Part shown: positions 1 through 64,000 of the stretch, piece by piece | How the letters are laid out: each line of letters begins with the position of its first letter | Position numbering within the stretch: the stretch's first letter is position 1 | Virus record (IMG/VR): IMGVR_UViG_3300048854_000081 | Span: 192,001 to 256,000 of that record | DNA: 64,000 nucleotides | Direction: 5' to 3' (one strand) | Origin: a virus | Lineage: Duplodnaviria > Caudoviricetes | The notes under the pieces: generated by a model | What the model was told of the DNA's origin: nothing | What the model saw: only the letters and a program-made list of their open reading frames with translations | Database searches by the model: none | Made by a program: the position numbers and the translations under genes

Positions 1-299
1 AAGTTGTTAAGGAATTGATTCGTGCCGGTTTCCGTCCAGACGTTTCGTCTCGTGGTGCTGGTAACGTAAACAATGAGGGTATCGTTGAAGGATTTATGAT
101 TCAGACCATCGATATCGTAAGTCAGGCTTCAGGTATTGGTTGTGAGCCAGTTCCGGTTTATGAACATCTTGAAGATACCCGTCAGGGTATTCGTACTCTA
201 ACATTGGCAGAAGCTACATTGGCCGACGTTAATGCACAAAAGTACTTTGTCAAGGAAGTCAAGAAGTTCTTGGATGAAATCTCAAAGTTTAATAAGTAA
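1..299 (+). CDS. Prohead protease (T4 gp21-like), C-terminal fragment truncated by window start
   Basis: DVSSRGAG catalytic-Ser motif followed by TIDIVSQAS, typical of gp21. Confidence 0.8.
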   Translation, partial: VVKELIRAGFRPDVSSRGAGNVNNEGIVEGFMIQTIDIVSQASGIGCEPVPVYEHLEDTRQGIRTLTLAEATLADVNAQKYFVKEVKKFLDEISKFNK

Positions 300-320
300 G
301 TATTAATGTACTGATTTGCC

Positions 321-350
321 GAAAAAGACCACATTAATGTGGTCTTTTTC
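321..350 (+). terminator. Intrinsic terminator
   Basis: gaaaaagaccac-attaat-gtggtctttttc inverted repeat with T-tract. Confidence 0.75.
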
Positions 351-391
351 ATTTGTGAAATAAATATTCCATTGGGATATAAAGGACATAT

Positions 392-3300
392 ATGAATTTT
401 AACATTCACGGCTATCCGTACAGGGTAGGAGATATAGCATGGATGTTGAACGATAATTTGGAATACCGAAGCGGAGTCTGCTCGGCCAACACAGGATTTG
501 TGTCTGGTGAATACACTTACAGATTTCTCATGGACGATACTGGCTTAGAAGAAGCGTTCACACAATCACATTTATATTCATTACTTAGCTATGCTGAAGC
601 GGCTAAAAATCGTCTAGTCACACCCACTCCAACCATTTCTCCTACCCCAACAGTCCCAGTCACCCGAACCCCTGTTGCATCACCAACACCTACAGTTACA
701 GTTTCTTTAAGTTATTATAAGCGTGCTAATCTATTGGCTACGGACGCTGTTCAGTGGCAAGCGACTAAAGGTAATGTTACTTTACTCAACGATAACTCAA
801 TTAAGTTGGTATCTTCCAGTCAATATAAAACCGATACAGTAACCTTTCAGGCTAGCATTGCCGTCATTCCTAATATTGTCTACAATCTTGGTTTTAATTA
901 TAATCAAGGAACTGGTCGTTACATATGCATTAACATATCAGGATCATCAGGTGACCTATTATTTTCTTTATCTGAAGACGATGATTCCATTGTAAATGGA
1001 AATTACAATGATAGCGGTAGAATATCGTCATCATTCAATACCGGCCAGTCAAACTACATAACTCTATCCTTTACCTTATGCTCGGGTCCAGATTTCCAGT
1101 ATCCAGCACCAAAGGATTATTTTTATACAATAGAGTCGATGGAGTTATCACATAATAATATTGCATTAACTCCAACTGGAACTATTGGTCTTACACCAAC
1201 GCCAACAAATACGAGAACCGTAACTCCTACAAATACGAAAACACCATCGTTGACGGCGAGTCCAACCGTGACAAAAACGCCGGGTACCACATTAAGTCCA
1301 ACCATTACCATCAGTCCGAGCCATGTGATCCCGTCGCCGACACCAACGTCTACACTTACAGTAACCCCTACCCATACATCAACACCGTCTGTAACGGCTT
1401 CCCACAGCGTTTCACTGACACCATCTGTAACAGGAACACCTTCCTTAACTGTGTCGCCAACAGTGACTACTTCAGTATCGGCAACGTCTGGAACTACAGC
1501 TACACCTACGCCAACAGTTTCGGCAACCATTTCATTAACACCATCATTAACTGGAACGCCGGGTGCCACAGGTTCTCCTACGGTAACACCAACTATTACA
1601 AGTTCTCCTACAGTAACTATCACTCCATCTAACACCGCTACACCAGAGGTGACACCAACAGCTACATCCGGAGCCACGATAACTCCTACAATAACACCGT
1701 CAGCTACAGTTACAATAACACCAACAAGTACTGGAACGCCGGGAGTAACAGCTACACCAAATTCGACCATATCTCCATCACCAACTATTACGACCACATC
1801 AGGGGTCACATCGACACCGACACCAACAGTATCATCTACAATATCGATAACGGCATCCCTAACGGGAACACCATCGGCTACAGTATCACCTACTGTAACG
1901 TCTACTATTACAGGTACACCATCAGTTACGGTCACTCCTACAGTAACTTCATCCACATCTGTGACACCTTCGGTAACTCAAACACCACCAGTTACAGAAA
2001 CATCAAGTGTAACTACCACGCCAACCCCTACACCATCGTTAACCTTATCCGAAACTATTACTCCAAGTCCTACACCAACTGTTACAACTACGGTTACTAA
2101 TACTGTTACCCCAACGTTGACTGGAACTCCGGCCAATACGGCAACCCCAAGTCCTACAGCAGCGGTAAGCGGTACCTCGGCTGTTACGATAACTCCAACA
2201 ATATCGAGCACTCCATCCTTAACCGGTACACCAGCAGTAACCCAATCGCTTACAATTACTCCATCATTAACGGGTACGCCTGCAAATACTGGTACACCAT
2301 TAGCGACAGTAACCCCAACTGTTACGGCATCGATATCTTTAACGCCTACATTAACTCCAACCTTACCAGCCAGTGGAACACCGGCTGTCACTGTTACTCC
2401 GTCATTAACGGGTACACCTTCGGTTACAGCTACAATATCGACATCGATAACCCCATCCATAACTCAATCACTTACGATATCTCCAAGTCTGACCGGTACT
2501 CCGGTAGTAAGCATTACACCATCCGTTACTGCCGCAACATCGGCAGCACTAGGTGTCACACCAACACCGTCTCCAACGATTACCGTAACTCCATCCATTA
2601 CGATTACTCCAACTCATACACCAACAAAAACCATTACGGTAACACCATCCGTAACTAAATCGATTTCCATTACGCCATCTGTAACCAAAACGGTAACAAT
2701 TACCCCAACCATTTCTCCAACCATATCTACTTCTCCAACGCCAACCCCATCGGTAGGTTCCAAGCTATTCCAGATAGGTTCGGCATCATCCGGTACATAC
2801 ACGGATTATATTACGGGATCGACTGCGCCAGTAAACACGCAAACTGTAGGTAGTGGATTTGTGGTGGTTGTCACAACGGCATCAAGTTTCACACCAGTTA
2901 TCACGGATACGTTTGGAAATACCTATACGAATATTTTCCAAGGAGTTCAGCTATCGACCACAGTTACAGCGCAAACTCGTTTCTATCACATGTTCTATTG
3001 TGCTAAGGGTACGGGTGGTACGAACCATGTGATCACGGCTACCTATGATAGTGACTATCCATCTGTATACTTTACAGAAATCGTTACAGGCGGTAACGGA
3101 AATGGTATTGCATTGGATACTTACACGACAAATCCTACCGGTACGTCGCCATACACTGGTACAAGCATCACAACATCGGCTGTAAATGAGATCATCTTGT
3201 CTTTTGTGGCGCTTAACTCATTCTCCACAACAGTCACCATGACGCCGGGTGTTGGATATACTAAGATTAATGAACAAAAGACCTTGGGATACGTGGTAGG

Positions 3301-3409
3301 TGCTACAGCCTATCAATATGCTAATACAATAGGCTCTTACGGAGCATCTTGGACGGCATCGGCTTCTGTCGATACTTCCATAGCCATAGTAGCTTTCAAA
3401 GCTGCCTAA
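392..3409 (+). CDS. Large Thr/Pro/Ser-rich (mucin-like) protein, probably virion-surface; beta-rich N- and C-terminal domains
   Basis: 1005-aa ORF with about 530 aa of TPTVT/TPSLTGTP repeats; ATAAATA late-type promoter upstream. Confidence 0.75.
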   Translation: MNFNIHGYPYRVGDIAWMLNDNLEYRSGVCSANTGFVSGEYTYRFLMDDTGLEEAFTQSHLYSLLSYAEAAKNRLVTPTPTISPTPTVPVTRTPVASPTPTVTVSLSYYKRANLLATDAVQWQATKGNVTLLNDNSIKLVSSSQYKTDTVTFQASIAVIPNIVYNLGFNYNQGTGRYICINISGSSGDLLFSLSEDDDSIVNGNYNDSGRISSSFNTGQSNYITLSFTLCSGPDFQYPAPKDYFYTIESMELSHNNIALTPTGTIGLTPTPTNTRTVTPTNTKTPSLTASPTVTKTPGTTLSPTITISPSHVIPSPTPTSTLTVTPTHTSTPSVTASHSVSLTPSVTGTPSLTVSPTVTTSVSATSGTTATPTPTVSATISLTPSLTGTPGATGSPTVTPTITSSPTVTITPSNTATPEVTPTATSGATITPTITPSATVTITPTSTGTPGVTATPNSTISPSPTITTTSGVTSTPTPTVSSTISITASLTGTPSATVSPTVTSTITGTPSVTVTPTVTSSTSVTPSVTQTPPVTETSSVTTTPTPTPSLTLSETITPSPTPTVTTTVTNTVTPTLTGTPANTATPSPTAAVSGTSAVTITPTISSTPSLTGTPAVTQSLTITPSLTGTPANTGTPLATVTPTVTASISLTPTLTPTLPASGTPAVTVTPSLTGTPSVTATISTSITPSITQSLTISPSLTGTPVVSITPSVTAATSAALGVTPTPSPTITVTPSITITPTHTPTKTITVTPSVTKSISITPSVTKTVTITPTISPTISTSPTPTPSVGSKLFQIGSASSGTYTDYITGSTAPVNTQTVGSGFVVVVTTASSFTPVITDTFGNTYTNIFQGVQLSTTVTAQTRFYHMFYCAKGTGGTNHVITATYDSDYPSVYFTEIVTGGNGNGIALDTYTTNPTGTSPYTGTSITTSAVNEIILSFVALNSFSTTVTMTPGVGYTKINEQKTLGYVVGATAYQYANTIGSYGASWTASASVDTSIAIVAFKAA
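1165..2750 (+). repeat. Low-complexity (T/S)P(T/S)xT coding repeats
   Basis: Protein-level repeats with diverged synonymous codons. Confidence 0.85.
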
Positions 3410-3411
3410 CG

Positions 3412-3440
3412 AAAAACCCCGCTTTCGCGGGGTTCTTTTT
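3412..3440. terminator. Bidirectional intrinsic terminator
   Basis: aaaaaccccgc-tttc-gcggggttcttttt between convergent genes. Confidence 0.85.
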
Positions 3441-3771
3441 AATCAATATCAAAATCTTCAGTAGGTTCTCTGTCAATTGGTTGGTCTGCTGACCTTTGTC
3501 TGGCTTGGCCGAGATTTCTACGTTCCTCGGAACCACCATTAGCAGCCATGGAAAGAGCTTGGCTACCTTTATCAGTGATGTCCATGGACAATTCATCTAC
3601 CAAACCCAAGCCAATCAATGATTCAATGGCATCTTGTGCTGCTGTGGAAGCTGATTCATAATCAAATCTACCTTCTGAAACCTTCCTTAGAAGGCCAATC
3701 TGTAATGCAGATAGCTGTTTGAAAGCCAAGTCCGCACCTATATCTTCATTTATAATATTCTGAATTTTCAT
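3439..3771 (-). CDS. Hypothetical protein with internal-head-protein-like N-terminus (MKIQNIINE)
   Basis: ATG is the reverse complement of cat at 3769-3771 and TAA of tta at 3439-3441, so the gene is on the - strand although the ORF track labels it +; ATAAATA upstream on - strand. Confidence 0.75.
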   Translation of the reverse strand: MKIQNIINEDIGADLAFKQLSALQIGLLRKVSEGRFDYESASTAAQDAIESLIGLGLVDELSMDITDKGSQALSMAANGGSEERRNLGQARQRSADQPIDREPTEDFDID

Positions 3772-3900
3772 CCATAACTCCGTTTGTTCAAATATTTATT
3801 TTGGAATCATAGATTTTAATAGTTTTGAAGTCAAGGGTTTTGAAAGTTGTACCCAAGACTTTTCTATGATAAACTCGCGATGTTAAGATAAAGAATTGAA

Positions 3901-4458
3901 ATGCAAAATTACTGGTTTTCCTCCGATCAACATTACTTCCATAAGAATATCCTTAAGTTCACCGATAGACCCTACGAAAACGTAGAAGATATGAACGAGG
4001 CTTTCATTGAGTGGAACAACGCCAATGTGGGCGAAAAGGATGTTGTCTGGAATCTAGGTGATTTCAGCTTCGGTGACATTGAACAAACAAAGTCTGTCCT
4101 AAGACGCCTCAAAGGTCAACAGAACCTAATCCTAGGTAACCATTGTCACAATCTATTCAATCATAGGAATGAGTTACTAAACGAAAAACTCTTTATGTCA
4201 ATTCAACATTATAGAGAATTACGTTTTGATAAGACGCGTCTTGTTCTATCACATTACCCAATGCGTTCGTGGAGTGGTTCCAATAGAGGATCGATCCAAC
4301 TGTTCGGCCATGTTCACGGTCACCTAGCTCCTTATGGTAAGTCCGTAGATGTGGGCGTGGATAGCGAATGGATCACGGGATCATATGCTGGTAGAGCATT
4401 TCATCTAGATGAAATTCTAGACTACATGAAAGATAGGCAGATTGAAAATGATTACTGA
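3901..4458 (+). CDS. Calcineurin-like metallophosphoesterase
   Basis: SDQHYFH, LGDF, GNH, SHYP, FGHVH motifs. Confidence 0.9.
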   Translation: MQNYWFSSDQHYFHKNILKFTDRPYENVEDMNEAFIEWNNANVGEKDVVWNLGDFSFGDIEQTKSVLRRLKGQQNLILGNHCHNLFNHRNELLNEKLFMSIQHYRELRFDKTRLVLSHYPMRSWSGSNRGSIQLFGHVHGHLAPYGKSVDVGVDSEWITGSYAGRAFHLDEILDYMKDRQIENDY

Positions 4459-4882
4459 TGTAGTTTATCTAGAGAAGCCTAAACGGGCTTGTGGTAGTAC
4501 CAGTTACTTAATGCAAATGGTAGCTGAAAACCCAAATGTAGATTTTTATGTTATATCTATAACGAAGTCTGTGACTGAAAATATAACCAGATCATATCGA
4601 CATTTAAAAAATATTAATGTAGTTCATCATAATAGAGTACAAGGTTTTGCCAATAAACTGATTGGCCTTAGGGAATATATTCTCATATTTCTCGATTGGA
4701 ACATGAAGAATGAGGAACATCGTCAGACTGTCGAGTTATATGCGGCACATGCACGAGCGCTAAATTTTGGGATTATTGTAGAGGATACGAGTAAAATGAA
4801 GGCAGACGTAGGCTTAGTTTATAGTCCGTATATTCCTCTTATGAAAGTTAAAAGTTATACAAAACATTGGGATATAATATGA
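4448..4882 (+). CDS. Hypothetical protein with degenerate P-loop-like start and capsid-like C-terminal motif
   Basis: KPKRACGSTS; DVGLVYSPYIPLM. Confidence 0.6.
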   Translation: MITDVVYLEKPKRACGSTSYLMQMVAENPNVDFYVISITKSVTENITRSYRHLKNINVVHHNRVQGFANKLIGLREYILIFLDWNMKNEEHRQTVELYAAHARALNFGIIVEDTSKMKADVGLVYSPYIPLMKVKSYTKHWDII

Positions 4883-5430
4883 CATGTGTAGTAGGTTTGA
4901 AGCATAACGGTAAGGTTTCCATTGGAGCAGATTCCCTTGGTTCCAATACACTTATGCAGAAAACGGTTAGATTAGATGAGAAAGTGTTCAAGAATGGTGA
5001 AATGCTATTCGGATTTACTAACTCATTTAGAATGGGACAAATTTTACGATACTCATTCATCCTACCAGATAGAATAGAAGGATTGAGCGATATGGAATAC
5101 TTGGTAGCCCATTTCGTTCCATCATTGATAGAATGTTATGAAGTTAATGGCTTCCTGAAGAAAGGCGAAGGTCTTGAATATTCAGGTGGACAATTCTTAT
5201 TAGGATATCGTGGTAATCTTTATAATATCGATGAAGATTTCCAAGTGGGCATTCCAGCAATCGATTATGATGCTTTGGGTTGCGGTGGTGACATTGCTCT
5301 AGGGTCGCTCCACACGACCGGTAAGCTAGACAAAACAATAACTCCGGCCAAGAGAATTACCCTAGCATTGGAAGCTTCCACAGAACATTCGGCTGGTGTT
5401 GCACCACCATTTAACATATTGACAATTTAA
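4879..5430 (+). CDS. HslV/proteasome-beta-like Ntn protease
   Basis: MTCVVG N-terminal Thr, GADS, ALGCGGDIALGSL. Confidence 0.8.
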   Translation: MTCVVGLKHNGKVSIGADSLGSNTLMQKTVRLDEKVFKNGEMLFGFTNSFRMGQILRYSFILPDRIEGLSDMEYLVAHFVPSLIECYEVNGFLKKGEGLEYSGGQFLLGYRGNLYNIDEDFQVGIPAIDYDALGCGGDIALGSLHTTGKLDKTITPAKRITLALEASTEHSAGVAPPFNILTI

Positions 5431-5438
5431 GGATTGAA

Positions 5439-5981
5439 ATGAGCAATTTGAATGACATATTCCTTGTAGAAGGAAAGCAGATTAAGAGAGCTTATGAAGC
5501 TCCTGAAAAGGTAAGAGTACCATCAGGTGGATTAAGCATCTTCCTCGCTGGCTCTATTGAAATGGGTAAAGCCATTGACTGGCAAACCAAGATCACGGAA
5601 GACCTGATCGAAAAATTTTCTAACATCTATATCGTGAACCCACGTCGTAAAGATTGGGATTCATCATGGAAGCAGGAAATTGAAAATAAGCAGTTCAATG
5701 AACAGGTTACGTGGGAATTAAGCAACATTGAAAATAGTTCAATAGTCATGTACTATTTCGACAAAGAGACCCAATCACCAATCACCTTGGCCGAGTTGGG
5801 TATTGCTGCTGGTAAGTTTCCAGAAAAGGCCGTAGTGATTTGCCCTAAGGGTTACTTCCGTAAAGGTAACGTTGACATCATTTGTGACCGTTATGGAATT
5901 GCTCAGGTAGACACCCTTGAAGAACTTCCAGATTTCCTAGCTAAGAAATATCCACTTAAAAATAATAAAGGAACAAAATAA
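5439..5981 (+). CDS. Nucleoside 2-deoxyribosyltransferase-like protein
   Basis: IFLAGSIEMG..DWQ, NPRR, QVTWE, SPITLAELG. Confidence 0.85.
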   Translation: MSNLNDIFLVEGKQIKRAYEAPEKVRVPSGGLSIFLAGSIEMGKAIDWQTKITEDLIEKFSNIYIVNPRRKDWDSSWKQEIENKQFNEQVTWELSNIENSSIVMYYFDKETQSPITLAELGIAAGKFPEKAVVICPKGYFRKGNVDIICDRYGIAQVDTLEELPDFLAKKYPLKNNKGTK

Positions 5982-6139
5982 TGCCGCTACATACGTACCA
6001 CTGTGAAAAGTGTGAAAAAGACGAAGATCGTCTAGTAAAATTTTCAGATGCCGATGCGCAGACTTGTGCATGTGGTGAACCATTGAAGATCGTGCCGCAG
6101 TATTCTGGAAATTTCCAGTTGAAAGGTAGATTTCATTGA
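5981..6139 (+). CDS. FmdB-like zinc-ribbon protein (52 aa, absent from ORF track)
   Basis: MPLHTYHCEKC...CACG...FQLKG; start overlaps upstream stop. Confidence 0.8.
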   Translation: MPLHTYHCEKCEKDEDRLVKFSDADAQTCACGEPLKIVPQYSGNFQLKGRFH

Positions 6140-6519
6140 GTAAGAAAGTATTTGCATTTGATGTGGATGAAACTCTAACCATATCAAATGGACCTGTCGA
6201 TGTCAGCAACGTGAAGGCACTTTATGATGCCGGTCACGTTGTTGGTATTTGTGGTAACTGGTCACACTTCGTAAGAAGCGTTCCTGATTGGAACCGTATG
6301 GTTTCTTTCGTAGGGCAGTTCTATCATCACATGTCCAAGGCAGACTTCCTACGATATTTAAAAGATGCTATAGTTGCTGATGAATATGTCTTGATTGGCA
6401 ATGATCCAGCCCATTTTGGGAACTCAAATGATATTCAGGCGGCTCAAGAAGCTGGTTGGACCTTCGTAAGAGAAGATAACTTTAGACTAGAAGATTGGCT
6501 ATGCTCTCTGAAGAATTAA
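6136..6519 (+). CDS. HAD-superfamily hydrolase
   Basis: AFDVDETL motif I; IGND...DIQAAQEAG. Confidence 0.8.
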   Translation: MSKKVFAFDVDETLTISNGPVDVSNVKALYDAGHVVGICGNWSHFVRSVPDWNRMVSFVGQFYHHMSKADFLRYLKDAIVADEYVLIGNDPAHFGNSNDIQAAQEAGWTFVREDNFRLEDWLCSLKN

Positions 6520-6698
6520 TTGTAAATGCTATTATCGATTTAGAATCGGATGTCAATCCTGATGATGAATTCTCGGGATTGGATGAATATAACCAAGGCC
6601 AGCTATCGGCTTACTATTATGTCATTGGAAGAACTCTGACAAAAGCCGAGAAGCTTAAGGTTAAACAAGAATTTAAACGCAAAGGTTTAGGAACATGA
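6501..6698 (+). CDS. Hypothetical protein
   Basis: Overlapping ORF within operon. Confidence 0.55.
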   Translation: MLSEELIVNAIIDLESDVNPDDEFSGLDEYNQGQLSAYYYVIGRTLTKAEKLKVKQEFKRKGLGT

Positions 6699-7147
6699 AA
6701 TTTAGAACAAGAAAGTTGGTCAAGCACTGCGACCTAAATCCAGCAGGAACCTTGTTCGGTGGTCGAGCATTGGAATGGATTGACGAAGAGGCAGCTATCT
6801 ATTCTCTTTGCCAATTAAAATTTCCAACTCACCTCGTAACTAAGGCAATGTCCAAAATCGATTTCAAGGCACCAGCGCGTCTAGGTGACATTGTAGAAAT
6901 TGGAATGGATACGGTCGCGGTTGGTACCACGTCGATCACTGTGGCTTGTACGTTGCGAAACAAACGGACTACAGAGATTATTCTCCGCGTCGATAAGATC
7001 GTGTTTGTAAATCTTGGACCAGATGGCAAGCCATCCCCACACGATGTTGAATGGGTTCAGCCATACGATAATGCAGTCTATTACACAGATGGCTTTGGAA
7101 ATTCAATAGTATCTCGTAACGGTCTTCAGGATTTTTTGGTAGAATAA
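6695..7147 (+). CDS. Acyl-CoA thioesterase (hotdog fold)
   Basis: DLNPAGTLFGG..L.WIDE motif. Confidence 0.9.
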   Translation: MKFRTRKLVKHCDLNPAGTLFGGRALEWIDEEAAIYSLCQLKFPTHLVTKAMSKIDFKAPARLGDIVEIGMDTVAVGTTSITVACTLRNKRTTEIILRVDKIVFVNLGPDGKPSPHDVEWVQPYDNAVYYTDGFGNSIVSRNGLQDFLVE

Positions 7148-7148
7148 T

Positions 7149-7736
7149 ATGTTATATGATAAGTTAATTTGGATTGATCTTGAAACCACCGGTTTAGATC
7201 AAGATGATGGAATGCGTGGTTGTATCGATCATGATATTTTAGAGATTGGGCTTCACATTACCGACCTTGATTTCAATATTTTGGATGAAGGACTACAAAT
7301 TCCAATCTACCACATCATGGATGATATTAAATCGAAGATGAATGCATTCGTATTAGACATGCACACCAAAAACGGGCTGCTTGAAGATGTAAGTAGAGCC
7401 GTCTGCAACTTAAGTGCTGCTGATCTAGTGGTCACGAACTATCTTGCATCGTTTGATATCGTACCGGGTACAGTTCCCATTTGTGGAAACAATGTAGGTT
7501 TTGATAAAAATTTCATTGCTGCACAAATGCCCCTTCTTACCAAGATGCTTCATTACAGAAAGATCGATGTCAGTTCTTTTAAAGAAGTCGCACGTAACAT
7601 CGTTCCTGAAGCATTCTTTCTAGCTGAACGTTTGAAAGAAAAGGATGCTAGTCATCGTGCTCTGGACGACATTAAAATGTCAATTAAGGAAATGGTCATC
7701 TATCGTGACCACATGTTAAATTATAGGAAACTTTAA
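7149..7736 (+). CDS. orn: Oligoribonuclease (DEDDh)
   Basis: IWIDLETTGL, MHTKNGL, CGNNVGFD, HYRKIDVSS, HRALDDI. Confidence 0.92.
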   Translation: MLYDKLIWIDLETTGLDQDDGMRGCIDHDILEIGLHITDLDFNILDEGLQIPIYHIMDDIKSKMNAFVLDMHTKNGLLEDVSRAVCNLSAADLVVTNYLASFDIVPGTVPICGNNVGFDKNFIAAQMPLLTKMLHYRKIDVSSFKEVARNIVPEAFFLAERLKEKDASHRALDDIKMSIKEMVIYRDHMLNYRKL

Positions 7737-8269
7737 TGGATGCATACAGTGGGATCGGATCGCGTGAAACTCCATCCGATGTCATGGGAATGATGACCAA
7801 GATTGCCAGACAACTACAAGATTTGTTAATCTTGCGATCAGGTCATGCTCCGGGTGCGGATACTGCATTTGAACAGGGCATAACGAATGGAAATATGGAA
7901 ATTTATATTCCGTGGAAAGGATTTGGTGGAAGCACTTCTAATCTTTATGAATCTCTTCCGCTTGCATATGAAATTGCATCCCAGTATCATCCTACATGGA
8001 AGACTCTACGCGATCCTGTAAAACGACTTATGTCCAGAAACGTACATCAAGTACTTGGACCAAACCTCGACAGTCCTGCTAAGTTTGTGTTATGCTGGAC
8101 ACCGGATGGTGCAGAGAGTCATAAAACCCGTTCCCAAAAGACTGGTGGTACTGGTCAGGCTATTTCAATAGCTTCGGAGAATAATGTACCAGTAATTAAC
8201 ATGAAGAATTTCTTCTGGAAGGATCGTCTTCTGGAAATCGTTTCGGAACTAAGAGAAGAATATGAATAA
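7736..8269 (+). CDS. SLOG/DprA-like nucleotide-binding protein
   Basis: YSGIGSRETP, LRSGHAPGAD, GGTGQAI. Confidence 0.8.
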   Translation: MDAYSGIGSRETPSDVMGMMTKIARQLQDLLILRSGHAPGADTAFEQGITNGNMEIYIPWKGFGGSTSNLYESLPLAYEIASQYHPTWKTLRDPVKRLMSRNVHQVLGPNLDSPAKFVLCWTPDGAESHKTRSQKTGGTGQAISIASENNVPVINMKNFFWKDRLLEIVSELREEYE

Positions 8270-8645
8270 ATGGTTTGAAGCTGTAACTGATGCTTTTAAT
8301 AAAACTGCAATGTCACGTATTGGTGGTACATTGATCGATATCGTAAACATTGGACGCTTGGCTGATCCTGTACAGTGGACACCATCGGATGTCCTCGCCA
8401 AGCTTGGTGAAGAGGCTGGTGAGCTATCCAGAGCCGTTCAGATCAAGCGCGGTAAGCTTCCATCCAAGACTCAACCGGATGGAGAAGAGTTCCGTGAGTG
8501 TGCTGATGTCATCAACTGTGCTATCGATGCTGTATCACAGGTTAACCGTGATTTGACACCAGAGGAAATTATTGCTAGATTGCAATTAGCAATGATCGAA
8601 AAGAATGCTAAATGGAAGGGTATCCTTCTTAAGGAACGAGTATGA
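8262..8645 (+). CDS. MazG-like NTP pyrophosphohydrolase
   Basis: KLGEEAGEL...ECADV. Confidence 0.8.
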   Translation: MNKWFEAVTDAFNKTAMSRIGGTLIDIVNIGRLADPVQWTPSDVLAKLGEEAGELSRAVQIKRGKLPSKTQPDGEEFRECADVINCAIDAVSQVNRDLTPEEIIARLQLAMIEKNAKWKGILLKERV

Positions 8646-8947
8646 ACACTACATTAGATTTCAGTAAGTTAAACATTGGTCAGCTTCCTGCCGGTCCATT
8701 TGCCGAATTTTATAGAAAATTCCAAGCATTGGCGGACGAGTATTTCGCTGATGTTGATGTGCAAGGATTGACCAAGTATGTCCTTGAACGCAGAGGCACA
8801 TCATACCTACATAGTTCTGCTTTCACTGACGCCACAGGCACAAGATATACCCTAGAGGTTAAAATGTCTAAGGATACGTTTGCTGAATTTTTGTCTGAAC
8901 TGGCGAAGTCAGAGAAAGACGGTATCCCATTCACACCTCTATCATAA
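8642..8947 (+). CDS. Hypothetical protein
   Basis: Coupled ORF. Confidence 0.6.
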   Translation: MNTTLDFSKLNIGQLPAGPFAEFYRKFQALADEYFADVDVQGLTKYVLERRGTSYLHSSAFTDATGTRYTLEVKMSKDTFAEFLSELAKSEKDGIPFTPLS

Positions 8948-8961
8948 TCGAGGAATTTATC

Positions 8962-9396
8962 ATGTCGGAAGAAATAGTCCGAAGATCAAAGCAGATCATC
9001 GTTATACGTAAAGATTTAAAGATGCGTAGAGGTAAGGAAGTTGCTCAAGGATCGCATGCCAGTATGGGTGCTCTTCTTAATAAGATGAGCAGATGCATCC
9101 ATGTAGTACCGAAGTCAGAAGAATATGGTGTCGCAAGGTGCTTGAATTTCATGAGCACTTCTGCTATGTTCGACTGGATCGAGAATTCATTTACCAAAAT
9201 CTGTGTGTACGTGAACTCTGAACAAGAGTTGGTCGATTTACATTTTGCAGCGGTGCAAGCATCGCTTCCTAACTGTTTGATCACGGATAGTGGTGCTACC
9301 GAATTCCATGGTGTTCCAACTAAGACGGCTCTAGCCATAGGACCAGCTTGGGATGATGAGCTTAAACCGTTAACCGGTCATCTACCTCTACTGTAA
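8962..9396 (+). CDS. Peptidyl-tRNA hydrolase, Pth2 family
   Basis: KQIIVIRKDLKMRRGK..AQGSHA; DSGATEF; TALAIGP; TGHLPLL. Confidence 0.93.
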   Translation: MSEEIVRRSKQIIVIRKDLKMRRGKEVAQGSHASMGALLNKMSRCIHVVPKSEEYGVARCLNFMSTSAMFDWIENSFTKICVYVNSEQELVDLHFAAVQASLPNCLITDSGATEFHGVPTKTALAIGPAWDDELKPLTGHLPLL

Positions 9397-9442
9397 AAAT
9401 AACAATTTTTCTGCGACTACACTAAATAGATTTACAAGGTAC

Positions 9443-9470
9443 TTGACAGGAAGTCTTTTCATGTTAAAGT
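9443..9470 (+). promoter_or_regulatory. Sigma70-type promoter of tRNA cluster 1 leader (late-type CTAAATA also at 9422-9428)
   Basis: TTGACA-16nt-TAAAGT with extended TG. Confidence 0.65.
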
Positions 9471-9508
9471 ACACCCACTAATCAACCCGAAGAACGAACC
9501 GAAATATC

Positions 9509-9607
9509 ATGAACATTTTTAATATTCACAACTATGATCATAATATCGACTATAAATTTAGTCGCGGTGCTTCTTTGACTGTGGAAATGGACAAGACTTG
9601 TATATAA
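9509..9607 (+). CDS. Putative attenuator leader peptide MNIFNIHNYDHNIDYKFSRGASLTVEMDKTCI
   Basis: 33-codon uORF between promoter and terminator; codons 2-17 match the tRNA set of the downstream cluster; weak SD. Confidence 0.7.
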   Translation: MNIFNIHNYDHNIDYKFSRGASLTVEMDKTCI

Positions 9608-9641
9608 GTTAACTCCAAGGAAACAAAGAAAAGAAGCCCGC
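9564..9641 (+). promoter_or_regulatory. Putative antiterminator
   Basis: GCGG-T-GCTTCTTT (9564-9576) is complementary to AAAGAAGC-CCGC (9630-9641), the 5' arm of the terminator. Confidence 0.7.
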
Positions 9642-9660
9642 CAAGAAAGCGGGCTTTTTT
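9631..9660 (+). terminator. Intrinsic terminator (attenuator) directly upstream of the first tRNA
   Basis: aagcccgc-caagaaa-gcgggctt followed by T-tract. Confidence 0.9.
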
Positions 9661-9674
9661 ATTGCAACAAATTT

Positions 9675-9759
9675 GGGTCGGTAGTCCCGTATGGTTCGGG
9701 GGGAGTCTGTAAAACTTCTGTCATTGACCAGCTAGGTTCGATTCCTAGTCGGCCCACCA
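9675..9759 (+). tRNA. tRNA-Tyr(GTA)
   Basis: Cloverleaf, loop ctGTAaa, T-loop, encoded CCA. Confidence 0.9.
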
Positions 9760-9770
9760 AATTACAAGTG

Positions 9771-9799
9771 TTGACAAGCTAGTTTAAAACGTGTAGAAT
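9771..9799 (+). promoter_or_regulatory. Sigma70-type promoter inside tRNA cluster
   Basis: TTGACA-17-TAGAAT. Confidence 0.65.
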
Positions 9800-9826
9800 G
9801 TCGAAAACAAGTTTGTCAAAAAATAC

Positions 9827-9902
9827 GGAAAGGTGACAGTGATGGTTCATGTGGCGGTCTGAAAAGCCGTAGATGTCGGTTCGATCCCGACCCTTTCCAC
9901 CA
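9827..9902 (+). tRNA. tRNA-Phe(GAA)
   Basis: Loop ctGAAaa, acceptor ggaaagg/cctttcc, CCA. Confidence 0.9.
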
Positions 9903-9922
9903 AATAAAAAGAGAGCAAGATA

Positions 9923-10252
9923 ATGGACACGAATTTCAATAAAAACTTCCTTACGAATACAGATGATACAGGCCGCTTTGTGGTCACTTCTCAGCGTACA
10001 GGTCGTGTCTATTATGTTGAACCGATTGACGACCGTCAGGCAACTGATTGGACGAAGTGGGGTTCTATCGATCCTGCGACTGGTAAGCTAATGAATAAAC
10101 ATGCATTCCGTAAATATCATGGTGCAGTTTCAGAAGAAGAAAGTCTAGTCAAGTTGGAAAATGGTTTTAATAAAGTACACATGTTGGAACGCGGTACCAG
10201 TCCACATCACGCAATTGATGTCATTGATGCCCAATATCCAGATAAGGTGTAA
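9923..10252 (+). CDS. Hypothetical phage protein
   Basis: 109-aa ORF between tRNAs. Confidence 0.7.
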   Translation: MDTNFNKNFLTNTDDTGRFVVTSQRTGRVYYVEPIDDRQATDWTKWGSIDPATGKLMNKHAFRKYHGAVSEEESLVKLENGFNKVHMLERGTSPHHAIDVIDAQYPDKV

Positions 10253-10264
10253 TTTAAGAGTTAT

Positions 10265-10347
10265 GTAAGCGTGGGCGAGTGGTTATGCCAGCAGACTGTA
10301 AATCTGCCTCCTAGCGGAAACTGTAGGTTCGAATCCTACCGCTTACA
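10265..10347 (+). tRNA. tRNA-Tyr(GTA), CCA not encoded
   Basis: gcaga-ctGTAaa-tctgc, long variable arm. Confidence 0.88.
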
Positions 10348-10408
10348 CATTCGGTTCGAATAAGAATTCGAACCATAAATACATGAAGAATACAGAGTAA
10401 GACACTTC

Positions 10409-11035
10409 ATGTACTATACGATTTATAAGACTACCAACTTGAAAAATGGTAAGTATTATTTGGGTATGCATCAGACTAAAAATTTGGATGATGGATATAT
10501 CGGATCAGGAAAATTGCTCCGACGTGCGATTGAAAAATATGGATTTGATTCTTTCAAGAAAGAAATTCTTTTTGTATTTGACAATTCAGCCGACATGTAT
10601 ACTAAAGAACGAGAGTTAATAACGGAGGATGAAATTAAGAACCCTCTTTGTTACAATCTTGCTCCGGGTGGTTGGGGTGGGAATAGAATTATAGATAAAA
10701 CTCACAAGGTATGGTCAGTTGAACACTTTGTGATGATGCATGAAATTCTTAGTGAAAAGATCAAGAACGATCCACGTACTAAGGAAATTTTTAAGAATAA
10801 TGGGTTGAGGATGGCCGCAGTTATTAATAATGGCGACTACCACAATCCACGTATGACCGGTAAGACTCACAAGGATTCTACCAAAGAAAAAATGAGATTA
10901 TCAAAAGTCGGAAAAGTAAATGGTGTTGATAATCCAAGCTATGGTACGATGTGGATTACTGACGGTATCAATAATAGAAAGGTCAAGAAAGATTCTATTA
11001 TTCCCGAAGGCTGGCGTAAAGGAAGAAAGTTTTAA
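10409..11035 (+). mobile_element. Free-standing GIY-YIG (Seg-like) homing endonuclease with NUMOD3
   Basis: YTIYKTTN..NGKYYLG, YIGSG, YNL..GG, GKTH.DSTKEKMR. Confidence 0.9.
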
Positions 11036-11039
11036 TATG

Positions 11040-11068
11040 TTGACATGATCCTTTAAGAAAGATATTAT
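11040..11068 (+). promoter_or_regulatory. Sigma70-type promoter
   Basis: TTGACA-17-TATTAT. Confidence 0.65.
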
Positions 11069-11091
11069 GTCATCATAACGGAAACAGTATA

Positions 11092-11331
11092 ATGAATGAT
11101 GCACCACAGATTGTAACAGAAGAAGTAACACCAGAAGTTGTTGTTGAAACAAACGTAAAGCAGACTCTAAAGCGTAATTCATTGGGTCAGTTTTATCGTA
11201 AGCTTGGACGTGTAGTTGTTCCGCATGGTCAGACTTACAATGTTGGTAGCAATCGTACTAAGGCCGCGCTTTCGGTTATTAAGAAAGCTGCGAAGAGAGC
11301 ACGACGCGCTGCTAAGCGTTTGGGTCAGTAA
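11092..11331 (+). CDS. Small basic hypothetical protein
   Basis: Lys/Arg-rich C-terminus. Confidence 0.6.
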   Translation: MNDAPQIVTEEVTPEVVVETNVKQTLKRNSLGQFYRKLGRVVVPHGQTYNVGSNRTKAALSVIKKAAKRARRAAKRLGQ

Positions 11332-11334
11332 ATC

Positions 11335-11595
11335 ATGGCTCGCGTAAGAGTTGATGTGGAAGAGGTTCTAAAGCTAAGAGCTAGGATGGATGAAATAAAC
11401 AGCCACGCTCTCAAGAATGTAGACTTCTACCACAAAGGTAAGAAGGTAAAAATTTCAGCCGAAGATATTAACGACTGGAAATATACAGGCTTATCGACAA
11501 TGTTTTTCGTCGAGACCGTGATTAAGGATGAGTACTTGCTAGGATTGACCGTAATCAGAGACGAATGCGGTAATCCGATAGCAGTACAAGGGTAA
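11335..11595 (+). CDS. Hypothetical protein
   Basis: ORF ending just before tRNA-Ile. Confidence 0.6.
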   Translation: MARVRVDVEEVLKLRARMDEINSHALKNVDFYHKGKKVKISAEDINDWKYTGLSTMFFVETVIKDEYLLGLTVIRDECGNPIAVQG

Positions 11596-11597
11596 AT

Positions 11598-11673
11598 GGT
11601 TCTGTAGCTCAGTTGGTAGAGCAATCGACCGATAATCGATATGTCGCAGGTTCGAATCCTGCCGGAACCACCA
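11598..11673 (+). tRNA. tRNA-Ile(GAT)
   Basis: atcga-ccGATaa-tcgat (C33), CCA. Confidence 0.92.
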
Positions 11674-11694
11674 GTTTTTGTTTGGTAAAAGCGA

Positions 11695-11760
11695 GTGATG
11701 ATAGTATAATGATAGTACTCCACATGGCTGGGCAGCGTGGGTTTGATTCCCACCATCATG
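11695..11760 (+). pseudogene. tRNA-like element with truncated anticodon arm
   Basis: D-arm agta/tact, T-arm gtggg-tttgatt-cccac, acceptor gtgatg/catcat, no CCA. Confidence 0.55.
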
Positions 11761-11802
11761 AGCGCTAGGTAGTGTACATACATAGCACCAAACAAGTTTT
11801 AT

Positions 11803-11877
11803 GGAGCGTGAAGCATCTGGTGAGGCTGGCACACTGTCTATGTGCTGAGACGGGTTCGATCCCCGTACGTTCCGCCA
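11803..11877 (+). tRNA. tRNA-Asp(GTC)
   Basis: gcaca-ctGTCta-tgtgc, GCCA. Confidence 0.9.
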
Positions 11878-11884
11878 GTTTTAC

Positions 11885-11958
11885 AGTGGTGTCGTATAAA
11901 GGTATTATGTCGGTCTGTCTAACCGAAGAAGCGGGATCGTTACCCGTCATCACTGCCA
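11885..11958 (+). tRNA. tRNA-Asp(GTC), second divergent copy
   Basis: tcggt-ctGTCta-accga, atypical T-loop, GCCA. Confidence 0.82.
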
Positions 11959-11968
11959 GTTTTAAAAT

Positions 11969-12063
11969 GGGCAAGGTACCCCGTATGGAATCGGGGATTT
12001 AGCTGAAAAGCTAAAATACTGCAAACTCAACAATTGTAGGTTCGAATCCTATCTTGCCCACCA
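11969..12063 (+). tRNA. Atypical tRNA (Phe GAA-like, 8-nt or 6-nt anticodon loop, long variable region)
   Basis: tttag-ctGAAaag-ctaaa; acceptor gggcaag/cttgccc; ACCA. Confidence 0.6.
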
Positions 12064-12065
12064 TT

Positions 12066-12200
12066 TGTACTCGCTACTATTTCATGCAAATGATCTTCTG
12101 TAGTGCCAAATCCTAGAGGTCTGGACCCAATGTCATTTTCTTAGTTACTAAGATATTAGGTGAAAACTAAACTGAGCGCACCACAGCGAGAAGTGGACCA
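12066..12200 (+). ncRNA. Unidentified structured RNA ending in ACCA
   Basis: ctcgct/agcgag closing stem, internal hairpins including a GCAA tetraloop, lies between tRNAs. Confidence 0.45.
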
Positions 12201-12205
12201 GTTTT

Positions 12206-12281
12206 GGACAGTTAGCGCTCTGGTGATTGCACGGGTCTGTTAAACCCGGTTAGGTGGGTCCGATTCCCACACTGTCCGCCA
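12206..12281 (+). tRNA. tRNA-Asn(GTT)
   Basis: cgggt-ctGTTaa-acccg, GCCA. Confidence 0.88.
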
Positions 12282-12335
12282 TTCATAGTTAGCTGATAGG
12301 TATAAATACATGGGTAACCGTGAATTTATCAGCTA

Positions 12336-12974
12336 ATGAAAATAGAAGATGTAGATTTAGAAACACTGAAAAGAGTTGTATCAGAAAATAAATCCAAAAG
12401 GCAAGTCTTACTTTATTTTGGGATTTCTAGTAAGAATGGAAATCAGAACGCTAAACTAGATCGAATTATTAAAGATAATAATATAGAGTCATCCCATTTC
12501 TCTAGAGATAAAGATTTTTCTATAATAGATAGTATTATTAGTACATGTGTATCTTATAAAGATATTGGTGTAAGAATGGGCATAGCACATGATGATAAAT
12601 CCATGCATGCCAGTTATTATACTAAGATCAGAAATTATATAGAATCTAACAATTTAGATATTTCACATTTTAATGATGGTGGTAGATATCATAATGCCGG
12701 AATACGATATTCATTAGAAAATATATTTGTTGAAAAATCTGAAGTGTCTAAACAAACACTAAAGAAAAGATATATAAAATATAGAATTGAAAATGATATA
12801 CAGGTAAGTTGTTGTGACCGATGTAGGATAAGCGAATGGATGGGTGATCCTCTAAGTTTGCAGTTAGATCATATCAATGGTACAAATGATGATAATAGGA
12901 TTGACAATCTCAGATTGATATGTCCTAATTGTCATTCACAGACAGAAACGTTTGCTGGTAAAAATAGAAATTAA
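12336..12974 (+). mobile_element. HNH homing endonuclease
   Basis: CDRC...LQLDHING..DNRIDNLRLICPNCHSQT; TATAAATA at 12301. Confidence 0.9.
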
Positions 12975-12984
12975 AGTTTAATGT

Positions 12985-13113
12985 TCTTCAGTAGCATAGT
13001 GGCCTAATGCATCGGACTGTGGATCAAGACGTAAAAGCGTCCAAGGCTAGTGCAAGTCTAGTAGATCAAAGATAATCCGGGGATCGTGAGTTCGACTCTC
13101 ACCTGAAGAGCCA
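12985..13113 (+). tRNA. tRNA (most likely Asn GTT) interrupted by a 52-nt insertion in the anticodon loop
   Basis: Intact acceptor, D, anticodon stem (tcgga/tccgg) and T arms; ctgt[52 nt]taa; G73. Confidence 0.7.
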
Positions 13114-13148
13114 GATTTAGTAAGACCAAAGTATGTAGAGTACTTTGG

Positions 13149-13226
13149 GGTGTCGGTGATGGAATTGGTAGACATGACGCACTGTGAATGCGTATTTTGC
13201 GGGATCGTACCCCGTCTGGCACCCCA
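13149..13226 (+). tRNA. tRNA-His(GTG)
   Basis: acgca-ctGTGaa-tgcgt; G-1 and C73, CCA. Confidence 0.88.
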
Positions 13227-13244
13227 AAGTACTTTAGGAATAAT

Positions 13245-13364
13245 ATGAATATTAAAATGATTTGGAATAAGACACTTGGTGTTATGAGTGATTTATTCGA
13301 TACGGTATTCACAGCAATCGATGCCATAGCTTCACTTTTTGATGGTATTGACATCGACGATTAA
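13245..13364 (+). CDS. Possible small acidic peptide (39 aa)
   Basis: AGGA SD then MNIKMIWNKTLG...GIDIDD, fills the gap between tRNAs. Confidence 0.35.
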   Translation: MNIKMIWNKTLGVMSDLFDTVFTAIDAIASLFDGIDIDD

Positions 13365-13368
13365 ATAC

Positions 13369-13443
13369 GGGATTATAGCTCAAAGGCAGAGCAAGTGGCT
13401 TTTAACCACGAGGTTGAGATTTCGAAATTCTCTAGTCCCACCA
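13369..13443 (+). tRNA. tRNA-Lys(TTT)
   Basis: gtgg-ctTTTaa-ccac, ACCA. Confidence 0.85.
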
Positions 13444-13449
13444 TTTTAC

Positions 13450-13525
13450 GGAACGGTAGCTTAACTGGTAAAGTCGCTGACTCTTAATCAGCTTGATGTG
13501 AGTTCGACTCTCACTCGTTCCACCA
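13450..13525 (+). tRNA. tRNA-Lys(CTT)
   Basis: gctga-ctCTTaa-tcagc, ACCA. Confidence 0.9.
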
Positions 13526-13530
13526 GACAT

Positions 13531-13555
13531 AAAAGCACCCTCAGGGTGCTTTTTT
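13531..13555 (+). terminator. Terminator ending tRNA cluster 1
   Basis: aaaagcaccc-tca-gggtgctttttt. Confidence 0.85.
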
Positions 13556-13583
13556 CGTATCCTCACTCACTAAAAAGAATACC

Positions 13584-14408
13584 ATGCATTGGATTCTCCA
13601 AAATAATCTCTTCAATGAAGCTGCCTACGCCACTCTTCTTGAGACGCTAGAGCGGTTCTCCATTCCATACTCTATCCACAAGGTTGTCCCCTTCGTAGGT
13701 GAGCTTGTCCCTGAGCCTACCATCGATCATAAGAATGTGATCTGTATGGGTTCCTACTCCCTCCGTCATGCTGCCAAGAAAGCTGGCTGGAATCCCGGTG
13801 TCTTTGACCTTGAGCCTTTCAACTTTCAGGTCCAACTTGAGCACTGGGGTGACCACATGCTCAATGCTGATGCCATTGTTTGTAAGTTTAAGGACGTTGA
13901 CTTTGAGGGTGAACGCTTCATCCGTCCTATCGAAGACAGTAAGGTATTTGCTGGAAACGTCTTTGACCGTCTATACTTCAAGGACTGGCAACACAAAGTT
14001 TGTGATCTAGAGGAAGACTATGGTAATTCGCTTACCAAGGACACTCTGGTTCAGGTCTGTCCACTAAAGCAAATTTATGCCGAGTACCGATTCTGGATTG
14101 TCAATCAGAAGATCGTTTCTGCATCACTCTACAAACGTGGTGATAATGTAATATATTCTTCGGACGTTGATCAGCGGTTCCATAATTATGTGAATCAGAT
14201 TTTACGTACCAAGAATCGAGTAACAGATATCACGTTGAGTGTAGAGAACAAAGGGTGGGCACCACATGATGCGTTTGTCATCGATGTGGCTGATACCGAC
14301 CAAGGATTGAAGGTAGTTGAAATTAACACTTTGAATTCCAGTGGATTCTATGCTTGTAACCTAACCGATTTGGTTTTAACTCTTGAAAGAGAATTTAATA
14401 ATGATTAA
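13584..14408 (+). CDS. ATP-grasp protein (DUF4343/R2K-like)
   Basis: FIRP..DSKVFAG, EYRFWIV, VIDVA, VVEIN..NSSGFY. Confidence 0.85.
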   Translation: MHWILQNNLFNEAAYATLLETLERFSIPYSIHKVVPFVGELVPEPTIDHKNVICMGSYSLRHAAKKAGWNPGVFDLEPFNFQVQLEHWGDHMLNADAIVCKFKDVDFEGERFIRPIEDSKVFAGNVFDRLYFKDWQHKVCDLEEDYGNSLTKDTLVQVCPLKQIYAEYRFWIVNQKIVSASLYKRGDNVIYSSDVDQRFHNYVNQILRTKNRVTDITLSVENKGWAPHDAFVIDVADTDQGLKVVEINTLNSSGFYACNLTDLVLTLEREFNND

Positions 14409-14661
14409 TGAGAAAGTTCGCTTGGCCTTTATGGAAACGATGGATGAGTCTGATTTCTATCGACCACATGATTGTTTAGCTGAAGCATTTGCTGGTCCAT
14501 TTACTGATGAGCAGATCAGGAAGCTTCTTCTGATGATTCCTGACCACACCTTCGGTAAGGGAATACAATGGACCTTTGGTGATACGGAAGTTGGTGATGA
14601 TATCTACACCTTTATTCTTCTTAATAATGAAAGAATAAAAACAGAATTAAAAATAGATTAA
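14401..14661 (+). CDS. Hypothetical protein
   Basis: Coupled ORF followed by terminator. Confidence 0.6.
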   Translation: MINEKVRLAFMETMDESDFYRPHDCLAEAFAGPFTDEQIRKLLLMIPDHTFGKGIQWTFGDTEVGDDIYTFILLNNERIKTELKID

Positions 14662-14706
14662 AGCACCTTCGGGTGCTTTTTCATATCTTCAAAATAAATA
14701 GAATAT

Positions 14707-15450
14707 ATGAAAATACAAGACATTATTACGGAAAGCCCAATTCTACTTGAACGTATCCATCAGGGTAAGGAATTCGCACAGGTTGTGGCAGCATCCAAGC
14801 GCGCTTTCAACAGTCTAGACCACGATTGTCAGAGTTTTATTTCCGAATGGGAAACTGCCAATTGGGATAGAGGCAAGCTAGAGGCAGCATTCAAAGGTAA
14901 GTCTGGTTTCTGCTATGATGAAATTGTTAAAGCTTTCGCTCCTGTAAAGGCTCTTCTACACCAAATTTTCGGTGATACCATTACTCTTCATCGCGGACAA
15001 AGAAATTACTCCGAAGATAAGTTGAACATGGATCGTACCTTGTTCTCATGGACCTTCGATGAGCGTGTGGCTAAGGACTTTGCTGGTCAAGGCTCCCGCA
15101 ACTTGTACAACATTCCTAAGGTTGAAGATATTGAGAAAGCGGTAGCTCGGTATGAACGAACTGGCTTCACAACGTTTGGTCGCTATAAGTACAAGAAATC
15201 GCAAGAGTATCCTGACTATTATTACATCTATGACAAAGATAATAATATGATCACGGATGGTGATGATCTTCGAAAGCAATTGATGCGGGATCGTGAAGGA
15301 CGTATTCACGACAATGAAGTCCAAAAGAAACGTGGTGAAGTGAAGACGTTCGAAATCCCAATCGATGATATTGCATGGATTACCAACAATCTCAATAGTA
15401 AAGAATTTATTACTCACATCAACCCATTAAAACATCCGGAAACGACATGA
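14707..15450 (+). CDS. Putative virion-packaged protein, possible R-S-E ADP-ribosyltransferase
   Basis: MKIQDIITE leader; TLHRG, FSWT, SKEF; late promoter. Confidence 0.55.
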   Translation: MKIQDIITESPILLERIHQGKEFAQVVAASKRAFNSLDHDCQSFISEWETANWDRGKLEAAFKGKSGFCYDEIVKAFAPVKALLHQIFGDTITLHRGQRNYSEDKLNMDRTLFSWTFDERVAKDFAGQGSRNLYNIPKVEDIEKAVARYERTGFTTFGRYKYKKSQEYPDYYYIYDKDNNMITDGDDLRKQLMRDREGRIHDNEVQKKRGEVKTFEIPIDDIAWITNNLNSKEFITHINPLKHPETT

Positions 15451-15737
15451 AAATTCAAGAAATCATTACAGAAAACTTTGGTCACGAAATGAAAGAAAAA
15501 GTATTCGATTACCTTATGGATATGGCTCGCCAAGGTGGAAAGTATCGTGACGACAAGGATCGTCAATGGGTTCAATCCAAACTGGATGATCGTGGCAACT
15601 TTACCTATCAGCAGCATGACGTAGGCAATCGACAGAGTAAGGATACACTCTGGACTTGCTCCTTTGATGATCTTGGAATGGTCAGCATGTCTAAGTCGGT
15701 GAATGGTAAGTCCGTTCTGATGTTCAAGAGAACTTGA
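15447..15737 (+). CDS. Putative internal head protein
   Basis: MKIQEIITE leader. Confidence 0.6.
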   Translation: MKIQEIITENFGHEMKEKVFDYLMDMARQGGKYRDDKDRQWVQSKLDDRGNFTYQQHDVGNRQSKDTLWTCSFDDLGMVSMSKSVNGKSVLMFKRT

Positions 15738-15768
15738 CTTTCATCTTATAACCCTATACAGTATTTGT

Positions 15769-15963
15769 ATGAATACTGAAAACACACAAACCAGAAAAGA
15801 AGAACTGGCCGAAAAGATCACTAGATTGACCAAACAAATTTCCCATCATCATGGGGTTCTTGAAAAGGTCCAACCTAATCGATGGTTCGATCAAAGCCGC
15901 AGAAACCTTGCTGATTCGGAACTTGAATTACAGCAACTCCAAGAAGAGTTCAATAACCTTTAA
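15769..15963 (+). CDS. Small coiled-coil protein
   Basis: ORF followed by terminator. Confidence 0.55.
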   Translation: MNTENTQTRKEELAEKITRLTKQISHHHGVLEKVQPNRWFDQSRRNLADSELELQQLQEEFNNL

Positions 15964-16105
15964 AGCCACGGAATCCGTGGCTTTTTCATTTCTAAACTAC
16001 CTGAACCAATCCTGAACATTCCAAATTATATACTTGCTTGAAATGGGTTGCATCTATACACTTCCCCTCATGGCAACGAGCCATACACAACAAAGGATAT
16101 TCAAC

Positions 16106-17221
16106 GTGGAAACATTTCGTCATTATTACCTCAAGTCGAGTATTGCTACTCTTCTTGGCATCATAGCCGGTGGCATTCTCGGTTACGTTCATTCTGGTGG
16201 TAACACTTTTACCATCGCCTTCACCGCCGCACTCTCCGGTATGTTCACAGTTGCCCTACTTTCCATTCTGGAAGTATCGGTTTCATTCGATAACGCAGTA
16301 CTAAACGCTACGGTTCTGAAGAAGCTTTCTGACCAGCATCGTAAGTGGTTCCTCTTTTGGGGTATTCTGATCGCCGTTGTCGGTATGCGATTGGCCTTCC
16401 CAGTCCTGATCGTCTCCGCAGTGGGTTCCATTTCACCAATTGCTGCCTTCACCTTGGCGGTTACCAACCCTTCTCAGTACTCGGTCATTCTCACTGAATC
16501 CAACGATTATGTGTCTGCTTTCGGTGGTGCATTCCTTCTGATGGTGGTGCTGAACTTCTTCCTCAATCGTGAGAAGGAAAATCATTGGTTGGGTTGGCTT
16601 GAAGCTCCGTTGACCAAGCTTGCCGAACTGAAGGTCATCGTTGCCCTTGCAGTAGTCTCGCTTACCAGCTTCGAAGTTGCTCCGGATCGTCAGCATACCT
16701 TCATGCTTGCCGGTATTCTCGGTGTCGGTCTCCACATGCTGGTCGATTGGGTTAAGAACTATCTTGAAGAGCATCATCCAGAAGCCGCTCCCGGCGCTGC
16801 ACTGACCTTCAAGGCTGCTATCGCAACTCTGCTATACCTTGAAATCCTTGACGCTAGCATGTCGTTTGACGGTGTTGTAGGTGCCTTCGCAATCACCACG
16901 GATATCTTCCAAGTGATGATTGGTCTCGGTGTCGGTGCATATTGGGTACGTTCGATCACCATTCATCTGGTTGAGAAGGACACCATGGCTGAATTCCGAT
17001 TCCTTGAGCACGGCGCACTGTATGCGATTGCCTGCCTTGCCATCATCATGTTCGTCAAGGTTAACCACCACGTTCCTGAAGTCTTCACTGGTATGGTTAG
17101 CTTGGTCATCATCGTGATTGCGGTCATCCACTCGCACATTCTCAACAAGAATGAAGCTGCCGCTGGTACGGATGAATCAACTCTGGTACAATACGCAGAG
17201 CAGCATCCTGAGACGACCTAA
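16106..17221 (+). CDS. TerC-family (DUF475) membrane protein
   Basis: LEVSVSFDNAVLNA, LEILDASMSFDGVVGAFAIT; multiple TM segments; GTG start with AAGGA. Confidence 0.9.
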   Translation: METFRHYYLKSSIATLLGIIAGGILGYVHSGGNTFTIAFTAALSGMFTVALLSILEVSVSFDNAVLNATVLKKLSDQHRKWFLFWGILIAVVGMRLAFPVLIVSAVGSISPIAAFTLAVTNPSQYSVILTESNDYVSAFGGAFLLMVVLNFFLNREKENHWLGWLEAPLTKLAELKVIVALAVVSLTSFEVAPDRQHTFMLAGILGVGLHMLVDWVKNYLEEHHPEAAPGAALTFKAAIATLLYLEILDASMSFDGVVGAFAITTDIFQVMIGLGVGAYWVRSITIHLVEKDTMAEFRFLEHGALYAIACLAIIMFVKVNHHVPEVFTGMVSLVIIVIAVIHSHILNKNEAAAGTDESTLVQYAEQHPETT

Positions 17222-17276
17222 TAAACCATGAAGGAGAGGATAACCCTCTCCTTCTTTTTAAGAGAATAAAAACACT

Positions 17277-18260
17277 ATGACAACCGTAACTCTACCCGCT
17301 AAAATCGTTACTGATGAAATGCTCTCCAACATTGGTAAGGATACTGGTAATGCTCTGTCTACCATCACCAATCATATGCTTGAGCTTCAGAAGGCTACTG
17401 ATACGGGTGCTCTTGGTGACAAGATCAATGAACTACTTAATGCTTCCCGCGAAATGTCTGCGGAAAACTTTAAGAAAGGTCCGCTACAGCAAGCTATCAG
17501 CAAGGTTCTTCGTATCAAGGACAATGCTCTAGCTCGTTTTCAGACGGCACAGGATAAGGTCAATCAGCTTGTTCGCAAGTATGATGTTGCCCGTCAGGAA
17601 GAGGTTAAGAACATTGCTCAGATCGGCGAGCTTTCCAAGGCCAATTATGAACTCTGCAAGCGTTTGATTTCTAATCTTGAGCAGTATGAAGAAGCTATCG
17701 TAACCATTGAAGCAGAAATTGCAGCCTATGGTACTGATACAACCAATCTGACTTTCGAAGAAAGCAAATCGCTCGCTGATGCTAGAAGTCGTCTGGATAA
17801 GGCTACGATGAATCGTAATCAAACACAGTCGCTTAAGGTACTGTCGATGCAGGCTGATCCGAGCATTGAAGGTATGAAGGCCACCAGTTCTTTTGTTATT
17901 CAGCAATTGGATAACATTACACAGAACATCATTCCTACCTATACGATCTTTTTCATCAAGTATCTTCAGGCGAAGCAGACTGAGGGTAAGCTCAACCTTA
18001 TCAAGAAGTCTAAGGAAATCACCAACCAAGCAGTAATTGCTGCTGGTGAACTGAGCGCACAGAATGCGATCAATGCTGCCAAGATGTCGCAGGATGAATT
18101 TATCGATATCGAAACCGTACGTAAGGATCATGAAACCATGATCAATTCAATCGCTGAGGTTAAGCGAATTCAGGAAGAAGGTCGTCAGCGTCGCCAAGCT
18201 GCATTCGGTGAACTGAAGGCTCTTGAACAGAAAACAATCGAAGCATTTTCCAAAAACTAA
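17277..18260 (+). CDS. TelA/KlaA toxic anion resistance protein
   Basis: Long coiled coil, IDIETV motif, ter-operon context. Confidence 0.75.
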   Translation: MTTVTLPAKIVTDEMLSNIGKDTGNALSTITNHMLELQKATDTGALGDKINELLNASREMSAENFKKGPLQQAISKVLRIKDNALARFQTAQDKVNQLVRKYDVARQEEVKNIAQIGELSKANYELCKRLISNLEQYEEAIVTIEAEIAAYGTDTTNLTFEESKSLADARSRLDKATMNRNQTQSLKVLSMQADPSIEGMKATSSFVIQQLDNITQNIIPTYTIFFIKYLQAKQTEGKLNLIKKSKEITNQAVIAAGELSAQNAINAAKMSQDEFIDIETVRKDHETMINSIAEVKRIQEEGRQRRQAAFGELKALEQKTIEAFSKN

Positions 18261-18274
18261 TTAAGGATAACATC

Positions 18275-18997
18275 ATGGGTAATTTGAGTCTTGAAAAGAA
18301 TGTAGAGAAGGTTAAGCTTTCTCTTGAGAAGCATGACGTGCTTGTAGCACCTATCGTGCGAGTCGGTGAAGCACTGGACATCAGTGGGTCGATGACCGAT
18401 TTATATCGTAACGGTTCTGTCGCCAATGTTGTCTTCCGTACGCTGGCACTAGCCATGGCGTTTGATGATAACGGTGAAATGGACATGCGTGCCTTCGGTA
18501 CTAGTGTCAAGGAACTTCCAGTTGCTACGCCAGACAATTTTGAATCGTATGTTGACAAGTACATTGTCCGTCCGGGTCTTGTCGGTGGTGGCACCAAGTA
18601 CAGCCCGTGCCTTCGCTCGTTCTTCGAATTCTATTTTCCGGAATCGAGTGCGAATGAAAGCAAGAAGACAGGTTTCATTGGTAAACTATTCGGCAAGAAG
18701 ACAGCCGAAGTACAGCCTGCCGCTGAAGTACCAGCACTGGTTCTGTTCATTACTGATGGTGAGAATGATGATTCTGATAACAGCCGTGCCGAACAGGTTC
18801 TTATCGATTCACAGGGCAAGCCGATTTACTGGCTAATGATTGGTATCGGTACGGAACGCTTCAGCTTCATTAAGAAGATGGCGGATGCATATCCGAACGT
18901 TGGCTTCCTACAGTTTAACGACTTGAATATGTCTGATGAAGCATTGTATGATGGCGTCATCAACGAAGAGTTCGTTGCTTGGGTCACCAAGAATTAA
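18275..18997 (+). CDS. vWA domain protein (TerF/TerY-associated)
   Basis: ALDISGSM, FDDNG, FITDG MIDAS. Confidence 0.9.
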   Translation: MGNLSLEKNVEKVKLSLEKHDVLVAPIVRVGEALDISGSMTDLYRNGSVANVVFRTLALAMAFDDNGEMDMRAFGTSVKELPVATPDNFESYVDKYIVRPGLVGGGTKYSPCLRSFFEFYFPESSANESKKTGFIGKLFGKKTAEVQPAAEVPALVLFITDGENDDSDNSRAEQVLIDSQGKPIYWLMIGIGTERFSFIKKMADAYPNVGFLQFNDLNMSDEALYDGVINEEFVAWVTKN

Positions 18998-19023
18998 TTG
19001 ATAATATCACGAAGGAAATAAAC

Positions 19024-19623
19024 ATGGCACTTACACTAGAAAAGAAAGAACCCCTTAGCCTTGAAAAGGTTGCTCCGGCATTGAAGCGTCTTGAAGTCGA
19101 AGCAATTTGGGTTACCCCAAAGACCAACGTCAAGTTTGACGTAGACCTTTCGGCATTCGTTTGCGAATATCGCGCAGACAAGACCGGTCAGGTTGTACCA
19201 CAGGTAATCACACAGGAGCATACATGCTTCCATGCTAATCCGATTACTGCTGATGGTGCTCTTGAGAACACCACGGGCGATGCTCTTGGTGAAGATGGTA
19301 CGGGTCGTGAAGTCATCGTGGTTACCATTGACAAGCTTGACCCACGTGCGAAGTATGTTCCATTCATCCTGACCATCGACAAGGCCGCACAGCGCCACCA
19401 GTCGTTCGGCATGGTTAAGAGCGGCGGTGTCAACATCCGCGATCTTGATTCGGGTGAGCTACTTGGCGAGTTCGTTTGGGGTACTGGTGCTTACACTGAT
19501 GAAACCGCTATCCATCTTGCCACCCTTGAGCGTGATGAGAATGGTGCCTTCACCTTTACTCGTGAAGACTCTGCCGGTGTCAAGTCGCTGTCGGAAATCG
19601 GTTCTCAGGATTACGGCTTCTAA
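19024..19623 (+). CDS. TerD-family stress protein
   Basis: FDVDLSAF, TGDALG, QSFGMV. Confidence 0.85.
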   Translation: MALTLEKKEPLSLEKVAPALKRLEVEAIWVTPKTNVKFDVDLSAFVCEYRADKTGQVVPQVITQEHTCFHANPITADGALENTTGDALGEDGTGREVIVVTIDKLDPRAKYVPFILTIDKAAQRHQSFGMVKSGGVNIRDLDSGELLGEFVWGTGAYTDETAIHLATLERDENGAFTFTREDSAGVKSLSEIGSQDYGF

Positions 19624-19701
19624 GCTTGATTATAGTGTAAATAGTTGTATACTGTTGTGGCAGCTAAAGTTAGCTGCCACAATTTTTTCTAGAGGCGAAA
19701 C

Positions 19702-20493
19702 ATGGTGGACTTTACAAAAAAGCAAACTGAACAGCCCATCAAAAGGCTATCCCTATTCGGCAGTAAGCCAATTACCGCTGAAGTAAAGGCTCAACCTGTT
19801 GTTGCCCCTGTTGTAGAACAAAAGCCGACCATCAAACAGGTATTCGGTAGTAACCCTGCCAATGCTTTGGTGGACAAAGCTATCGAATATATTAAATCTA
19901 ATTATAAAGATGTATTCACCACAGAAGAAATAAATCTTCGTTCATTGGTTCGTCGTCTTGCTCTTCTAGATTTGGTCACGGTAACTACATGGGGTGATGA
20001 TCAGCTTGCTGAGCAACGCAAGACGATTCAACTAGCTTCTAGTCGTATCAACGAATTTTATAAGCTGAATTGTACTACCATTCTATCCGAAGCCATCGAT
20101 GTAGCTCAGAATCGCCATAAGAGTTTTCTGGACAAGTTTAAGAAGACAGATACCAAAGAAGTTTACTTATCACGAATCGAAGAAATGAAGGTTAGGCTTA
20201 AGGGTCTTCTTCCAGATATCGAAGAGTGTAAGAAAAAGACCAAGACCAATGTTCTGGTTCTTCATCTGATTGCCTTAGCTTCAGTCAATGAAACATCTAA
20301 GGGTAGCGATGTCCTGATCGAGGAAGCCTTGTATGAGCGCAGACGTTTGATTCAGGGTGCTATTCAGAACGTGGAAGTAGTCAATGCCAAGCTCGATCAG
20401 GTAAGAAGTGAAATCGTTTCAATGCAAAATCAGATAGAGCACACCCTATCAGTCACCTTTGCTTCACTAGATTTAACTACCGTTTATAAATAA
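19702..20493 (+). CDS. Helical hypothetical protein (TelA-associated?)
   Basis: 263-aa ORF at end of ter cluster. Confidence 0.6.
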   Translation: MVDFTKKQTEQPIKRLSLFGSKPITAEVKAQPVVAPVVEQKPTIKQVFGSNPANALVDKAIEYIKSNYKDVFTTEEINLRSLVRRLALLDLVTVTTWGDDQLAEQRKTIQLASSRINEFYKLNCTTILSEAIDVAQNRHKSFLDKFKKTDTKEVYLSRIEEMKVRLKGLLPDIEECKKKTKTNVLVLHLIALASVNETSKGSDVLIEEALYERRRLIQGAIQNVEVVNAKLDQVRSEIVSMQNQIEHTLSVTFASLDLTTVYK

Positions 20494-20495
20494 GC

Positions 20496-20523
20496 TTGAC
20501 AATTAAACTTGTAGTGTTATTAT
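20496..20523 (+). promoter_or_regulatory. Sigma70-type promoter of tRNA cluster 2
   Basis: TTGACA-16-TATTAT with extended TG. Confidence 0.65.
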
Positions 20524-20538
20524 AGTTTCACAATTTAT

Positions 20539-20670
20539 GCCCTTGTAGCTCAGTTGGTAAGAGCGCGTAGAACGCCGAAAGGCTATATTCTGTTAAGAAT
20601 ATGTACCGCATCCACTTCATATCATGCTAAGATCGAGGTCGTTGGGTTCGAATCCCAGCCAAGGGCTCCA
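20539..20670 (+). ncRNA. tRNA-shaped RNA (Thr-like acceptor) with anticodon arm replaced by a structured insert
   Basis: gcccttg/caagggc-TCCA, canonical D and T arms; 132 nt. Confidence 0.7.
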
Positions 20671-20683
20671 ATTTAGGACTTTT

Positions 20684-20947
20684 ATGTTGTTGACAGAAGA
20701 ACAGATAGTTGAGCAGCTTGCACCGCTTATCAGTGAAGAAGATAGAGAATGGATCAAAGCTTTCGATAAGAAAGACTTGCCTATGTTACACCATGACGTT
20801 GGAAGGTTTATTCGTAATCACTTCAAGTTATGGGAAAGACAGCATGAACCAGTGATCATAGACGGCGTAGACCATGCTGAAGATCATCCTGATGCAATAT
20901 CAATGCGTATTATTGAAAAATACCACGCGTCGTTACAAAATAACTAA
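20684..20947 (+). CDS. Hypothetical protein
   Basis: AGGA SD; HH.VGRFIRN..KLW and HPDAIS motifs. Confidence 0.7.
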   Translation: MLLTEEQIVEQLAPLISEEDREWIKAFDKKDLPMLHHDVGRFIRNHFKLWERQHEPVIIDGVDHAEDHPDAISMRIIEKYHASLQNN

Positions 20948-20959
20948 ATAGATTTATAT

Positions 20960-21034
20960 GCATCGTTAGCTCAGTGGTAGAGCAGTGCTTTTACACGGCG
21001 AAGGTCGGGGGTTCGAATCCCTCACGATGTACCA
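20960..21034 (+). tRNA. tRNA-Val(TAC)
   Basis: Loop ttTACac, ACCA. Confidence 0.88.
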
Positions 21035-21047
21035 GTTTAAAATTTAC

Positions 21048-21122
21048 GGCGAATTCGTATAACGGCTAGTATGGGACTCTCTGAAAGTCTAGGCGGTGGT
21101 TCGATTCCATCATTCGCTGCCA
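21048..21122 (+). tRNA. tRNA-Gln(CTG)
   Basis: ggact-ctCTGaa-agtct, GCCA. Confidence 0.85.
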
Positions 21123-21133
21123 AATTAAGTAAT

Positions 21134-21209
21134 GCCCTTGTAGTTCAGTGGTAGTAATAATTCATTGGTAATGAATAGGTCGTTGGTTCGATTCCAACCT
21201 AGGGCACCA
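21134..21209 (+). tRNA. tRNA-Thr(GGT)
   Basis: attca-ttGGTaa-tgaat, ACCA. Confidence 0.88.
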
Positions 21210-21214
21210 GATAT

Positions 21215-21288
21215 AGGGAATTAGTTTAGTGGTAGAACAGGAGCCTTTGAAGCTTCATGCGGTGGTTCGATCCCACCATTCCCTGCCA
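21215..21288 (+). tRNA. tRNA-Gln(TTG)
   Basis: ggagc-ctTTGaa-gcttc, GCCA. Confidence 0.88.
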
Positions 21289-21291
21289 TAC

Positions 21292-21317
21292 AAAAGCTCA
21301 CTTCGGTGAGCTTTTTC
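21292..21317 (+). terminator. Terminator ending tRNA cluster 2
   Basis: aaaagctcac-ttcg-gtgagcttttt. Confidence 0.9.
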
Positions 21318-21387
21318 TTTTGTATCTCATCATTGATTTCGGTGTTATTATCCTGTATCATGATTGTGTATTTTACAGGTAATAGCT

Positions 21388-21720
21388 ATGTTAGAATTTT
21401 TAGGTTGGACTGGATTTATTATAATTGAAGCGATCTTAGTGATTACTTTAATTGGATCGTTTAGAGCAATATACGATGCAGTTTTAGGTTTTTGGGGTGA
21501 AGTAGTTATATTTTTGTTAATGTTATTAGTGTTTATCGTTATTAATTGTGTAATGTGGTATGGTTCGTATAACTATCGTCACCCATGTATACAAACACAA
21601 GAACAGCTAGTTCAGTATCCACCGCATGCTGTGTATCGCACATCAGGTAAGTTTCGTGAGTATATCGGACAGAGTGAAGCGTATTCAGTATACGAACCGG
21701 TCTGTATTAAACGTAAGTAA
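21388..21720 (+). CDS. Two-TM membrane protein
   Basis: Two hydrophobic segments. Confidence 0.65.
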   Translation: MLEFLGWTGFIIIEAILVITLIGSFRAIYDAVLGFWGEVVIFLLMLLVFIVINCVMWYGSYNYRHPCIQTQEQLVQYPPHAVYRTSGKFREYIGQSEAYSVYEPVCIKRK

Positions 21721-21730
21721 GGAGAAATCT

Positions 21731-22036
21731 ATGAACCTTGATCCTTTCACCTTTGGTGATTCGATTGCCGCACAAGTGCTCGCTGACCGTCTTAATGAAA
21801 TCAACAATCCCAATACCTTGAGCACTGTAAGCAAGTTCATACAGAGTAATCAAATAGCTATCAATGGGATTGGCACTATCTGGAATTCTCAGGCTCGTGC
21901 TTCTGTAGCCATCGTTTATCGTGAAGAGATTCATCGTCGTCTAGCAAAGTCCACGACCATTCCTGAGAAGCTAAAGTCATACATTGCTAATATTTTGATT
22001 GGTAAGATCAAGGCCATACTGGACGGTTGCGTATAA
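21731..22036 (+). CDS. Hypothetical protein
   Basis: AAGGAG SD. Confidence 0.65.
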   Translation: MNLDPFTFGDSIAAQVLADRLNEINNPNTLSTVSKFIQSNQIAINGIGTIWNSQARASVAIVYREEIHRRLAKSTTIPEKLKSYIANILIGKIKAILDGCV

Positions 22037-22124
22037 ATTCACAAATGTGATTTTGATGACTAAATAAATTTTCACCAGAATTTCACTGTTGTATAAATAA
22101 TTTTTACAACAGGGGTATAAATTT

Positions 22125-22781
22125 ATGAAATGCGGTCGTTTCGTTCTAGCCGTTTTATTAGCCTTTAGTATCGGATGCAGTCACACAGCCCATCCAGATA
22201 CGTCAAATAAGACCACTATCACCGACCAAGATAGTGTAACTTTATATGGTCCTGTAACAGAATTATCAATTAATAAAGCTATTAGAAAGCTTCACTCGTT
22301 ACAAAATGTCGATATCGACAAACCCATTTACTTACTAATAGATTCCGGTGGTGGCGATGTCTTTGCCGGAATCAAGTTGATTGACGCAATGCAATCATCT
22401 AAGCGACCTGTGTACACGGTTGTAGTAGGAAAAGCATGTAGTATGGCTGCTTTCATACAATCCTACGGTGTCAAACGATACATGTATCCACATGCTTTCA
22501 TAATGTTTCATAATGCTACCATATCGGTTCCGGAAGGTACTGACATGAACAAGATTGAATCATACGTATTGATGGTAAAACATGTCATATACAATCTAAA
22601 TTCAAAGATTTCTGAAAATACTGGAATTCCTTTACGTGAGCTAGCTTCTCGTGAACAAGTAGAATGGTATCTATTGGATGAAGAGGCCATGGAAACTCAC
22701 GTGGTTACTGACATCGCGAATTTCGTAACCTTTCCTCTAAGAAACGATTCAGAATTTCAACCAAGTAAGGATGACGATTAA
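22125..22781 (+). CDS. ClpP-like protease with lipoprotein-type signal peptide
   Basis: IDSGGG, ACSMAA, FHNA; N-terminal LLAFSIGC. Confidence 0.85.
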   Translation: MKCGRFVLAVLLAFSIGCSHTAHPDTSNKTTITDQDSVTLYGPVTELSINKAIRKLHSLQNVDIDKPIYLLIDSGGGDVFAGIKLIDAMQSSKRPVYTVVVGKACSMAAFIQSYGVKRYMYPHAFIMFHNATISVPEGTDMNKIESYVLMVKHVIYNLNSKISENTGIPLRELASREQVEWYLLDEEAMETHVVTDIANFVTFPLRNDSEFQPSKDDD

Positions 22782-22902
22782 AATATCAATTTATCTGAGA
22801 CAGCATTTTTAAATTGAATTGGATATTTCTCTAGGATAATATCCATATTCGGCAGAACATCTACATAAATAAATCTGCCATCAACTCTCAGGTAATTCTC
22901 AA

Positions 22903-23955
22903 ATGAAAAAGGTTCTCTTTATTTTAAAGAAGAGAGGTTTGCCTTATCAGCAGGCTGCATCTTCGACCCCTTATGGGTCATTCTCATCCGGTTTATACAA
23001 TTCCGTAAAATTTATCAACGATATGCTTCTGGATCACCACGTTGAATCCAGTATGGTCGAAGTTAATGATAATAACGATATCGACCGCGAAGTAACGAAA
23101 GCCCGTCCAGACATTGTTGTTGTTGAAGCATTGTGGGTGGTTCCTTCAAAGTTTGAGGTCTTGACAAAACTTCACCCTAATGTAACATGGGTTGTTCGCA
23201 TCCATTCGGAAATGCCATTCATTTCCAATGAAGGTATTGCCATGGATTGGTTGTTTGGTTACGCCAAATATGAAAAAGTAGTTATCGCACCAAATACAGA
23301 ACGTATGTGCACAGATATTGCAAACATGCTATCATCGAAGTATGGTCACCATTACCTAGAAGATAAGATAGTCTATCTTCCTAATTACTATGTTATGGAA
23401 TCACCAAACCAGAAATTAAATTCTGATGATTCTGTAATCAATGTAGGCTGTTTCGGAGCTATCCGTCCACTTAAGAATCAGTTGCTTCAGGCTCTAGCTG
23501 CTATCGAATTTGCCAAGAAGGCTAAAAAGCGTTTGAGATTTCATATCAATGCTTCCCGAGTAGAGCAGGGTAACAATGTATTGAAGAACATTCGTAATTT
23601 ATTTGCCAATCTCGATCCGTTCCATTTTGAGCTTGTTGAACATGGTTGGTTGAACCATGATGACTTCCTAAGAGTCATCGCACAGATGGATATCAGTCTT
23701 CAGCTATCGTTCTCGGAGACATTTAACATTTGTACGGCTGATGCTATTTCGCAGAACGTTCCAGTGGTTGTAAGTCCGGAAATCTTTTGGGTTACCAAAC
23801 TGTTCCAAACATCGCCAACATCTATCAAGCAGATTGTTGAAAAAATGAGTAAGGCATTGACTTGTAAGCACTTTGGTACTTATTACAACAAGAAAACTCT
23901 TAAGAAATACAATTCACGTAGTAAGGTAATCTGGCTAGACTACCTGAACGGTTAA
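22903..23955 (+). CDS. GT-B glycosyltransferase
   Basis: GCFGAIRPLKN, SFSETFNICTAD...VPVV. Confidence 0.85.
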   Translation: MKKVLFILKKRGLPYQQAASSTPYGSFSSGLYNSVKFINDMLLDHHVESSMVEVNDNNDIDREVTKARPDIVVVEALWVVPSKFEVLTKLHPNVTWVVRIHSEMPFISNEGIAMDWLFGYAKYEKVVIAPNTERMCTDIANMLSSKYGHHYLEDKIVYLPNYYVMESPNQKLNSDDSVINVGCFGAIRPLKNQLLQALAAIEFAKKAKKRLRFHINASRVEQGNNVLKNIRNLFANLDPFHFELVEHGWLNHDDFLRVIAQMDISLQLSFSETFNICTADAISQNVPVVVSPEIFWVTKLFQTSPTSIKQIVEKMSKALTCKHFGTYYNKKTLKKYNSRSKVIWLDYLNG

Positions 23956-24044
23956 TTAATATTAGAAACGTAAACATTAAAAGCCCTTGCAGATAGCAGG
24001 GGCTTTTTGTATTATAGCGCTTCCAACGGTTTGAAGGATATCAA

Positions 24045-25328
24045 ATGGCTAAGAAATATGCTATGCTTGTCAAAGTTGATGGCAGCAATAACAATAACAA
24101 GTTCTATGAGATTACATGGAATGATGACGACTCTGTAACCGCTCGTTATGGCCGCAATGGCGATAATGGTGTTACCGAACACAAGGGTCATGGTGAAACT
24201 GCCTTTCTTAAGGTCTTCAAAGCCAAGACCAGTGCAAGCAAGGGTTATAAGCAAGTTGATGTTCTTACCGGTACTGACTCTGGCATTCCCACGGGTGGTG
24301 TTTCCAAGGTTACTGAAAGCCTTGCTGAAATCGCCAAGCGTGATATTAGCAACAACAATCCTGTTATGGCCGCGCTGCTGGACAAGCTGGCTAAGATCAA
24401 CAAGTACGAACTGATGAAGAGCACTGGCGATAAGATCGACATCGTTGATGGTGTGGTCCGTACAGTTCTCGGTCCTATCACGCTGAGTGCCGTGGGCGAA
24501 GCCCGTAGCGAACTCATCAAGCTTTCCAAGTTCGTTGAAACCGAAGATTATGGTGATGAATACGGTTCACTCCTTAATCAGTACCTAAGCATCATTCCGC
24601 AGGCTGTTCCGCGTAAGCGCGGCTGGGATAAGGAATTCTTTGGTAAGGTAAGCTCACTAGCTTCCCAGTCTGCTCTTCTTGACCAGATTGAAACCTCGAT
24701 CACCAATTACAAGCCTGCTCCGGTTGTGGATAACGGTGTACAGAAGGAAGTTGCTCGTGTCTTTGGTCATAGTCTTGAAATCGTTGAAGACGGTGCCACG
24801 ATTGATCGTATTACCAAGTTCTATAAAGATAATATGAATCGTAGCCATCAGTGTGCACACCTGAAGCTTAAGCGTATCTACAAGGTATCCAATCCTGATA
24901 CCGAAGCACGCTATAAGACCGCACTACAGCGTGTCGGTAACGAGAAGCAGCTATGGCATGGTACCCGTGCATTCAACGTACTCTCGATCCTCAAAGGTGG
25001 TTTGATCATCCCTACCTCTGCTGGTGGTTATCACATCACGGGTCGTATGTTCGGTGATGGACTGTACTTCAGCGATCAGAGCACCAAATCACTAAACTAT
25101 GCCTACGGTTACTGGGGTGGCGGTGGTCGTGAAGAGAATTGCTTTATGTTCTTGGCTGATGTAGCCATGGGTAAGCATTTCACACCAAGCAACCCGATTC
25201 AGCGTATCCCAGCCGGTTACGATTCATGCTTCGCTATTGGCGGTCGCAGTGGTGTACAGAACAATGAAATGATCGTATATTCACTCGATCAGGCTAATCT
25301 CGGTTACCTGTGTGAATTCGACGCTTGA
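24045..25328 (+). CDS. WGR-domain poly(ADP-ribose) polymerase-like protein
   Basis: NNNKFY...YGR (WGR); LWHGT, GRMFGDGLYFS, KSLNY, NNEMIVY (H-Y-E triad). Confidence 0.92.
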   Translation: MAKKYAMLVKVDGSNNNNKFYEITWNDDDSVTARYGRNGDNGVTEHKGHGETAFLKVFKAKTSASKGYKQVDVLTGTDSGIPTGGVSKVTESLAEIAKRDISNNNPVMAALLDKLAKINKYELMKSTGDKIDIVDGVVRTVLGPITLSAVGEARSELIKLSKFVETEDYGDEYGSLLNQYLSIIPQAVPRKRGWDKEFFGKVSSLASQSALLDQIETSITNYKPAPVVDNGVQKEVARVFGHSLEIVEDGATIDRITKFYKDNMNRSHQCAHLKLKRIYKVSNPDTEARYKTALQRVGNEKQLWHGTRAFNVLSILKGGLIIPTSAGGYHITGRMFGDGLYFSDQSTKSLNYAYGYWGGGGREENCFMFLADVAMGKHFTPSNPIQRIPAGYDSCFAIGGRSGVQNNEMIVYSLDQANLGYLCEFDA

Positions 25329-25380
25329 TTTGCGTTGAATTCCAAGGTACAATATAAACCTCCCACAAACTGGAAATTTT

Positions 25381-26163
25381 ATGACTACTATTGATCAGGG
25401 TGAACTACTTGCCCATTACGAAAACGTTCTAGCTCGTTTTGACAACGTTCTTGCTGAACATTTTTTCGACTATAAAGAATACAAGAAGGCTGGATTCGCC
25501 CTGACATTTCAGACCACTATCAAGCAGTTGAGCGATGTTTTGATGTTCGATGAACTCGATGTTGTTGAACTGATTGAAGTCCTTGAAAACGATTTTGATA
25601 TTAATATTCCTGATGGTGTGTTCGAATCATGGAATATTGCTTTGGACCTTGCCCGTTACATTGGTGATGCCACTTTTGAAGGTGAGCCTGAACTACTGGA
25701 TACGGTCGATGCCACGGATGACGGTATTGATCCAGATACCATCCTTGGTAATCTTCTACTTCCTTCGGTTGAAGAGCATGGTCGCTTCATTGAAATTGCT
25801 GGCGTCACTGTTACTGAAGCCAGAGAATTGGTTAATGATTTTGCCGATAAGGTTGCTTCCCGTCGCAAGACCAAGCTTTACAAGGGTCTTACCGATGCTG
25901 ATTCGATGGATTTCTTCTACAACTTCATCGATGCCAGCAAGACCAATGCGGATTTCGATCACAAGCTGACGGTTGAACTATTCGCACTGTCCGAGTCGCA
26001 CGTCCCAACCTATCGTGGCCTACGTGCTTTCTACATCAATCCGAAGGTCATCGGTGTCGGTACTACCGTTATCTTTAACAAGAATTGGGCAACGCTCAAC
26101 TTCAGTGAAAACGGTATCGGAGAACGCTTGGCTGAGCTACAAGCAGAATACGAAAACGCGTAA
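25381..26163 (+). CDS. Acidic protein with acyl-carrier-protein-like domain lacking the pantetheinylated Ser
   Basis: LMFDELDVVELIEVLENDFDINIPD vs ACP DSLD.VE...LEEEF...IPD. Confidence 0.65.
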   Translation: MTTIDQGELLAHYENVLARFDNVLAEHFFDYKEYKKAGFALTFQTTIKQLSDVLMFDELDVVELIEVLENDFDINIPDGVFESWNIALDLARYIGDATFEGEPELLDTVDATDDGIDPDTILGNLLLPSVEEHGRFIEIAGVTVTEARELVNDFADKVASRRKTKLYKGLTDADSMDFFYNFIDASKTNADFDHKLTVELFALSESHVPTYRGLRAFYINPKVIGVGTTVIFNKNWATLNFSENGIGERLAELQAEYENA

Positions 26164-26212
26164 ACACAAAGGGCTGGGTTATCCAGCCCTTTCTTATTAG
26201 GAGATAGTCAAA

Positions 26213-27613
26213 ATGACTAAGAAAATTGCACTCATCGGTGGTGGAACGTTTTCACACGTTCGCAATCACCTATCTATTTCTGCACCAGCATTCGGTGCAA
26301 CAGTCAATACACTTGAAGTCATGTTCAAGGAAAGATTGAATCAGAATAAGGTTTTTAACGATAGATTGTCGGTATTAGATAATGTGTCAGATTCAGCATT
26401 TGCCAGAGCGGCTCAACAACTAAAAGCGGAGCATGGTCGTCCATATTATGATGTGGTGAAATATCTCACCAAAATGGCTGATCCTTTGTCCACGATAGTT
26501 ACGAATAAAGATGTTTCAGATTTGGTAGATCGCCTCATTGCCGATCCTGAAGTACGTGTGATCGTCTTCAATCCAGCCCTTGTGGATTTTGATGGAAGTA
26601 TCGGTGGGGTGCCATCCGGAAAGCATGCTGACCGTTTGCGTACGGACAAGGGTAACCAGATAATGGAGTTGACTCCTGCCGATAAGATCATCGGTCGTAT
26701 TCGTAAAGAACGTAAGGATGTCTTCGTTATTGGTTTCAAGACCACTTCGGATTCTATTCCGGATGAACAGTATCAGCGTGGTCTTGAATTGCTTAAGAAG
26801 AATTCTCTAAATCTTGTGGTTGCCAATGATACGGTCACGCGCAATAACATGATCATTGCTCCGGAAGAGACCCGCTACATGGAAACCGGCAATCGCATTG
26901 AGTTGTTGACCTTCCTGACCGATATGGTACTGTCACGCGTTGAGAATAAGTTTACGCGTTCCACGGTCGTGGATGGTGATCCGGTAGACTGGAATGGTCC
27001 GGATGTCTCTGACGCACTGCGCACCATCGTTAATCATTGTATTAAGCAAGGAGCGTACAAGCCTTTCTTGGGTAAGACTGCTGGGCACTTCGCCTCTAAG
27101 GTCAATGAAACTCAGATTCTTACCAGCATCCGCAAGTCCAATTACAATGAACTGGACAAGGTTGGTCTGGTGCGTGTCGATTCTAAGAATGCTGATGAAG
27201 TGATCGCCCATGGGTTCAAGCCATCCGTAGGTGGACAATCACAGCGAATCATTTTCCGTGAGCATCCAGAAATGGATAGCATCGTTCATTTCCATTGTGC
27301 TCCTAAACCAGAGATTGAACAGCGTGCTTGGTTTAACGACACAGGTCGTGTAGACGATGATGTTGTGGTTGACCATACGATTGTCTCTGTTCGTTCACAG
27401 TGGCAGAACGAGTGTGGGAGTCACCAGTGTGGACAGAATACGTCTAGCGGCCTTGTCAAGGTCGATCTTGGCGACGGAGACATTATCAAGGTTGTCTATC
27501 TGGATCAGCATGGTCCGAACATCGTGTTCAACCATAACATTAATCCGCAGAAAGTCATTGACTACATTGATCGTACCTTTGATCTTCACGGTAAGACGGG
27601 CGGATTGGTGTGA
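26213..27613 (+). CDS. CoaB/Dfp-like domain fused to class II aldolase-like domain
   Basis: IGGGTFSHVRNH, IGFK, NLVVAND; C-terminal PS...IVHFH. Confidence 0.7.
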   Translation: MTKKIALIGGGTFSHVRNHLSISAPAFGATVNTLEVMFKERLNQNKVFNDRLSVLDNVSDSAFARAAQQLKAEHGRPYYDVVKYLTKMADPLSTIVTNKDVSDLVDRLIADPEVRVIVFNPALVDFDGSIGGVPSGKHADRLRTDKGNQIMELTPADKIIGRIRKERKDVFVIGFKTTSDSIPDEQYQRGLELLKKNSLNLVVANDTVTRNNMIIAPEETRYMETGNRIELLTFLTDMVLSRVENKFTRSTVVDGDPVDWNGPDVSDALRTIVNHCIKQGAYKPFLGKTAGHFASKVNETQILTSIRKSNYNELDKVGLVRVDSKNADEVIAHGFKPSVGGQSQRIIFREHPEMDSIVHFHCAPKPEIEQRAWFNDTGRVDDDVVVDHTIVSVRSQWQNECGSHQCGQNTSSGLVKVDLGDGDIIKVVYLDQHGPNIVFNHNINPQKVIDYIDRTFDLHGKTGGLV

Positions 27614-27939
27614 ACAAATTTATCAAAATTAATGACACATTATATAATGTAGATGATATCTTGTTTGTAGATGCCTCGCTGGTCGAAGATTTGATTCTGA
27701 CAGTTTATCCTAAGGATCGAATGCCGGTTGAAGCATCTGGTTTAGAAGCCATTGACATTATTATGACACTTAAACCATCATTGTTTGAAGGCAAGAGACT
27801 ACGTTTTCCAAAACGAATGTGGATTGTCCATAATCTCATTGCCCATCCATTGATGCAGCTATTGGCTTTGGTTGGGTTTCGCAAACAAGCGTTATGGTTA
27901 CATGAAGTAACCGTACCACGTCCACTAGGAAAACGTTAA
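27610..27939 (+). CDS. Hypothetical protein
   Basis: VHNLIAHPLM...WLHEVT. Confidence 0.65.
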   Translation: MNKFIKINDTLYNVDDILFVDASLVEDLILTVYPKDRMPVEASGLEAIDIIMTLKPSLFEGKRLRFPKRMWIVHNLIAHPLMQLLALVGFRKQALWLHEVTVPRPLGKR

Positions 27940-28547
27940 TGTTTCCATACGAAATTCATCTTACATTAGAAGATGTCACCAATATAGATGCACTGAGTGA
28001 CTATTGTAAGAAGATAGGTAATGTAAAGCCAGTCATCCTTGATCTATACACAAACAAGAACACATATCATCAAGTAACAACCTCGACCACCTTGCATGAT
28101 TTAGATAATGCTAATCTGGCAATGGATCATGCCATTCATCTTGTTCAGAATTTTTCCATTGCTGGCTACAAGGTTTCCCGCGTCAAGCTTGAGACCGTGC
28201 CGTGGAATCCGATGACTCGCGGTGACACTACTACACAGAAGAATACATACTTCGAAACCCACTACACCTTTGAAGTCGATGAGAAGCGTGAGGTTGAACT
28301 CCGTAAGACATGTGGACAAGGCAAGCTGAAGCTTAGTAGGAATTGCCTTAAGGTAGATAAGGAAGGCACCAAGAAGTACATGGGCACGCTACGCACCTAC
28401 AACAATCCGCTCACCATCCATGAAGAAGAGCTTCATGATGCAGAACGTTGGATGGCAGACAACGATTTCAATTTTCTTAAGAAGATTACTGAGTACGCTT
28501 GGTATGACTCAAACGTAAGACTCGATAAAGAATGGCTTGAAGCATAA
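27939..28547 (+). CDS. Hypothetical protein
   Basis: YEIHLT, RVKLE, YFETH, YDSN..LD.EW. Confidence 0.7.
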   Translation: MFPYEIHLTLEDVTNIDALSDYCKKIGNVKPVILDLYTNKNTYHQVTTSTTLHDLDNANLAMDHAIHLVQNFSIAGYKVSRVKLETVPWNPMTRGDTTTQKNTYFETHYTFEVDEKREVELRKTCGQGKLKLSRNCLKVDKEGTKKYMGTLRTYNNPLTIHEEELHDAERWMADNDFNFLKKITEYAWYDSNVRLDKEWLEA

Positions 28548-28572
28548 ATATTCTTATTAAGATGAGAATATA

Positions 28573-28935
28573 ATGTTTACACTGATCGAAAGCCTTAATA
28601 CATCTGTTGCGGAAGCCTTGGAACGTAGAGCGCCTATTATGAAGGCATCTGTCAGCGATCCAAGTCAGCCGTCTGCATATGCTAAGGCTATCGACGTTCA
28701 GCATCTTCCACAGAAAGACACGGCTTTCATCGCCAAGCGTTTGATAACCCAGCTTCTTTCTCAGTTTAAATCAAAGTTTGATTTTCAATTTGAAAGCAAA
28801 GAAGATGGTATTTTCAATAATTTGTTAATCAAAGCAACTACGCAGTCTGCAAAGCCTAAGCTTATCCAAATTGAAATCTCTCAGCTAACAACTGACGACA
28901 TAGAATCCATCAAGAAAGCATTCTATTCCTACTAA
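28573..28935 (+). CDS. Late hypothetical protein
   Basis: ATAAATA promoter and hairpin upstream. Confidence 0.6.
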   Translation: MFTLIESLNTSVAEALERRAPIMKASVSDPSQPSAYAKAIDVQHLPQKDTAFIAKRLITQLLSQFKSKFDFQFESKEDGIFNNLLIKATTQSAKPKLIQIEISQLTTDDIESIKKAFYSY

Positions 28936-28986
28936 TTGACAACTAGTTCAAATCAATTTATACTATTCCCTTCACAAGGATTAGCC

Positions 28987-29235
28987 ATGACACCTGAAGA
29001 ATTTCCACAGATTTCAATCAACAACCGTAAAGCCTTAGAAAAGCTTGGCCCAATGGGTACTTGCTCATGCTATTACTGTCTCCGCCATTCCTTTATTGGG
29101 GAAATCACCCAGTGGGTAGGTGATATGGCTCTATGTCCAGCCTGCAACATTGATGCTGTTCTTCCCGGTGAAGTAGATCGTGAGATTCTTACGAAAGGTC
29201 GCCAGCGTTGGTTCGGTGACGGTAGCCATGGCTAA
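28987..29235 (+). CDS. Small zinc-finger protein
   Basis: CSCYYC...ALCPACNIDAV. Confidence 0.75.
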   Translation: MTPEEFPQISINNRKALEKLGPMGTCSCYYCLRHSFIGEITQWVGDMALCPACNIDAVLPGEVDREILTKGRQRWFGDGSHG

Positions 29236-29653
29236 GGAAGCAGATAAGCCAACCAAGAAATGGCTTAAGATGGGTGAAGTTTATAAATTCTTTGCTAAAG
29301 ATTTTGATCAGGCTGATTTCTCTGACAGAGCAAAGTTGGATATGTTCAAAGCCGAATCATATGGTGGAGAGTTCAATTTCGAATACAGAGAGTTTCGTAA
29401 TGGTAAACTCAACGGATATGCTGTAGGTAAACACCTTATGGATATTCAGTTAGCCATGTGGAACGAGGACTTGACGCAATTCGGTCAACTGACCAGACGT
29501 GAGTTAATGCTTGATAAAGCACTTGAACCTATCCGAGAATTTCTGTTAGAATGGTTTGGATGGACTCAAGATGACATTGATCACTTGACAAATTTTAAAT
29601 CAGTAGGTATGGTCAACATACCGGAAAGTGTATTTCAAAAAATTAAAATCTGA
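29228..29653 (+). CDS. Hypothetical protein
   Basis: Coupled ORF. Confidence 0.6.
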   Translation: MAKEADKPTKKWLKMGEVYKFFAKDFDQADFSDRAKLDMFKAESYGGEFNFEYREFRNGKLNGYAVGKHLMDIQLAMWNEDLTQFGQLTRRELMLDKALEPIREFLLEWFGWTQDDIDHLTNFKSVGMVNIPESVFQKIKI

Positions 29654-29669
29654 TATAAATAGTCCAAAT

Positions 29670-29744
29670 GCTGGTATCATATAACGGTAGTATGATTCTT
29701 TTGTAAGGAATTCGTGACAGTTCGATTCTAGTCTATCAGCACCA
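29670..29744 (+). tRNA. tRNA-Thr(TGT)
   Basis: attct-ttTGTaa-ggaat; TATAAATA at 29654. Confidence 0.8.
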
Positions 29745-29749
29745 TATTC

Positions 29750-29826
29750 GCCGCCTTAGCTCAGCCCGGTAGAGCAACCGCCTTGTAAGCGGTAGGTCAT
29801 CTGTTCGAATCAGATAGGCGGCACCA
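29750..29826 (+). tRNA. tRNA-Thr(TGT)
   Basis: accgc-ctTGTaa-gcggt, ACCA. Confidence 0.92.
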
Positions 29827-29836
29827 TTTGTAAATT

Positions 29837-30322
29837 ATGAATACTTGTTTAAATTGTAAAATAGAAATACCAAAATCACAAAAATATTGTGGTAGATCAT
29901 GTGCTGTTACATGTAATAATGCTAAACGAAAGCTTGTTAAAAATGAAGTTTGTAAAGCATGTGGTACAACGGTACATAATCAAACATACTGTAGTAAAGA
30001 TTGCTATAATAAGTTTAAGAAAAATAAAAAATATAATGACTGGCTATACCACGGTGGAATGGTAGGTGTTAGAGTATTAAGATTATATCTTATTATTTTG
30101 TTATCTCATAGGTGTACGAAATGTACGCACTCTGAATGGAATGGTCAGCCTATTCCACTTGAAGTAGAACATATTGATGGTAATAGCGAAAATAATTTGA
30201 TTTCTAATTTAACTCTATTATGTCCTAATTGTCATGCTCAGACATCTACATACAAAAATAAAAATAAAGGTAATGGACGCCACGCACGTAGGCAACGCTA
30301 CCAAGAAGGTAAAAGTTATTAG
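29837..30322 (+). mobile_element. HNH endonuclease with zinc fingers
   Basis: LEVEHIDGN..NN..SNLTLLCPNCHAQT. Confidence 0.9.
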
Positions 30323-30396
30323 CCCGTGTATTTCAATTGGAAGAATAGCTGTTTCGTAATCAGCAGGCGGGGGTTCGAATCCCTCCATGGGCACCA
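30322..30396 (+). tRNA. tRNA-Thr(CGT)
   Basis: Loop ttCGTaa, ACCA; first G is the last base of the HNH stop codon. Confidence 0.85.
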
Positions 30397-30454
30397 AGCT
30401 TGATTTAAATCTCGATCCACTTCATAATGCCTCGTCTATAACGAGGCATTTTTT

Positions 30455-30703
30455 ATGGGTTATCATATAGCTAAAATTAAAAAGGGAACCATCGGTGAAG
30501 TTTCTAAGATTCAAGAAGAACTTGATGAGCTAAAGGATGCTCTCCAACAAGATGCCGATATTATGGCTTTGGTTGAGCTATCGGATTTGTATGGCGCTAT
30601 TCAAGCATTTTTGGAACACAACTATCCTGATATGACTATGATTGATCTTAGAATTATGTCTGACATCACTCGTTCTGCCTTTAAAAGTGGTGATAGAAAA
30701 TGA
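30455..30703 (+). CDS. MazG-like helical protein
   Basis: KIQEELDEL...ELSDLYG. Confidence 0.6.
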   Translation: MGYHIAKIKKGTIGEVSKIQEELDELKDALQQDADIMALVELSDLYGAIQAFLEHNYPDMTMIDLRIMSDITRSAFKSGDRK

Positions 30704-31386
30704 ACCTAAGTGAAGTCACGATTAATTATTTTCTCCTTAGCCAAGCCATTTCTTATTATACTGAATTAGGTTATGAATATGTTGAAGTGCCTTGGAACGT
30801 TTCCAAAGTGGCATCCAATTTGACCTGTCAGAATGATAGCTATATTTTCTGTCTCGACGATGGATCGACCATGGTAGGTTCGGCAGAACAATCATTCATT
30901 GAATTGCTCCGTCATACGGATCGAATCACGCACCTTAAGAAATACATGACTGTCACTCCTTGCTTCCGTAGAGAACAAGACGACGAAACTCATTGTGAGC
31001 AATTCATTAAATTAGAATTGTTTATCAGTGCAGGTACGACATTTGCAGCCAATGTTGATCAAGCCAATGATTACTTCTCTAAAATAGACTATGATGCTAA
31101 TCTTATGGGTGATGCTTATGAATGTTATAAATTCTTGGGATTAGAATCTGAAAACATTTTTACATCAACTATAGAAATGAATGATCCAAATCAACCAGTC
31201 GATCCACAGAAGGTTCTCACCCTTGAAAGTAGTGATATCCTTTACAAGCGTTCAGGGGATGATTATTTAGAATTAGGATCGTATGGCTACCGTAGATTTA
31301 TCATTCCTAAAATGGATGGTAATATCTATCACGAATATCAGTATGGTACAGGCATCGCCTTACCACGCTTTCAGTTGGTTTACTGA
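30700..31386 (+). CDS. Class II aminoacyl-tRNA synthetase-like catalytic core
   Basis: GSAEQ, TPCFRRE (motif 2), ELGSYG, GTGIALPR (motif 3). Confidence 0.75.
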   Translation: MNLSEVTINYFLLSQAISYYTELGYEYVEVPWNVSKVASNLTCQNDSYIFCLDDGSTMVGSAEQSFIELLRHTDRITHLKKYMTVTPCFRREQDDETHCEQFIKLELFISAGTTFAANVDQANDYFSKIDYDANLMGDAYECYKFLGLESENIFTSTIEMNDPNQPVDPQKVLTLESSDILYKRSGDDYLELGSYGYRRFIIPKMDGNIYHEYQYGTGIALPRFQLVY

Positions 31387-31415
31387 CCAATTGTTATAAA
31401 AAAGTAAAACCAGAC

Positions 31416-31444
31416 TTGACATAGTAAACTGTCCAGTCTATAAT
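31416..31444 (+). promoter_or_regulatory. Consensus sigma70 promoter
   Basis: TTGACA-17-TATAAT. Confidence 0.85.
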
Positions 31445-31471
31445 ATCCGAATAACTTAACTAGGAGATACA

Positions 31472-32179
31472 ATGAATAAGTTTGCAATCGTAATGGGCAT
31501 CGCCCTCGCTCTATCCACCTCAGCCGCTATGGCAGAAGATTTCACCCAGCCAACCATCAGTGGTCAGGCCGGTGTTGATTCACGCTATGACTATCGTGGT
31601 CAGAAGTATTCCGATGATGCTTCCCTAGGTCTTGGCCTAAAGGTTAGCGACATTGGTATCAAGGGTATCTATGCTGCTGGTACTTTCAACAAGGTTGGTA
31701 ACACCTTCCCAACCAATGCTCAGACCCAGCTTCGCTCAGACGTTTCGGTAGGTTATGCCTTCGCCGCTACCGATAAGCTTGGCTTTGATGTCAGTGCTGC
31801 TCACGTTTATAATGCACCAGAATATCTAACCGTTCGCAACGGTAAGCTACGTGGTGGTGAGTACTCGGAAATCCGCGTCAAGGCTTCCTATGACGTTCTC
31901 TTCGCCGAAGTCGGTCAGGGCTGGGGTCCACTTCAGAATACCTACGCCAAGGTCGGTGTTGCCCTTCCTGTAACCTCTGCCCTAACTGTTGGTGCTGCCG
32001 TCAGCGGTATTCATTACAAGACCGGTGCTGAAAATCGTTACAACAACAGCGAAGTCTTTGCTTCGTATGATGTGACCAAGCAGTTGAAGGTTTATGGTAA
32101 GTATTCGTTCGGTGGTAAGGTTGCGGATAACACGGCTCTTGTCAACTACGGAACTGTTGGCGTAAGCTACGGCTTCTAA
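31472..32179 (+). CDS. Outer-membrane beta-barrel (TorF-like porin)
   Basis: Signal peptide AMA-E, SRYDYRG, alternating beta strands, C-terminal VSYGF. Confidence 0.8.
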   Translation: MNKFAIVMGIALALSTSAAMAEDFTQPTISGQAGVDSRYDYRGQKYSDDASLGLGLKVSDIGIKGIYAAGTFNKVGNTFPTNAQTQLRSDVSVGYAFAATDKLGFDVSAAHVYNAPEYLTVRNGKLRGGEYSEIRVKASYDVLFAEVGQGWGPLQNTYAKVGVALPVTSALTVGAAVSGIHYKTGAENRYNNSEVFASYDVTKQLKVYGKYSFGGKVADNTALVNYGTVGVSYGF

Positions 32180-32206
32180 TCTGAACCAAAACTGAGTTAC
32201 AAATGA

Positions 32207-32252
32207 AAAGTCCTCAAGGATGGTTGACATTCTTGAGGACTTTTTGTATTAT
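32207..32252 (+). terminator. Terminator overlapping sigma70 promoter
   Basis: aaaagtcctcaagga/ttcttgaggactttt with TTGACA-17-TATTAT (32224-32252). Confidence 0.75.
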
Positions 32253-32271
32253 ATGTTAACAGGAGAAACAC

Positions 32272-32619
32272 ATGAACAAGTTTCTAAAATTTCTAGCAGC
32301 AACTTCCCTTGCTATGGTTGCCACGGCTTCTATGGCTGGTCACGTCAGTGTTGGCGTCAACGTAGGTGGAGTTGGTGTACATTACAGTGAAGGACACCAT
32401 GGTGGTTATCGTGGTGGATATTATCCTCACTATGATCGTGGTACCCGAGTTTATATTGCACCTGTGGTAGCACCAGCAACCGTCGTCTATTATGATCGTT
32501 TCCGTCCTGAAGGTTATTATCAAGACGGCTACTATCGTGATGATAGAGGGGTTGAATATGTTCCAACCTATTGCTATGATAGCTGGGGTCGTCAATATTT
32601 CTGCGGCTACCGCCCTTAA
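32272..32619 (+). CDS. Secreted Gly/Tyr-rich protein
   Basis: Signal peptide, low-complexity mature part. Confidence 0.7.
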   Translation: MNKFLKFLAATSLAMVATASMAGHVSVGVNVGGVGVHYSEGHHGGYRGGYYPHYDRGTRVYIAPVVAPATVVYYDRFRPEGYYQDGYYRDDRGVEYVPTYCYDSWGRQYFCGYRP

Positions 32620-32645
32620 TAAATAACTCATCTAAGAGAAATGTC

Positions 32646-32701
32646 ATGATCTTCTACAAACTGGAAAAGACCAACCGATTATAGGTTTCTATAATCGGAG
32701 G
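32646..32701 (+). promoter_or_regulatory. uORF MIFYKLEKTNRL plus 10-bp hairpin sequestering SD of next gene
   Basis: ccgattatag-gttt-ctataatcgg overlapping GGAGG. Confidence 0.6.
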
Positions 32702-32706
32702 TCAAA

Positions 32707-33459
32707 ATGAAGAAGCTACACAACGTTCCACAGTTTTCCCACATCTACACCGTTCATGACAAGAATGACAACATCATCCATGGTGGATTCGCTTCCATTG
32801 ATGATGTCGCTGTCTTCCTTGTGGACTATCTGAAGAAGTATCCTCTTAGCTATGACGATATTCTTCAGGGCACTAAGAAGCACGATCCTGTCGTTCGTAA
32901 GTACCAGATTGCACGTAAGGTCTCTTTCGAACACAAAGATCGCGCCGGTCTGTATCGCTGGCATGCTTATGGTCCACACTACACCTATGAATACGGTTAT
33001 GAGTACTTTAAGGGTGTTCATATCACCGATAGTCTTGGTGATGTTGTCAAGAACCTCAGTGCGGTCAAGGCCAAGATTTCCAAGCTGAAGTATCGTTATG
33101 CTCGTTATTCCGATGATTGGTCTAACAAGATTGACGCTATTGAAGCCCGTCTTGTTCCTGATCGTGGTAACACTAGCCGTATCAAGCCTGTTCATCAGCA
33201 CCGCCACTGCTACAGTTATCGTGGTGATGAGTATGACAGTTACGCTAGTTATAACAGTCGTCCTATCAAGACTTACCAGATTCACAAAGAGCTTGCTGCT
33301 GTCTGTGAAGATGAACCCAAGTTCCGTGGCAAGCGCCACAATGTTCCTAACACTTGGGATGATCGTGGTAACTGTCTGTGGGATACTCGCAAAAGCTGGA
33401 AACATAACTCTAAGCGTCGCAAACAGTGGAAGGAAAAACCTTCCACTGTTTCTTTATAA
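32707..33459 (+). CDS. Basic hypothetical protein
   Basis: C-terminal RGKR..VPNTWDD...SWK..KRRKQW. Confidence 0.75.
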   Translation: MKKLHNVPQFSHIYTVHDKNDNIIHGGFASIDDVAVFLVDYLKKYPLSYDDILQGTKKHDPVVRKYQIARKVSFEHKDRAGLYRWHAYGPHYTYEYGYEYFKGVHITDSLGDVVKNLSAVKAKISKLKYRYARYSDDWSNKIDAIEARLVPDRGNTSRIKPVHQHRHCYSYRGDEYDSYASYNSRPIKTYQIHKELAAVCEDEPKFRGKRHNVPNTWDDRGNCLWDTRKSWKHNSKRRKQWKEKPSTVSL

Positions 33460-33469
33460 AGGTATTAAT

Positions 33470-33703
33470 ATGAAAGAATATAATGTAAAAGAAATGGTTC
33501 GTGATGGTAAGCTTGTCAACTTTGTGAAGTACCGCAAGGGTGAATTGATTTATATTACAGATTGTGGTTTTGAATTCCCTGTCCCTATTGAGGATGCTGG
33601 TGATGGTATTTTCCTTGCTCAAGATAGAGCTATGTTCTTCATGCGCTATATTCGTCAGCATGTGGCTAGCATCAAGGAAGAATTAGCTGCATCTGGTGCT
33701 TGA
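33470..33703 (+). CDS. Hypothetical phage protein
   Basis: FEFPVPIEDAGDGIF...MRYIR. Confidence 0.75.
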   Translation: MKEYNVKEMVRDGKLVNFVKYRKGELIYITDCGFEFPVPIEDAGDGIFLAQDRAMFFMRYIRQHVASIKEELAASGA

Positions 33704-33744
33704 CTCAATTAAAATTTAATTGTAACATCACTAAATAGTTTTAT

Positions 33745-33838
33745 GGAAGATGTTGTTGCTTTGGAGTGACCCTACACTGGAAATGTAGTGATTCGGGCTT
33801 GTACCCCGGATGAGGTTCGATCCCTCCTTCTTCCTCCA
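33745..33838 (+). tRNA. tRNA-Ser(GGA)
   Basis: ctaca-ctGGAaa-tgtag, long variable arm, atypical D arm. Confidence 0.78.
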
Positions 33839-33843
33839 GATTT

Positions 33844-33934
33844 GGAAGGTCTACCGTATTGGCGAACGGCACACTTTGCTAAAGTGTTTGATCCCGAAAG
33901 GGGTTTGTGGGTTCGACTCCCTCATCTTCCGCCA
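33844..33934 (+). tRNA. tRNA-Ser(GCT)
   Basis: acact-ttGCTaa-agtgt, long variable arm, GCCA. Confidence 0.85.
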
Positions 33935-33941
33935 GTTGTAT

Positions 33942-34019
33942 GGACATGTAGCATAGTTGGCCTAATGCGTTCGCCTCATAAGTGAAAGATCGTTGGTTCG
34001 AATCCAACCATGTCTACCA
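33942..34019 (+). tRNA. tRNA(CAT), Met or Ile2
   Basis: ttcgc-ctCATaa-gtgaa, ACCA. Confidence 0.88.
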
Positions 34020-34053
34020 ATTTAATAAATAATCTTCATAACTGATATAGAAC

Positions 34054-34869
34054 ATGAAGATTAATTCCCTCCTAGAATCATTACTTGCTGAACGCGCTCA
34101 ATTCACCCCTCAGGTGGTTGCGTATCACGCCACATCGAAGTCCAACCTACGCTCTATCCTCAAGAGTGGCCTGATCCCAAATCATTCTAAGAATGGCTAC
34201 GGATCGGATGAGAAGGATTTGGATTTTGGTTTCTCTCTTACTTCCTTAGAAGGCGTCTACTTAACGACTCGTTGGGGTAACGTAGAAGCTATTGCCAAGG
34301 GCATTCCCGCCCCTGTAATCATCATATGTAAAGTCCAGAACCGTTCTGCTACCTTGGATGAGGATCGTCTTGTCGGTGGTGTGATTGGTAGTGGTGACAT
34401 TGCCCGTGATATTCGTATGTATGTTCATGCAAATCCTAACATGACGCCTGAACAAGAAGATGATTACATTAATAAACTTACACAGGAAGAAAGTTCCAGA
34501 ATTATTAAGAGCTTAACTGGTAAGGTTAGTGACGAAGTTCTAAAACGTGTCCAACCTGATATCCTTAAGTTTGTAAACACACTAGCACATATTTCATTTA
34601 AGCGTTTCCCAACTCAGGAAGCTATGGATGCTGCCATACGTGATCAGCAGACGGTCATGACTAAAAAGCTTAAAAATCTACTACACACGGATAACCCAAG
34701 AGAACAGCATTCATCTTTCAAAATTGACCAGACGATTGGCTTCTCTGGTGCTAACAAGATCGTAGGTATCTATGATTTTATGGCCGGGGTGGGTTGGGGC
34801 GATTTGGCTCACTGGGAACGTGATGCCTATCATAAGGTTAAGACACCTTCTGAATTGTTAGGTAGATAA
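34054..34869 (+). CDS. Putative packaged ADP-ribosyltransferase/Tpt1-like protein
   Basis: AYHAT...SILKSGLIP, GVYLT; MKINSLLE leader; late promoter. Confidence 0.65.
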   Translation: MKINSLLESLLAERAQFTPQVVAYHATSKSNLRSILKSGLIPNHSKNGYGSDEKDLDFGFSLTSLEGVYLTTRWGNVEAIAKGIPAPVIIICKVQNRSATLDEDRLVGGVIGSGDIARDIRMYVHANPNMTPEQEDDYINKLTQEESSRIIKSLTGKVSDEVLKRVQPDILKFVNTLAHISFKRFPTQEAMDAAIRDQQTVMTKKLKNLLHTDNPREQHSSFKIDQTIGFSGANKIVGIYDFMAGVGWGDLAHWERDAYHKVKTPSELLGR

Positions 34870-34932
34870 GTCTTACTTTACTTTTAATTAGAATCTTGAT
34901 AAACTCTTCTCCATAAATTGCGAGAAGAGTAA

Positions 34933-35163
34933 ATGAATATTGATGAATTCGATGAAGCATCAAGCCGAGGATACGATGAGTGCTATGCCTCCTATAGAGA
35001 AGCTAAGTCGAGCACTTTATGTAGCAAAATGGCCTACCAACTCCGCAGAATCGTTAATCGATTTGAAGATGAGTTAGACGAAAATAAACTTCAAGTTCTG
35101 GATGATTTAATAGCATTTACTCTTCATTTGAAAAATAAAATCGGAGAAGTAAATGTCAGATAA
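34933..35163 (+). CDS. Hypothetical protein
   Basis: ORF with hairpin over its SD. Confidence 0.55.
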   Translation: MNIDEFDEASSRGYDECYASYREAKSSTLCSKMAYQLRRIVNRFEDELDENKLQVLDDLIAFTLHLKNKIGEVNVR

Positions 35164-36064
35164 TTTATACAGCGATCAAGTTAAGGTTGATGGTAAGCAC
35201 GGCGGTTCGAAGTACGATGGTAATAAAGCTCAGTATAGCCTAATTCCACCTGACGCACTCAAGGCTGTTGCCGAAGTGATGACCGAAGGTGCTAAGAAGT
35301 ATTCAGCTAACAATTGGGTAGGCTTAGAACTATCCCGCGTCCTTGATGCCCTTGAGCGTCATATCAATGCCTTCAAGTCTGGTGAAGACTATGCTACCGA
35401 TTCTGGTCAGCATCACATGGCTCATGCTATTGCTAACACAATGATGGCCTACCATATTGCTGTGAATAAGCCGGGTCAGGATGATCGTCTATTTTCTTAC
35501 ATCATTCCAGAAGAGGTTATTGCTGATGAGATTGACGAAAGTGCTGAAGGTCCATGTGACTGCATTGTATGCGACCCTACCAATAAAGCTTATACTGATA
35601 AGACCGATGGCGTAATCGAAGAAGAATTTACACGCGCTGATGGAACCAAATCAAAAATTTTTAAAATCGATCTTGGTGACAAATCTTCTGACAAGTATCG
35701 TGCGTTCGTTGAAGATGCAAGACAGCGTTTTGAAGCTGAAAAGGTTAAGCGTGCAGTAGTCCGAGCAGAGAGTGAAGCACGTGCGGCTTTGACAGCGAAG
35801 TTGGACGCACAAAAGGTTTCAGCAGAACTAAACACAGACTTTGCGCCTGTCAAGTCATATTATTCCGAAGACTATTTTATTCCACAACTAACTCAAAGTG
35901 AAGCGGTTAATAAGGCTAAGGAAGATTCGGGTGAAGACTTGGTAACCAAGTATGCTAAGAAGTATCCACAGAAGGTTACTCCACACGATAGAAATCTAGA
36001 TAGAAAGACTTTCTTAGAATTATTATGGAAGAATTACATGCCACCGGGAAATCACTGGTCGTGA
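35153..36064 (+). CDS. dATP/dGTP diphosphohydrolase domain (DUF5664-like) with C-terminal extension
   Basis: KYDGNK..YSLIP, GAKKY..NNW, SGQHHMAHA. Confidence 0.85.
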   Translation: MSDNLYSDQVKVDGKHGGSKYDGNKAQYSLIPPDALKAVAEVMTEGAKKYSANNWVGLELSRVLDALERHINAFKSGEDYATDSGQHHMAHAIANTMMAYHIAVNKPGQDDRLFSYIIPEEVIADEIDESAEGPCDCIVCDPTNKAYTDKTDGVIEEEFTRADGTKSKIFKIDLGDKSSDKYRAFVEDARQRFEAEKVKRAVVRAESEARAALTAKLDAQKVSAELNTDFAPVKSYYSEDYFIPQLTQSEAVNKAKEDSGEDLVTKYAKKYPQKVTPHDRNLDRKTFLELLWKNYMPPGNHWS

Positions 36065-36900
36065 CGCCAGTAAAATGGATAATTGACGACACGATGGATG
36101 GAGAGTTCAAGAAAATTGAACTCTCCAAGGTCATTGAATCATTAGGCCATGAAGTAACTGTTCTAGATCATATCCCTTTCTGTAGAAAAGAAGACATTAA
36201 TTTCCCATACGATATGGATGATTGTGTTATTCCGTATACCGCAATTAGTGTAGGTAAACATCTGAAAGGATATTTTGGTTCCTTCTTTAACGAAGAGGAA
36301 TTAAAATTCCATAATTACCATAGTAAATTGCAGCTACCTAACGATCTATGGGTGAATGGAGATTTTGTCATCACCACGTTTGCTGACTTCGAATATGATT
36401 TTCAGAAATATGTAAGTCTATTCCAAACCGACAAACTGTTCATCCGTCCTAATTCTGGTAGCAAACTGTTTACAGGACTTCCTATCTATGGTAAGAGCGA
36501 TTTAGATTATCAAATCAATGCTCTTCGTCAGTTGTCGGGAGCCATGGATAATAGTTTAATTATGGTTTCCAAGGCCAAACAAATCCGTGAGGAATATCGA
36601 TTTATCCTTACTGGACGTGAAGTAGTAGATGGTTCCCAATATTCTCTTATGGGAGACCATATAGAAAGACACTTCTACACGAGTGAAGCTTTGGCTCTCG
36701 CAAAGAAGGTAGCAGGAACAGGTAAAACACCTACTGAGGTCTGTACCTGTGATATTGCCAAGATGGCAGATGGTTCAGTTAAGATTGTGGAAATCAATTC
36801 GTTCAATTGTGCTGGCTGGTATTTGTGCGATCCAGAGTTGGTAGTTAAAAAGGTTAGTGAATATACAAGAAGTCTGTACGACGAACTGTACAGCATTTAA
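36025..36900 (+). CDS. ATP-grasp protein (DUF4343-like), second paralog
   Basis: LFIRPNSGSKLFTG, EYRF, CDIA, IVEINSFNCAGWY. Confidence 0.85.
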   Translation: MEELHATGKSLVVTPVKWIIDDTMDGEFKKIELSKVIESLGHEVTVLDHIPFCRKEDINFPYDMDDCVIPYTAISVGKHLKGYFGSFFNEEELKFHNYHSKLQLPNDLWVNGDFVITTFADFEYDFQKYVSLFQTDKLFIRPNSGSKLFTGLPIYGKSDLDYQINALRQLSGAMDNSLIMVSKAKQIREEYRFILTGREVVDGSQYSLMGDHIERHFYTSEALALAKKVAGTGKTPTEVCTCDIAKMADGSVKIVEINSFNCAGWYLCDPELVVKKVSEYTRSLYDELYSI

Positions 36901-36930
36901 GGAATAATATTATGTGAGGACTATAAGTCT

Positions 36931-37638
36931 TCACATGTATTCTATATGCCATCCATATGCTTTACTATTCTGGCCTATTGGTATAGATTTGTTTAAGAAA
37001 TTCATTATGGTGGATATTGGGAGGTTGTTATTCTTGCAAAATTTTATGAATCCACCATGGACTATAAACTCTTCACCATTTGGTGAGATAAATTTTATAG
37101 TTCTAGCTCTTGGGTTCTTTTCGCCAGACTGAAGACCAATTTGAGCCCTTCTATTATTCTCAATTTGTTCTTGAGTTCGTTTTTGTCCTCTAAGTTTTAA
37201 ACTACGCTTTCTTAAGGTTTCCTCCGAGTGTTTGAATCCTAAGTTGACCCCCTTAACACCTTTACGCGGTTTACCCTTTAGTGCTTCAGATATTCTTTTC
37301 TTAGTTTCTTCTGAACGCGTTCTTCCTTTATGAAAGGTTTTTGTTGCTAAAGCATTCTGTTTTCTTATCCATCCAAACCTTTTATTATTCGATCTTTGTC
37401 CTCTTGGACCTATTGACATTGTATGTAAAGCATATTTCAATTTAACATTGTCAGGATAAATTTTTACCAACAGTTGATGCGCAACATAATGTTCTTCAGC
37501 AGTCAATTTAATTATGTTATCGTTGTCATTCGTACCACCTATACATTTGGGTATGATATGATGCTTTTCACTATAACCAATTAGTTCTCTATCTTTCGCT
37601 CTTGCTATTAACTTATCATAATGGTTTTTGTAATTCAT
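36931..37638 (-). mobile_element. HNH homing endonuclease with NUMOD3 repeats (MobE-like)
   Basis: EKHHIIPKCIGG..DNIIKLTAEEHYVAH; SEETKKRIS. Confidence 0.92.
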
Positions 37639-37733
37639 TGCTCTTAATCATTTCATTCTATTTATGATAGGCGATTATTAGTTGACATTTAACTTGTAAA
37701 TTGATAACATCATATAAAATTAAGGAATTATTT

Positions 37734-38048
37734 ATTTGTGTAGCAAGTATGATCGGTGACCATTACAATGGTAAGTTTAATGAGCAATTTCCGGGTTGGG
37801 TAAATGGTATCCCACCACAAATAGGGCAGCAGTTGACTCGTGAAGAATTTAATGCTCAAATGAGCGCTCTTCGCAAGGACATGGAAGAAATGAAGGCTCT
37901 CCTTGCTCGTGCTATTGAGTACGATACTAAGAATAATGAGCCCCATTGTGAAACTGATGAAAAGTACATCCTCTTGAAGTTAATTGCTAAAGCGGTTAAT
38001 ATCGATCTTGATGACATTTTAAAGTCGAAAACAGTTAATAAATCCTGA
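37734..38048 (+). CDS. Hypothetical protein (start uncertain: ATT 37734 or ATG 37749)
   Basis: AAGGA SD 7 nt before ATT; EPHCE motif. Confidence 0.6.
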   Translation: MCVASMIGDHYNGKFNEQFPGWVNGIPPQIGQQLTREEFNAQMSALRKDMEEMKALLARAIEYDTKNNEPHCETDEKYILLKLIAKAVNIDLDDILKSKTVNKS

Positions 38049-38123
38049 ACAAGAATTTATTGTAGGTTGACAATAAGGAAATATATGATATTATTTTCCT
38101 CATTGACTAAATAGTTACACAGC

Positions 38124-38200
38124 GCGCAGGTGGCAGAGTGGTCTAATGCGTTCGGTTGCAACCCGAAATCTCGTCAGTTCGAATCTGACCTTGCGCTCCA
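38124..38200 (+). tRNA. tRNA-Cys(GCA)
   Basis: ttcgg-ttGCAac-ccgaa, TCCA. Confidence 0.92.
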
Positions 38201-38280
38201 ATTTTAAGAGTGACCCGCTACTTTGAAGGTGGACTTGGAAGAGGGTGCCTACGACCTGAGAACTTGAATGTAGGATATAT

Positions 38281-38356
38281 GGGGCATTAGCTCAGTTGGG
38301 AGAGCGCTAGCTTTGCAAGCTTGAGGTCGTCGGTTCGATCCCGACATGCTCCACCA
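38281..38356 (+). tRNA. tRNA-Ala(TGC)
   Basis: Loop ttTGCaa, G3-U70, ACCA. Confidence 0.93.
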
Positions 38357-38402
38357 TTCACGGAAATATTCTGATTCTAAATATTTAAAATAGGATCAGA
38401 AT

Positions 38403-38612
38403 ATGCAACATGTAGTAAATATTGGTAGTCTTACAACTGGTAGTAATAACGAATATCATGTTATTGTGGTAACAGTCGATTATAGTCGAGTAACAATGGA
38501 TGCCGAAACTTACACCAAAAATGTAAGAAAAGAAGTTGAAAAAGCTTTTCCACAGAATAATGTTCTTATTATTGGTAAAGATAGAAGCTCTACAGTTCAA
38601 TCATTTGTTTAA
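38403..38612 (+). CDS. Small hypothetical protein
   Basis: SD and ATG inside a 14-bp hairpin. Confidence 0.6.
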   Translation: MQHVVNIGSLTTGSNNEYHVIVVTVDYSRVTMDAETYTKNVRKEVEKAFPQNNVLIIGKDRSSTVQSFV

Positions 38613-38622
38613 GGATTGAATC

Positions 38623-38907
38623 ATGAGTAAGCATACTTTAAAGATAGAACTGAATTACGAAACGGAAGAACTAGACATTTCGCCTAATAAAGCCTTAGTA
38701 GCTAAGGTAGACGTTTCAAGGTTCCCACCGGTTCTCAGACATCAGTATATGAAGCAGGCAACAGATGCGCTTCGTCAAATGGTCCCAAATCCGGTAATCG
38801 TTGTTACGCATACCACTAATATTGAATCATGGTCTATAGATGATATTAAATTGTTTATGGAATATCTACAAGAACAAATTATTGTGTTAGAAGAACGTTC
38901 TACATAA
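38623..38907 (+). CDS. Small hypothetical protein with portal-like motif
   Basis: VAKVDVSRFPP...QYM. Confidence 0.6.
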   Translation: MSKHTLKIELNYETEELDISPNKALVAKVDVSRFPPVLRHQYMKQATDALRQMVPNPVIVVTHTTNIESWSIDDIKLFMEYLQEQIIVLEERST

Positions 38908-38919
38908 ATAAAGTTTTAA

Positions 38920-38994
38920 GCGGGTGTGAGTCATTGGTTGATTGTCTGCTTGCCATGCAGAATTAAGTGGGTTCGATTCCCACCATCCGCTCCA
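38920..38994 (+). tRNA. tRNA-Gly(GCC)
   Basis: tctgc-ttGCCat-gcaga, TCCA. Confidence 0.85.
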
Positions 38995-39002
38995 ATTTAT
39001 AT

Positions 39003-39078
39003 ACGTCGCTCATCCAATTGGCTAGGATGGCATCCTCCAAAGTTGCTCATGTGGGTTCGAATCCTACGCGGCGTGCCA
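39003..39078 (+). tRNA. tRNA-Trp(CCA)
   Basis: Loop ctCCAaa, GCCA. Confidence 0.85.
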
Positions 39079-39084
39079 AACATT

Positions 39085-39109
39085 AAACCCAGCTTCGGTT
39101 GGGTTTTTT
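39085..39109 (+). terminator. Terminator ending tRNA cluster 5
   Basis: aaacccagc-ttcg-gttgggtttttt. Confidence 0.85.
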
Positions 39110-39161
39110 ATTGTCTTTAATTTGCTAATGTGTTATCCTATTAATTCTCATAGGACTAAAC

Positions 39162-39857
39162 ATGAATCCATATCTCTACAAATTTAAATCTCATGCCAAG
39201 AATAATGTTGGTAGAGATTTTGCTGTGGGTGATATTCATGGATATTATTTTGTCCTTGAAGGACAGCTTGAAGAGCTAGGATTCGATTATGAAAATGATA
39301 GACTCTTTGCACTTGGAGACTTGATTGATCGTGGTCCTGAGTCTAAGAGAGCTATAGAATTTATTAAGAAATCATGGTTCTATGGGATGAAGGGAAATCA
39401 TGAGGCTATGATGTGGGAATACCACATGGGCCATTCTTGGCTGAATTCTTATTCAATACATGGGGGTGATTGGTTCATCGATCTACCACAGGAAGAGCGC
39501 CAGAAATACGTTGATGCACTCACGGAACTTCCTAACATTGTCGAGGTTGAAACGGTCAATGGTCGTATTGGTCTGGTCCACGGCGATTGTCCTGTGGATA
39601 GCTGGGAGGTATTTAAAAAATATCACCCACGTTATGTCCACGATTCCTTGTGGTCATTTAATAGCTATAACCTACTTAAATATGGTGCTGGTAGACCAGT
39701 GATCAGAGATATTGATTATGTAATTCATGGTCATTCCTCTGTCAAAGAACCAGAGAATTATGGTAACCGTTTCTACATTGATACGGGTGCCTTTGCTAAA
39801 CGTTTAGGTATTATTGAAATTAATAATCCATTAGGGATACTTGTTTTACATCCGTAA
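39162..39857 (+). CDS. Ser/Thr protein phosphatase (lambda NinI/PphA family)
   Basis: GDIHG, GDLIDRG, GNHE, HGH, IDTG. Confidence 0.92.
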   Translation: MNPYLYKFKSHAKNNVGRDFAVGDIHGYYFVLEGQLEELGFDYENDRLFALGDLIDRGPESKRAIEFIKKSWFYGMKGNHEAMMWEYHMGHSWLNSYSIHGGDWFIDLPQEERQKYVDALTELPNIVEVETVNGRIGLVHGDCPVDSWEVFKKYHPRYVHDSLWSFNSYNLLKYGAGRPVIRDIDYVIHGHSSVKEPENYGNRFYIDTGAFAKRLGIIEINNPLGILVLHP

Positions 39858-39890
39858 TTATTGTATACTTGGAATACAATAAGGATACCC

Positions 39891-40118
39891 ATGGATAACC
39901 AACATAAACTAATTAAGGGCTATAGAGATTTATCAGCAGAAGAAATCGCCCTGATGAACAAGATCAAGCAAGAGCTTGGCACCAAACTTGAAGAGGTCGT
40001 AAATGAATTACTTGCTTTACCTACTACTGATAAGCGTTGGGTATCTATTGGTAAAACAGATTTGCAGACTGGTCTTATGGCGTTGGTTAGATCGATAGCC
40101 CAGCCTACATCATTCTAA
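39891..40118 (+). CDS. acb2: Anti-CBASS cyclic-nucleotide sponge Acb2
   Basis: [19 protein letters not shown]...[21 protein letters not shown]. Confidence 0.9.
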
Positions 40119-40119
40119 A

Positions 40120-40596
40120 ATGGATGAAATGTCAGAATGGGAATTAAATATATCAGCATCTTTAGCCGCTGAAATCGTAGCTGAAGTTGACAAGGTATTC
40201 AAGAATGAATTGGCCGACATAATGCATAAACAATTAAAATCTGATATGAAAGATATTGGATTCAATCTTCAATCCATTTACGATATGTTTATCCATAAGG
40301 AATTTTACACTCTTAAGTTTGAAATAAGTATTGTGCGTGAAAACCGTGAATATACTATCTATCTTCAGTCATATGATAGAAGACTTAGAATTGAGCACGG
40401 TAAAATTACCTTATCAGAAACAGAGCAATCTGCGGTTGAGGCTAAGGAAATTGTCCAAGAACGTTTTAATATTCTCATTAAAGAAAACCCGGATCAATAT
40501 AAGAAATTGTTCAATGATCTAATGGCTTCAATTGAAAATTCTTCACGACAATCATTAGATGAACTGTTTTACGGTACTGTAAGTTACATGAACTGA
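40120..40596 (+). CDS. Hypothetical protein with capsid-like N-terminal helix
   Basis: LAAEIVAEVD vs MCP ISAEIVQEVD. Confidence 0.65.
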   Translation: MDEMSEWELNISASLAAEIVAEVDKVFKNELADIMHKQLKSDMKDIGFNLQSIYDMFIHKEFYTLKFEISIVRENREYTIYLQSYDRRLRIEHGKITLSETEQSAVEAKEIVQERFNILIKENPDQYKKLFNDLMASIENSSRQSLDELFYGTVSYMN

Positions 40597-40820
40597 CCAA
40601 AATCATCCCACCATCAAACCGCCCTTGTGGCGGTTTTTTGTTGCCTAAAATTTGAGATATCAAAGACTTACAGAAATTTTTCAAAATGGGACCAATTTTT
40701 ATGAATATTTTTTCCTTATAAATCAAGCACTTAGATGGGTGCTGTGATGGAAATGTAAAAAATATTTCAACCCTACTAAATAATATTTGCAAATTTTAAA
40801 TAATTATTTACGGGAGTGCC

Positions 40821-41753
40821 TTGATGGACGAATTATTGAAAAAGCTGATGGAATCGGAAGTTTTGTCCGATGAATCAAAGACCGAACTAACCGAAGCCTT
40901 TCAGGCCAAGATTGCTGAAGCTGTAGAGCTAGCAACCAAGGAAACTGAAGTCAAGGTTCGTGCTGAATTGACCGAACAGTTTGTAGAAGAAAAGCAGGCA
41001 ATTGTAGAAGCCCTAGATACTAAGGCCGAACAGTTCCTACGTACGCATCTTGAAGAACTTCAAGAAGACATTGCTACCTTCCGTGATCTAGAAGCCGATT
41101 TCGCCGCTCGTTTGGTAGAAGAAAAGCAGGCAATTGCTGAAACTGTTAAGCGTGACATGGCCGAACTAATCGACCAGCTAGATGCATTTAATACCCAGTG
41201 CCTAGAAGAAGAATTTGCCGAACTAGAAGACTCCATTAAGGAAGTCAAGCAACTACAGTTCGGTAAGGAAATCTTCGAAGCCGTAGCAAAGACCTTCGAA
41301 TCGAAGTTCACTGATAGCAACGAAACTCTAAACCAGTTGAAGGAAGCTAAGGCTGAACTAGAACAGACGCAGGTAACTCTTGCTGAAGTAAACAAGTCTC
41401 TACACGCTGTGAAGCGTGACCAGAAGTTGAGCGAAGTCCTAGAGCCTCTACAGGGTCTATCTCGCGAAATCATGGAAACCATCTTGAAGACTGCTCCTAC
41501 GGAGAAGTTGGAAGAAACCTATGAGAAGTTCATAGGCCGTGTTCTGCACGATGCAAGTAATAAAAAGTCGGAGAAGGAAAGTGCTCAGGCATCTGTACTA
41601 GCCGAAGGAAATGAAGAAACCGTAGTTACTGAAGGTACCGTTGTTGTTACGGGTGATACCCCAGCAATTAATGAAACTGAAGTAACAGACCGCGCAAAAC
41701 TATCTGAGTCGGTATTAAGCCGCTTGAATAAGCTTGCCGGTATTGATGACTAA
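40821..41753 (+). CDS. Prohead core scaffold (gp22-like)
   Basis: Acidic coiled coil upstream of MCP, FGKEIFEA, KLAGI. Confidence 0.85.
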   Translation: MMDELLKKLMESEVLSDESKTELTEAFQAKIAEAVELATKETEVKVRAELTEQFVEEKQAIVEALDTKAEQFLRTHLEELQEDIATFRDLEADFAARLVEEKQAIAETVKRDMAELIDQLDAFNTQCLEEEFAELEDSIKEVKQLQFGKEIFEAVAKTFESKFTDSNETLNQLKEAKAELEQTQVTLAEVNKSLHAVKRDQKLSEVLEPLQGLSREIMETILKTAPTEKLEETYEKFIGRVLHDASNKKSEKESAQASVLAEGNEETVVTEGTVVVTGDTPAINETEVTDRAKLSESVLSRLNKLAGIDD

Positions 41754-41780
41754 TTTTGGCTAACCACAGGAGATATTGAA

Positions 41781-43184
41781 ATGGCTGAAGACTTAAAACT
41801 ATTGACCGAAAATTGGAGCGAAACAAAGGCCGCTCTAACCCAAGGTCTTCCAAAATCCAAGGTAGGTATCGTCGAGACCGTTCTAGAAAACGCTCGTAAG
41901 AACCTTCTTGAAACTGCAACTCCGGGTGCTATCGGTGCTGGCGACATTGCCAACTTCCGTAAGACTCTACTTCCACTTATCCGTCGTGTGATTCCGGGTA
42001 CAATTGCTACCGAAATCGTTGGTGTTCAGCCAATGTCCGGTCCAGTTGCTCAGATTTTCACCCTTCGTTATAAGTACGAAGAAAACATGGCTCATGATGA
42101 CACCCGTTCGCAGTTCGGTGGTTATGACATCGTAGCTGGTGACGAAATGTTTGGTAATGCCAAGCCTGTCCGTCAGTTCTACTCTGGTAACACAGGCGTA
42201 GCTCAGGCTGCTGGTGCTTCTGGTTTTGCTGCTGCTGGTACAGACGGCACTTCCGAGCCTGCTAACATCACTGGCACTGCCACTGGTGAAGGTTGGGCTT
42301 CTGATCCAAACGTAACACATTACGACACAGGTACCACGCTTTACGGTAACCCAGTCGGTGGTTCGCTATACGGTGGTAACGGTTCGTTCCTAGAAGGTTC
42401 TGGTGGTCGTAAGGCTTCGCTAGAATTGATTTCTCAGGCTATCGAAGCTAAGTCCCGTAAGCTACAGGCTTCATGGACAATCGAAGCTATGCAGGACTTG
42501 AACAGCCAGCATGGTCTAGATATCGAAACCGAAATGACCAAGGGTATCTCGGCTGAAATCGTACAGGAAGTTGACGCTGAAGTTATCAACGACTTGCTAG
42601 CTCTTGCTGGTACAGTTCGCGTATTTGACCTTGCTGCTACATCTGGTACTGCCTATTCGCCAACCTTCATCGGTGACCGTCTAGCTGGTCTAGGTCCAGT
42701 GATCAATGCCGTTGCTAACGAAATCGCTCGTAAGACCCGTCGTGGTGCTGGCAACTTCATCGTTGTCTCCCCAATGATCGTGTCTGCTCTACAGAGCGCT
42801 GCTAAGTCCGTGTTTGCTCCTGCTGTTGAGGGTTCGTTCAAGTCCCCAACTAACACCTACCTAGCTGGTACACTAAACGGTAACATCAAGGTTTACTCCT
42901 ACTTGTGGAATCAGGCTCAGCCGGGTTCTTCGGCTCCTGCCGGTACTGACAAGATTCTTGTCGGTTACAAGGGTGGTAATGGCGAAACTGACGCAGGTTA
43001 CTTCTACTGCCCATACATCCCATTGATGTCAACTGGTACCATCATCAACCCAGTAACAATGCAGCCAGTAGTAAGCTTGATGACTCGCTATGGTAAGGCT
43101 ATCTTCACTGATACCCGCACCTCGCTAGGTAACTCGGCTGACTACTACGGTAAGATCAACGTTGTGAACCTAGACTTCGTTTAA
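41781..43184 (+). CDS. Major capsid protein (gp23-like)
   Basis: GVQPMSGPV.QIF.LR, AKSRKL.A.WT.E..QDL, YCPYIPL, TRYG. Confidence 0.97.
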   Translation: MAEDLKLLTENWSETKAALTQGLPKSKVGIVETVLENARKNLLETATPGAIGAGDIANFRKTLLPLIRRVIPGTIATEIVGVQPMSGPVAQIFTLRYKYEENMAHDDTRSQFGGYDIVAGDEMFGNAKPVRQFYSGNTGVAQAAGASGFAAAGTDGTSEPANITGTATGEGWASDPNVTHYDTGTTLYGNPVGGSLYGGNGSFLEGSGGRKASLELISQAIEAKSRKLQASWTIEAMQDLNSQHGLDIETEMTKGISAEIVQEVDAEVINDLLALAGTVRVFDLAATSGTAYSPTFIGDRLAGLGPVINAVANEIARKTRRGAGNFIVVSPMIVSALQSAAKSVFAPAVEGSFKSPTNTYLAGTLNGNIKVYSYLWNQAQPGSSAPAGTDKILVGYKGGNGETDAGYFYCPYIPLMSTGTIINPVTMQPVVSLMTRYGKAIFTDTRTSLGNSADYYGKINVVNLDFV

Positions 43185-43207
43185 TCGAACCAAGTTGTAC
43201 AGTAACA

Positions 43208-43240
43208 AAAAGAAACCCCGCGAAAGCGGGGTTTTTCTTT
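43208..43240. terminator. Bidirectional terminator
   Basis: aaaccccgc-gaaa-gcggggttttt. Confidence 0.9.
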
Positions 43241-44720
43241 ATACGAGGTATCCATGTTGTTTCAATAGAATATTCATGTTAGCTTTGGGGATCGATGATC
43301 CAAAAGCCCTGTAGAATTTTGTAGATAATAGCATACCATACGCCAAAGAGAAGGTGAAAGGATTGGTGCTGACCGTATTGAAGTATTGATTATAGCGATC
43401 AATCATTCCATTAATCTTATTAAATCCGTCCTTCATTTCCGTAGTAAATGTTTTACATCCGCCTTGGGTTCTGAACCACGTACTCAAATAAACACCTAAA
43501 TATTTGACAATTAAGGTTTCATCGATGTCAGTACTATCGAACGATGCTGCGATAAATTGTGTAGCCCACTGTTTTCGCCTGTAGGTATTGTCTAGTGTAT
43601 CTTTCGATCTGGTGTCAAACCAAACATCATCCACAAAATCATCAGCCATAGGCAATGCCGAAACAGTACCGGGAGTTTGAAGCTGACCAATCGTTCGCTT
43701 GTAAGCTGTCACGGCACTCTTCAATTCCTTGTAGGCAACATTTGTTAAACCACCTGTCTTAACGATTTGTTCGATCTGTGGAAAGGTTGTGGCAAACAAA
43801 GTTTTGTTTTTCAATACATCACTACGGAACTTCTTGTTTGTACCCATCAGCTTAGCAAAAATCTCAGGTGGGAAGTAAGGAACGCATACTTCCATGGTAT
43901 TAGGGTTCTTGAGGATGAGGTCACCGACTGCTGAATAAAAATTAGAATTATTCAGAGCCGTGGTTAGTGCTTCGTAATTCTTGGTATCCATGATTTCCTT
44001 GAATCGAGTAGTATACGAACCACTACGAAGTTGGTCAATCAAGGTTTTGGAAGTGATCGTCTTAGGAAGAACGTCATCGACATCACCGCCCGCATTGACG
44101 AACATGTCTAGGATGTAGTCCAGACGACGCGGAGAAACATGCTTACGATGTTCTAACGGGATGGTGTTCCACCATTCAATAGCAACCTTCGCAGTTGTTG
44201 CACCATACTTCATGCTGAAGAACTGTAAGCTTGGCTTGTTTTCAACATCTACGATGACCTGAAAGCGATCTAGCTGGGCTGGATCAAGCTTCTCGACATC
44301 ATAGACCATAGTCGTGTCATCTTCATCATCTGGATTGATAGCCGCCCAAATAACTTTAAGATTATTGAACTTCTTACCATTGATGGATTTGAACTGAATC
44401 AGTTCCATGACAGCATTGCGCACTTTCTTAGCTGAGCGGTTAAACTCATCAAAGAAGATAGCTTCAACTTCATCATTCTGAAAAGCTTGTGGACGGACTA
44501 GACCAAGGTACTTGTTACCATTCTCATCAGTCATTTCCTTGGGAACACCAATGAAATCAACCCACGGGTCCATCGTCGATGCACTGAAATATAACCATTT
44601 CATCCCATTACGGGTGAATGCCTCTGTGATCATAGCCGTCTTGCCGACGCCATGTCCACCCTTCATTAATACGTTGTAATTGTTCTTTAACCAGAAATCT
44701 AACTTTTGTTCTGTAATCAT
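43239..44720 (-). CDS. MoxR/dynein-like AAA+ ATPase
   Basis: GGHGVGKT, FFDEFNR, AAINP, DPAQLDRF, SPR. Confidence 0.9.
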   Translation of the reverse strand: MITEQKLDFWLKNNYNVLMKGGHGVGKTAMITEAFTRNGMKWLYFSASTMDPWVDFIGVPKEMTDENGNKYLGLVRPQAFQNDEVEAIFFDEFNRSAKKVRNAVMELIQFKSINGKKFNNLKVIWAAINPDDEDDTTMVYDVEKLDPAQLDRFQVIVDVENKPSLQFFSMKYGATTAKVAIEWWNTIPLEHRKHVSPRRLDYILDMFVNAGGDVDDVLPKTITSKTLIDQLRSGSYTTRFKEIMDTKNYEALTTALNNSNFYSAVGDLILKNPNTMEVCVPYFPPEIFAKLMGTNKKFRSDVLKNKTLFATTFPQIEQIVKTGGLTNVAYKELKSAVTAYKRTIGQLQTPGTVSALPMADDFVDDVWFDTRSKDTLDNTYRRKQWATQFIAASFDSTDIDETLIVKYLGVYLSTWFRTQGGCKTFTTEMKDGFNKINGMIDRYNQYFNTVSTNPFTFSLAYGMLLSTKFYRAFGSSIPKANMNILLKQHGYLV

Positions 44721-44789
44721 AGCCCTTCACTTGTTTTATGGTGTGATACAACCTATACTGTAGCACGTCCAAACGAGATAATTCAACCG

Positions 44790-46010
44790 ATGGTTACAGA
44801 AATCAGTACAGAAGAGTACATGGAGTTAACTAACGTACTCAAACATCACCACAACATTTTCTACAAGATGTGGCTACTTGGTAGACCACAATACGACGAC
44901 ACTCTCAAGACTGCTGCGGTTACCTTCGATAGAGAAGGCCATTGTATCCGGTTCTCAGTTAACCCCACGTTTTGGGCTGACAAGACTCTGGTACAGAAGG
45001 CATTCATTATCTCACATGAGTGCCAACATGTCATTCGTGAGCATGGAAGTCGATTCATAAAAGGTAACCATGATGTCGCCAACGTTGCAATGGATATCAC
45101 GATCAATCACGATCTGGTGAAATATTACGAATTCGTTCGTAGCGAAATCGATCCTGAAAGTAACTACTGCTGGATCGATACCATATTCAAAGACCCATCC
45201 AAGGTCTTATCCGATCAATCGTTTGAATACTATTACAATTTACTAATCAACGATCCAGAAAATTCCAATACTGCTAACCTCGTAGATGACCATGAGGGAT
45301 TCGGTGAGCTAAGCCATTCAGATGCCGAGGCAATCGCTGATATCATACAGGACCAATTCTCTCCGGATGAACTGGATGAAGCGCAAAAGATCAAGACGGA
45401 TGCTGGTCATGGTCCGGGTGGTCGTTCTACAATTGTAGATAATAAGCCTCCGGTCATTAAGAAAAAATGGGAGACGGTCGTAAAGAATTGGAGTAAGAAG
45501 TATCTAATTCCTAAGGAAAAGGAAGAGTCGCAATGGGTTCATGCTCATCGCCGTCATTCTCTATTGGATGATGGTCTGTTTCTTCCTTCCGATATGGAAG
45601 TAGACCTTCATGATATTGATAAGACCAAGATCGACGTTCTATTCTTTTTGGATACGTCAGGGTCATGTAGGCATCTAGCACAGCGTTTCTTTACGGCAGC
45701 AAAGTCATTGGACCCAAGGCGATTCGAACTCCATCTGTATTGTTTCGATACAAAGGTTTATCCTACGACATTGGAGTCCAGAAAGCTTTACGGATTCGGT
45801 GGTACATATTTTCATCCTATTGGTTATGTAGTCGAACACATGATTAAGGCAAAGCAACTTAAGGATTATGTGGTCTTCGTTCTAACCGATGGGGATGGAA
45901 GTAACCTAACAATGCGTGATCCGAGCAAGTGGCATTGGTTCCTATCTACAAATTATACGAATTACATTCCGAAGGGATGTAATATCCACAAATTATCTAA
46001 TTACGAATAA
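44790..46010 (+). CDS. Metallopeptidase-like + vWA protein (DUF2201-like)
   Basis: HECQH (HExxH), LDTSGS, GGT, LTDG. Confidence 0.85.
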   Translation: MVTEISTEEYMELTNVLKHHHNIFYKMWLLGRPQYDDTLKTAAVTFDREGHCIRFSVNPTFWADKTLVQKAFIISHECQHVIREHGSRFIKGNHDVANVAMDITINHDLVKYYEFVRSEIDPESNYCWIDTIFKDPSKVLSDQSFEYYYNLLINDPENSNTANLVDDHEGFGELSHSDAEAIADIIQDQFSPDELDEAQKIKTDAGHGPGGRSTIVDNKPPVIKKKWETVVKNWSKKYLIPKEKEESQWVHAHRRHSLLDDGLFLPSDMEVDLHDIDKTKIDVLFFLDTSGSCRHLAQRFFTAAKSLDPRRFELHLYCFDTKVYPTTLESRKLYGFGGTYFHPIGYVVEHMIKAKQLKDYVVFVLTDGDGSNLTMRDPSKWHWFLSTNYTNYIPKGCNIHKLSNYE

Positions 46011-46092
46011 ATAAATACCCTTAAATCTCCTAATTATAAATGCACATTTCATAAATAATATGAAATCAACATTTATCCTTAGGAGATTTTAA

Positions 46093-48228
46093 ATGGCAAG
46101 TACCTTAGTTTCGCCGGGTGTAACCTCTACGCTAATAGATCAAAGCTTCTATGTTAGCGGTCAGGCTGCAACTGTCCCTCTTATCTTTATCGCAACTGCT
46201 GACGAAAAGTTTCAGGCAGATGGTGTTACCCCAGCTTTGGGTACGTTTGAATACGGTGTTCTACGTGAAGTAACCTCCGTTCAGCAAGCACTTCAGTTGT
46301 ACGGTATTCCTCGTTATCTAACCGATGCAATGGGTAATCCATTCCACGGTGATAGCCGCAGTGAATTCGGCCTAGACGCTCTTATCAAGGTTCTAGGTGT
46401 TGGTAGCCGTGCCTACGTTGTCCGCGCTAACGTTAACCTTGACGATGACATTGATTCCCTAAAGTCTCTTTGGGATCGCAAGACCACTGATGCTGCTGAT
46501 TATCTAAGCACTCTAGTTCAGATGTTCATTCAACAGTTCAATGCTGAGAACATGCTAGTTCCTTCGGATGCTGATTACAAGCAGACCGTAACTGGTTCAG
46601 AATTACAGAATCTAGTTAGCGAAGCAATGAGCGAAACTTTCGCTTCGTATTCGTTTAGCTCACAGGTTTTCCAGAACGCTTTCATTCAGGATCACACCAT
46701 TGCTCATCCGGGTTATCAGGATGTTCTATTCGATTCCTCGCATGGCTACATTAGCCTAGCTGACGTAACTGGTTTGGTTCCTACCACTCACTACGCTGCT
46801 GACATCGAAGTCGTTTCTGGTTCTGGTACCAACACATTCCACGTTACTATCCTAGGCAATCAGGCTACCACATTCGGTGACCTAGTTGCTCTATTGAATG
46901 CTCAGTTCGGTTCGGCTGCAACGGTTTCACTACTTAACGGTAGACTAAGAACCACCTCCACGTTGGACGGTGTAACTTCGCACGTTGAAATCCTAACTGA
47001 TGGTCCAAGTGGTGCAAGTCCTCTATTTGCTAGCTTGAATCTATACAAGAGCATTGACGTTTCTGTTGACGGTACTGGTGCTACTGCACTTAATGTGTAT
47101 GACCCAACCTACACCACCATCGTAGGCGTCTACGACGGCCTAGACGGCATGATCAACAACTGGACCAGCGGTAACCTTGTTCCAGACGAGTTCACTGCTG
47201 CTGAAGCTGAGGGCCTATTGCTGGCTGCTGTTGGTGACTTCGAAGACACCAAGGAATTCTTGGTTAACACTTCCCTAGGTTCGAATGATGCTGCACGTCG
47301 TGCTGCTATCGTTAAGCAACTACAGGCTGTGGTCAACGATCCAACCACTGGCGTAACCGGTGAAAACATTCTTTATGATCTAGTTGCATGTCCGGGTTAT
47401 TGGGAAGTAACCAACGAGTTGGTAACTCTATCCCAGTCCATCCGTGGCGAAGTTTTCGTTATCGGTGAAACCCCATACGACAAGCCAGCCTTGGGTCCAA
47501 ACGGCATCACCATTTGGGCTACTACTGTAAACCGTGTAAACAACTATTTGGATGGCTATTGGTATGGGCATGGTCTATCGTCTAACATCGACGGTGCTAC
47601 CATCCTAACCACCTCTGCTGCAACGGCTCTAAGAACCATTGTATACAGTGATAGCGTTGCTGAGAAGTGGTATGCCCCTGCTGGTACGTCTCGTGGTACC
47701 TGCCCACACCTATCCGACATCGGTTATGTGAGTGGTACTCTAGGTGGCGTGACAACCTTTACAAGTGATTACTTGGATCAGGGTACTCGTGATTCCCTAT
47801 ACGAATTCCCTAAGAACATCAACCCAATCACTTATATTCCGGGTCGCGGCATCTTGGTCATGGGTCAGAAGTCTTCCAGCCCAGCTACATCGGCTTTGGA
47901 TCGTATTAACGTAGTTCGTCTATCGTTGTACATTCAGCGCCAGATGCGTATGGCCCTATTCCCATTCCTATTCGAACCAAACGATAAGAAGACTTGGGAT
48001 AGCGTTAAGTATGTTGCTGATACCTTCCTAAACGGTTTGGTACAGCGTAGAGGTCTATACGACTTTATCACGATTTGTGACACTACCAACAACACCAGCG
48101 GTGAAATTGATAACAATGAATTGCACTTGGATATCTACATCAAGCCAACCAAGGCAGTTGAATTTATCTACGTTGACATCACCTTGGTCAACACTGGTAC
48201 GGACTTTACACAAATCAAGGGCGCGTAA
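46093..48228 (+). CDS. Tail sheath protein (gp18-like)
   Basis: SPGV, WYAPAG..RG, INPI, DRINV.RL, FEPND, KAVEFIY. Confidence 0.95.
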   Translation: MASTLVSPGVTSTLIDQSFYVSGQAATVPLIFIATADEKFQADGVTPALGTFEYGVLREVTSVQQALQLYGIPRYLTDAMGNPFHGDSRSEFGLDALIKVLGVGSRAYVVRANVNLDDDIDSLKSLWDRKTTDAADYLSTLVQMFIQQFNAENMLVPSDADYKQTVTGSELQNLVSEAMSETFASYSFSSQVFQNAFIQDHTIAHPGYQDVLFDSSHGYISLADVTGLVPTTHYAADIEVVSGSGTNTFHVTILGNQATTFGDLVALLNAQFGSAATVSLLNGRLRTTSTLDGVTSHVEILTDGPSGASPLFASLNLYKSIDVSVDGTGATALNVYDPTYTTIVGVYDGLDGMINNWTSGNLVPDEFTAAEAEGLLLAAVGDFEDTKEFLVNTSLGSNDAARRAAIVKQLQAVVNDPTTGVTGENILYDLVACPGYWEVTNELVTLSQSIRGEVFVIGETPYDKPALGPNGITIWATTVNRVNNYLDGYWYGHGLSSNIDGATILTTSAATALRTIVYSDSVAEKWYAPAGTSRGTCPHLSDIGYVSGTLGGVTTFTSDYLDQGTRDSLYEFPKNINPITYIPGRGILVMGQKSSSPATSALDRINVVRLSLYIQRQMRMALFPFLFEPNDKKTWDSVKYVADTFLNGLVQRRGLYDFITICDTTNNTSGEIDNNELHLDIYIKPTKAVEFIYVDITLVNTGTDFTQIKGA

Positions 48229-48300
48229 CTTGGTCGGATGTTTCGACTATAAGGCTGGTGATCATTCACCAGCCTTATTTTTTATCTAAAATTTAGGAGT

Positions 48301-48708
48301 ATGATTATGACAGCACGCGGAATTCGCAATAACAATCCGGGTAACATTAGAAAAGGCCAAGATTGGCAGGGTGAAGCTAAGGTTCAAGACGACGCTAGTT
48401 TTGAAGTCTTTGAATCGCCAGAGTATGGCATAAGAGCTATTGCTAAGATTATGCTATCTTACAACAAGCGTAACATCAATACAGTTACTAACGTTATTCA
48501 CACTTGGGCACCACCCAATGAAAATGACACCACCGCTTACATTAATGCTGTAGCCAAGAGCATCGGTTGTGCTCCGGATGCAGTGTTGGATATGCATGAT
48601 TCTACCGTCATGTTGAAACTCGTTAAGGCTATCATCACTCATGAGAATGGACAACAGCCTTACTCAGATGATATAATCTTAAAGGGAATCAACATGGCCT
48701 TTCAATGA
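48301..48708 (+). CDS. Lysozyme-like virion/peptidoglycan hydrolase
   Basis: RGIRNNNPGNI, WAPP.ENDT..Y, HENG. Confidence 0.8.
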   Translation: MIMTARGIRNNNPGNIRKGQDWQGEAKVQDDASFEVFESPEYGIRAIAKIMLSYNKRNINTVTNVIHTWAPPNENDTTAYINAVAKSIGCAPDAVLDMHDSTVMLKLVKAIITHENGQQPYSDDIILKGINMAFQ

Positions 48709-49703
48709 TCAATACACAATTACATAAAGATATCATTATAGCCGGAGCATTAGGTGATGCTTTCGGCTATTTTGTTGAGTTCGATCCGATTACTTGGATT
48801 GAAGAGAAGTATCCTACGTTTACCGTAGAACGGCTAGCTAAACAACATAGTAAATGGAAAGCATCAGACGACACGCAGATGACTCTATTTTGTTTGGATG
48901 CTATCGCAGAATATTTACCAAGCAGAACCAACCAAGAATTTATTAACGATAAAATTTATCAGGGATATAGTGATTGGTTACTGACTCAGGAATCGTCGAT
49001 AAAGAATCATGATGCAGCTAAAGATTATGATGGATTACTTGGGTTTCAATCTATGTGGGCACTGGAAGCACCCGGAACGACATGCTTAGATTCCTTACGT
49101 AATCGTCCAATGGGAACCATTGAAAAGCACGTTAACGGTTCTAAGGGATGTGGTGGTATTATGCGTGCCGCACCAATCGCTTTCATACCTTATTACTGTC
49201 AGGAAGAAATCTTTAATTTAGCGGCAAGCCAAGCTGCACAAACGCATGGTCATCCTAATGGATACTTATCTGCTGGGTATTTTGCTGCATTGTTATGGAG
49301 TCAGATGAAAGGATTCAACTATTTTCAGACTAAGGACAGTCTGGATTCTATTCTTAAAACTTATGAAGGTCATGAAAGCCTACTAGCTTACATAAACAAT
49401 CTAGATACATGGTTGGCTGACACCAGTGTTACACTAAAGAAAAGAAATCTTAATGCATGTCTTGGTGAAGGTTGGGTTGGTGACGAAGCATTGTGCATTG
49501 CTATCTATTGTGCCTATCGTTACGACACGTTAGAAGAAGTCATGGAATGGTCTGCTAATCATAATGGTGACTCGGACTCTACGGCATCACTAGCTGCCCA
49601 ACTATTCACCGCTCGGGTGGGTGGTCTTACCGATGAACAACGTTCGATGTTTGATAAGCTATCCATCAAGGATGCTATGCAATACGTTTTCGACAAAATT
49701 TGA
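48705..49703 (+). CDS. ADP-ribosylglycohydrolase (DraG/ARH)
   Basis: GDA.G, SDDTQM, G.GGIMR, THG, GDSDS. Confidence 0.92.
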   Translation: MINTQLHKDIIIAGALGDAFGYFVEFDPITWIEEKYPTFTVERLAKQHSKWKASDDTQMTLFCLDAIAEYLPSRTNQEFINDKIYQGYSDWLLTQESSIKNHDAAKDYDGLLGFQSMWALEAPGTTCLDSLRNRPMGTIEKHVNGSKGCGGIMRAAPIAFIPYYCQEEIFNLAASQAAQTHGHPNGYLSAGYFAALLWSQMKGFNYFQTKDSLDSILKTYEGHESLLAYINNLDTWLADTSVTLKKRNLNACLGEGWVGDEALCIAIYCAYRYDTLEEVMEWSANHNGDSDSTASLAAQLFTARVGGLTDEQRSMFDKLSIKDAMQYVFDKI

Positions 49704-49749
49704 AAATCAGTAATCAGGATCGATAAATATTCGTAAGAAGAAAGATGAT

Positions 49750-50184
49750 ATGATTACTTTAGAACGTTTCGCCTACACACCTATGGGCACTTTCGGTCGT
49801 TTGACGTATGGTGACTTTTCATGCTATACGGTCGAAAGACCATGGGATAACAATAATAACAAAGTGAGTTGCATTCCAGAGGGAATGTATACTATACAGA
49901 AATACACATCGCCGAAGTTTGGTAGTGTGTATGCTGTGTTAGGTGAGACTGTTTCTTTATTTCCGGACACAACTCACAAGCGTTCTGCCGTCTTGATTCA
50001 TCCGGCAAATGTCATGTCTGATCTAGAAGGATGCATTGGTTTGGGTGACTCGTTAGGGTACGTAAAGAGTCAATGGGGAGTTCTTAATAGTGCCGTTACG
50101 CTCAAGGCATTCTTCTCTAAGTTAGGTTCGCTAGACAATATCCCCTTAAACATTACATTCAAAACGGTTGTCACCAAAGTATAA
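49750..50184 (+). CDS. DUF5675-like protein
   Basis: T.ERPW, SCIP.G.Y, IH.AN, GCI.LG. Confidence 0.8.
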   Translation: MITLERFAYTPMGTFGRLTYGDFSCYTVERPWDNNNNKVSCIPEGMYTIQKYTSPKFGSVYAVLGETVSLFPDTTHKRSAVLIHPANVMSDLEGCIGLGDSLGYVKSQWGVLNSAVTLKAFFSKLGSLDNIPLNITFKTVVTKV

Positions 50185-50185
50185 T

Positions 50186-50509
50186 ATGAAAAGTAATTTG
50201 TCTTTTAAAGAGTATCTTGAAGAGAAGAGCAGATTGAAGATGGCCGGTGAAAACTGCCCACGAATAAAGTATCTGTATGAAGTAAGAAAGTATTGTAAGA
50301 TTCCATTACATGATGGGATCAACGAAGAAAAAACCTACATATCTTTAAAACCTAAAGATAGTATTGAAATTCTATGGGAATATGAATCCATAGAACATCC
50401 AACCCCAAAGCAAATCACCCTGACATTCGATAACGATCAGGTAATGTATTTCACTTGGTCTAATGCCAAGGTGTCCAAATGGGTTGAGTCCTCTATTTAT
50501 AAATTATAA
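50186..50509 (+). CDS. Hypothetical protein
   Basis: SFKEYLEE N-terminus. Confidence 0.6.
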   Translation: MKSNLSFKEYLEEKSRLKMAGENCPRIKYLYEVRKYCKIPLHDGINEEKTYISLKPKDSIEILWEYESIEHPTPKQITLTFDNDQVMYFTWSNAKVSKWVESSIYKL

Positions 50510-50569
50510 AAGCCTGAAATCGTCTGCAAACCAATAAATAGTAACATATAAACGGACACAGACGGGAAA

Positions 50570-51232
50570 ATGGGAACGATAATTAACATAGTCACCGATT
50601 ATGGATTCGGTGCCGTGGTATTTCTTGGTATAGGTTATTTACTATATCTATACGCCAGACATAGACTATTCCCATCATTGAAAGGTAAGGCTCTAGTTAA
50701 CAAGCTAGGTAACGAAGCTAACTTGGCCTATCATTCTCTGTTCGCAAATATTAACCATAGATTGAATGTAGAAATTCCTACACTCGACTTGCTTCCAACC
50801 AAGCCGGTCAAGCAACAGATGATCCGTGACATTCTAATGATTTACACCAAGACTCTATTTAAAACCTGTAAGGATATTGCAAGTTTAGATATGAAGGATT
50901 GGAGCACTGACAAATGGTGCGATGAAATGACCGTTAGAGTGAACGACAATGTTGTGACTTTCTTGGACCTGTGCAAAACCTCAGGTGTTCCACAGATTGT
51001 CATGCTTAAATTTATGCGCTGGCATAAATCAACTCAAGACATTCTGTTCGACGGAATCATGTCTTTGGGTTCTTCTAATATTTTTAATTCTAACGTAGCA
51101 CGAACAAACACCTTGTTCTTTATGGTCAATCTATTGCTGGTAACAACCATTGCCGATGCAGAGAAAACGCTTAAGGAATTGAATGGTGACGTTCACGGCC
51201 AGTTTTATAATGGTAGTATAATCGAGGATTGA
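50570..51232 (+). CDS. Membrane-anchored late protein (possibly lysis-related)
   Basis: N-terminal TM segment; late promoter. Confidence 0.55.
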   Translation: MGTIINIVTDYGFGAVVFLGIGYLLYLYARHRLFPSLKGKALVNKLGNEANLAYHSLFANINHRLNVEIPTLDLLPTKPVKQQMIRDILMIYTKTLFKTCKDIASLDMKDWSTDKWCDEMTVRVNDNVVTFLDLCKTSGVPQIVMLKFMRWHKSTQDILFDGIMSLGSSNIFNSNVARTNTLFFMVNLLLVTTIADAEKTLKELNGDVHGQFYNGSIIED

Positions 51233-51233
51233 A

Positions 51234-54188
51234 ATGAGTCAGTACCAAAATTTTGCAGATACACCCAACTCCATCATAAAGGAAGGTGAGGAAATCACCC
51301 TCATCTTTACCAGAAATGCCGATGGAACAGGTACGGTTTCTTGGAATATACCACCACCAGCCAACGGTTGTTCGGCTGACACACAAGCTTATGACGGTAT
51401 CGTAATCACGGTAGATCGCAAGGCTGCTAACTATATCTCCACCTCGCCTAAGAATGGTACCCTGTACACGGGTGACAATACGGTCGATCCAGATATGCAT
51501 GCCGGTGATAAGCTAGATACTGCGCTGGTTGTGGGTTCATTCTATCATGATAAGTCAACTACCTCATTAACTCTGACCGATGTTGATCCTAACGTCTTTT
51601 ATTACGTTTCTGGCTATGCCGTAGACAATGTGGGTACGTACCACAGAGAAGGTGTGCATGCTTACTCGCTCCCAACCGGTGAAGCAGAAAGTGAGCAGGC
51701 TCTTTACAATGCCTATCAGGACATTTCCATTATGTCCAAGGATAGCAGTAAGGTAACCCTAAACACCTTGACATGCTTGGACAAGACTAAGACTTACCAG
51801 ATTCATGTTAAAATTGACCACGTAGACCATTATCTGACCATCAAGGGTTCAGAGGCACAGTCTTATAACGATTTGATTAGAGCGATCAACAATCAATTCA
51901 AGTTAATCACTGGCGACTCCTACAAGAGTCCTCTTCCACCTAAGGCCAACCAATTCTATTTGGATAAGACTGGTCAGAAGTTGTACTTGTGGGATGGTTT
52001 TACCAACACCAGTGAGCACGTCATATTCTTTGATAAAGACCCATCGACTCACCCTCAGGGTACATACTGGGTAAATCCTAATGAACCAAACACCATTTTC
52101 ATGTATGAAACCGGTGGCTGGCAGGTACAGCCTTTCGTAAGCTTAGATCATGATCCTACCATCCCTGAATGCGGTGAACTATGGTTCAACGGTTCAAGCG
52201 TTTATGAGTGGGATGGTGATCATTGGATCAAGCTATGCCTTTACATCCAGACTCGTAACCCTTCCCTTTCTCCTATTTTGGATTGCAATACTTATTGGTA
52301 TGATAATACCGATGGTCTTCTATACAAGTGGGATGCTGGTAATGATAAGTTTGATGAAGTTCTAGCCATCATTTCTCAGAAAGACCCTAACACGTTATCC
52401 GTGGGCGATTTCTGGTTGAATGAAACTGATAGCAAGATGTACCGCTTCTCGGCTGGTGTATGGAACCTGTTGACCAATGTTCGTTATGATAAGCCAAATT
52501 CTTCCGGTACGATTAGTAATCCTGCCGCTGGTATCTATTGGTTGAATCCTGATAATCAGAAATTCTACAAAAGAGACAACACCAACACATTCTGGACCGA
52601 AGTTGAGTACACGATGTACCCAACTGATCCTATGGACAGAGCCAGCAATGATCTATGGTGGAATCAGTCTCCTTCAGTCGATTCACTTTTCGTTTGGGAT
52701 ATTGTAAACAGCCAGTGGCTATTGGTAGAAAACTTCATCCAAGAAACAACTGATCCTTCCCTACCACCAAATCTACCGGCTTGTGTGGTGTGGTATAATC
52801 CTAAGGATGGTTCACTTAAGTATATTCTTAAGAATAGTTGTTCGGATAAGGGATTCATTGACTTCATATTTGATCCTACACACCCACCAATCGGTACGGT
52901 TTGGTACGATACTTTACATAAAGTTTATAATGTCTGGAACGGTACGGACTGGGATGTCATTCATCCTATCATTTCAACATTCGATCCTTTCGTATTGGAT
53001 ACTAACTATTTCTGGTATGATACTGTTAACCAGCAGCTAAAGCGCTGGAACGGTACTGGTTGGACAGTCGTTCCTTTCTCTGAACATCCATTGACACCAA
53101 ACGTTGGTACTCTATGGTACAACACTGCCAGCAATGAACTATTCCAGTGGGATGGTGTACGTTGGGTTGTGGCTGCACCAATAGTCAGCGTTTCGTTAAG
53201 ATACCAGATCGATAATCTTGATCCGAATGTTAATGGTAGAGCTTACCTAATGTTCTTGTTCAATGAAGCCGGTTGTGGTCACATATTTGAAGTTATCGCT
53301 GATGCTGAAGGCGTATTCGCTAAGGTATGTCAGGCTGTTATGTACCATGAACCTCTAGTAGGTGGTAATGGTCCTGCCTCTGGTCCTATGTACAAGCAAT
53401 TGGGTGTGGGTACGGATGGCACCCCTGATGAGCGTAGAGCCCTACAGGCTAAGATTCGTACCATGCTAGGTAGCATCGGTGTTCAGGTGGAGTTGACTAA
53501 GGATGAAATGAACGTAGCCATTGATAATGCGCTAATGCAATTCAGAAGATATTCAAGTTATGGTTACACACGTAACATGTTCTTCTTGGATGCTAAGCCA
53601 AATCAGCAGACCTATATTCTATCTAACAATTGTGTAGGTTTTAATAAGATTAACTCGATCCGTGCTCTGTACAGAATGCAGGCAGGTTGGATTCGTACGG
53701 GTCTTGCTGGTAACGAACTATTCGGTGTTGCAGCCTTGCAGCAGCTATATACTGTAGGTACTTTTGATATGCTTAGCTTCTCGATGATGAGCATGTACAT
53801 GAAAGAACTTGAACAGGTATTCGCTTCAAGAATCATGCACCAGTGGGTTGAATCGAGCCGTGAGCTACGTTTGTTCCAGAGAATCGTTCTACCAGAACGT
53901 ATCCTTGTGGATGCAACTGTAGAGAGAACCGAACAGGACTTGTTCACCAACCGTGCTTCGGCACTTTGGATTCAGTCTTACGCATTGGCAGAGTCGAAGA
54001 GAATTCTTGCTCAGGTTCGTGGTAAGTACTTGAACCTACCGGGTCCAAACGGTAGCACCAATCTTAACGCTCAAGATTTGGCTTCTCAGGCTGAAGCAGA
54101 GAAGACAATTTTGATGGAAGAATTGAATGATCCAGCAATGGGTAATTTGGAAGATGTTGGCCTAGCCGCTCATTTCGTAATAGGATAA
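51234..54188 (+). CDS. Neck protein gp13-like with large N-terminal Trp-rich repeat region
   Basis: C-terminal LG...VQVEL..., RGK..NLPGP.G...LN, FVIG. Confidence 0.8.
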   Translation: MSQYQNFADTPNSIIKEGEEITLIFTRNADGTGTVSWNIPPPANGCSADTQAYDGIVITVDRKAANYISTSPKNGTLYTGDNTVDPDMHAGDKLDTALVVGSFYHDKSTTSLTLTDVDPNVFYYVSGYAVDNVGTYHREGVHAYSLPTGEAESEQALYNAYQDISIMSKDSSKVTLNTLTCLDKTKTYQIHVKIDHVDHYLTIKGSEAQSYNDLIRAINNQFKLITGDSYKSPLPPKANQFYLDKTGQKLYLWDGFTNTSEHVIFFDKDPSTHPQGTYWVNPNEPNTIFMYETGGWQVQPFVSLDHDPTIPECGELWFNGSSVYEWDGDHWIKLCLYIQTRNPSLSPILDCNTYWYDNTDGLLYKWDAGNDKFDEVLAIISQKDPNTLSVGDFWLNETDSKMYRFSAGVWNLLTNVRYDKPNSSGTISNPAAGIYWLNPDNQKFYKRDNTNTFWTEVEYTMYPTDPMDRASNDLWWNQSPSVDSLFVWDIVNSQWLLVENFIQETTDPSLPPNLPACVVWYNPKDGSLKYILKNSCSDKGFIDFIFDPTHPPIGTVWYDTLHKVYNVWNGTDWDVIHPIISTFDPFVLDTNYFWYDTVNQQLKRWNGTGWTVVPFSEHPLTPNVGTLWYNTASNELFQWDGVRWVVAAPIVSVSLRYQIDNLDPNVNGRAYLMFLFNEAGCGHIFEVIADAEGVFAKVCQAVMYHEPLVGGNGPASGPMYKQLGVGTDGTPDERRALQAKIRTMLGSIGVQVELTKDEMNVAIDNALMQFRRYSSYGYTRNMFFLDAKPNQQTYILSNNCVGFNKINSIRALYRMQAGWIRTGLAGNELFGVAALQQLYTVGTFDMLSFSMMSMYMKELEQVFASRIMHQWVESSRELRLFQRIVLPERILVDATVERTEQDLFTNRASALWIQSYALAESKRILAQVRGKYLNLPGPNGSTNLNAQDLASQAEAEKTILMEELNDPAMGNLEDVGLAAHFVIG

Positions 54189-54191
54189 TAG

Positions 54192-55895
54192 ATGTCTACT
54201 TGTATTCCATGTCAGATCAATAAGCAGCCTTCACCTACAGCAACACTCAAAACGGGTGTTGACTGTGGTATTGATAACAATACTTCAGGTAATTGTGCGC
54301 TTAATGATGACGGTACACCAATCGTAACCCCGACTGCAACGGCTAGCCCTTGTGGTCCGGGTGAGAATTGCTCTCCGTTTGACCTGACCGATACCGGAGA
54401 CACTTCTCTTACTGAAAGTTACATTGATGAACAGCTAAACATTTCTGGTGCTAATCTTAATGTTTACAAGATGCTGGGTATCCATGAACAGGGTAAGCTT
54501 CTAGACTTGGCTGGTAACGGTAATGCTATATCGTCTGGATCGCTATCCAACTTTCCAGCATCCAATGCTTTCGATAAATTCATTACAGAATGGCGTTCCG
54601 CACAGACTGGACCAAATGTATTAGCTAAGACTTTTATTGGTTATGACTTTGGTCCAATCAAGTTACGTAATGGTAGAGACCGTTACGGTATCGAGACCGC
54701 CGTCAAGCATGATATCTCTATGATTAAGATTAAGCAGGGATGCGATGCTCAGAACCGTGTAACAAAAATCCGTATTGAGCGTTCTGATGATGGTACCAAA
54801 TGGTATGGTGCTGCTATCGTTGACGTGCCTGACTGTGATGGTTTGGTAACGTTAAACTTTAAGCGTACCGTACCTTCCCGTTTTTGGAGAATTCGCCCAC
54901 TAGCTTTCAATGGTGGTGTCGATGACTACTGGACAGTTCAGGCGTTCCAGTTAATCAATTATGAAAAGACTGCGATCACTAACATCCAAGATAGAGTGCT
55001 TCTAGAAAATAGAGATAGAGATTATCTAGATAAGCCTATCGCTATGAAATGTTATTATACTCCTATCGACGTTCAAGCTAACTCTTCCAAGTTCGGCTTC
55101 TTCCAAGGTGCGGACACATACACGATCCAGATTAGCTTTAACCAAGCTGTGAAAATTCTAGGTAGACCATTCGTTATTGGTGACATTCTTGAATTGCCAT
55201 CGGAAACACAGTATGATCCGTCCACGATGGAACCAATTCTAAAATATTTGGAAGTCAATGACGTTGCATGGGCTACAACAAGCTACACTGCTGCATGGAA
55301 GCCAACGATGCAGCGTCTATTGGCCGTACCTGCCATGGCATCCCAAGAGACCCAGCAAATCTTTGGTAAGCTTACTGAGGACGAAGATGATACAGGTCTA
55401 GTGGATATCAATGACGGTAACGCTAAAAAGTATCAGGATATCTCAAATATATCTAAGACGATTAAAGCAAAGGCAAATACGGCTGTACCGGAACGTGGGC
55501 AAGATAATGCAGATATTGCTCAGATCGGTGATGAAGCCATTGCCACCGCTAAAGAAAAATTCAATATAAATCTAGGTAAGCTAAACGTCGCTAAAACGCC
55601 CTACAGCGAAGACGCGATGCCACCCAATGGATTGCCCTACACTGAGGGTGAGGCGTGGCCTGCGCAGCCGTGGAAGAACGGTGCGTACCATCGTATGACC
55701 TATGACAGCAAGGGTAAGGATATTGCCCCTAGACTGTTCCGTTATTTAACTCGTGCCAACCGTTGGGTTGTCATTGCCGTTGACCGTAGGTATGAAAGTC
55801 GTAAGACTAAGCCTGTCCTTCAAGAGTTCATTGATCCAGCCACATCGACCGTGACTGATCCTAAGAAAGAAGAACAATTCCTTGATAAAAATTGA
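54192..55895 (+). CDS. Head closure/neck gp14-like with discoidin-like insertion
   Basis: LLENRDR.Y, SKFG.F, GDILELP. Confidence 0.75.
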   Translation: MSTCIPCQINKQPSPTATLKTGVDCGIDNNTSGNCALNDDGTPIVTPTATASPCGPGENCSPFDLTDTGDTSLTESYIDEQLNISGANLNVYKMLGIHEQGKLLDLAGNGNAISSGSLSNFPASNAFDKFITEWRSAQTGPNVLAKTFIGYDFGPIKLRNGRDRYGIETAVKHDISMIKIKQGCDAQNRVTKIRIERSDDGTKWYGAAIVDVPDCDGLVTLNFKRTVPSRFWRIRPLAFNGGVDDYWTVQAFQLINYEKTAITNIQDRVLLENRDRDYLDKPIAMKCYYTPIDVQANSSKFGFFQGADTYTIQISFNQAVKILGRPFVIGDILELPSETQYDPSTMEPILKYLEVNDVAWATTSYTAAWKPTMQRLLAVPAMASQETQQIFGKLTEDEDDTGLVDINDGNAKKYQDISNISKTIKAKANTAVPERGQDNADIAQIGDEAIATAKEKFNINLGKLNVAKTPYSEDAMPPNGLPYTEGEAWPAQPWKNGAYHRMTYDSKGKDIAPRLFRYLTRANRWVVIAVDRRYESRKTKPVLQEFIDPATSTVTDPKKEEQFLDKN

Positions 55896-55934
55896 CTTTT
55901 CCTGAATTTGAGATAAACTACATCTGCAATTGAG

Positions 55935-57368
55935 GTGTATATGAATTTTGAAAAGCAGAAATTGATATTGGAATATCTACTATCGTCTAACGATTTATAT
56001 GCTAGATGTTCCAATATCATTAAGAGCGAGTTCTTTGACGTTGAACTCCGTCAGGTGGTTAACTACACATCTGAGTATTATGACAAATATCGCGTCCTCC
56101 CAAAGCTAGATCGCATCAAGGCTGAGTACGATCTAGACTTTAACCTCAAAACTCTCGATAAGACTGACCTTACTTACATTTCTGATGAATGTGAGAGGTT
56201 TGCTAAGCATTGTGGTGTCCGTGAAGCAATCAAGAATTGCATGAAGGATATTGCTGAAGATAATTACGATAACGTAGTAAAACGTGTACAAGATGCCGTC
56301 ATGGTAAGTCTTGACCGTGATGTCGGTGTTGATCTTTATGACAACCCACAATTGCGTCTTGAAGAAGCTGCTGTTGCTATTCAGCTAATCCCAACCGGCA
56401 TTAAAACTCTCGACGATAAGTTGGGCGGTCTAGCACGTCAGCAGTTAACCCTATTCTCCGCTAACTCGGGTGTGGGTAAGTCAGTTGTCATGTCCAACAT
56501 TGGTGACAACCTTGCTGCCAGTGGGTTACATGTAGTTTATATCTCTCTAGAACTTAACCAGAACATGGTTATCACACGATTGGCAGCAATTGCCTCTGGT
56601 GAGGATATTACCACGTGGAAAGAGAACATCCCTAAGATTGCTTCCAAGATTAATGCTATCAAGGATGCGGGTGCTGGTTCTCACGTTGTCAAGCGTCTTA
56701 AGAATGGTTCTAATGCAAATGACATTCGCGCATTCTTAAAACAATACGAATTAGTTTATGGAAGAAAGCCTGATGCTCTCGTGGTTGACTATGTTGACAT
56801 TATGTCCCCTATTGGTGGCATCGGTACCATGTCTGTATCTGAACAAGATAAGGCTAAGTCTGAGCAGCTTTACGAAATCGGTGTGGATTATGATTGCATC
56901 CTTCTATCGGCTTCCCAGCAGAATCGTGATGGTATTAAACAGACTTCACCAGACCAAGCCGTCATCGCGGGTGGTTTCTCTAAGATCAATATCGTAGACA
57001 ACTACATTTCCATTTACATGACTCCGCAGATGCGTCTTGAAGGTGTTATGTTGCTATACTTTCTTAAAACACGCTCTTCTTCCGCAGTTGGTGATAATAT
57101 CCCAGTCAAGTTCAATCGCGATAACTTACAGGTTACCGACATTGGCGATGAGAAGAAGATAAGAGCAGCAATTAGTAGATTATCTTCTGAAAGTAGTACC
57201 AGTGCACCAAAGCATGGCAAACAGCCAGAAAAGAAAGAAGACCGTAAGCCTGTAGGTCCGGTTGTAATGGAAGCAGACATTCCGGGTTTACCGGGTGTAG
57301 AAGTAGAGATAAAAGATGAAAGTGATGAGCATGAATTGTTCGGGCTTATGAGCTTTCTAACCAAGTAA
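55935..57368 (+). CDS. DnaB/gp41-like helicase
   Basis: ANSGVGKS, YISLE, VVDYVD, SASQ.NR, KTRS. Confidence 0.9.
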   Translation: MYMNFEKQKLILEYLLSSNDLYARCSNIIKSEFFDVELRQVVNYTSEYYDKYRVLPKLDRIKAEYDLDFNLKTLDKTDLTYISDECERFAKHCGVREAIKNCMKDIAEDNYDNVVKRVQDAVMVSLDRDVGVDLYDNPQLRLEEAAVAIQLIPTGIKTLDDKLGGLARQQLTLFSANSGVGKSVVMSNIGDNLAASGLHVVYISLELNQNMVITRLAAIASGEDITTWKENIPKIASKINAIKDAGAGSHVVKRLKNGSNANDIRAFLKQYELVYGRKPDALVVDYVDIMSPIGGIGTMSVSEQDKAKSEQLYEIGVDYDCILLSASQQNRDGIKQTSPDQAVIAGGFSKINIVDNYISIYMTPQMRLEGVMLLYFLKTRSSSAVGDNIPVKFNRDNLQVTDIGDEKKIRAAISRLSSESSTSAPKHGKQPEKKEDRKPVGPVVMEADIPGLPGVEVEIKDESDEHELFGLMSFLTK

Positions 57369-57377
57369 GAGAATGAA

Positions 57378-57647
57378 ATGAAGACCTCAAATATAGTAGA
57401 TAAAACAGTAATTTTAACCACAAAGACCGGACAACTTGAAGTTGCATCCCTACCAAAACATATTAGATATAGCGTGGAAACACTAGATAGATATAATCAA
57501 AAGCGCATGGATATCCTATGTAGCCTAGAGGAAATCGAATTCGCCATTCAGGGTTTAAAGACTCACATTGGTGAACTAGTTACAGAAACAATCAACGCAG
57601 CACTACCTAAGATCGAAAGTCCGGAGCAGAACAATGAAGCAAATTAA
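57378..57647 (+). CDS. Hypothetical protein
   Basis: ORF in operon. Confidence 0.6.
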   Translation: MKTSNIVDKTVILTTKTGQLEVASLPKHIRYSVETLDRYNQKRMDILCSLEEIEFAIQGLKTHIGELVTETINAALPKIESPEQNNEAN

Positions 57648-57843
57648 TATTATCGAAGAATCTAAGACCCTTTCAGATGAGCAGTGGGACAATCTATTTG
57701 CTAGCATGAGAGAATACAATAAGTATGTAGACCTTAAGACTAAGGCTATTTTAGATTTCGATGTATGGTTTGAACATTCTAATAGCATGGACTTTCCCAA
57801 GGAGTGGTATTCCATGATACGTAAGAATAGCGAGGATAAATAA
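57634..57843 (+). CDS. Hypothetical protein
   Basis: Overlapping ORF. Confidence 0.55.
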   Translation: MKQINIIEESKTLSDEQWDNLFASMREYNKYVDLKTKAILDFDVWFEHSNSMDFPKEWYSMIRKNSEDK

Positions 57844-57863
57844 GGTAATAGTCCGGATTAACC

Positions 57864-58376
57864 ATGTCTAAGAAAGAAACTAAAACGAAAGAACTTGAAG
57901 TTGTCAAGCCATCAGGAAGTCCGATGGAAAACTTCTTTGATCTGCCGACCACCGTGAGACCGAAAGAGGTAATCCCTAAAAAAGAGATTATCGCTGGTCC
58001 AGCTTACGATAAGAAAGATGATGAGGTTGAAGAATTGTATGCCAACATCCATGATGCTGCCATGCATATCCACACCCAACTTATTGATGAAGTTCAAGAT
58101 ATGGAACCGGGCGACGGTATGAAAAATTACAATATGGCCGCTGTGTACCTTGAAATGGCATTGAAAGCTGCTGAAAAACGTGGTAAACTTAAGGAACATA
58201 AGGATAAGCACGACCAGCGCGCCAAGAAGGCCACAGTCGGAACGAACATCACTAACAATACATTGACGATTAATACTACGGATTTGATTAAGCAATTAAC
58301 CGCTGTAAAGCCAGATGTCATTGAGGGAGAAGTAGTTCAGATAGAAGAAGAACAGGACAAGAAGACAGATGACTAA
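57864..58376 (+). CDS. Possible terminase small subunit (gp16-like)
   Basis: Helical, TNNTL..NTTDLIK.L C-terminal motif, late promoter, near TerL. Confidence 0.5.
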   Translation: MSKKETKTKELEVVKPSGSPMENFFDLPTTVRPKEVIPKKEIIAGPAYDKKDDEVEELYANIHDAAMHIHTQLIDEVQDMEPGDGMKNYNMAAVYLEMALKAAEKRGKLKEHKDKHDQRAKKATVGTNITNNTLTINTTDLIKQLTAVKPDVIEGEVVQIEEEQDKKTDD

Positions 58377-60063
58377 TCAAATATTGTCAAATGGTACTGA
58401 AGATTTCATTCTAAAGTATCGTGCGGCAGCGAAGGTAAAGCTTACACGTGAACAGTTAGCAGCCTATTTACAAATGGAACCACGCTCGGTTCTTCGTAAG
58501 AAACAAAAGATCAAACAGCATATAGGATTCGATCTACCAATCCTAAAGTCTGATCCACAGCTTGCCTTGGATAAAGATACCAAAGATAAGTTTGAAGCCG
58601 TGCTTAAGACGATGGCTGATTCTATTCTTAAGGCTGAAAAGGTTAATAACGTAGCACAAAAGACTAAGATTAATATTCAAAAGAATAAAGTCTATGTTAT
58701 AACCTCGGCTCAAAATGCTACTCCTATTTTCGCCCCATTTCTTAAGACCTTAGAGCGCTATTCAAAAGAAAGGGAAGCACAGTTAGTTGTGATTCCTTAT
58801 CGTTATAAGAATCCAACATCGGTCTGGACGGAAGCAAAAAACGATTATTGGCATGCTGATCTTGTACCTTATCTTCTTGATGAAGAATCAAAGGTTGGTA
58901 AGCACATTAGAATTATGGGTAATATCAAGATTCAACCTACAGCTTCAAGTCCATTGTCTGGTTTTGAATCGGTATCTGGACTTGATTCTGCCATCTTCGG
59001 TCATCCTACGGTTGAATGGAAAACCATTTCGTCAGTAGCAGATAAATCACCAAAGATTCTAGTATCAACTGGTTCGGTAACCGTCCCCAATTATACAGAT
59101 TCTAAGGCTGGTCACAAGGGTGCATATCATCACACATATTCCGCCATTGTTCTAGAAATCGATGAAGATGAAACGTTCCATATTCGTCAGATAACCGCGA
59201 ATGATAAGGGTCACTTCTACGATTTAGATGTGCATTACACACAGAATACAAGCACTTCAGGTAAGAGAGCATTAGCTCTAGTGGCTGGTGACATACATGC
59301 TGAAGTAGTGAGTGTTGACGTAGTAGAAGCATTGTTTACGGGTGATAACTCGGTAGCAGCTAGATTACAACCACAACACTTTGTATTCCATGATTTGATT
59401 GATGGTTCGGCTCGTTCACACCACAACATTCGTGATGCCTTGGGTAGATATAGAAAGCATTTGTACAATGACAATAACAATGTTGAAGAGTCAATGCAAA
59501 TCGTTGCCAACTTCATTGAATCGGTAAGTAGACCGAATACTCAAAATCATATCGTGAAGTCTAACCATGACGAACATATTGATCGTTGGTTGAGAGAAGC
59601 TGATCCGGCTGTTGATCCAGAAAATGCTAAGTTCTATCATTACCTAAAGTATCATCAGTATCGTTCGGTGTATGAAAATACACACTTCGATGCAATCAAA
59701 TTCTGGTGTGAGAATCCTGATGAGTTTGATGGTATGGACCCTGATGTATTCGAAAGAACACACTTCCTAACCAGAAATGAAAACTTTGAGATTGGTGGTA
59801 TAGAACTATCTCTCCACGGTGACGTAGGTCCGAATGGTTCACGTGGTAGTTTGAAGAGTCTGGCAAGGATGGGTCAGAAGTTGATCATAGGACATTCTCA
59901 TACACCGGGAATTTCGAATGGTTCTTATCAGGTCGGTACAACTTCCAAGTTGAGACTAGATTACAATAAGGGGCCAAGTTCTTGGTTGAATACCGCCGCC
60001 ATTGTATATCCAGATGGTAATGTAACGTTAATAAATGTTATAAATGGAAAGTGGAACCTCTAA
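58369..60063 (+). CDS. Metallophosphoesterase-domain protein with N-terminal HTH-like region
   Basis: AGDIH, FHDL.D, SNHD, LHG, GHSH. Confidence 0.75.
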   Translation: MTNQILSNGTEDFILKYRAAAKVKLTREQLAAYLQMEPRSVLRKKQKIKQHIGFDLPILKSDPQLALDKDTKDKFEAVLKTMADSILKAEKVNNVAQKTKINIQKNKVYVITSAQNATPIFAPFLKTLERYSKEREAQLVVIPYRYKNPTSVWTEAKNDYWHADLVPYLLDEESKVGKHIRIMGNIKIQPTASSPLSGFESVSGLDSAIFGHPTVEWKTISSVADKSPKILVSTGSVTVPNYTDSKAGHKGAYHHTYSAIVLEIDEDETFHIRQITANDKGHFYDLDVHYTQNTSTSGKRALALVAGDIHAEVVSVDVVEALFTGDNSVAARLQPQHFVFHDLIDGSARSHHNIRDALGRYRKHLYNDNNNVEESMQIVANFIESVSRPNTQNHIVKSNHDEHIDRWLREADPAVDPENAKFYHYLKYHQYRSVYENTHFDAIKFWCENPDEFDGMDPDVFERTHFLTRNENFEIGGIELSLHGDVGPNGSRGSLKSLARMGQKLIIGHSHTPGISNGSYQVGTTSKLRLDYNKGPSSWLNTAAIVYPDGNVTLINVINGKWNL

Positions 60064-60093
60064 AAGAAAAAGCCCGCGAAAGCGGGCTTTTTA
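60063..60093. terminator. Bidirectional terminator
   Basis: aaaagcccgc-gaaa-gcgggcttttt. Confidence 0.9.
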
Positions 60094-60351
60094 TTAGTTC
60101 TTATCGAACTTTTTAGATTCACAATGTCCACACTGCCATTTACCAGAATTTAGAATAGCTCTGGTAGTCGATGCTGGTTCACCGCATCCATCACAGTGAC
60201 CTTCTACCATATCAGCAGCCATTTTGTCATCTTCTACTCTTTCGAAGACGGCTTTGCTTTTCTGATTAATGTATTCCTTGTGAAAGGACTTTGCGGATTC
60301 CATATCTCCATTAATAAGGGCTTGTACTGCTTGGGTTAGAATGGCTTTCAT
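60094..60351 (-). CDS. Small protein with C-terminal zinc ribbon
   Basis: CDGC...CGHC. Confidence 0.6.
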   Translation of the reverse strand: MKAILTQAVQALINGDMESAKSFHKEYINQKSKAVFERVEDDKMAADMVEGHCDGCGEPASTTRAILNSGKWQCGHCESKKFDKN

Positions 60352-60476
60352 TTTGGTTCTGTTCTCAATTATTCTATTATTTATTATGCTTTAATCAATA
60401 TGATCGAATATTTGTTATATCTATGACGGACATACATTTTTTGGCCCCATAAATAAAATTATAATAGATTTCATTT

Positions 60477-62051
60477 ATGGCGATTAACAATCCAAAACTC
60501 AAAAAACCGTTTACCAAGATAACCTATACTCAAGAAATGATCGATGAAATGCGCAGATGCATTACCGATCCAGTATATTTTATTAAGAACTACGTCTATG
60601 TCCTTCACCCAAAGAGAGGTAAGATCAAGTTCGAACTGTATCCCTTTCAGGAAGAAATGATACGATGCTACCAAAACAATCGTTGGAGTATTTCCAAGAT
60701 TGCCCGTCAGTCTGGTAAGACAGAAACAACCTGTGCCTATCTAGCATGGTTCGCAATGTTTCAACCTGACAAGACCGTCCTTGTGGCAGCTAACAAACTG
60801 ACGAACGCCAAGGAAATCATTAACCGTATTCAGGGCATCTACGAAGAATTGCCGGATTGGCTGAAGCCGGGTATCGACGAAAGCGAATGGAATAAGACTT
60901 CTCTATCGTTTGAAAATGGTTCCAAGATCATGTCGCAGGCCACGTCGGTAAACACTGGTCGTGGTTTCGCTATTTCGTTACTATACTTGGACGAGCTTGC
61001 GTTCGTACCTCCACATGTTCAAGATGCTATGTGGGCATCCATCTTCCCTGTACTTTCTACGGGTGGTTCGTGTATCATCAGTTCAACCCCTAATGGTTCT
61101 GTAGACTTGTACTCAAGTCTATTTCGTAACGCTGTTACCGGAGAAAATGGCTTTGCTTACATTGACATTAAATGGTGGCAGGTTCCGGGTCGTGATGAGA
61201 AGTTTAAAAAGGATACTATTTCCAAGGTAGGTCAACGAAAGTGGGATCAGGAATATGAATGTCAGTTCCTTACCACTGAACATACGCTTATCGATCTTGT
61301 TGCTTTGGAACGTGCTGAAAGTTCGATGTCTGAACCAGCCTTCAAGGTCGGTGAACTATTCAACCAACCGTTCTGGAAGATTCCTAATCCCAATCTCACC
61401 TACATTGTGGGGGTTGACCCGGCTCAGGGTGTCGGCAACGATTACAGCGTCATTGAGGTCTTTGAATTCCCTACCATGGAACAGGTGGCCGAGTATCGAA
61501 CAGATAGCCAGTCACCAGCTACATTGTATTCTTACTTGAAGACAGTTCTTAGATTCCTAGAGAAACATGGTCGTGAGGTTTACTATTCTGTAGAAAACAA
61601 CGCGCTTGGTCAGGCCATCATCGCTCTGTATGAAGCGGATATCAATCCATTACAGAAAGCCATCTTTATGTCGGAAGACGGCAAGGATGTTCTAGGTTAT
61701 AACTCTAACATTAAGACTAAGAACAAAACGTTGCTTACTTTTAAGGAAATGTTTGAACGTGGTCATATCAAGTTGAATTCTAAGATTCTAATTGATGAGC
61801 TTAAGTCTCTGGTTCGAAAGGATAGTACCTTCAAGGCTATGACAGGTAAACACGATGACTGTGTTTTCGCTACATTAATCGTAATCCGAGTGGTTGAAGA
61901 TATGGCTTTTTATGACAGGAAAGCGTATGATAAGTTGTACTCTTTTCAACATGTCAAAACTGACAACTGGGCATTTGATCCACACAATGTGGAACATAAT
62001 GTTAATCCAGATGACGACGATATTGGCTACATGCCATTCTCATTCGGTTGA
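60477..62051 (+). CDS. Terminase large subunit (gp17-like)
   Basis: ARQSGKT, LYLDELAF, SSTPNG, QEYEC.F, GVDPA.G, HDD. Confidence 0.97.
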   Translation: MAINNPKLKKPFTKITYTQEMIDEMRRCITDPVYFIKNYVYVLHPKRGKIKFELYPFQEEMIRCYQNNRWSISKIARQSGKTETTCAYLAWFAMFQPDKTVLVAANKLTNAKEIINRIQGIYEELPDWLKPGIDESEWNKTSLSFENGSKIMSQATSVNTGRGFAISLLYLDELAFVPPHVQDAMWASIFPVLSTGGSCIISSTPNGSVDLYSSLFRNAVTGENGFAYIDIKWWQVPGRDEKFKKDTISKVGQRKWDQEYECQFLTTEHTLIDLVALERAESSMSEPAFKVGELFNQPFWKIPNPNLTYIVGVDPAQGVGNDYSVIEVFEFPTMEQVAEYRTDSQSPATLYSYLKTVLRFLEKHGREVYYSVENNALGQAIIALYEADINPLQKAIFMSEDGKDVLGYNSNIKTKNKTLLTFKEMFERGHIKLNSKILIDELKSLVRKDSTFKAMTGKHDDCVFATLIVIRVVEDMAFYDRKAYDKLYSFQHVKTDNWAFDPHNVEHNVNPDDDDIGYMPFSFG

Positions 62052-62082
62052 TAGATAAATACTATTAATTGGAGATTGAGCT

Positions 62083-62598
62083 TTGAAAGAGCAAATATTG
62101 TTAGAACTCAGTTACTTCGACCTTGAAGGTAGAACTAACAACACCATGGGTCCAGAAAGAAAGCAGCGTGCCGGTAAGGTAAAGCTAGATAACCTAACTT
62201 TCATTCCTATGTCTGCTAATGGTAACCTTAAGGTGGGTTCCAACACTACGTCCAATAACGGTCACGATTATTGGACGACTCTTATGTTTGACAACATCAA
62301 TTACGTTGATGCTGAAGAGCCTAATAAAACCTTTAGCTTTACAGGTTCAGACAATACAGAGTACTTCATCCAGCGGGTTCCTAGGAATGCTAACGTTAAG
62401 GTGAACTGTTCCTGCTTGGATTTCCATTATCGTTTTGCGGTATGGGATAACAAGTTCAAGGCTCTTGATGGTAATCCACCACCTCCATATGTTAAGAAAA
62501 GCAATCGCCCATCTGTTAACCCAATGCAGTCTCCGGGTGTCTGTAAGCATGTGATTTCCTTAATGGATGATCTACGCTCACAAAACTTTTTCGTATAA
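62083..62598 (+). CDS. SWIM-type zinc-finger protein
   Basis: VNCSCLDF...NP...GVCKH. Confidence 0.75.
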   Translation: MKEQILLELSYFDLEGRTNNTMGPERKQRAGKVKLDNLTFIPMSANGNLKVGSNTTSNNGHDYWTTLMFDNINYVDAEEPNKTFSFTGSDNTEYFIQRVPRNANVKVNCSCLDFHYRFAVWDNKFKALDGNPPPPYVKKSNRPSVNPMQSPGVCKHVISLMDDLRSQNFFV

Positions 62599-62604
62599 TT
62601 ATAC

Positions 62605-62633
62605 TTGACAGAATAACTGTTAAGGTTTAGAAT
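62605..62633 (+). promoter_or_regulatory. Sigma70-type promoter for SSB
   Basis: TTGACA-17-TAGAAT. Confidence 0.7.
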
Positions 62634-62758
62634 TCATTCATCTTCCCAAACAGATGATAAATAGAATAGTCAGAGGAACATTTCTGATTTAGAAGTAGCA
62701 ACACTTAGAATAGTAACACCAAGAAGTTTCGATAGAAGAATAATAAGGAGTATTTTAG

Positions 62759-63757
62759 ATGAAACCTAAGAGAGATTTATCTGCGATTCGCAGCGCACTA
62801 AAGGCCAAGGGCGAAAAGAAGACCACAGGCGGTAACAACCGCAATTTCGGTGACATGTATCCGTTCTGGAACATCGAAGAAGGTCAAAAGGCCATCATCC
62901 GCGTCCTACCATATGCTGGTATTGAAGACGACGCAACCAACCCATTCGTAGACAAGCTAGAACATGTTATCTCCATCAATGGTGAAGATAAGAAGATTCC
63001 GTGTCTGAACATGTATGGCGAGAAGTGCCCAATCTGTGCCCTATCGGCTAAGTATTACAAGTCTGATGGTAAGGGTTCGGTAAAGGGTAAGTACTACTGG
63101 CGTGACAAGAAGTCTCTTGCTAGCGTTTACGTAGTAAAAGACCCACTTCCAGTCAACGAAGAAACCGGTGAAAACGATCAGGGTAAGCAGAAGATTGTTC
63201 AGTTGGGTAACCAGTTGTCCGGTAAGTATGAGAAGGCATTCATTGCTCTTCTTGAAGATGAAGATGATCCAATCGATGACGTTACATGGGATTTGGAAAA
63301 CGGTCGTAACTTCGCTATCGTAAAAGATATGAAGGGTGAGTATGCCAATTACGAATCGTCTAGCAATTTCGCTAGCAAGTCCACTTCTCTACCGGCTGAA
63401 TTCATTGAATCGTTTGAACCAGTTGATCTACGTAAGTATCTTCCAGAAAATCCGGGTCTAGAAAAAGTCCAGAGAATGCTAGATGCTCACCTATCTGGTG
63501 AAGACTTTGAAGATGATGACAAGCCAGTTGCCAGTAAGCCAAAGGCTGAGGAAGCTGTTGAGACCAAGCCAGCCGCAACCAAGACCGCAAAGGTTAAGGT
63601 AGTGGAACAGGCCGAAGATAGTGAAGAGGAAGAAGTTCCTAAGACTGTCAAGAAGACTGCTGCAAAGCCAGTCGTCGAAGAAGCTCAGGATTCCGTAGAT
63701 GAAGATGGTGAAGAAGACGATTTCTTAGCTAAGCTAAAGCGTCGCAAGGGCGGTTAA
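62759..63757 (+). CDS. Single-stranded DNA-binding protein (gp32-like)
   Basis: IR.LP, PC...GE.CPIC, G.NF, YANYE.S.F, acidic tail. Confidence 0.88.
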   Translation: MKPKRDLSAIRSALKAKGEKKTTGGNNRNFGDMYPFWNIEEGQKAIIRVLPYAGIEDDATNPFVDKLEHVISINGEDKKIPCLNMYGEKCPICALSAKYYKSDGKGSVKGKYYWRDKKSLASVYVVKDPLPVNEETGENDQGKQKIVQLGNQLSGKYEKAFIALLEDEDDPIDDVTWDLENGRNFAIVKDMKGEYANYESSSNFASKSTSLPAEFIESFEPVDLRKYLPENPGLEKVQRMLDAHLSGEDFEDDDKPVASKPKAEEAVETKPAATKTAKVKVVEQAEDSEEEEVPKTVKKTAAKPVVEEAQDSVDEDGEEDDFLAKLKRRKGG

Positions 63758-63772
63758 TCCCACCTTGTAAAA

Positions 63773-63805
63773 CAAAGGGGAGCTAACCACTCCCCTTTTC
63801 TTTTT
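63773..63805 (+). terminator. Intrinsic terminator
   Basis: aaaggggag...ctcccctttt. Confidence 0.8.
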
Positions 63806-63833
63806 ATACCATAATAATTATAAGGATAAATCC

Positions 63834-64000
63834 ATGAGTATGTTCGAAAAGTTTAAAAAAGAGTTTAACAAAGCTAGCGTGAAGGCTGGCATTCCTATCA
63901 AGAATCCACCACCAACATTCTTTATCGATTCCGGTAGCGTGATCCTTAACAAGATCATCAGCGGTCATTATGATCGTGGTTGGGCACAGGGTCGTCTTGG
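63834..64000 (+). CDS. UvsX/RecA-like recombinase, N-terminal fragment
   Basis: FIDSGS.ILN.IISG...G...GR. Confidence 0.8.
   Translation, partial: MSMFEKFKKEFNKASVKAGIPIKNPPPTFFIDSGSVILNKIISGHYDRGWAQGRL

Follow-up and report, generated by a model that had tools for sequence, protein, structure and literature searches.

A probable codon-matched attenuator upstream of a tRNA gene cluster in a soil jumbo phage

Why phages carry tRNA genes is still debated; codon bias, host-RNA destruction and nuclease escape are the reasons under discussion (PMC13015707). A soil jumbo phage with a genome of 350 kb has a cluster of Tyr, Phe, Ile, Asp, Asn, His and Lys tRNA genes that is preceded by a promoter, a 32-codon upstream open reading frame (uORF) and an intrinsic terminator. 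The locus was analysed within a 64,000-nucleotide stretch of the genome, the window, and all features described lie on the plus strand. The region 9000-14000 was covered by one contig in each of two sequencing runs with zero differences, although the assembly may have been built from these runs. We consider the leader very likely to be a multivalent, ribosome-mediated transcription attenuator, adjusting the output of the phage tRNA operon by feedback on tRNA supply. The cluster tRNAs are probably made only while their supply to the ribosomes falls short.

A sequence match identified a sigma-70-type promoter with an extended -10 element (9443..9470, TTGACA-16-TGtTAAAGT), and these elements are equally placed in G001, G003, G004 and L299. 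Transcription would start near 9477. Duplex energies indicate that a strand of the 5'UTR (segment 1, 9487..9501) is able to pair with segment 2 as a protector helix. Conceptual translation of the uORF (9509..9607) gives a putative peptide of 32 aa; its frame is open in all homologues and has no in-frame TAG. Codons 2-17 form the sensor zone (9512..9559), at the end of which lies a small conserved hairpin of 6-7 bp (9547..9564), a candidate RNA-polymerase pause hairpin. An ATG at 9534 opens a short by-product ORF in the +1 frame that shows no codon match. Segment 2, the antiterminator strand (9564..9578, core GCTTCTTT at 9569-9576), is followed by the intrinsic terminator (9630..9660), which is present in the MFE fold with a z of -4.1. 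The terminator consists of segment 3 (9630-9641) and segment 4 with the U-tract (9649-9660), and segment 3 is both its 5' arm and the partner of the antiterminator. A first-pass annotation had described promoter, uORF, terminator and a first tRNA at 9675; coordinates and translation were all reproduced. Its caveat of a weak Shine-Dalgarno sequence also holds, as this element is nearly absent here (-1.0 kcal/mol, in homologues -2.9 to -5.2).

The cluster starts with tRNA-Tyr(GTA) (9675..9759) and tRNA-Phe(GAA) (9827..9902), separated by an internal promoter candidate (9771..9799, 11/12 match). A 109-aa gene of no known family (9923..10252), recurring within tRNA arrays of L166, L299 and RsoM2USA, precedes a second tRNA-Tyr(GTA) (10265..10348) and a GIY-YIG (Seg-like) homing endonuclease (10409..11035, weak Pfam match). 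A further promoter candidate (11040..11068) stands before a 79-aa gene, a pair common to L172 and L298. Then follow tRNA-Ile(GAT) (11598..11673), two tRNA-Asp(GTC) (11803..11958), tRNA-Asn(GTT) (12206..12281), an HNH homing endonuclease detected by domain search (12336..12974), tRNA-His(GTG) (13150..13226), tRNA-Lys(TTT) with tRNA-Lys(CTT) (13369..13525) and a terminator-like hairpin, seen in the sequence, that closes the cluster (13531..13556). ARAGORN found all ten tRNAs that had been listed before. Two further tRNA-like genes are present: an atypical one with a GAA-containing 8-nt loop and a long arm (11968..12062), possibly a Phe tRNA or a pseudogene, and one (12985..13113) that reads as tRNA-Asn(GTT) once a 52-nt insert splitting the anticodon (13021-13072) is taken out. 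The insert family also occurs in L172 and G001. The gated products are thus tRNAs, small phage genes and homing endonucleases, with no biosynthetic enzymes or synthetases. The upstream neighbour, a peptidyl-tRNA hydrolase PTH2 (8962..9396, Pfam PF01981, E 3e-27), lies outside the switch and is also encoded a few kb upstream in L172 and L299.

All 16 sensor codons fall among the 14 codons readable by the cluster, ATA is absent and ten are NAY codons, in agreement with the first count. The readable run begins directly after the ATG and is the longest in the six frames of the 350 kb (next 13 and 12). A shuffle at matched composition, proposed earlier as a check, bore out the match: shuffled versions of these 48 nt reached 16/16 once per 1,000,000, and shuffling of the whole leader (n=200,000) gave no run above 14. 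The other tRNAs of the genome read only 0-1 of the 16 codons.

Six related phages carry the same leader in front of this tRNA set, with the gene order changed, and uORF, antiterminator and terminator are kept in all six, the conservation that an attenuator had been expected to show. With the leader of the window this makes seven homologues, which are related and form a single lineage in the count. Across the clade 111 of 114 sensor codons lie within the set, compared with 11/51 in the tails. The sensor peptides vary freely, with at least 33 amino-acid differences over 16 columns, nearly all inside the set; a random non-synonymous change would remain inside it about 54 % of the time. Asn is the most frequent sensor residue (36/114). 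Indels in the sensor zone comprise whole codons, and the start codon is ATG in six homologues and GTG in G003. The core of segment 2 is invariant and always placed three codons past the last sensor codon. In the small hairpin 94 % of cells are paired and two pairs changed on both sides; in the terminator all cells (100 %) are paired, with one compensatory pair and four one-sided changes. The antiterminator has 12 bp here and an 8-bp core that is 98 % paired in the clade, but the 2:3 helix is invariant and so offers no compensatory support. Despite differing UTR sequences, the duplex of segments 1 and 2 reaches -10.3 to -13.6 kcal/mol in all seven homologues (shuffle P 0.03-0.09 each). In contigs from another study the leader differs at 2-3 % of sites versus 11-12 % in the flanking genes (P ~2e-6).

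Leaders of unrelated sequence that match their own clusters were detected in the cultured Ralstonia phage RsoM2USA (two leaders), in Agrobacterium phage Atu_ph07 and in one IMG/VR contig. The RsoM2USA leaders match their own clusters with 29/30 and 19/20 codons, when crossed with 1/30 and 1/20; for L584 the match is 12/16. In 120 unselected viral tRNA-array loci, relatives included, the leader-cluster match was 85.6 versus 47+-7, above all 1000 permutations. The idea that the codon set co-varies with array content thus holds in unrelated leaders. No leader was seen at the tRNA arrays of XacN1, Xoo-sp13, RAS14, Vibrio 2.275.O, PA5oct, Phosso and Hallingskeid with a detector that can miss near-complete tRNA sets, nor at the other tRNA clusters of this genome, G001 and G003; in this clade the ungated clusters follow their promoter directly, without a leader in between. 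Searching cultured phages by BLAST with the region and with the leader yielded no homologous leader, a pattern scan of bacterial genomes, its matches judged in bulk, nothing recognisable as this leader, and the ATP-grasp relatives P0006, P0013, P0015 and P0020 no such cluster nearby. Pattern scans using the terminator alone or loose spacing produced chance matches, and three of five metagenome matches were unrelated sequences.

The switch was modelled by constrained folding with a +16 ribosome footprint. The pairing of 9564-9576 with 9630-9641 claimed by the first-pass annotation forms in the folded nascent transcript, and footprint folding, suggested there as a check, turns toward termination where the sensor run ends (codon 16-18). 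Predicted terminator closure is 0.05-0.33 when the ribosome stalls at codons 2-15 and reaches 1.00 from codon 18 on. In three of the unrelated leaders the modelled switch point likewise lies where the matching codons end (L584 codon 15/16, Atu_ph07 28/29, RsoM2USA-1 30/31). The equilibrium switch is partial in G001, G003 and RsoM2USA-1 (about 0.6) and weak in L299, where the terminator stays at 0.87-0.96 even when the ribosome is stalled and the antiterminator/terminator overlap is marginal. The proposed trp/his-type geometry stands, but not the claim that a ribosome at the stop codon by itself allows termination: between segment 2 and the stop codon there are 19-28 nt in the homologues and 28 nt here, where a ribosome at the stop does not cover the antiterminator strand. 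Unless a steric rule is applied, segments 2 and 3 can pair again in the equilibrium model while the ribosome is at the stop; termination holds in the model only under a no-spanning rule plus the 5'UTR helix. In the model the stop-codon step thus needs an extra element, either the 5'UTR:segment-2 helix or a steric block.

In the proposed mechanism, host RNA polymerase would start near 9477 and a ribosome would load onto the uORF. Scarcity of charged Tyr, Phe, Ile, Asp, Asn, His or Lys tRNA would let it pause within codons 2-16, leaving segment 2 free to pair with the emerging segment 3; the terminator would be kept open and the tRNA genes transcribed. With fast decoding the ribosome would pass over segment 2 and then sit between segments 2 and 3, the released segment 2 would be captured by the 5'UTR, the 3:4 hairpin would close and transcription would end at about 9660. 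The tRNAs produced are the same ones that the uORF would test, which would make the circuit a negative feedback on tRNA supply. The internal promoters, noted before as a possible bypass, are real and shared with relatives: TTGACA promoters occur in 6/7 clusters of the homologues, and the first tRNA-Tyr is the only tRNA here without a promoter candidate between terminator and gene. Gating may therefore be a boost rather than on/off.

These promoters and the weak Shine-Dalgarno sequence would also suit an accidental uORF in an AT-rich unstructured leader, with a constitutive or leaky terminator and tRNAs transcribed from inside the cluster. The codons of the set are AT-rich and the sensor codons favour U/A endings, as such an accident would have it. 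We regard it as very improbable given the shuffle result of 1e-6. AT-rich TTA, ATA, CAA, GAA and TCA as well as stop codons are missing from the 114 sensor codons, leaders that are not AT-rich match clusters that are not AT-rich, and no TTGACA promoter follows the leader in the G001 core cluster or in RsoM2USA cluster 1. Slightly less probable still is an action of the uORF through its peptide, a small protein or a nascent-chain arrest sensing a drug or metabolite, with the codon match secondary. Codons ~14-23 are conserved as D-Y-x-x-S-x-G-A-S-L, yet this stretch is also where the small hairpin and segment 2 lie, and elsewhere the codon set is fixed but the order of residues is unconstrained.

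As the natural trigger of the attenuator we infer loss or overdraw of intact tRNA, whether through nucleases or RNA breakdown in the host or through the demand of the phage for AT-rich codons, and not a shortage of amino acids, since extra tRNA would leave that uncured. Starvation acting through uncharged tRNA, as in the trp, his and thr operons, is accordingly an unlikely signal. Two shared pathways would fit it, the aspartate pathway for Asn, Asp, Lys and Ile and the aromatic one for Phe and Tyr. Any lack of charged tRNA stalls a ribosome mechanically (pheL mechanism, PMC3082878); the absence of biosynthetic enzymes and synthetases from the gated products stands against it. A switch that arose specifically to signal attack by host anticodon nucleases, or the loss of queuosine, is possible but not the reading we favour. 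Colicin E5 cuts the four GUN tRNAs. In this clade only the Tyr/Phe/Ile/Asp/Asn/His/Lys cluster is gated, and the prominence of Asn in the sensor points the same way. PARIS AriB cuts tRNA-Lys(UUU), Thr(UGU) and less so Asn(GUU), with dose-dependent rescue by phage tRNAs (PMC12409363), and retron-Eco7 PtuAB destroys tRNA-Tyr, with rescue varying with promoter strength (PMC11555353). However, no single known nuclease covers the seven tRNAs, Thr(UGU), a prime target of AriB and P2-OLD, is ungated here, the tRNAs for Phe, Ile and Lys lack queuosine, a search of the genome found neither TGT nor RtcB, and the two RsoM2USA leaders jointly cover nearly all amino acids. The emphasis of the first-pass annotation on this trigger was thus not upheld. 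In a wider and tentative view, to which we give somewhat less than even weight, large phages of several hosts repeatedly evolved codon-matched attenuators gauging the host tRNA pool, each leader listing the tRNAs expected to be lost; in this clade it would be an inducible counter-defence, setting free substitutes for the Tyr/Phe/Ile/Asp/Asn/His/Lys tRNAs once these are cut by host immunity.

A switch tied to slow codon reading would mean that the phage answers a shortfall of these tRNAs rather than giving a fixed supplement, and the condition flipping the leader would show which hypothesis on phage tRNAs holds. Cultured RsoM2USA and Atu_ph07 carry such leaders unannotated, hence a test is at hand, and the leaders may serve as ready-made multi-codon biosensors for tRNA-targeting toxins. 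Attenuation itself is a classic bacterial control; its use on tRNA genes or in phages is undescribed as far as we found, in a literature search mostly outside subscription journals. Like pheL-pheA, trpL, hisL and the multivalent thrL and ilvL, the leader combines a short sensor uORF, alternative 1:2, 2:3 and 3:4 pairings and an intrinsic terminator. Several features of a leader-peptide attenuator are found here: a leader ORF, product-matched sensor codons, a terminator before the first gene and an overlapping antiterminator; in the model, a stalled ribosome leaves segment 2 free and the sensor ends at the footprint limit. In contrast to amino-acid operons, seven amino acids are interleaved without runs, the stop codon lies well beyond segment 2, and the leader controls tRNA genes, so that the output is the sensed molecule itself. 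In Rfam, 9570-9662 gave weak scores for Trp_leader (32 bits against a cut-off of 41) and Thr_leader (25 against 55); at the leader, Trp_leader, Thr_leader, His_leader and Phe_leader stayed under their gathering scores, as did every other Rfam family. Unlike members of these four leader families, the phage leader has no cognate biosynthesis operon downstream. E. coli pheM-pheST likewise uses leader-peptide attenuation to control a part of the translation machinery, and that part relieves the signal being sensed, but the target is a synthetase, one amino acid is read and the locus is on a bacterial chromosome. T-box riboswitches also couple tRNA status to termination or antitermination; they do so by direct binding of one uncharged tRNA and work without a uORF, whereas the phage leader has one, and T-box RF00230 (Stem I, specifier loop, T-box bulge) had no match at E<=5 in the leader. 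As in the tRNA-rich region of T5, acting against PARIS, retron-Eco7 and PrrC, the phage Lys, Tyr and Asn tRNAs could replace cleaved host tRNAs. The dose of tRNA matters in phage rescue, and the portions consulted of the reports on counter-defence tRNA regions describe a strong promoter and mention no sensing leader (PMC12409363, PMC11555353), whereas the phage described here probably has one. Attenuation, known from amino-acid operons, would thereby extend to the self-regulation of tRNA genes and to viruses.

The sixteen codons directly behind the ATG of the upstream open reading frame (uORF codons 2-17, the sensor zone) can all be read by the tRNAs encoded downstream, and they form the longest such run over all six frames. 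They specify all seven amino acids of the tRNA cluster and none besides, an exact match of two sets of seven out of twenty for which the odds are 1 in 77,520. The 14 cluster-readable codons make up 35 % of the codons in long ORFs. AT content does not explain the run, since the matched shuffle proposed in the first-pass annotation reproduced a 16-codon match from the same 48 bases once in 1,000,000. Promoter (9443-9470), uORF (9509-9607), terminator (9630-9660) and the set of tRNAs from 9675 onwards were all borne out on re-examination, and two sequencing runs each span 9000-14000 in one contig with zero differences. The virus record, 350,036 bases with 42 % GC, originates from soil metagenomes; the window corresponds to its positions 192001-256000. 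tRNA calls in the genome number 41 and fall into about a dozen groups. The gene content includes a Gp23-type capsid protein, a tail sheath and a terminase. Among cultured phages the capsid is closest to those of Xanthomonas and Stenotrophomonas jumbo phages (63-66 %), followed by that of Ralstonia phage RsoM2USA (48 %), and the host is probably a proteobacterium. A protein with WGR and PARP catalytic domains is encoded at 24045-25328, and the related contig L299 has one too.

Searches starting from neighbouring proteins and the capsid yielded homologous leaders in six further phages: contigs L172 (SRR30224679), L298 (SRR29078161) and L299 (SRR30003490) and the IMG/VR genomes G001, G003 and G004. 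Tyr, Phe, Ile, Asp, His, Lys and Asn tRNAs follow in variable order, with only Tyr and Phe visible on the short L298 contig and an additional weak Leu call and a late Ile TAT in G003. The residue order of the leader peptides differs at almost all positions; 111 of 114 sensor codons across the homologues are cluster-readable, the three exceptions all lying at codons 3-4, and beyond the antiterminator strand (segment 2, 9564-9578) merely 11 of 51 codons are. The start codon is kept as ATG or GTG, indels comprise whole codons, and the core GCTTCTTT starts invariably three codons past the last sensor codon. The conservation of uORF start, antiterminator and terminator expected of an attenuator was found in all six relatives; the weak SD raised as a caveat is real, the one in the window being the weakest of the set. 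Contigs of a closer strain from another study, taken as pieces of one phage, differ by 2-3 % in the leader versus 11-12 % in flanking genes. Elsewhere in this genome and in those of G001 and G003, no tRNA group follows such a leader; these groups have a nearby promoter or nothing.

Co-variation of codon set and array content, likewise suggested as a check, was seen in unrelated leaders. Among all fetched loci, a generic detector (short ORF and hairpin with U-tract, then tRNAs) ranked the leader of the window second, behind an unannotated leader of RsoM2USA. This phage (MG752970) has two, located at 87361-87248 and 112124-112047 on the minus strand and each with a separate antiterminator: leader 1 (Phe, Asn, Ala, Gln, Arg, Met, Asp, Val, Ile and Lys codons) matches its own cluster in 29/30 codons, leader 2 (Ser, His, Trp, Tyr, Leu, Pro, Val, Glu and Cys) the complementary cluster downstream in 19/20, and scored against each other's cluster they reach 1/30 and 1/20. 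On the IMG/VR contig L584, a Ser/Ile/His/Thr leader that flips sharply at codon 15/16 in the model lies upstream of Ser, His, Thr and Ile tRNAs. The leader of Agrobacterium phage Atu_ph07 (MF403008, about 339246-339118, minus strand) has 42 codons and is predicted to switch at 28/29. In 120 loci selected solely for tandem tRNAs, 47 of the 289 array starts showed a short ORF and terminator, and their leader-to-own-array match exceeded all 1000 permutations, related contigs included. The detector found no leader before the tRNA arrays of seven other cultured jumbo phages; the arrangement is therefore patchy, recurrent and independent of one sequence family. Ten further candidate leaders lie upstream of large tRNA arrays (L476, L497, L504, L555, L593, L492, L577, L556, L524 and L508), several spelling 17-20 different amino acids within 28-37 codons.

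Across the homologues the terminator was paired in 100 % of alignment cells, with one compensatory change; the antiterminator helix was paired in 98 %, yet invariant, and reaches 12 pairs in the window, spanning the entire terminator 5' arm. Where the sensor zone ends, a small hairpin has two pairs with changes on both sides; this hairpin accounts for the conservation of the Asp-Tyr and Ser codons. Pairing of the 5'UTR (9487-9501 in the window) with segment 2 is possible in all seven leaders with differing UTR sequences; that of L299 scores -13.6 with its own segment 2 versus -1.7 to -6.4 with those of the others. When folding was constrained by a ribosome whose footprint reached +16 and across which no pairs were allowed, the results, equilibrium estimates of a kinetic process, agreed with the first-pass expectation: predicted terminator closure in the window was 0.05-0.33 for A-site codons 2-15, 0.63-0.80 for 16-17 and 1.00 from 18 onwards, turning on at the end of the sensor run. 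L172 and L298 behaved alike, closure in G001, G003 and G004 rose from about 0.4-0.6 to 1.0, and L299 barely changed.

Promoter candidates within the cluster at 9771, 11040 and 13348, the first two already flagged as a possible bypass, could give basal expression of everything downstream of the first Tyr tRNA. Similar candidates occur in most relatives, often associated with small inserted genes; none follows the leader in the G001 core cluster or RsoM2USA cluster 1. The leaders of L172 and L298 are without a TTGACA promoter of their own. There, GOLLD RNA lies immediately 5' of tRNA-Glu and the leader (L172:5590-6060; L298:795-1226). Upstream of the GOLLD RNA is a longer non-coding region with structure, which begins with a hammerhead-like CTGATGA...GAAA motif. 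The late-promoter-like motif TAAATA occurs upstream of homing endonucleases within tRNA arrays (window 12336; contig L166:3520; RsoM2USA) and of many tRNA groups in this genome.

Several cluster genes are unusual. tRNA-Asn(GTT) is split in the anticodon by a folded insert of 31-53 nt (window 12985-13113; L172:7001-7127; L285:2536-2660; L299:6857-6964). In three of the four cases the insert forms two small hairpins, one of them T-loop-like; the inserts resemble the 'enigmatic' tRNA introns of Lak phages (PMC6784885). Excision of 13021-13072 in silico restores a canonical tRNA-Asn, and as the split gene is the sole Asn gene under an Asn-codon-rich leader in L172 and G001, its processing into a working tRNA is suggested. 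Another conserved anticodon-loop insert of about 60 nt, on a tRNA scaffold, occurs in the same cluster (L286, G003:126646-126761; L299:6717-6848). A degenerate tRNA-like sequence, which contigs from a related strain cover as well, lies between inverted repeats at 11677-11796, and a tRNA-like gene with a long arm and an 8-nt loop containing GAA at 11968-12062, with a similar degenerate gene in the G001 cluster. A 109-aa orphan family (9923-10252) recurs within tRNA arrays (L166, L299, RsoM2USA), L167 being an exception. Outside the window, two CTA-anticodon, amber suppressor-like tRNAs are encoded (26819-26975 of the genome, minus strand), as also in G001, XacN1, Xoo-sp13, RAS14 and RsoM2USA; TAG is a rare stop among long ORFs.

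Such a switch would be flipped by the lack of any charged cognate tRNA, which stalls the leader ribosome (PMC3082878). Since the output is tRNA, the feedback loop closes only if the amount of tRNA is limiting, and we therefore consider a loss or overdraw of tRNA a likelier trigger than amino-acid starvation. Anticodon nucleases, stressed together with queuosine in the first-pass annotation, are a plausible cause of loss: AriB targets Lys, Thr and Asn tRNAs, PtuAB targets Tyr tRNA, and rescue from both by phage tRNAs is dose-dependent. However, the set downstream of the leader equals the targets of no single known nuclease, Thr(UGU) is absent from it, the gated sets of RsoM2USA together cover almost the entire code, and neither TGT nor RtcB was found in the genome, so that this emphasis could not be upheld; a CCA/poly(A) polymerase-family gene is present. 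As to why this clade gates only these seven, one option is that the ungated tRNAs are mostly isoacceptors that a GC-rich host probably has in low amounts and that the phage needs at all times, the gated ones being duplicates of major host species for a shortfall, but gated Lys(TTT) and ungated Cys, Gly(GCC), Ser(GCT) and Trp are not a neat fit.

The leader displays the sequence-testable features of leader-peptide attenuators, belongs to no Rfam leader family and is not a T-box; the literature searched contained no account of attenuators controlling tRNA genes or phage tRNA arrays. Judged by sequence and modelling, it is very probably a multivalent leader-peptide attenuator, a variant of a known mechanism. 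That a ribosome at the stop codon allows termination, as first proposed, held in the model only with pairs across the ribosome forbidden and the 5'UTR helix included; without this steric rule the antiterminator re-forms. Termination would then rely on the ribosome within the antiterminator loop, the lost inner stems of this loop and the 5'UTR helix. The seven homologous leaders differ here from the geometry of the trp attenuator: their stop codon lies 19-28 bases past segment 2, and a terminating ribosome thus leaves segment 2 uncovered.

Follow-up and report, generated by a model that had tools for sequence, protein, structure and literature searches.

A phage accessory protein begins with a copy of the spine helix of the phage's own major capsid protein

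Many bacterial defence systems fire on phage capsid proteins, and the most conserved capsid elements are hard for phages to change for escape. A phage that encoded a copy of such an element apart from its capsid genes would have a simple counter-measure, for which the tail-tube mimic DSAD1 is the only published parallel. One small gene in a 64,000-nt stretch of a tailed phage genome (the window; positions 192,001 to 256,000 of IMG/VR record IMGVR_UViG_3300048854_000081, which comprises 350,036 bp at 41.8% G+C and includes 23 tRNA genes) raises the question of whether a phage makes such a copy, and for what. The original prediction had described its product, here ORF158, as an accessory protein that starts with a copy of a helix of the phage's own major capsid protein (MCP), and had proposed a decoy or competitor of a capsid-sensing receptor, encoded in an anti-defence neighbourhood.

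The gene is a real open reading frame on the plus strand and encodes 158 aa, as predicted. It lies 3' of a phosphatase gene and an acb2-like gene and 5' of the head genes (window coordinates, unless given for the genome):

39085..39106, plus strand: terminator-like hairpin and T run, upstream boundary of the phosphatase-acb2-ORF158 unit
39162..39857, plus strand: PPP-family Ser/Thr phosphatase, PrpA/PrpB-like, first gene of the unit
39891..40118, plus strand: acb2-like gene, 75 aa (PF24729 Acb2/Tad1 hairpin, 60.5 bits; cut-off 27)
40120..40596, plus strand: ORF158 (P0001), 158 aa, pI 4.8, with an MCP-like N-terminal helix, a beta-sheet core, and the C-terminal module of its family
40616..40636, plus strand: terminator-like hairpin and T run directly 3' of ORF158, parting it from the scaffold and MCP genes
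40824..41753, plus strand: acidic coiled-coil protein in scaffold position (from position and composition only)
41781..43184, plus strand: MCP, gp23 type (Pfam PF07068, 328 bits)

The ATG of ORF158 comes one base after the TAA stop of the acb2-like gene, and ORF158 is translationally coupled to this gene and to the PrpA-like phosphatase within a terminator-bounded unit. The best likeness of the phosphatase is to PrpA/PrpB (NF008516, E 2.3e-34, which is under the equivalog cut-off). The unit is followed by a gap of 227 nt, the acidic coiled-coil gene, which is directly 5' of the MCP gene in relatives too, and the MCP gene. Genome-wide there is a single Gp23-family gene (PF07068), and no gp24-like vertex paralogue is detectable by PF07068. 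A minus-strand MoxR-like AAA ATPase and a DUF2201 putative metallopeptidase-domain protein are encoded between the MCP and tail sheath genes (43239-46010), and an HNH/NUMOD3 homing-endonuclease-like gene (36931-37638, minus strand) lies within the tRNA and accessory region.

Promoter motifs were read by eye. The sequence ATAAATA recurs 5' of the sheath gene and other structural genes and is likely a late promoter core; it stands shortly 5' of the genes at 392, 14707, 22125, 22903, 34054, 46093, 49750, 50570, 60477, 62146, and 62759. Promoters resembling TTGACA-N17-TATAAT precede positions 11092, 28987, 31472, 32272, and 37749, and the T4 late promoter TATAAATA is not enriched within the window. 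Upstream of the phosphatase-acb2-ORF158 unit, we saw neither the ATAAATA late motif nor a strong sigma-70 match. From these motifs, which are the sole basis for its timing, we infer that ORF158 is probably made before the late capsid operon.

The likeness between ORF158 and the MCP involves the following features:

40135..40212, plus strand: MCP-like helix of ORF158, residues 6-31, signature E.E...L.AEI..E[VI]D.....[ED]L
40168..40191, plus strand: 24-nt core with the codons for AEIVAEVD of ORF158, matching 42552-42575 at the DNA level
42519..42596, plus strand: MCP segment 247-272, the P-domain spine helix of gp23-type capsids (by alignment)

Residues 8-31 of ORF158 are identical to MCP residues 249-272 at 10 of 24 positions (BLASTP E 0.041). 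Taken by itself, this single pairwise match is not significant but marginal: shuffle tests give p ~0.01, and the same Smith-Waterman score against the MCP is reached by six of the 83 other ORFs in the window. An HMM of the MCP family, built from 82 related MCPs, likewise scores ORF158 at only E 1.8.

The likeness was accepted because it is replicated in an orthologue from another phage. A phmmer search of 1.84 billion representatives returned a sole relative, a 159-aa protein (P0004) from a metagenomic phage contig with 29% identity over its full length, whose gene stands in the order phosphatase, P0004 gene, scaffold, gp23, and sheath. Of 1946 ORFs, P0004 has the best score with the 82-MCP HMM outside the MCPs themselves (E 0.0057). 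A scan of the 24,736 Pfam families gave it a single match below E 0.01, to Gp23 (E 6.8e-4, 19.6 bits), with residues 3-63 aligned to profile positions 167-223. Conversely, a 36-column HMM of the two N-termini places 82 of 82 MCPs at ranks 3-84 (best E 8e-6), always through the same MCP segment, and the first other ORF follows at E = 1. None of 300 column-shuffled versions of this HMM scored above 8.4 bits, compared with 21.7 observed. In six frames of the 350-kb genome the N-terminal profile matches only itself and the MCP (E 1.6e-4), in the genomes of relatives it again matches only MCPs, and hhalign aligns the N-terminal helix with the MCP over 28 columns (P 1.8e-6, probability 90%). Searched against PDB sequences, this profile had no match at E 10 or lower, which means that T4 gp23 itself has diverged too far to be picked up by it.

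The likeness extends to the DNA. Between 40168-40191 and 42552-42575, 21 of 24 bases are alike, with no other match within the window, and all seven residues shared in this core use the same codon (about 0.25% by chance, given the codon usage of the window). In the P0004 phage the motif is retained as AEIRAEID; its codons there differ from those of the MCP, which indicates that it is kept at the protein level. The N-terminus of ORF158 thus copies the spine helix of the phage's own MCP, and the likeness is real and specific. The proposed resemblance is thereby upheld, and the motif is conserved in the closest homologue. Its significance over shuffled sequences stands for the profile and stays marginal for the lone pairwise match.

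The copied segment is among the most conserved stretches of the MCP family, with E249, E251, S257, I260, E263, D265, E267, D271, and L272 invariant in 82 sequences. It aligns with the T4-type stretch SGILATEIMLEINREVVD, around residues 283-308 of T4 gp23, and counting from G292 fits this stretch exactly. By our own count, each of ORF158 and P0004 has the MCP residue at nine of 17 invariant or near-invariant positions, with four to five more conservative. Their N-termini share 12 residues, eight of which are identical and two similar to such positions, the acidic ones included (again our own count). The N-terminus is also the best conserved part of the two proteins (36% identity versus 27-29% overall). 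We saw no prohead-protease site (L/I-x-E) in the ORF158 helix by eye.

The relationship to the capsid protein ends with this helix. The signature common to ORF158 and the gp23-type spine helix spans 26-28 residues and takes in invariant acidic and hydrophobic positions; the N-terminus of ORF158 is helical in the model, as in the capsid. For the other residues, at least 110, profiles indicate no relation to the HK97 fold, and hhalign detects no similarity between core and MCP (P 0.71), in line with the original impression by eye. Membership of the Gp23 family (PF07068) is not reached by ORF158, which has no match at E <= 1, or by P0004, which scores 19.6 bits against a gathering cut-off of 24.4 bits. 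Of the 376 profile positions of the HK97-type domain, P0004 covers 167-223 only, and the hhalign alignment is confident at columns 6-33 only. By these profiles, ORF158 appears to be neither a capsid protein nor a cut-down MCP paralogue. That the entire protein might be a shortened MCP was rejected, as a forced long alignment gains no confidence beyond the helix.

We modelled the rest of the protein and traced its relatives, which fall into a family with these features:

40255..40593, plus strand: core domain of ORF158, residues 46-158, predicted alpha-beta5-alpha-alpha (AF2 model)
40492..40593, plus strand: C-terminal module of ORF158, residues 125-158, consensus [YF]N.[LI][LI]..[VI]E[DN]....[SP]I.E[FL]T.G.[FIV].Y
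73177-78903 of the genome (L095:1178-6904): tandem array of 13 small diverged module ORFs, detected with an HMM of ORF158-type proteins

In the AF2 model of the full-length protein (pLDDT 69.6), a long N-terminal helix is predicted with moderate confidence (pLDDT 60-67), and the core modelled alone forms an alpha-beta5-alpha-alpha fold (pLDDT 80.4, pTM 0.74). Neither the full nor the core model has a significant match in the PDB (Foldseek, VIA), BFVD, or ESM Atlas, and Foldseek returned none at E <= 0.001. The best structural match of both models is p32/gC1qR/Mam33 (PDB: 7te3, 3jv1; rmsd 3.5-3.7 over 81-87 residues), which is likewise acidic and has a sheet followed by C-terminal helices, although the Z of 5.1-5.4 is below the level for a fold call according to the notes of the tool. 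An Atlas feature search with ORF158 was uninformative (top score 0.79), and a complex prediction of ORF158 with the MCP, run without controls, scored 0.00 and counts neither way. Among PHROGs, ORF158 has only a match to phrog_5093 of unknown function (E 0.074), and the T4 prohead core and internal proteins (gp67, gp68, IPs) have no sequence relation to it.

An HMM from ORF158-type proteins matched the array at the C-termini of its ORFs, ten times with E between 1.8e-6 and 0.07 and twice with E of 0.14-0.44. What they have in common is a module at the very end of proteins of 100-200 aa, ORF158 included (E 2.4e-16), in which an alignment of 20 sequences leaves a single invariant residue, the Glu of the E[DN] pair. 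A regular expression found no exact common C-terminal tag; the module emerged only via HMM. With a model of the module, we found 15 copies in the genome, 10 in a complete 340-kb relative, and 7 in a half-complete relative; the same search found none in a phage with a 60%-identical MCP. Thirteen of the 15 lie in the tandem array, and one copy outside it is at 348534-348983 of the genome. After the array come a 272-aa ORF and the gene of a 390-aa AAA+ ATPase (PF00004, E 1e-12; genome 79647-80819), and in three phages (here, L097, and L098) the main array leads to a 250-270-aa ORF and this conserved 390-aa ATPase. The small proteins of the family and the array match no Pfam family. Outside the module, array members and ORF158 have no detectable common sequence, and the fold was modelled for the ORF158 subgroup only.

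On this sequence evidence, the body of ORF158 belongs to an unannotated, clade-restricted family in which variable N-terminal parts are joined to a constant C-terminal module of about 30 residues, a helix and tail. The link between the tandem array and ORF158 is new, and the 15-copy family behind the body had been missed by the original prediction. One odd gene is thus tied to a large unannotated family with a constant module and tandem arrays beside an AAA+ ATPase. The module is not MCP-like (hhalign P 0.57). A weak BLAST line had suggested that the N-terminal helix duplicates the C-terminal module of the family, which was rejected (hhalign P 0.32). In a relative with an 89%-identical MCP, three family paralogues (two on the plus and one on the minus strand; L004:7985-9296) lie between a 419-aa gene 3' of the MCP gene and the MoxR-like AAA ATPase gene; the MCP-to-ATPase gap in the window is 54 nt only.

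The helix is patchily distributed within this family. Word-based searches of 5.8 billion proteins returned only four ORF158-type members, tblastn against 50,697 phage records found no ORF158 homologue, and neither did pattern scans of IMG/VR and JGI metagenomes. Two of the four orthologues have the helix (the source phage and L001), a third has only its second half (AELD; L003), and it is absent in the fourth (L006). None of 30 paralogues inspected has a convincing MCP-like stretch. Because it is patchy in orthologues, absent in paralogues, and unlike the family's own module, the helix is an addition that only one subgroup of this diversifying family has received.

The slot that ORF158 occupies is hypervariable among phages with MCPs that are 86-90% identical. 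The slot gene is absent in two relatives (L005 and L007); in one, an unrelated gene on the minus strand takes its place, and in RAS14 there is none. Where orthologues exist, they have diverged to 27-31% identity, while the MCP is near 89%. Operon partners, separation from the head genes, the variable slot, and this divergence mark ORF158 as an accessory gene under diversifying pressure. The anti-defence neighbourhood that had been proposed agrees with these results, as the acb2-like and PrpA-like neighbours, the unit's own terminators, the lack of ATAAATA, and the hypervariable slot all fit an accessory role. In all four phages with a slot gene (window, L001, L003, and L006), a PrpA/PrpB-like phosphatase gene is directly 5' of the ORF158-family gene; the two often overlap or abut, and in the window the short acb2-like gene alone intervenes. 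This arrangement suggests a functional pairing.

What might a capsid helix do at the head of such a protein? ORF158 would be a non-structural, fast-evolving, two-part accessory protein, its body (residues about 46-158) a predicted small acidic alpha/beta domain from a clade-restricted multigene family and its N-terminus a spine-helix copy, with descent or gene conversion from the MCP gene as the likely source. A decoy is a plausible reading of the sequence data. We tentatively propose that ORF158 is a bait on a handle: made from a unit outside the late capsid operon, and probably earlier, the protein would display the capsid helix in trans and tie up a factor that recognises this helix on new, unassembled MCP, and the constant C-terminal module would contribute a function common to the whole family. 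We rank a mimic function first because both carriers keep the MCP-invariant residues, which points to selection on MCP-likeness.

As the target of the helix we favour an immune protein of the host that senses capsids. The acb2 neighbour and published precedents make such a sensor, reading unassembled MCP, attractive: several defence systems bind MCPs directly (PMC12578639; bioRxiv 10.64898/2026.01.04.697583), CBASS is escaped through MCP mutations (bioRxiv 10.1101/2023.05.21.541620), and DSR2 is trapped by DSAD1, a phage protein that imitates the tail tube protein (PMC10973363). Three points keep our confidence in a bait low. The helix is dispensable within the family, and L005 and L007 lack the slot gene. 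The identical codons in this phage could reflect a recent conversion event with the MCP gene, 2.4 kb away, as donor, which would keep the likeness without selection. Avs-type MCP sensors recognise extended surfaces by shape complementarity (bioRxiv 10.64898/2026.01.04.697583), for which a single helix may be too little.

The same observations leave room for a helix that is a captured or converted piece of the MCP and now a structural or oligomerisation helix, in a protein whose function is unrelated to the capsid and performed by core and module. Our confidence in this reading is equally low. It would explain why the helix occurs in only two to three of four orthologues and in none of 30 paralogues, why the parts conserved family-wide are the core and the C-terminal module, and why the AF2 confidence for the core is higher without the helix; the 21 of 24 bases shared with a gene 2.4 kb away point to DNA exchange. 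It accounts less well for two carriers at 29% identity that both keep MCP-invariant residues, with different codons in L001, a pattern that looks like selection for MCP-likeness rather than for any amphipathic helix. Even as a recombination relic, the helix would still be a case of phage orphan genes acquiring pieces of core genes.

A role in the phage's own head assembly is unlikely. Here ORF158 would modulate assembly or MCP folding, with the free helix competing for capsomer contacts or for the chaperonin route. T4 gp31-bypass mutations map to the gp23 spine helix, which lends relevance to a GroES-like co-chaperonin gene of this phage (genome 327445-327705; Pfam Cpn10, 47.8 bits; T4 counterpart gp31), and in relatives family genes lie on either side of the scaffold-MCP operon. 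Against such a role, a terminator parts ORF158 from the scaffold and MCP genes and groups it with non-structural genes, its core is unlike any head protein, and close relatives with nearly identical MCPs lack the slot gene, so that it is not needed for assembly.

It is very improbable that ORF158 is a weapon against co-infecting related phages whose helix poisons gp23-type capsid assembly: in its favour, the imitated stretch varies hardly at all among 82 related MCPs and the family is fast-evolving and clade-restricted, but the phage's own MCP carries the same helix, and avoiding self-harm would need an unexplained immunity mechanism. That two acidic amphipathic helices resemble each other by chance is hardly credible and already disfavoured, for the weak pairwise E of 0.04, the six window ORFs of equal score, and the E of 1.8 for ORF158 with the MCP HMM are outweighed by the independent replication in P0004, the 300 shuffles that came nowhere close, the hhalign P of 1.8e-6, and the match in DNA.

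For the bait that we propose, known systems offer partial parallels. The Gol peptide of T4 gp23 is recognised by the Lit protease with EF-Tu, and it lies in the N-terminal part of gp23, outside the spine helix. Gol is a precedent for a short stretch of a gp23-type MCP that is read by a defence protein, although Gol acts from within the MCP and ORF158 is a separate protein. CapRel and Lit, the capsid-triggered defences named in the original prediction, are not known to recognise the spine helix. DSAD1 of SPbeta-like phages has a concept in common with the proposed ORF158 bait, the blocking of a sensor by an accessory protein made to look like the structural protein that triggers it (PMC10973363). 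The two have no sequence or fold relation, DSAD1 imitates a different structural protein, and any sensor blocked by ORF158 is putative. Acb2/Tad-type sponges resemble ORF158 in being small, accessory, encoded in the same operon, and variably present among relatives, but ORF158 has no match to PF24729 and nothing suggests nucleotide binding. None of the libraries that we searched contains ORF158 or its family, and the papers that we found describe no capsid-helix add-on of this kind; DSAD1 is the closest published concept.

A bolder extension of the bait reading would take in the whole family. The clade might keep an expandable kit of a common C-terminal handle and variable front-end baits, in which the bait of ORF158 would be the phage's own capsid spine helix and a captured sensor would possibly be handed to a common phage machine; ORF158 would then be the first described decoy for capsid-sensing immunity. 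We regard this as a long shot.

A second ORF of the window also resembles a piece of the capsid protein. In an orphan ORF of 144 aa (4448-4882, plus strand), residues 118-132 KADVGLVYSPYIPLM match MCP residues 402-416 ETDAGYFYCPYIPLM with 9 of 15 identical (pairwise BLASTP E 5e-4; Pfam Gp23 E 0.078), and there is no DNA-level match between this ORF and the MCP gene. Genome-wide, no other non-MCP ORF scores better with the MCP HMM (E 0.036), and two relatives encode homologues of the ORF (E about 1e-5). The likeness is not significant alone, but it may mark a second add-on made from a piece of the capsid protein.
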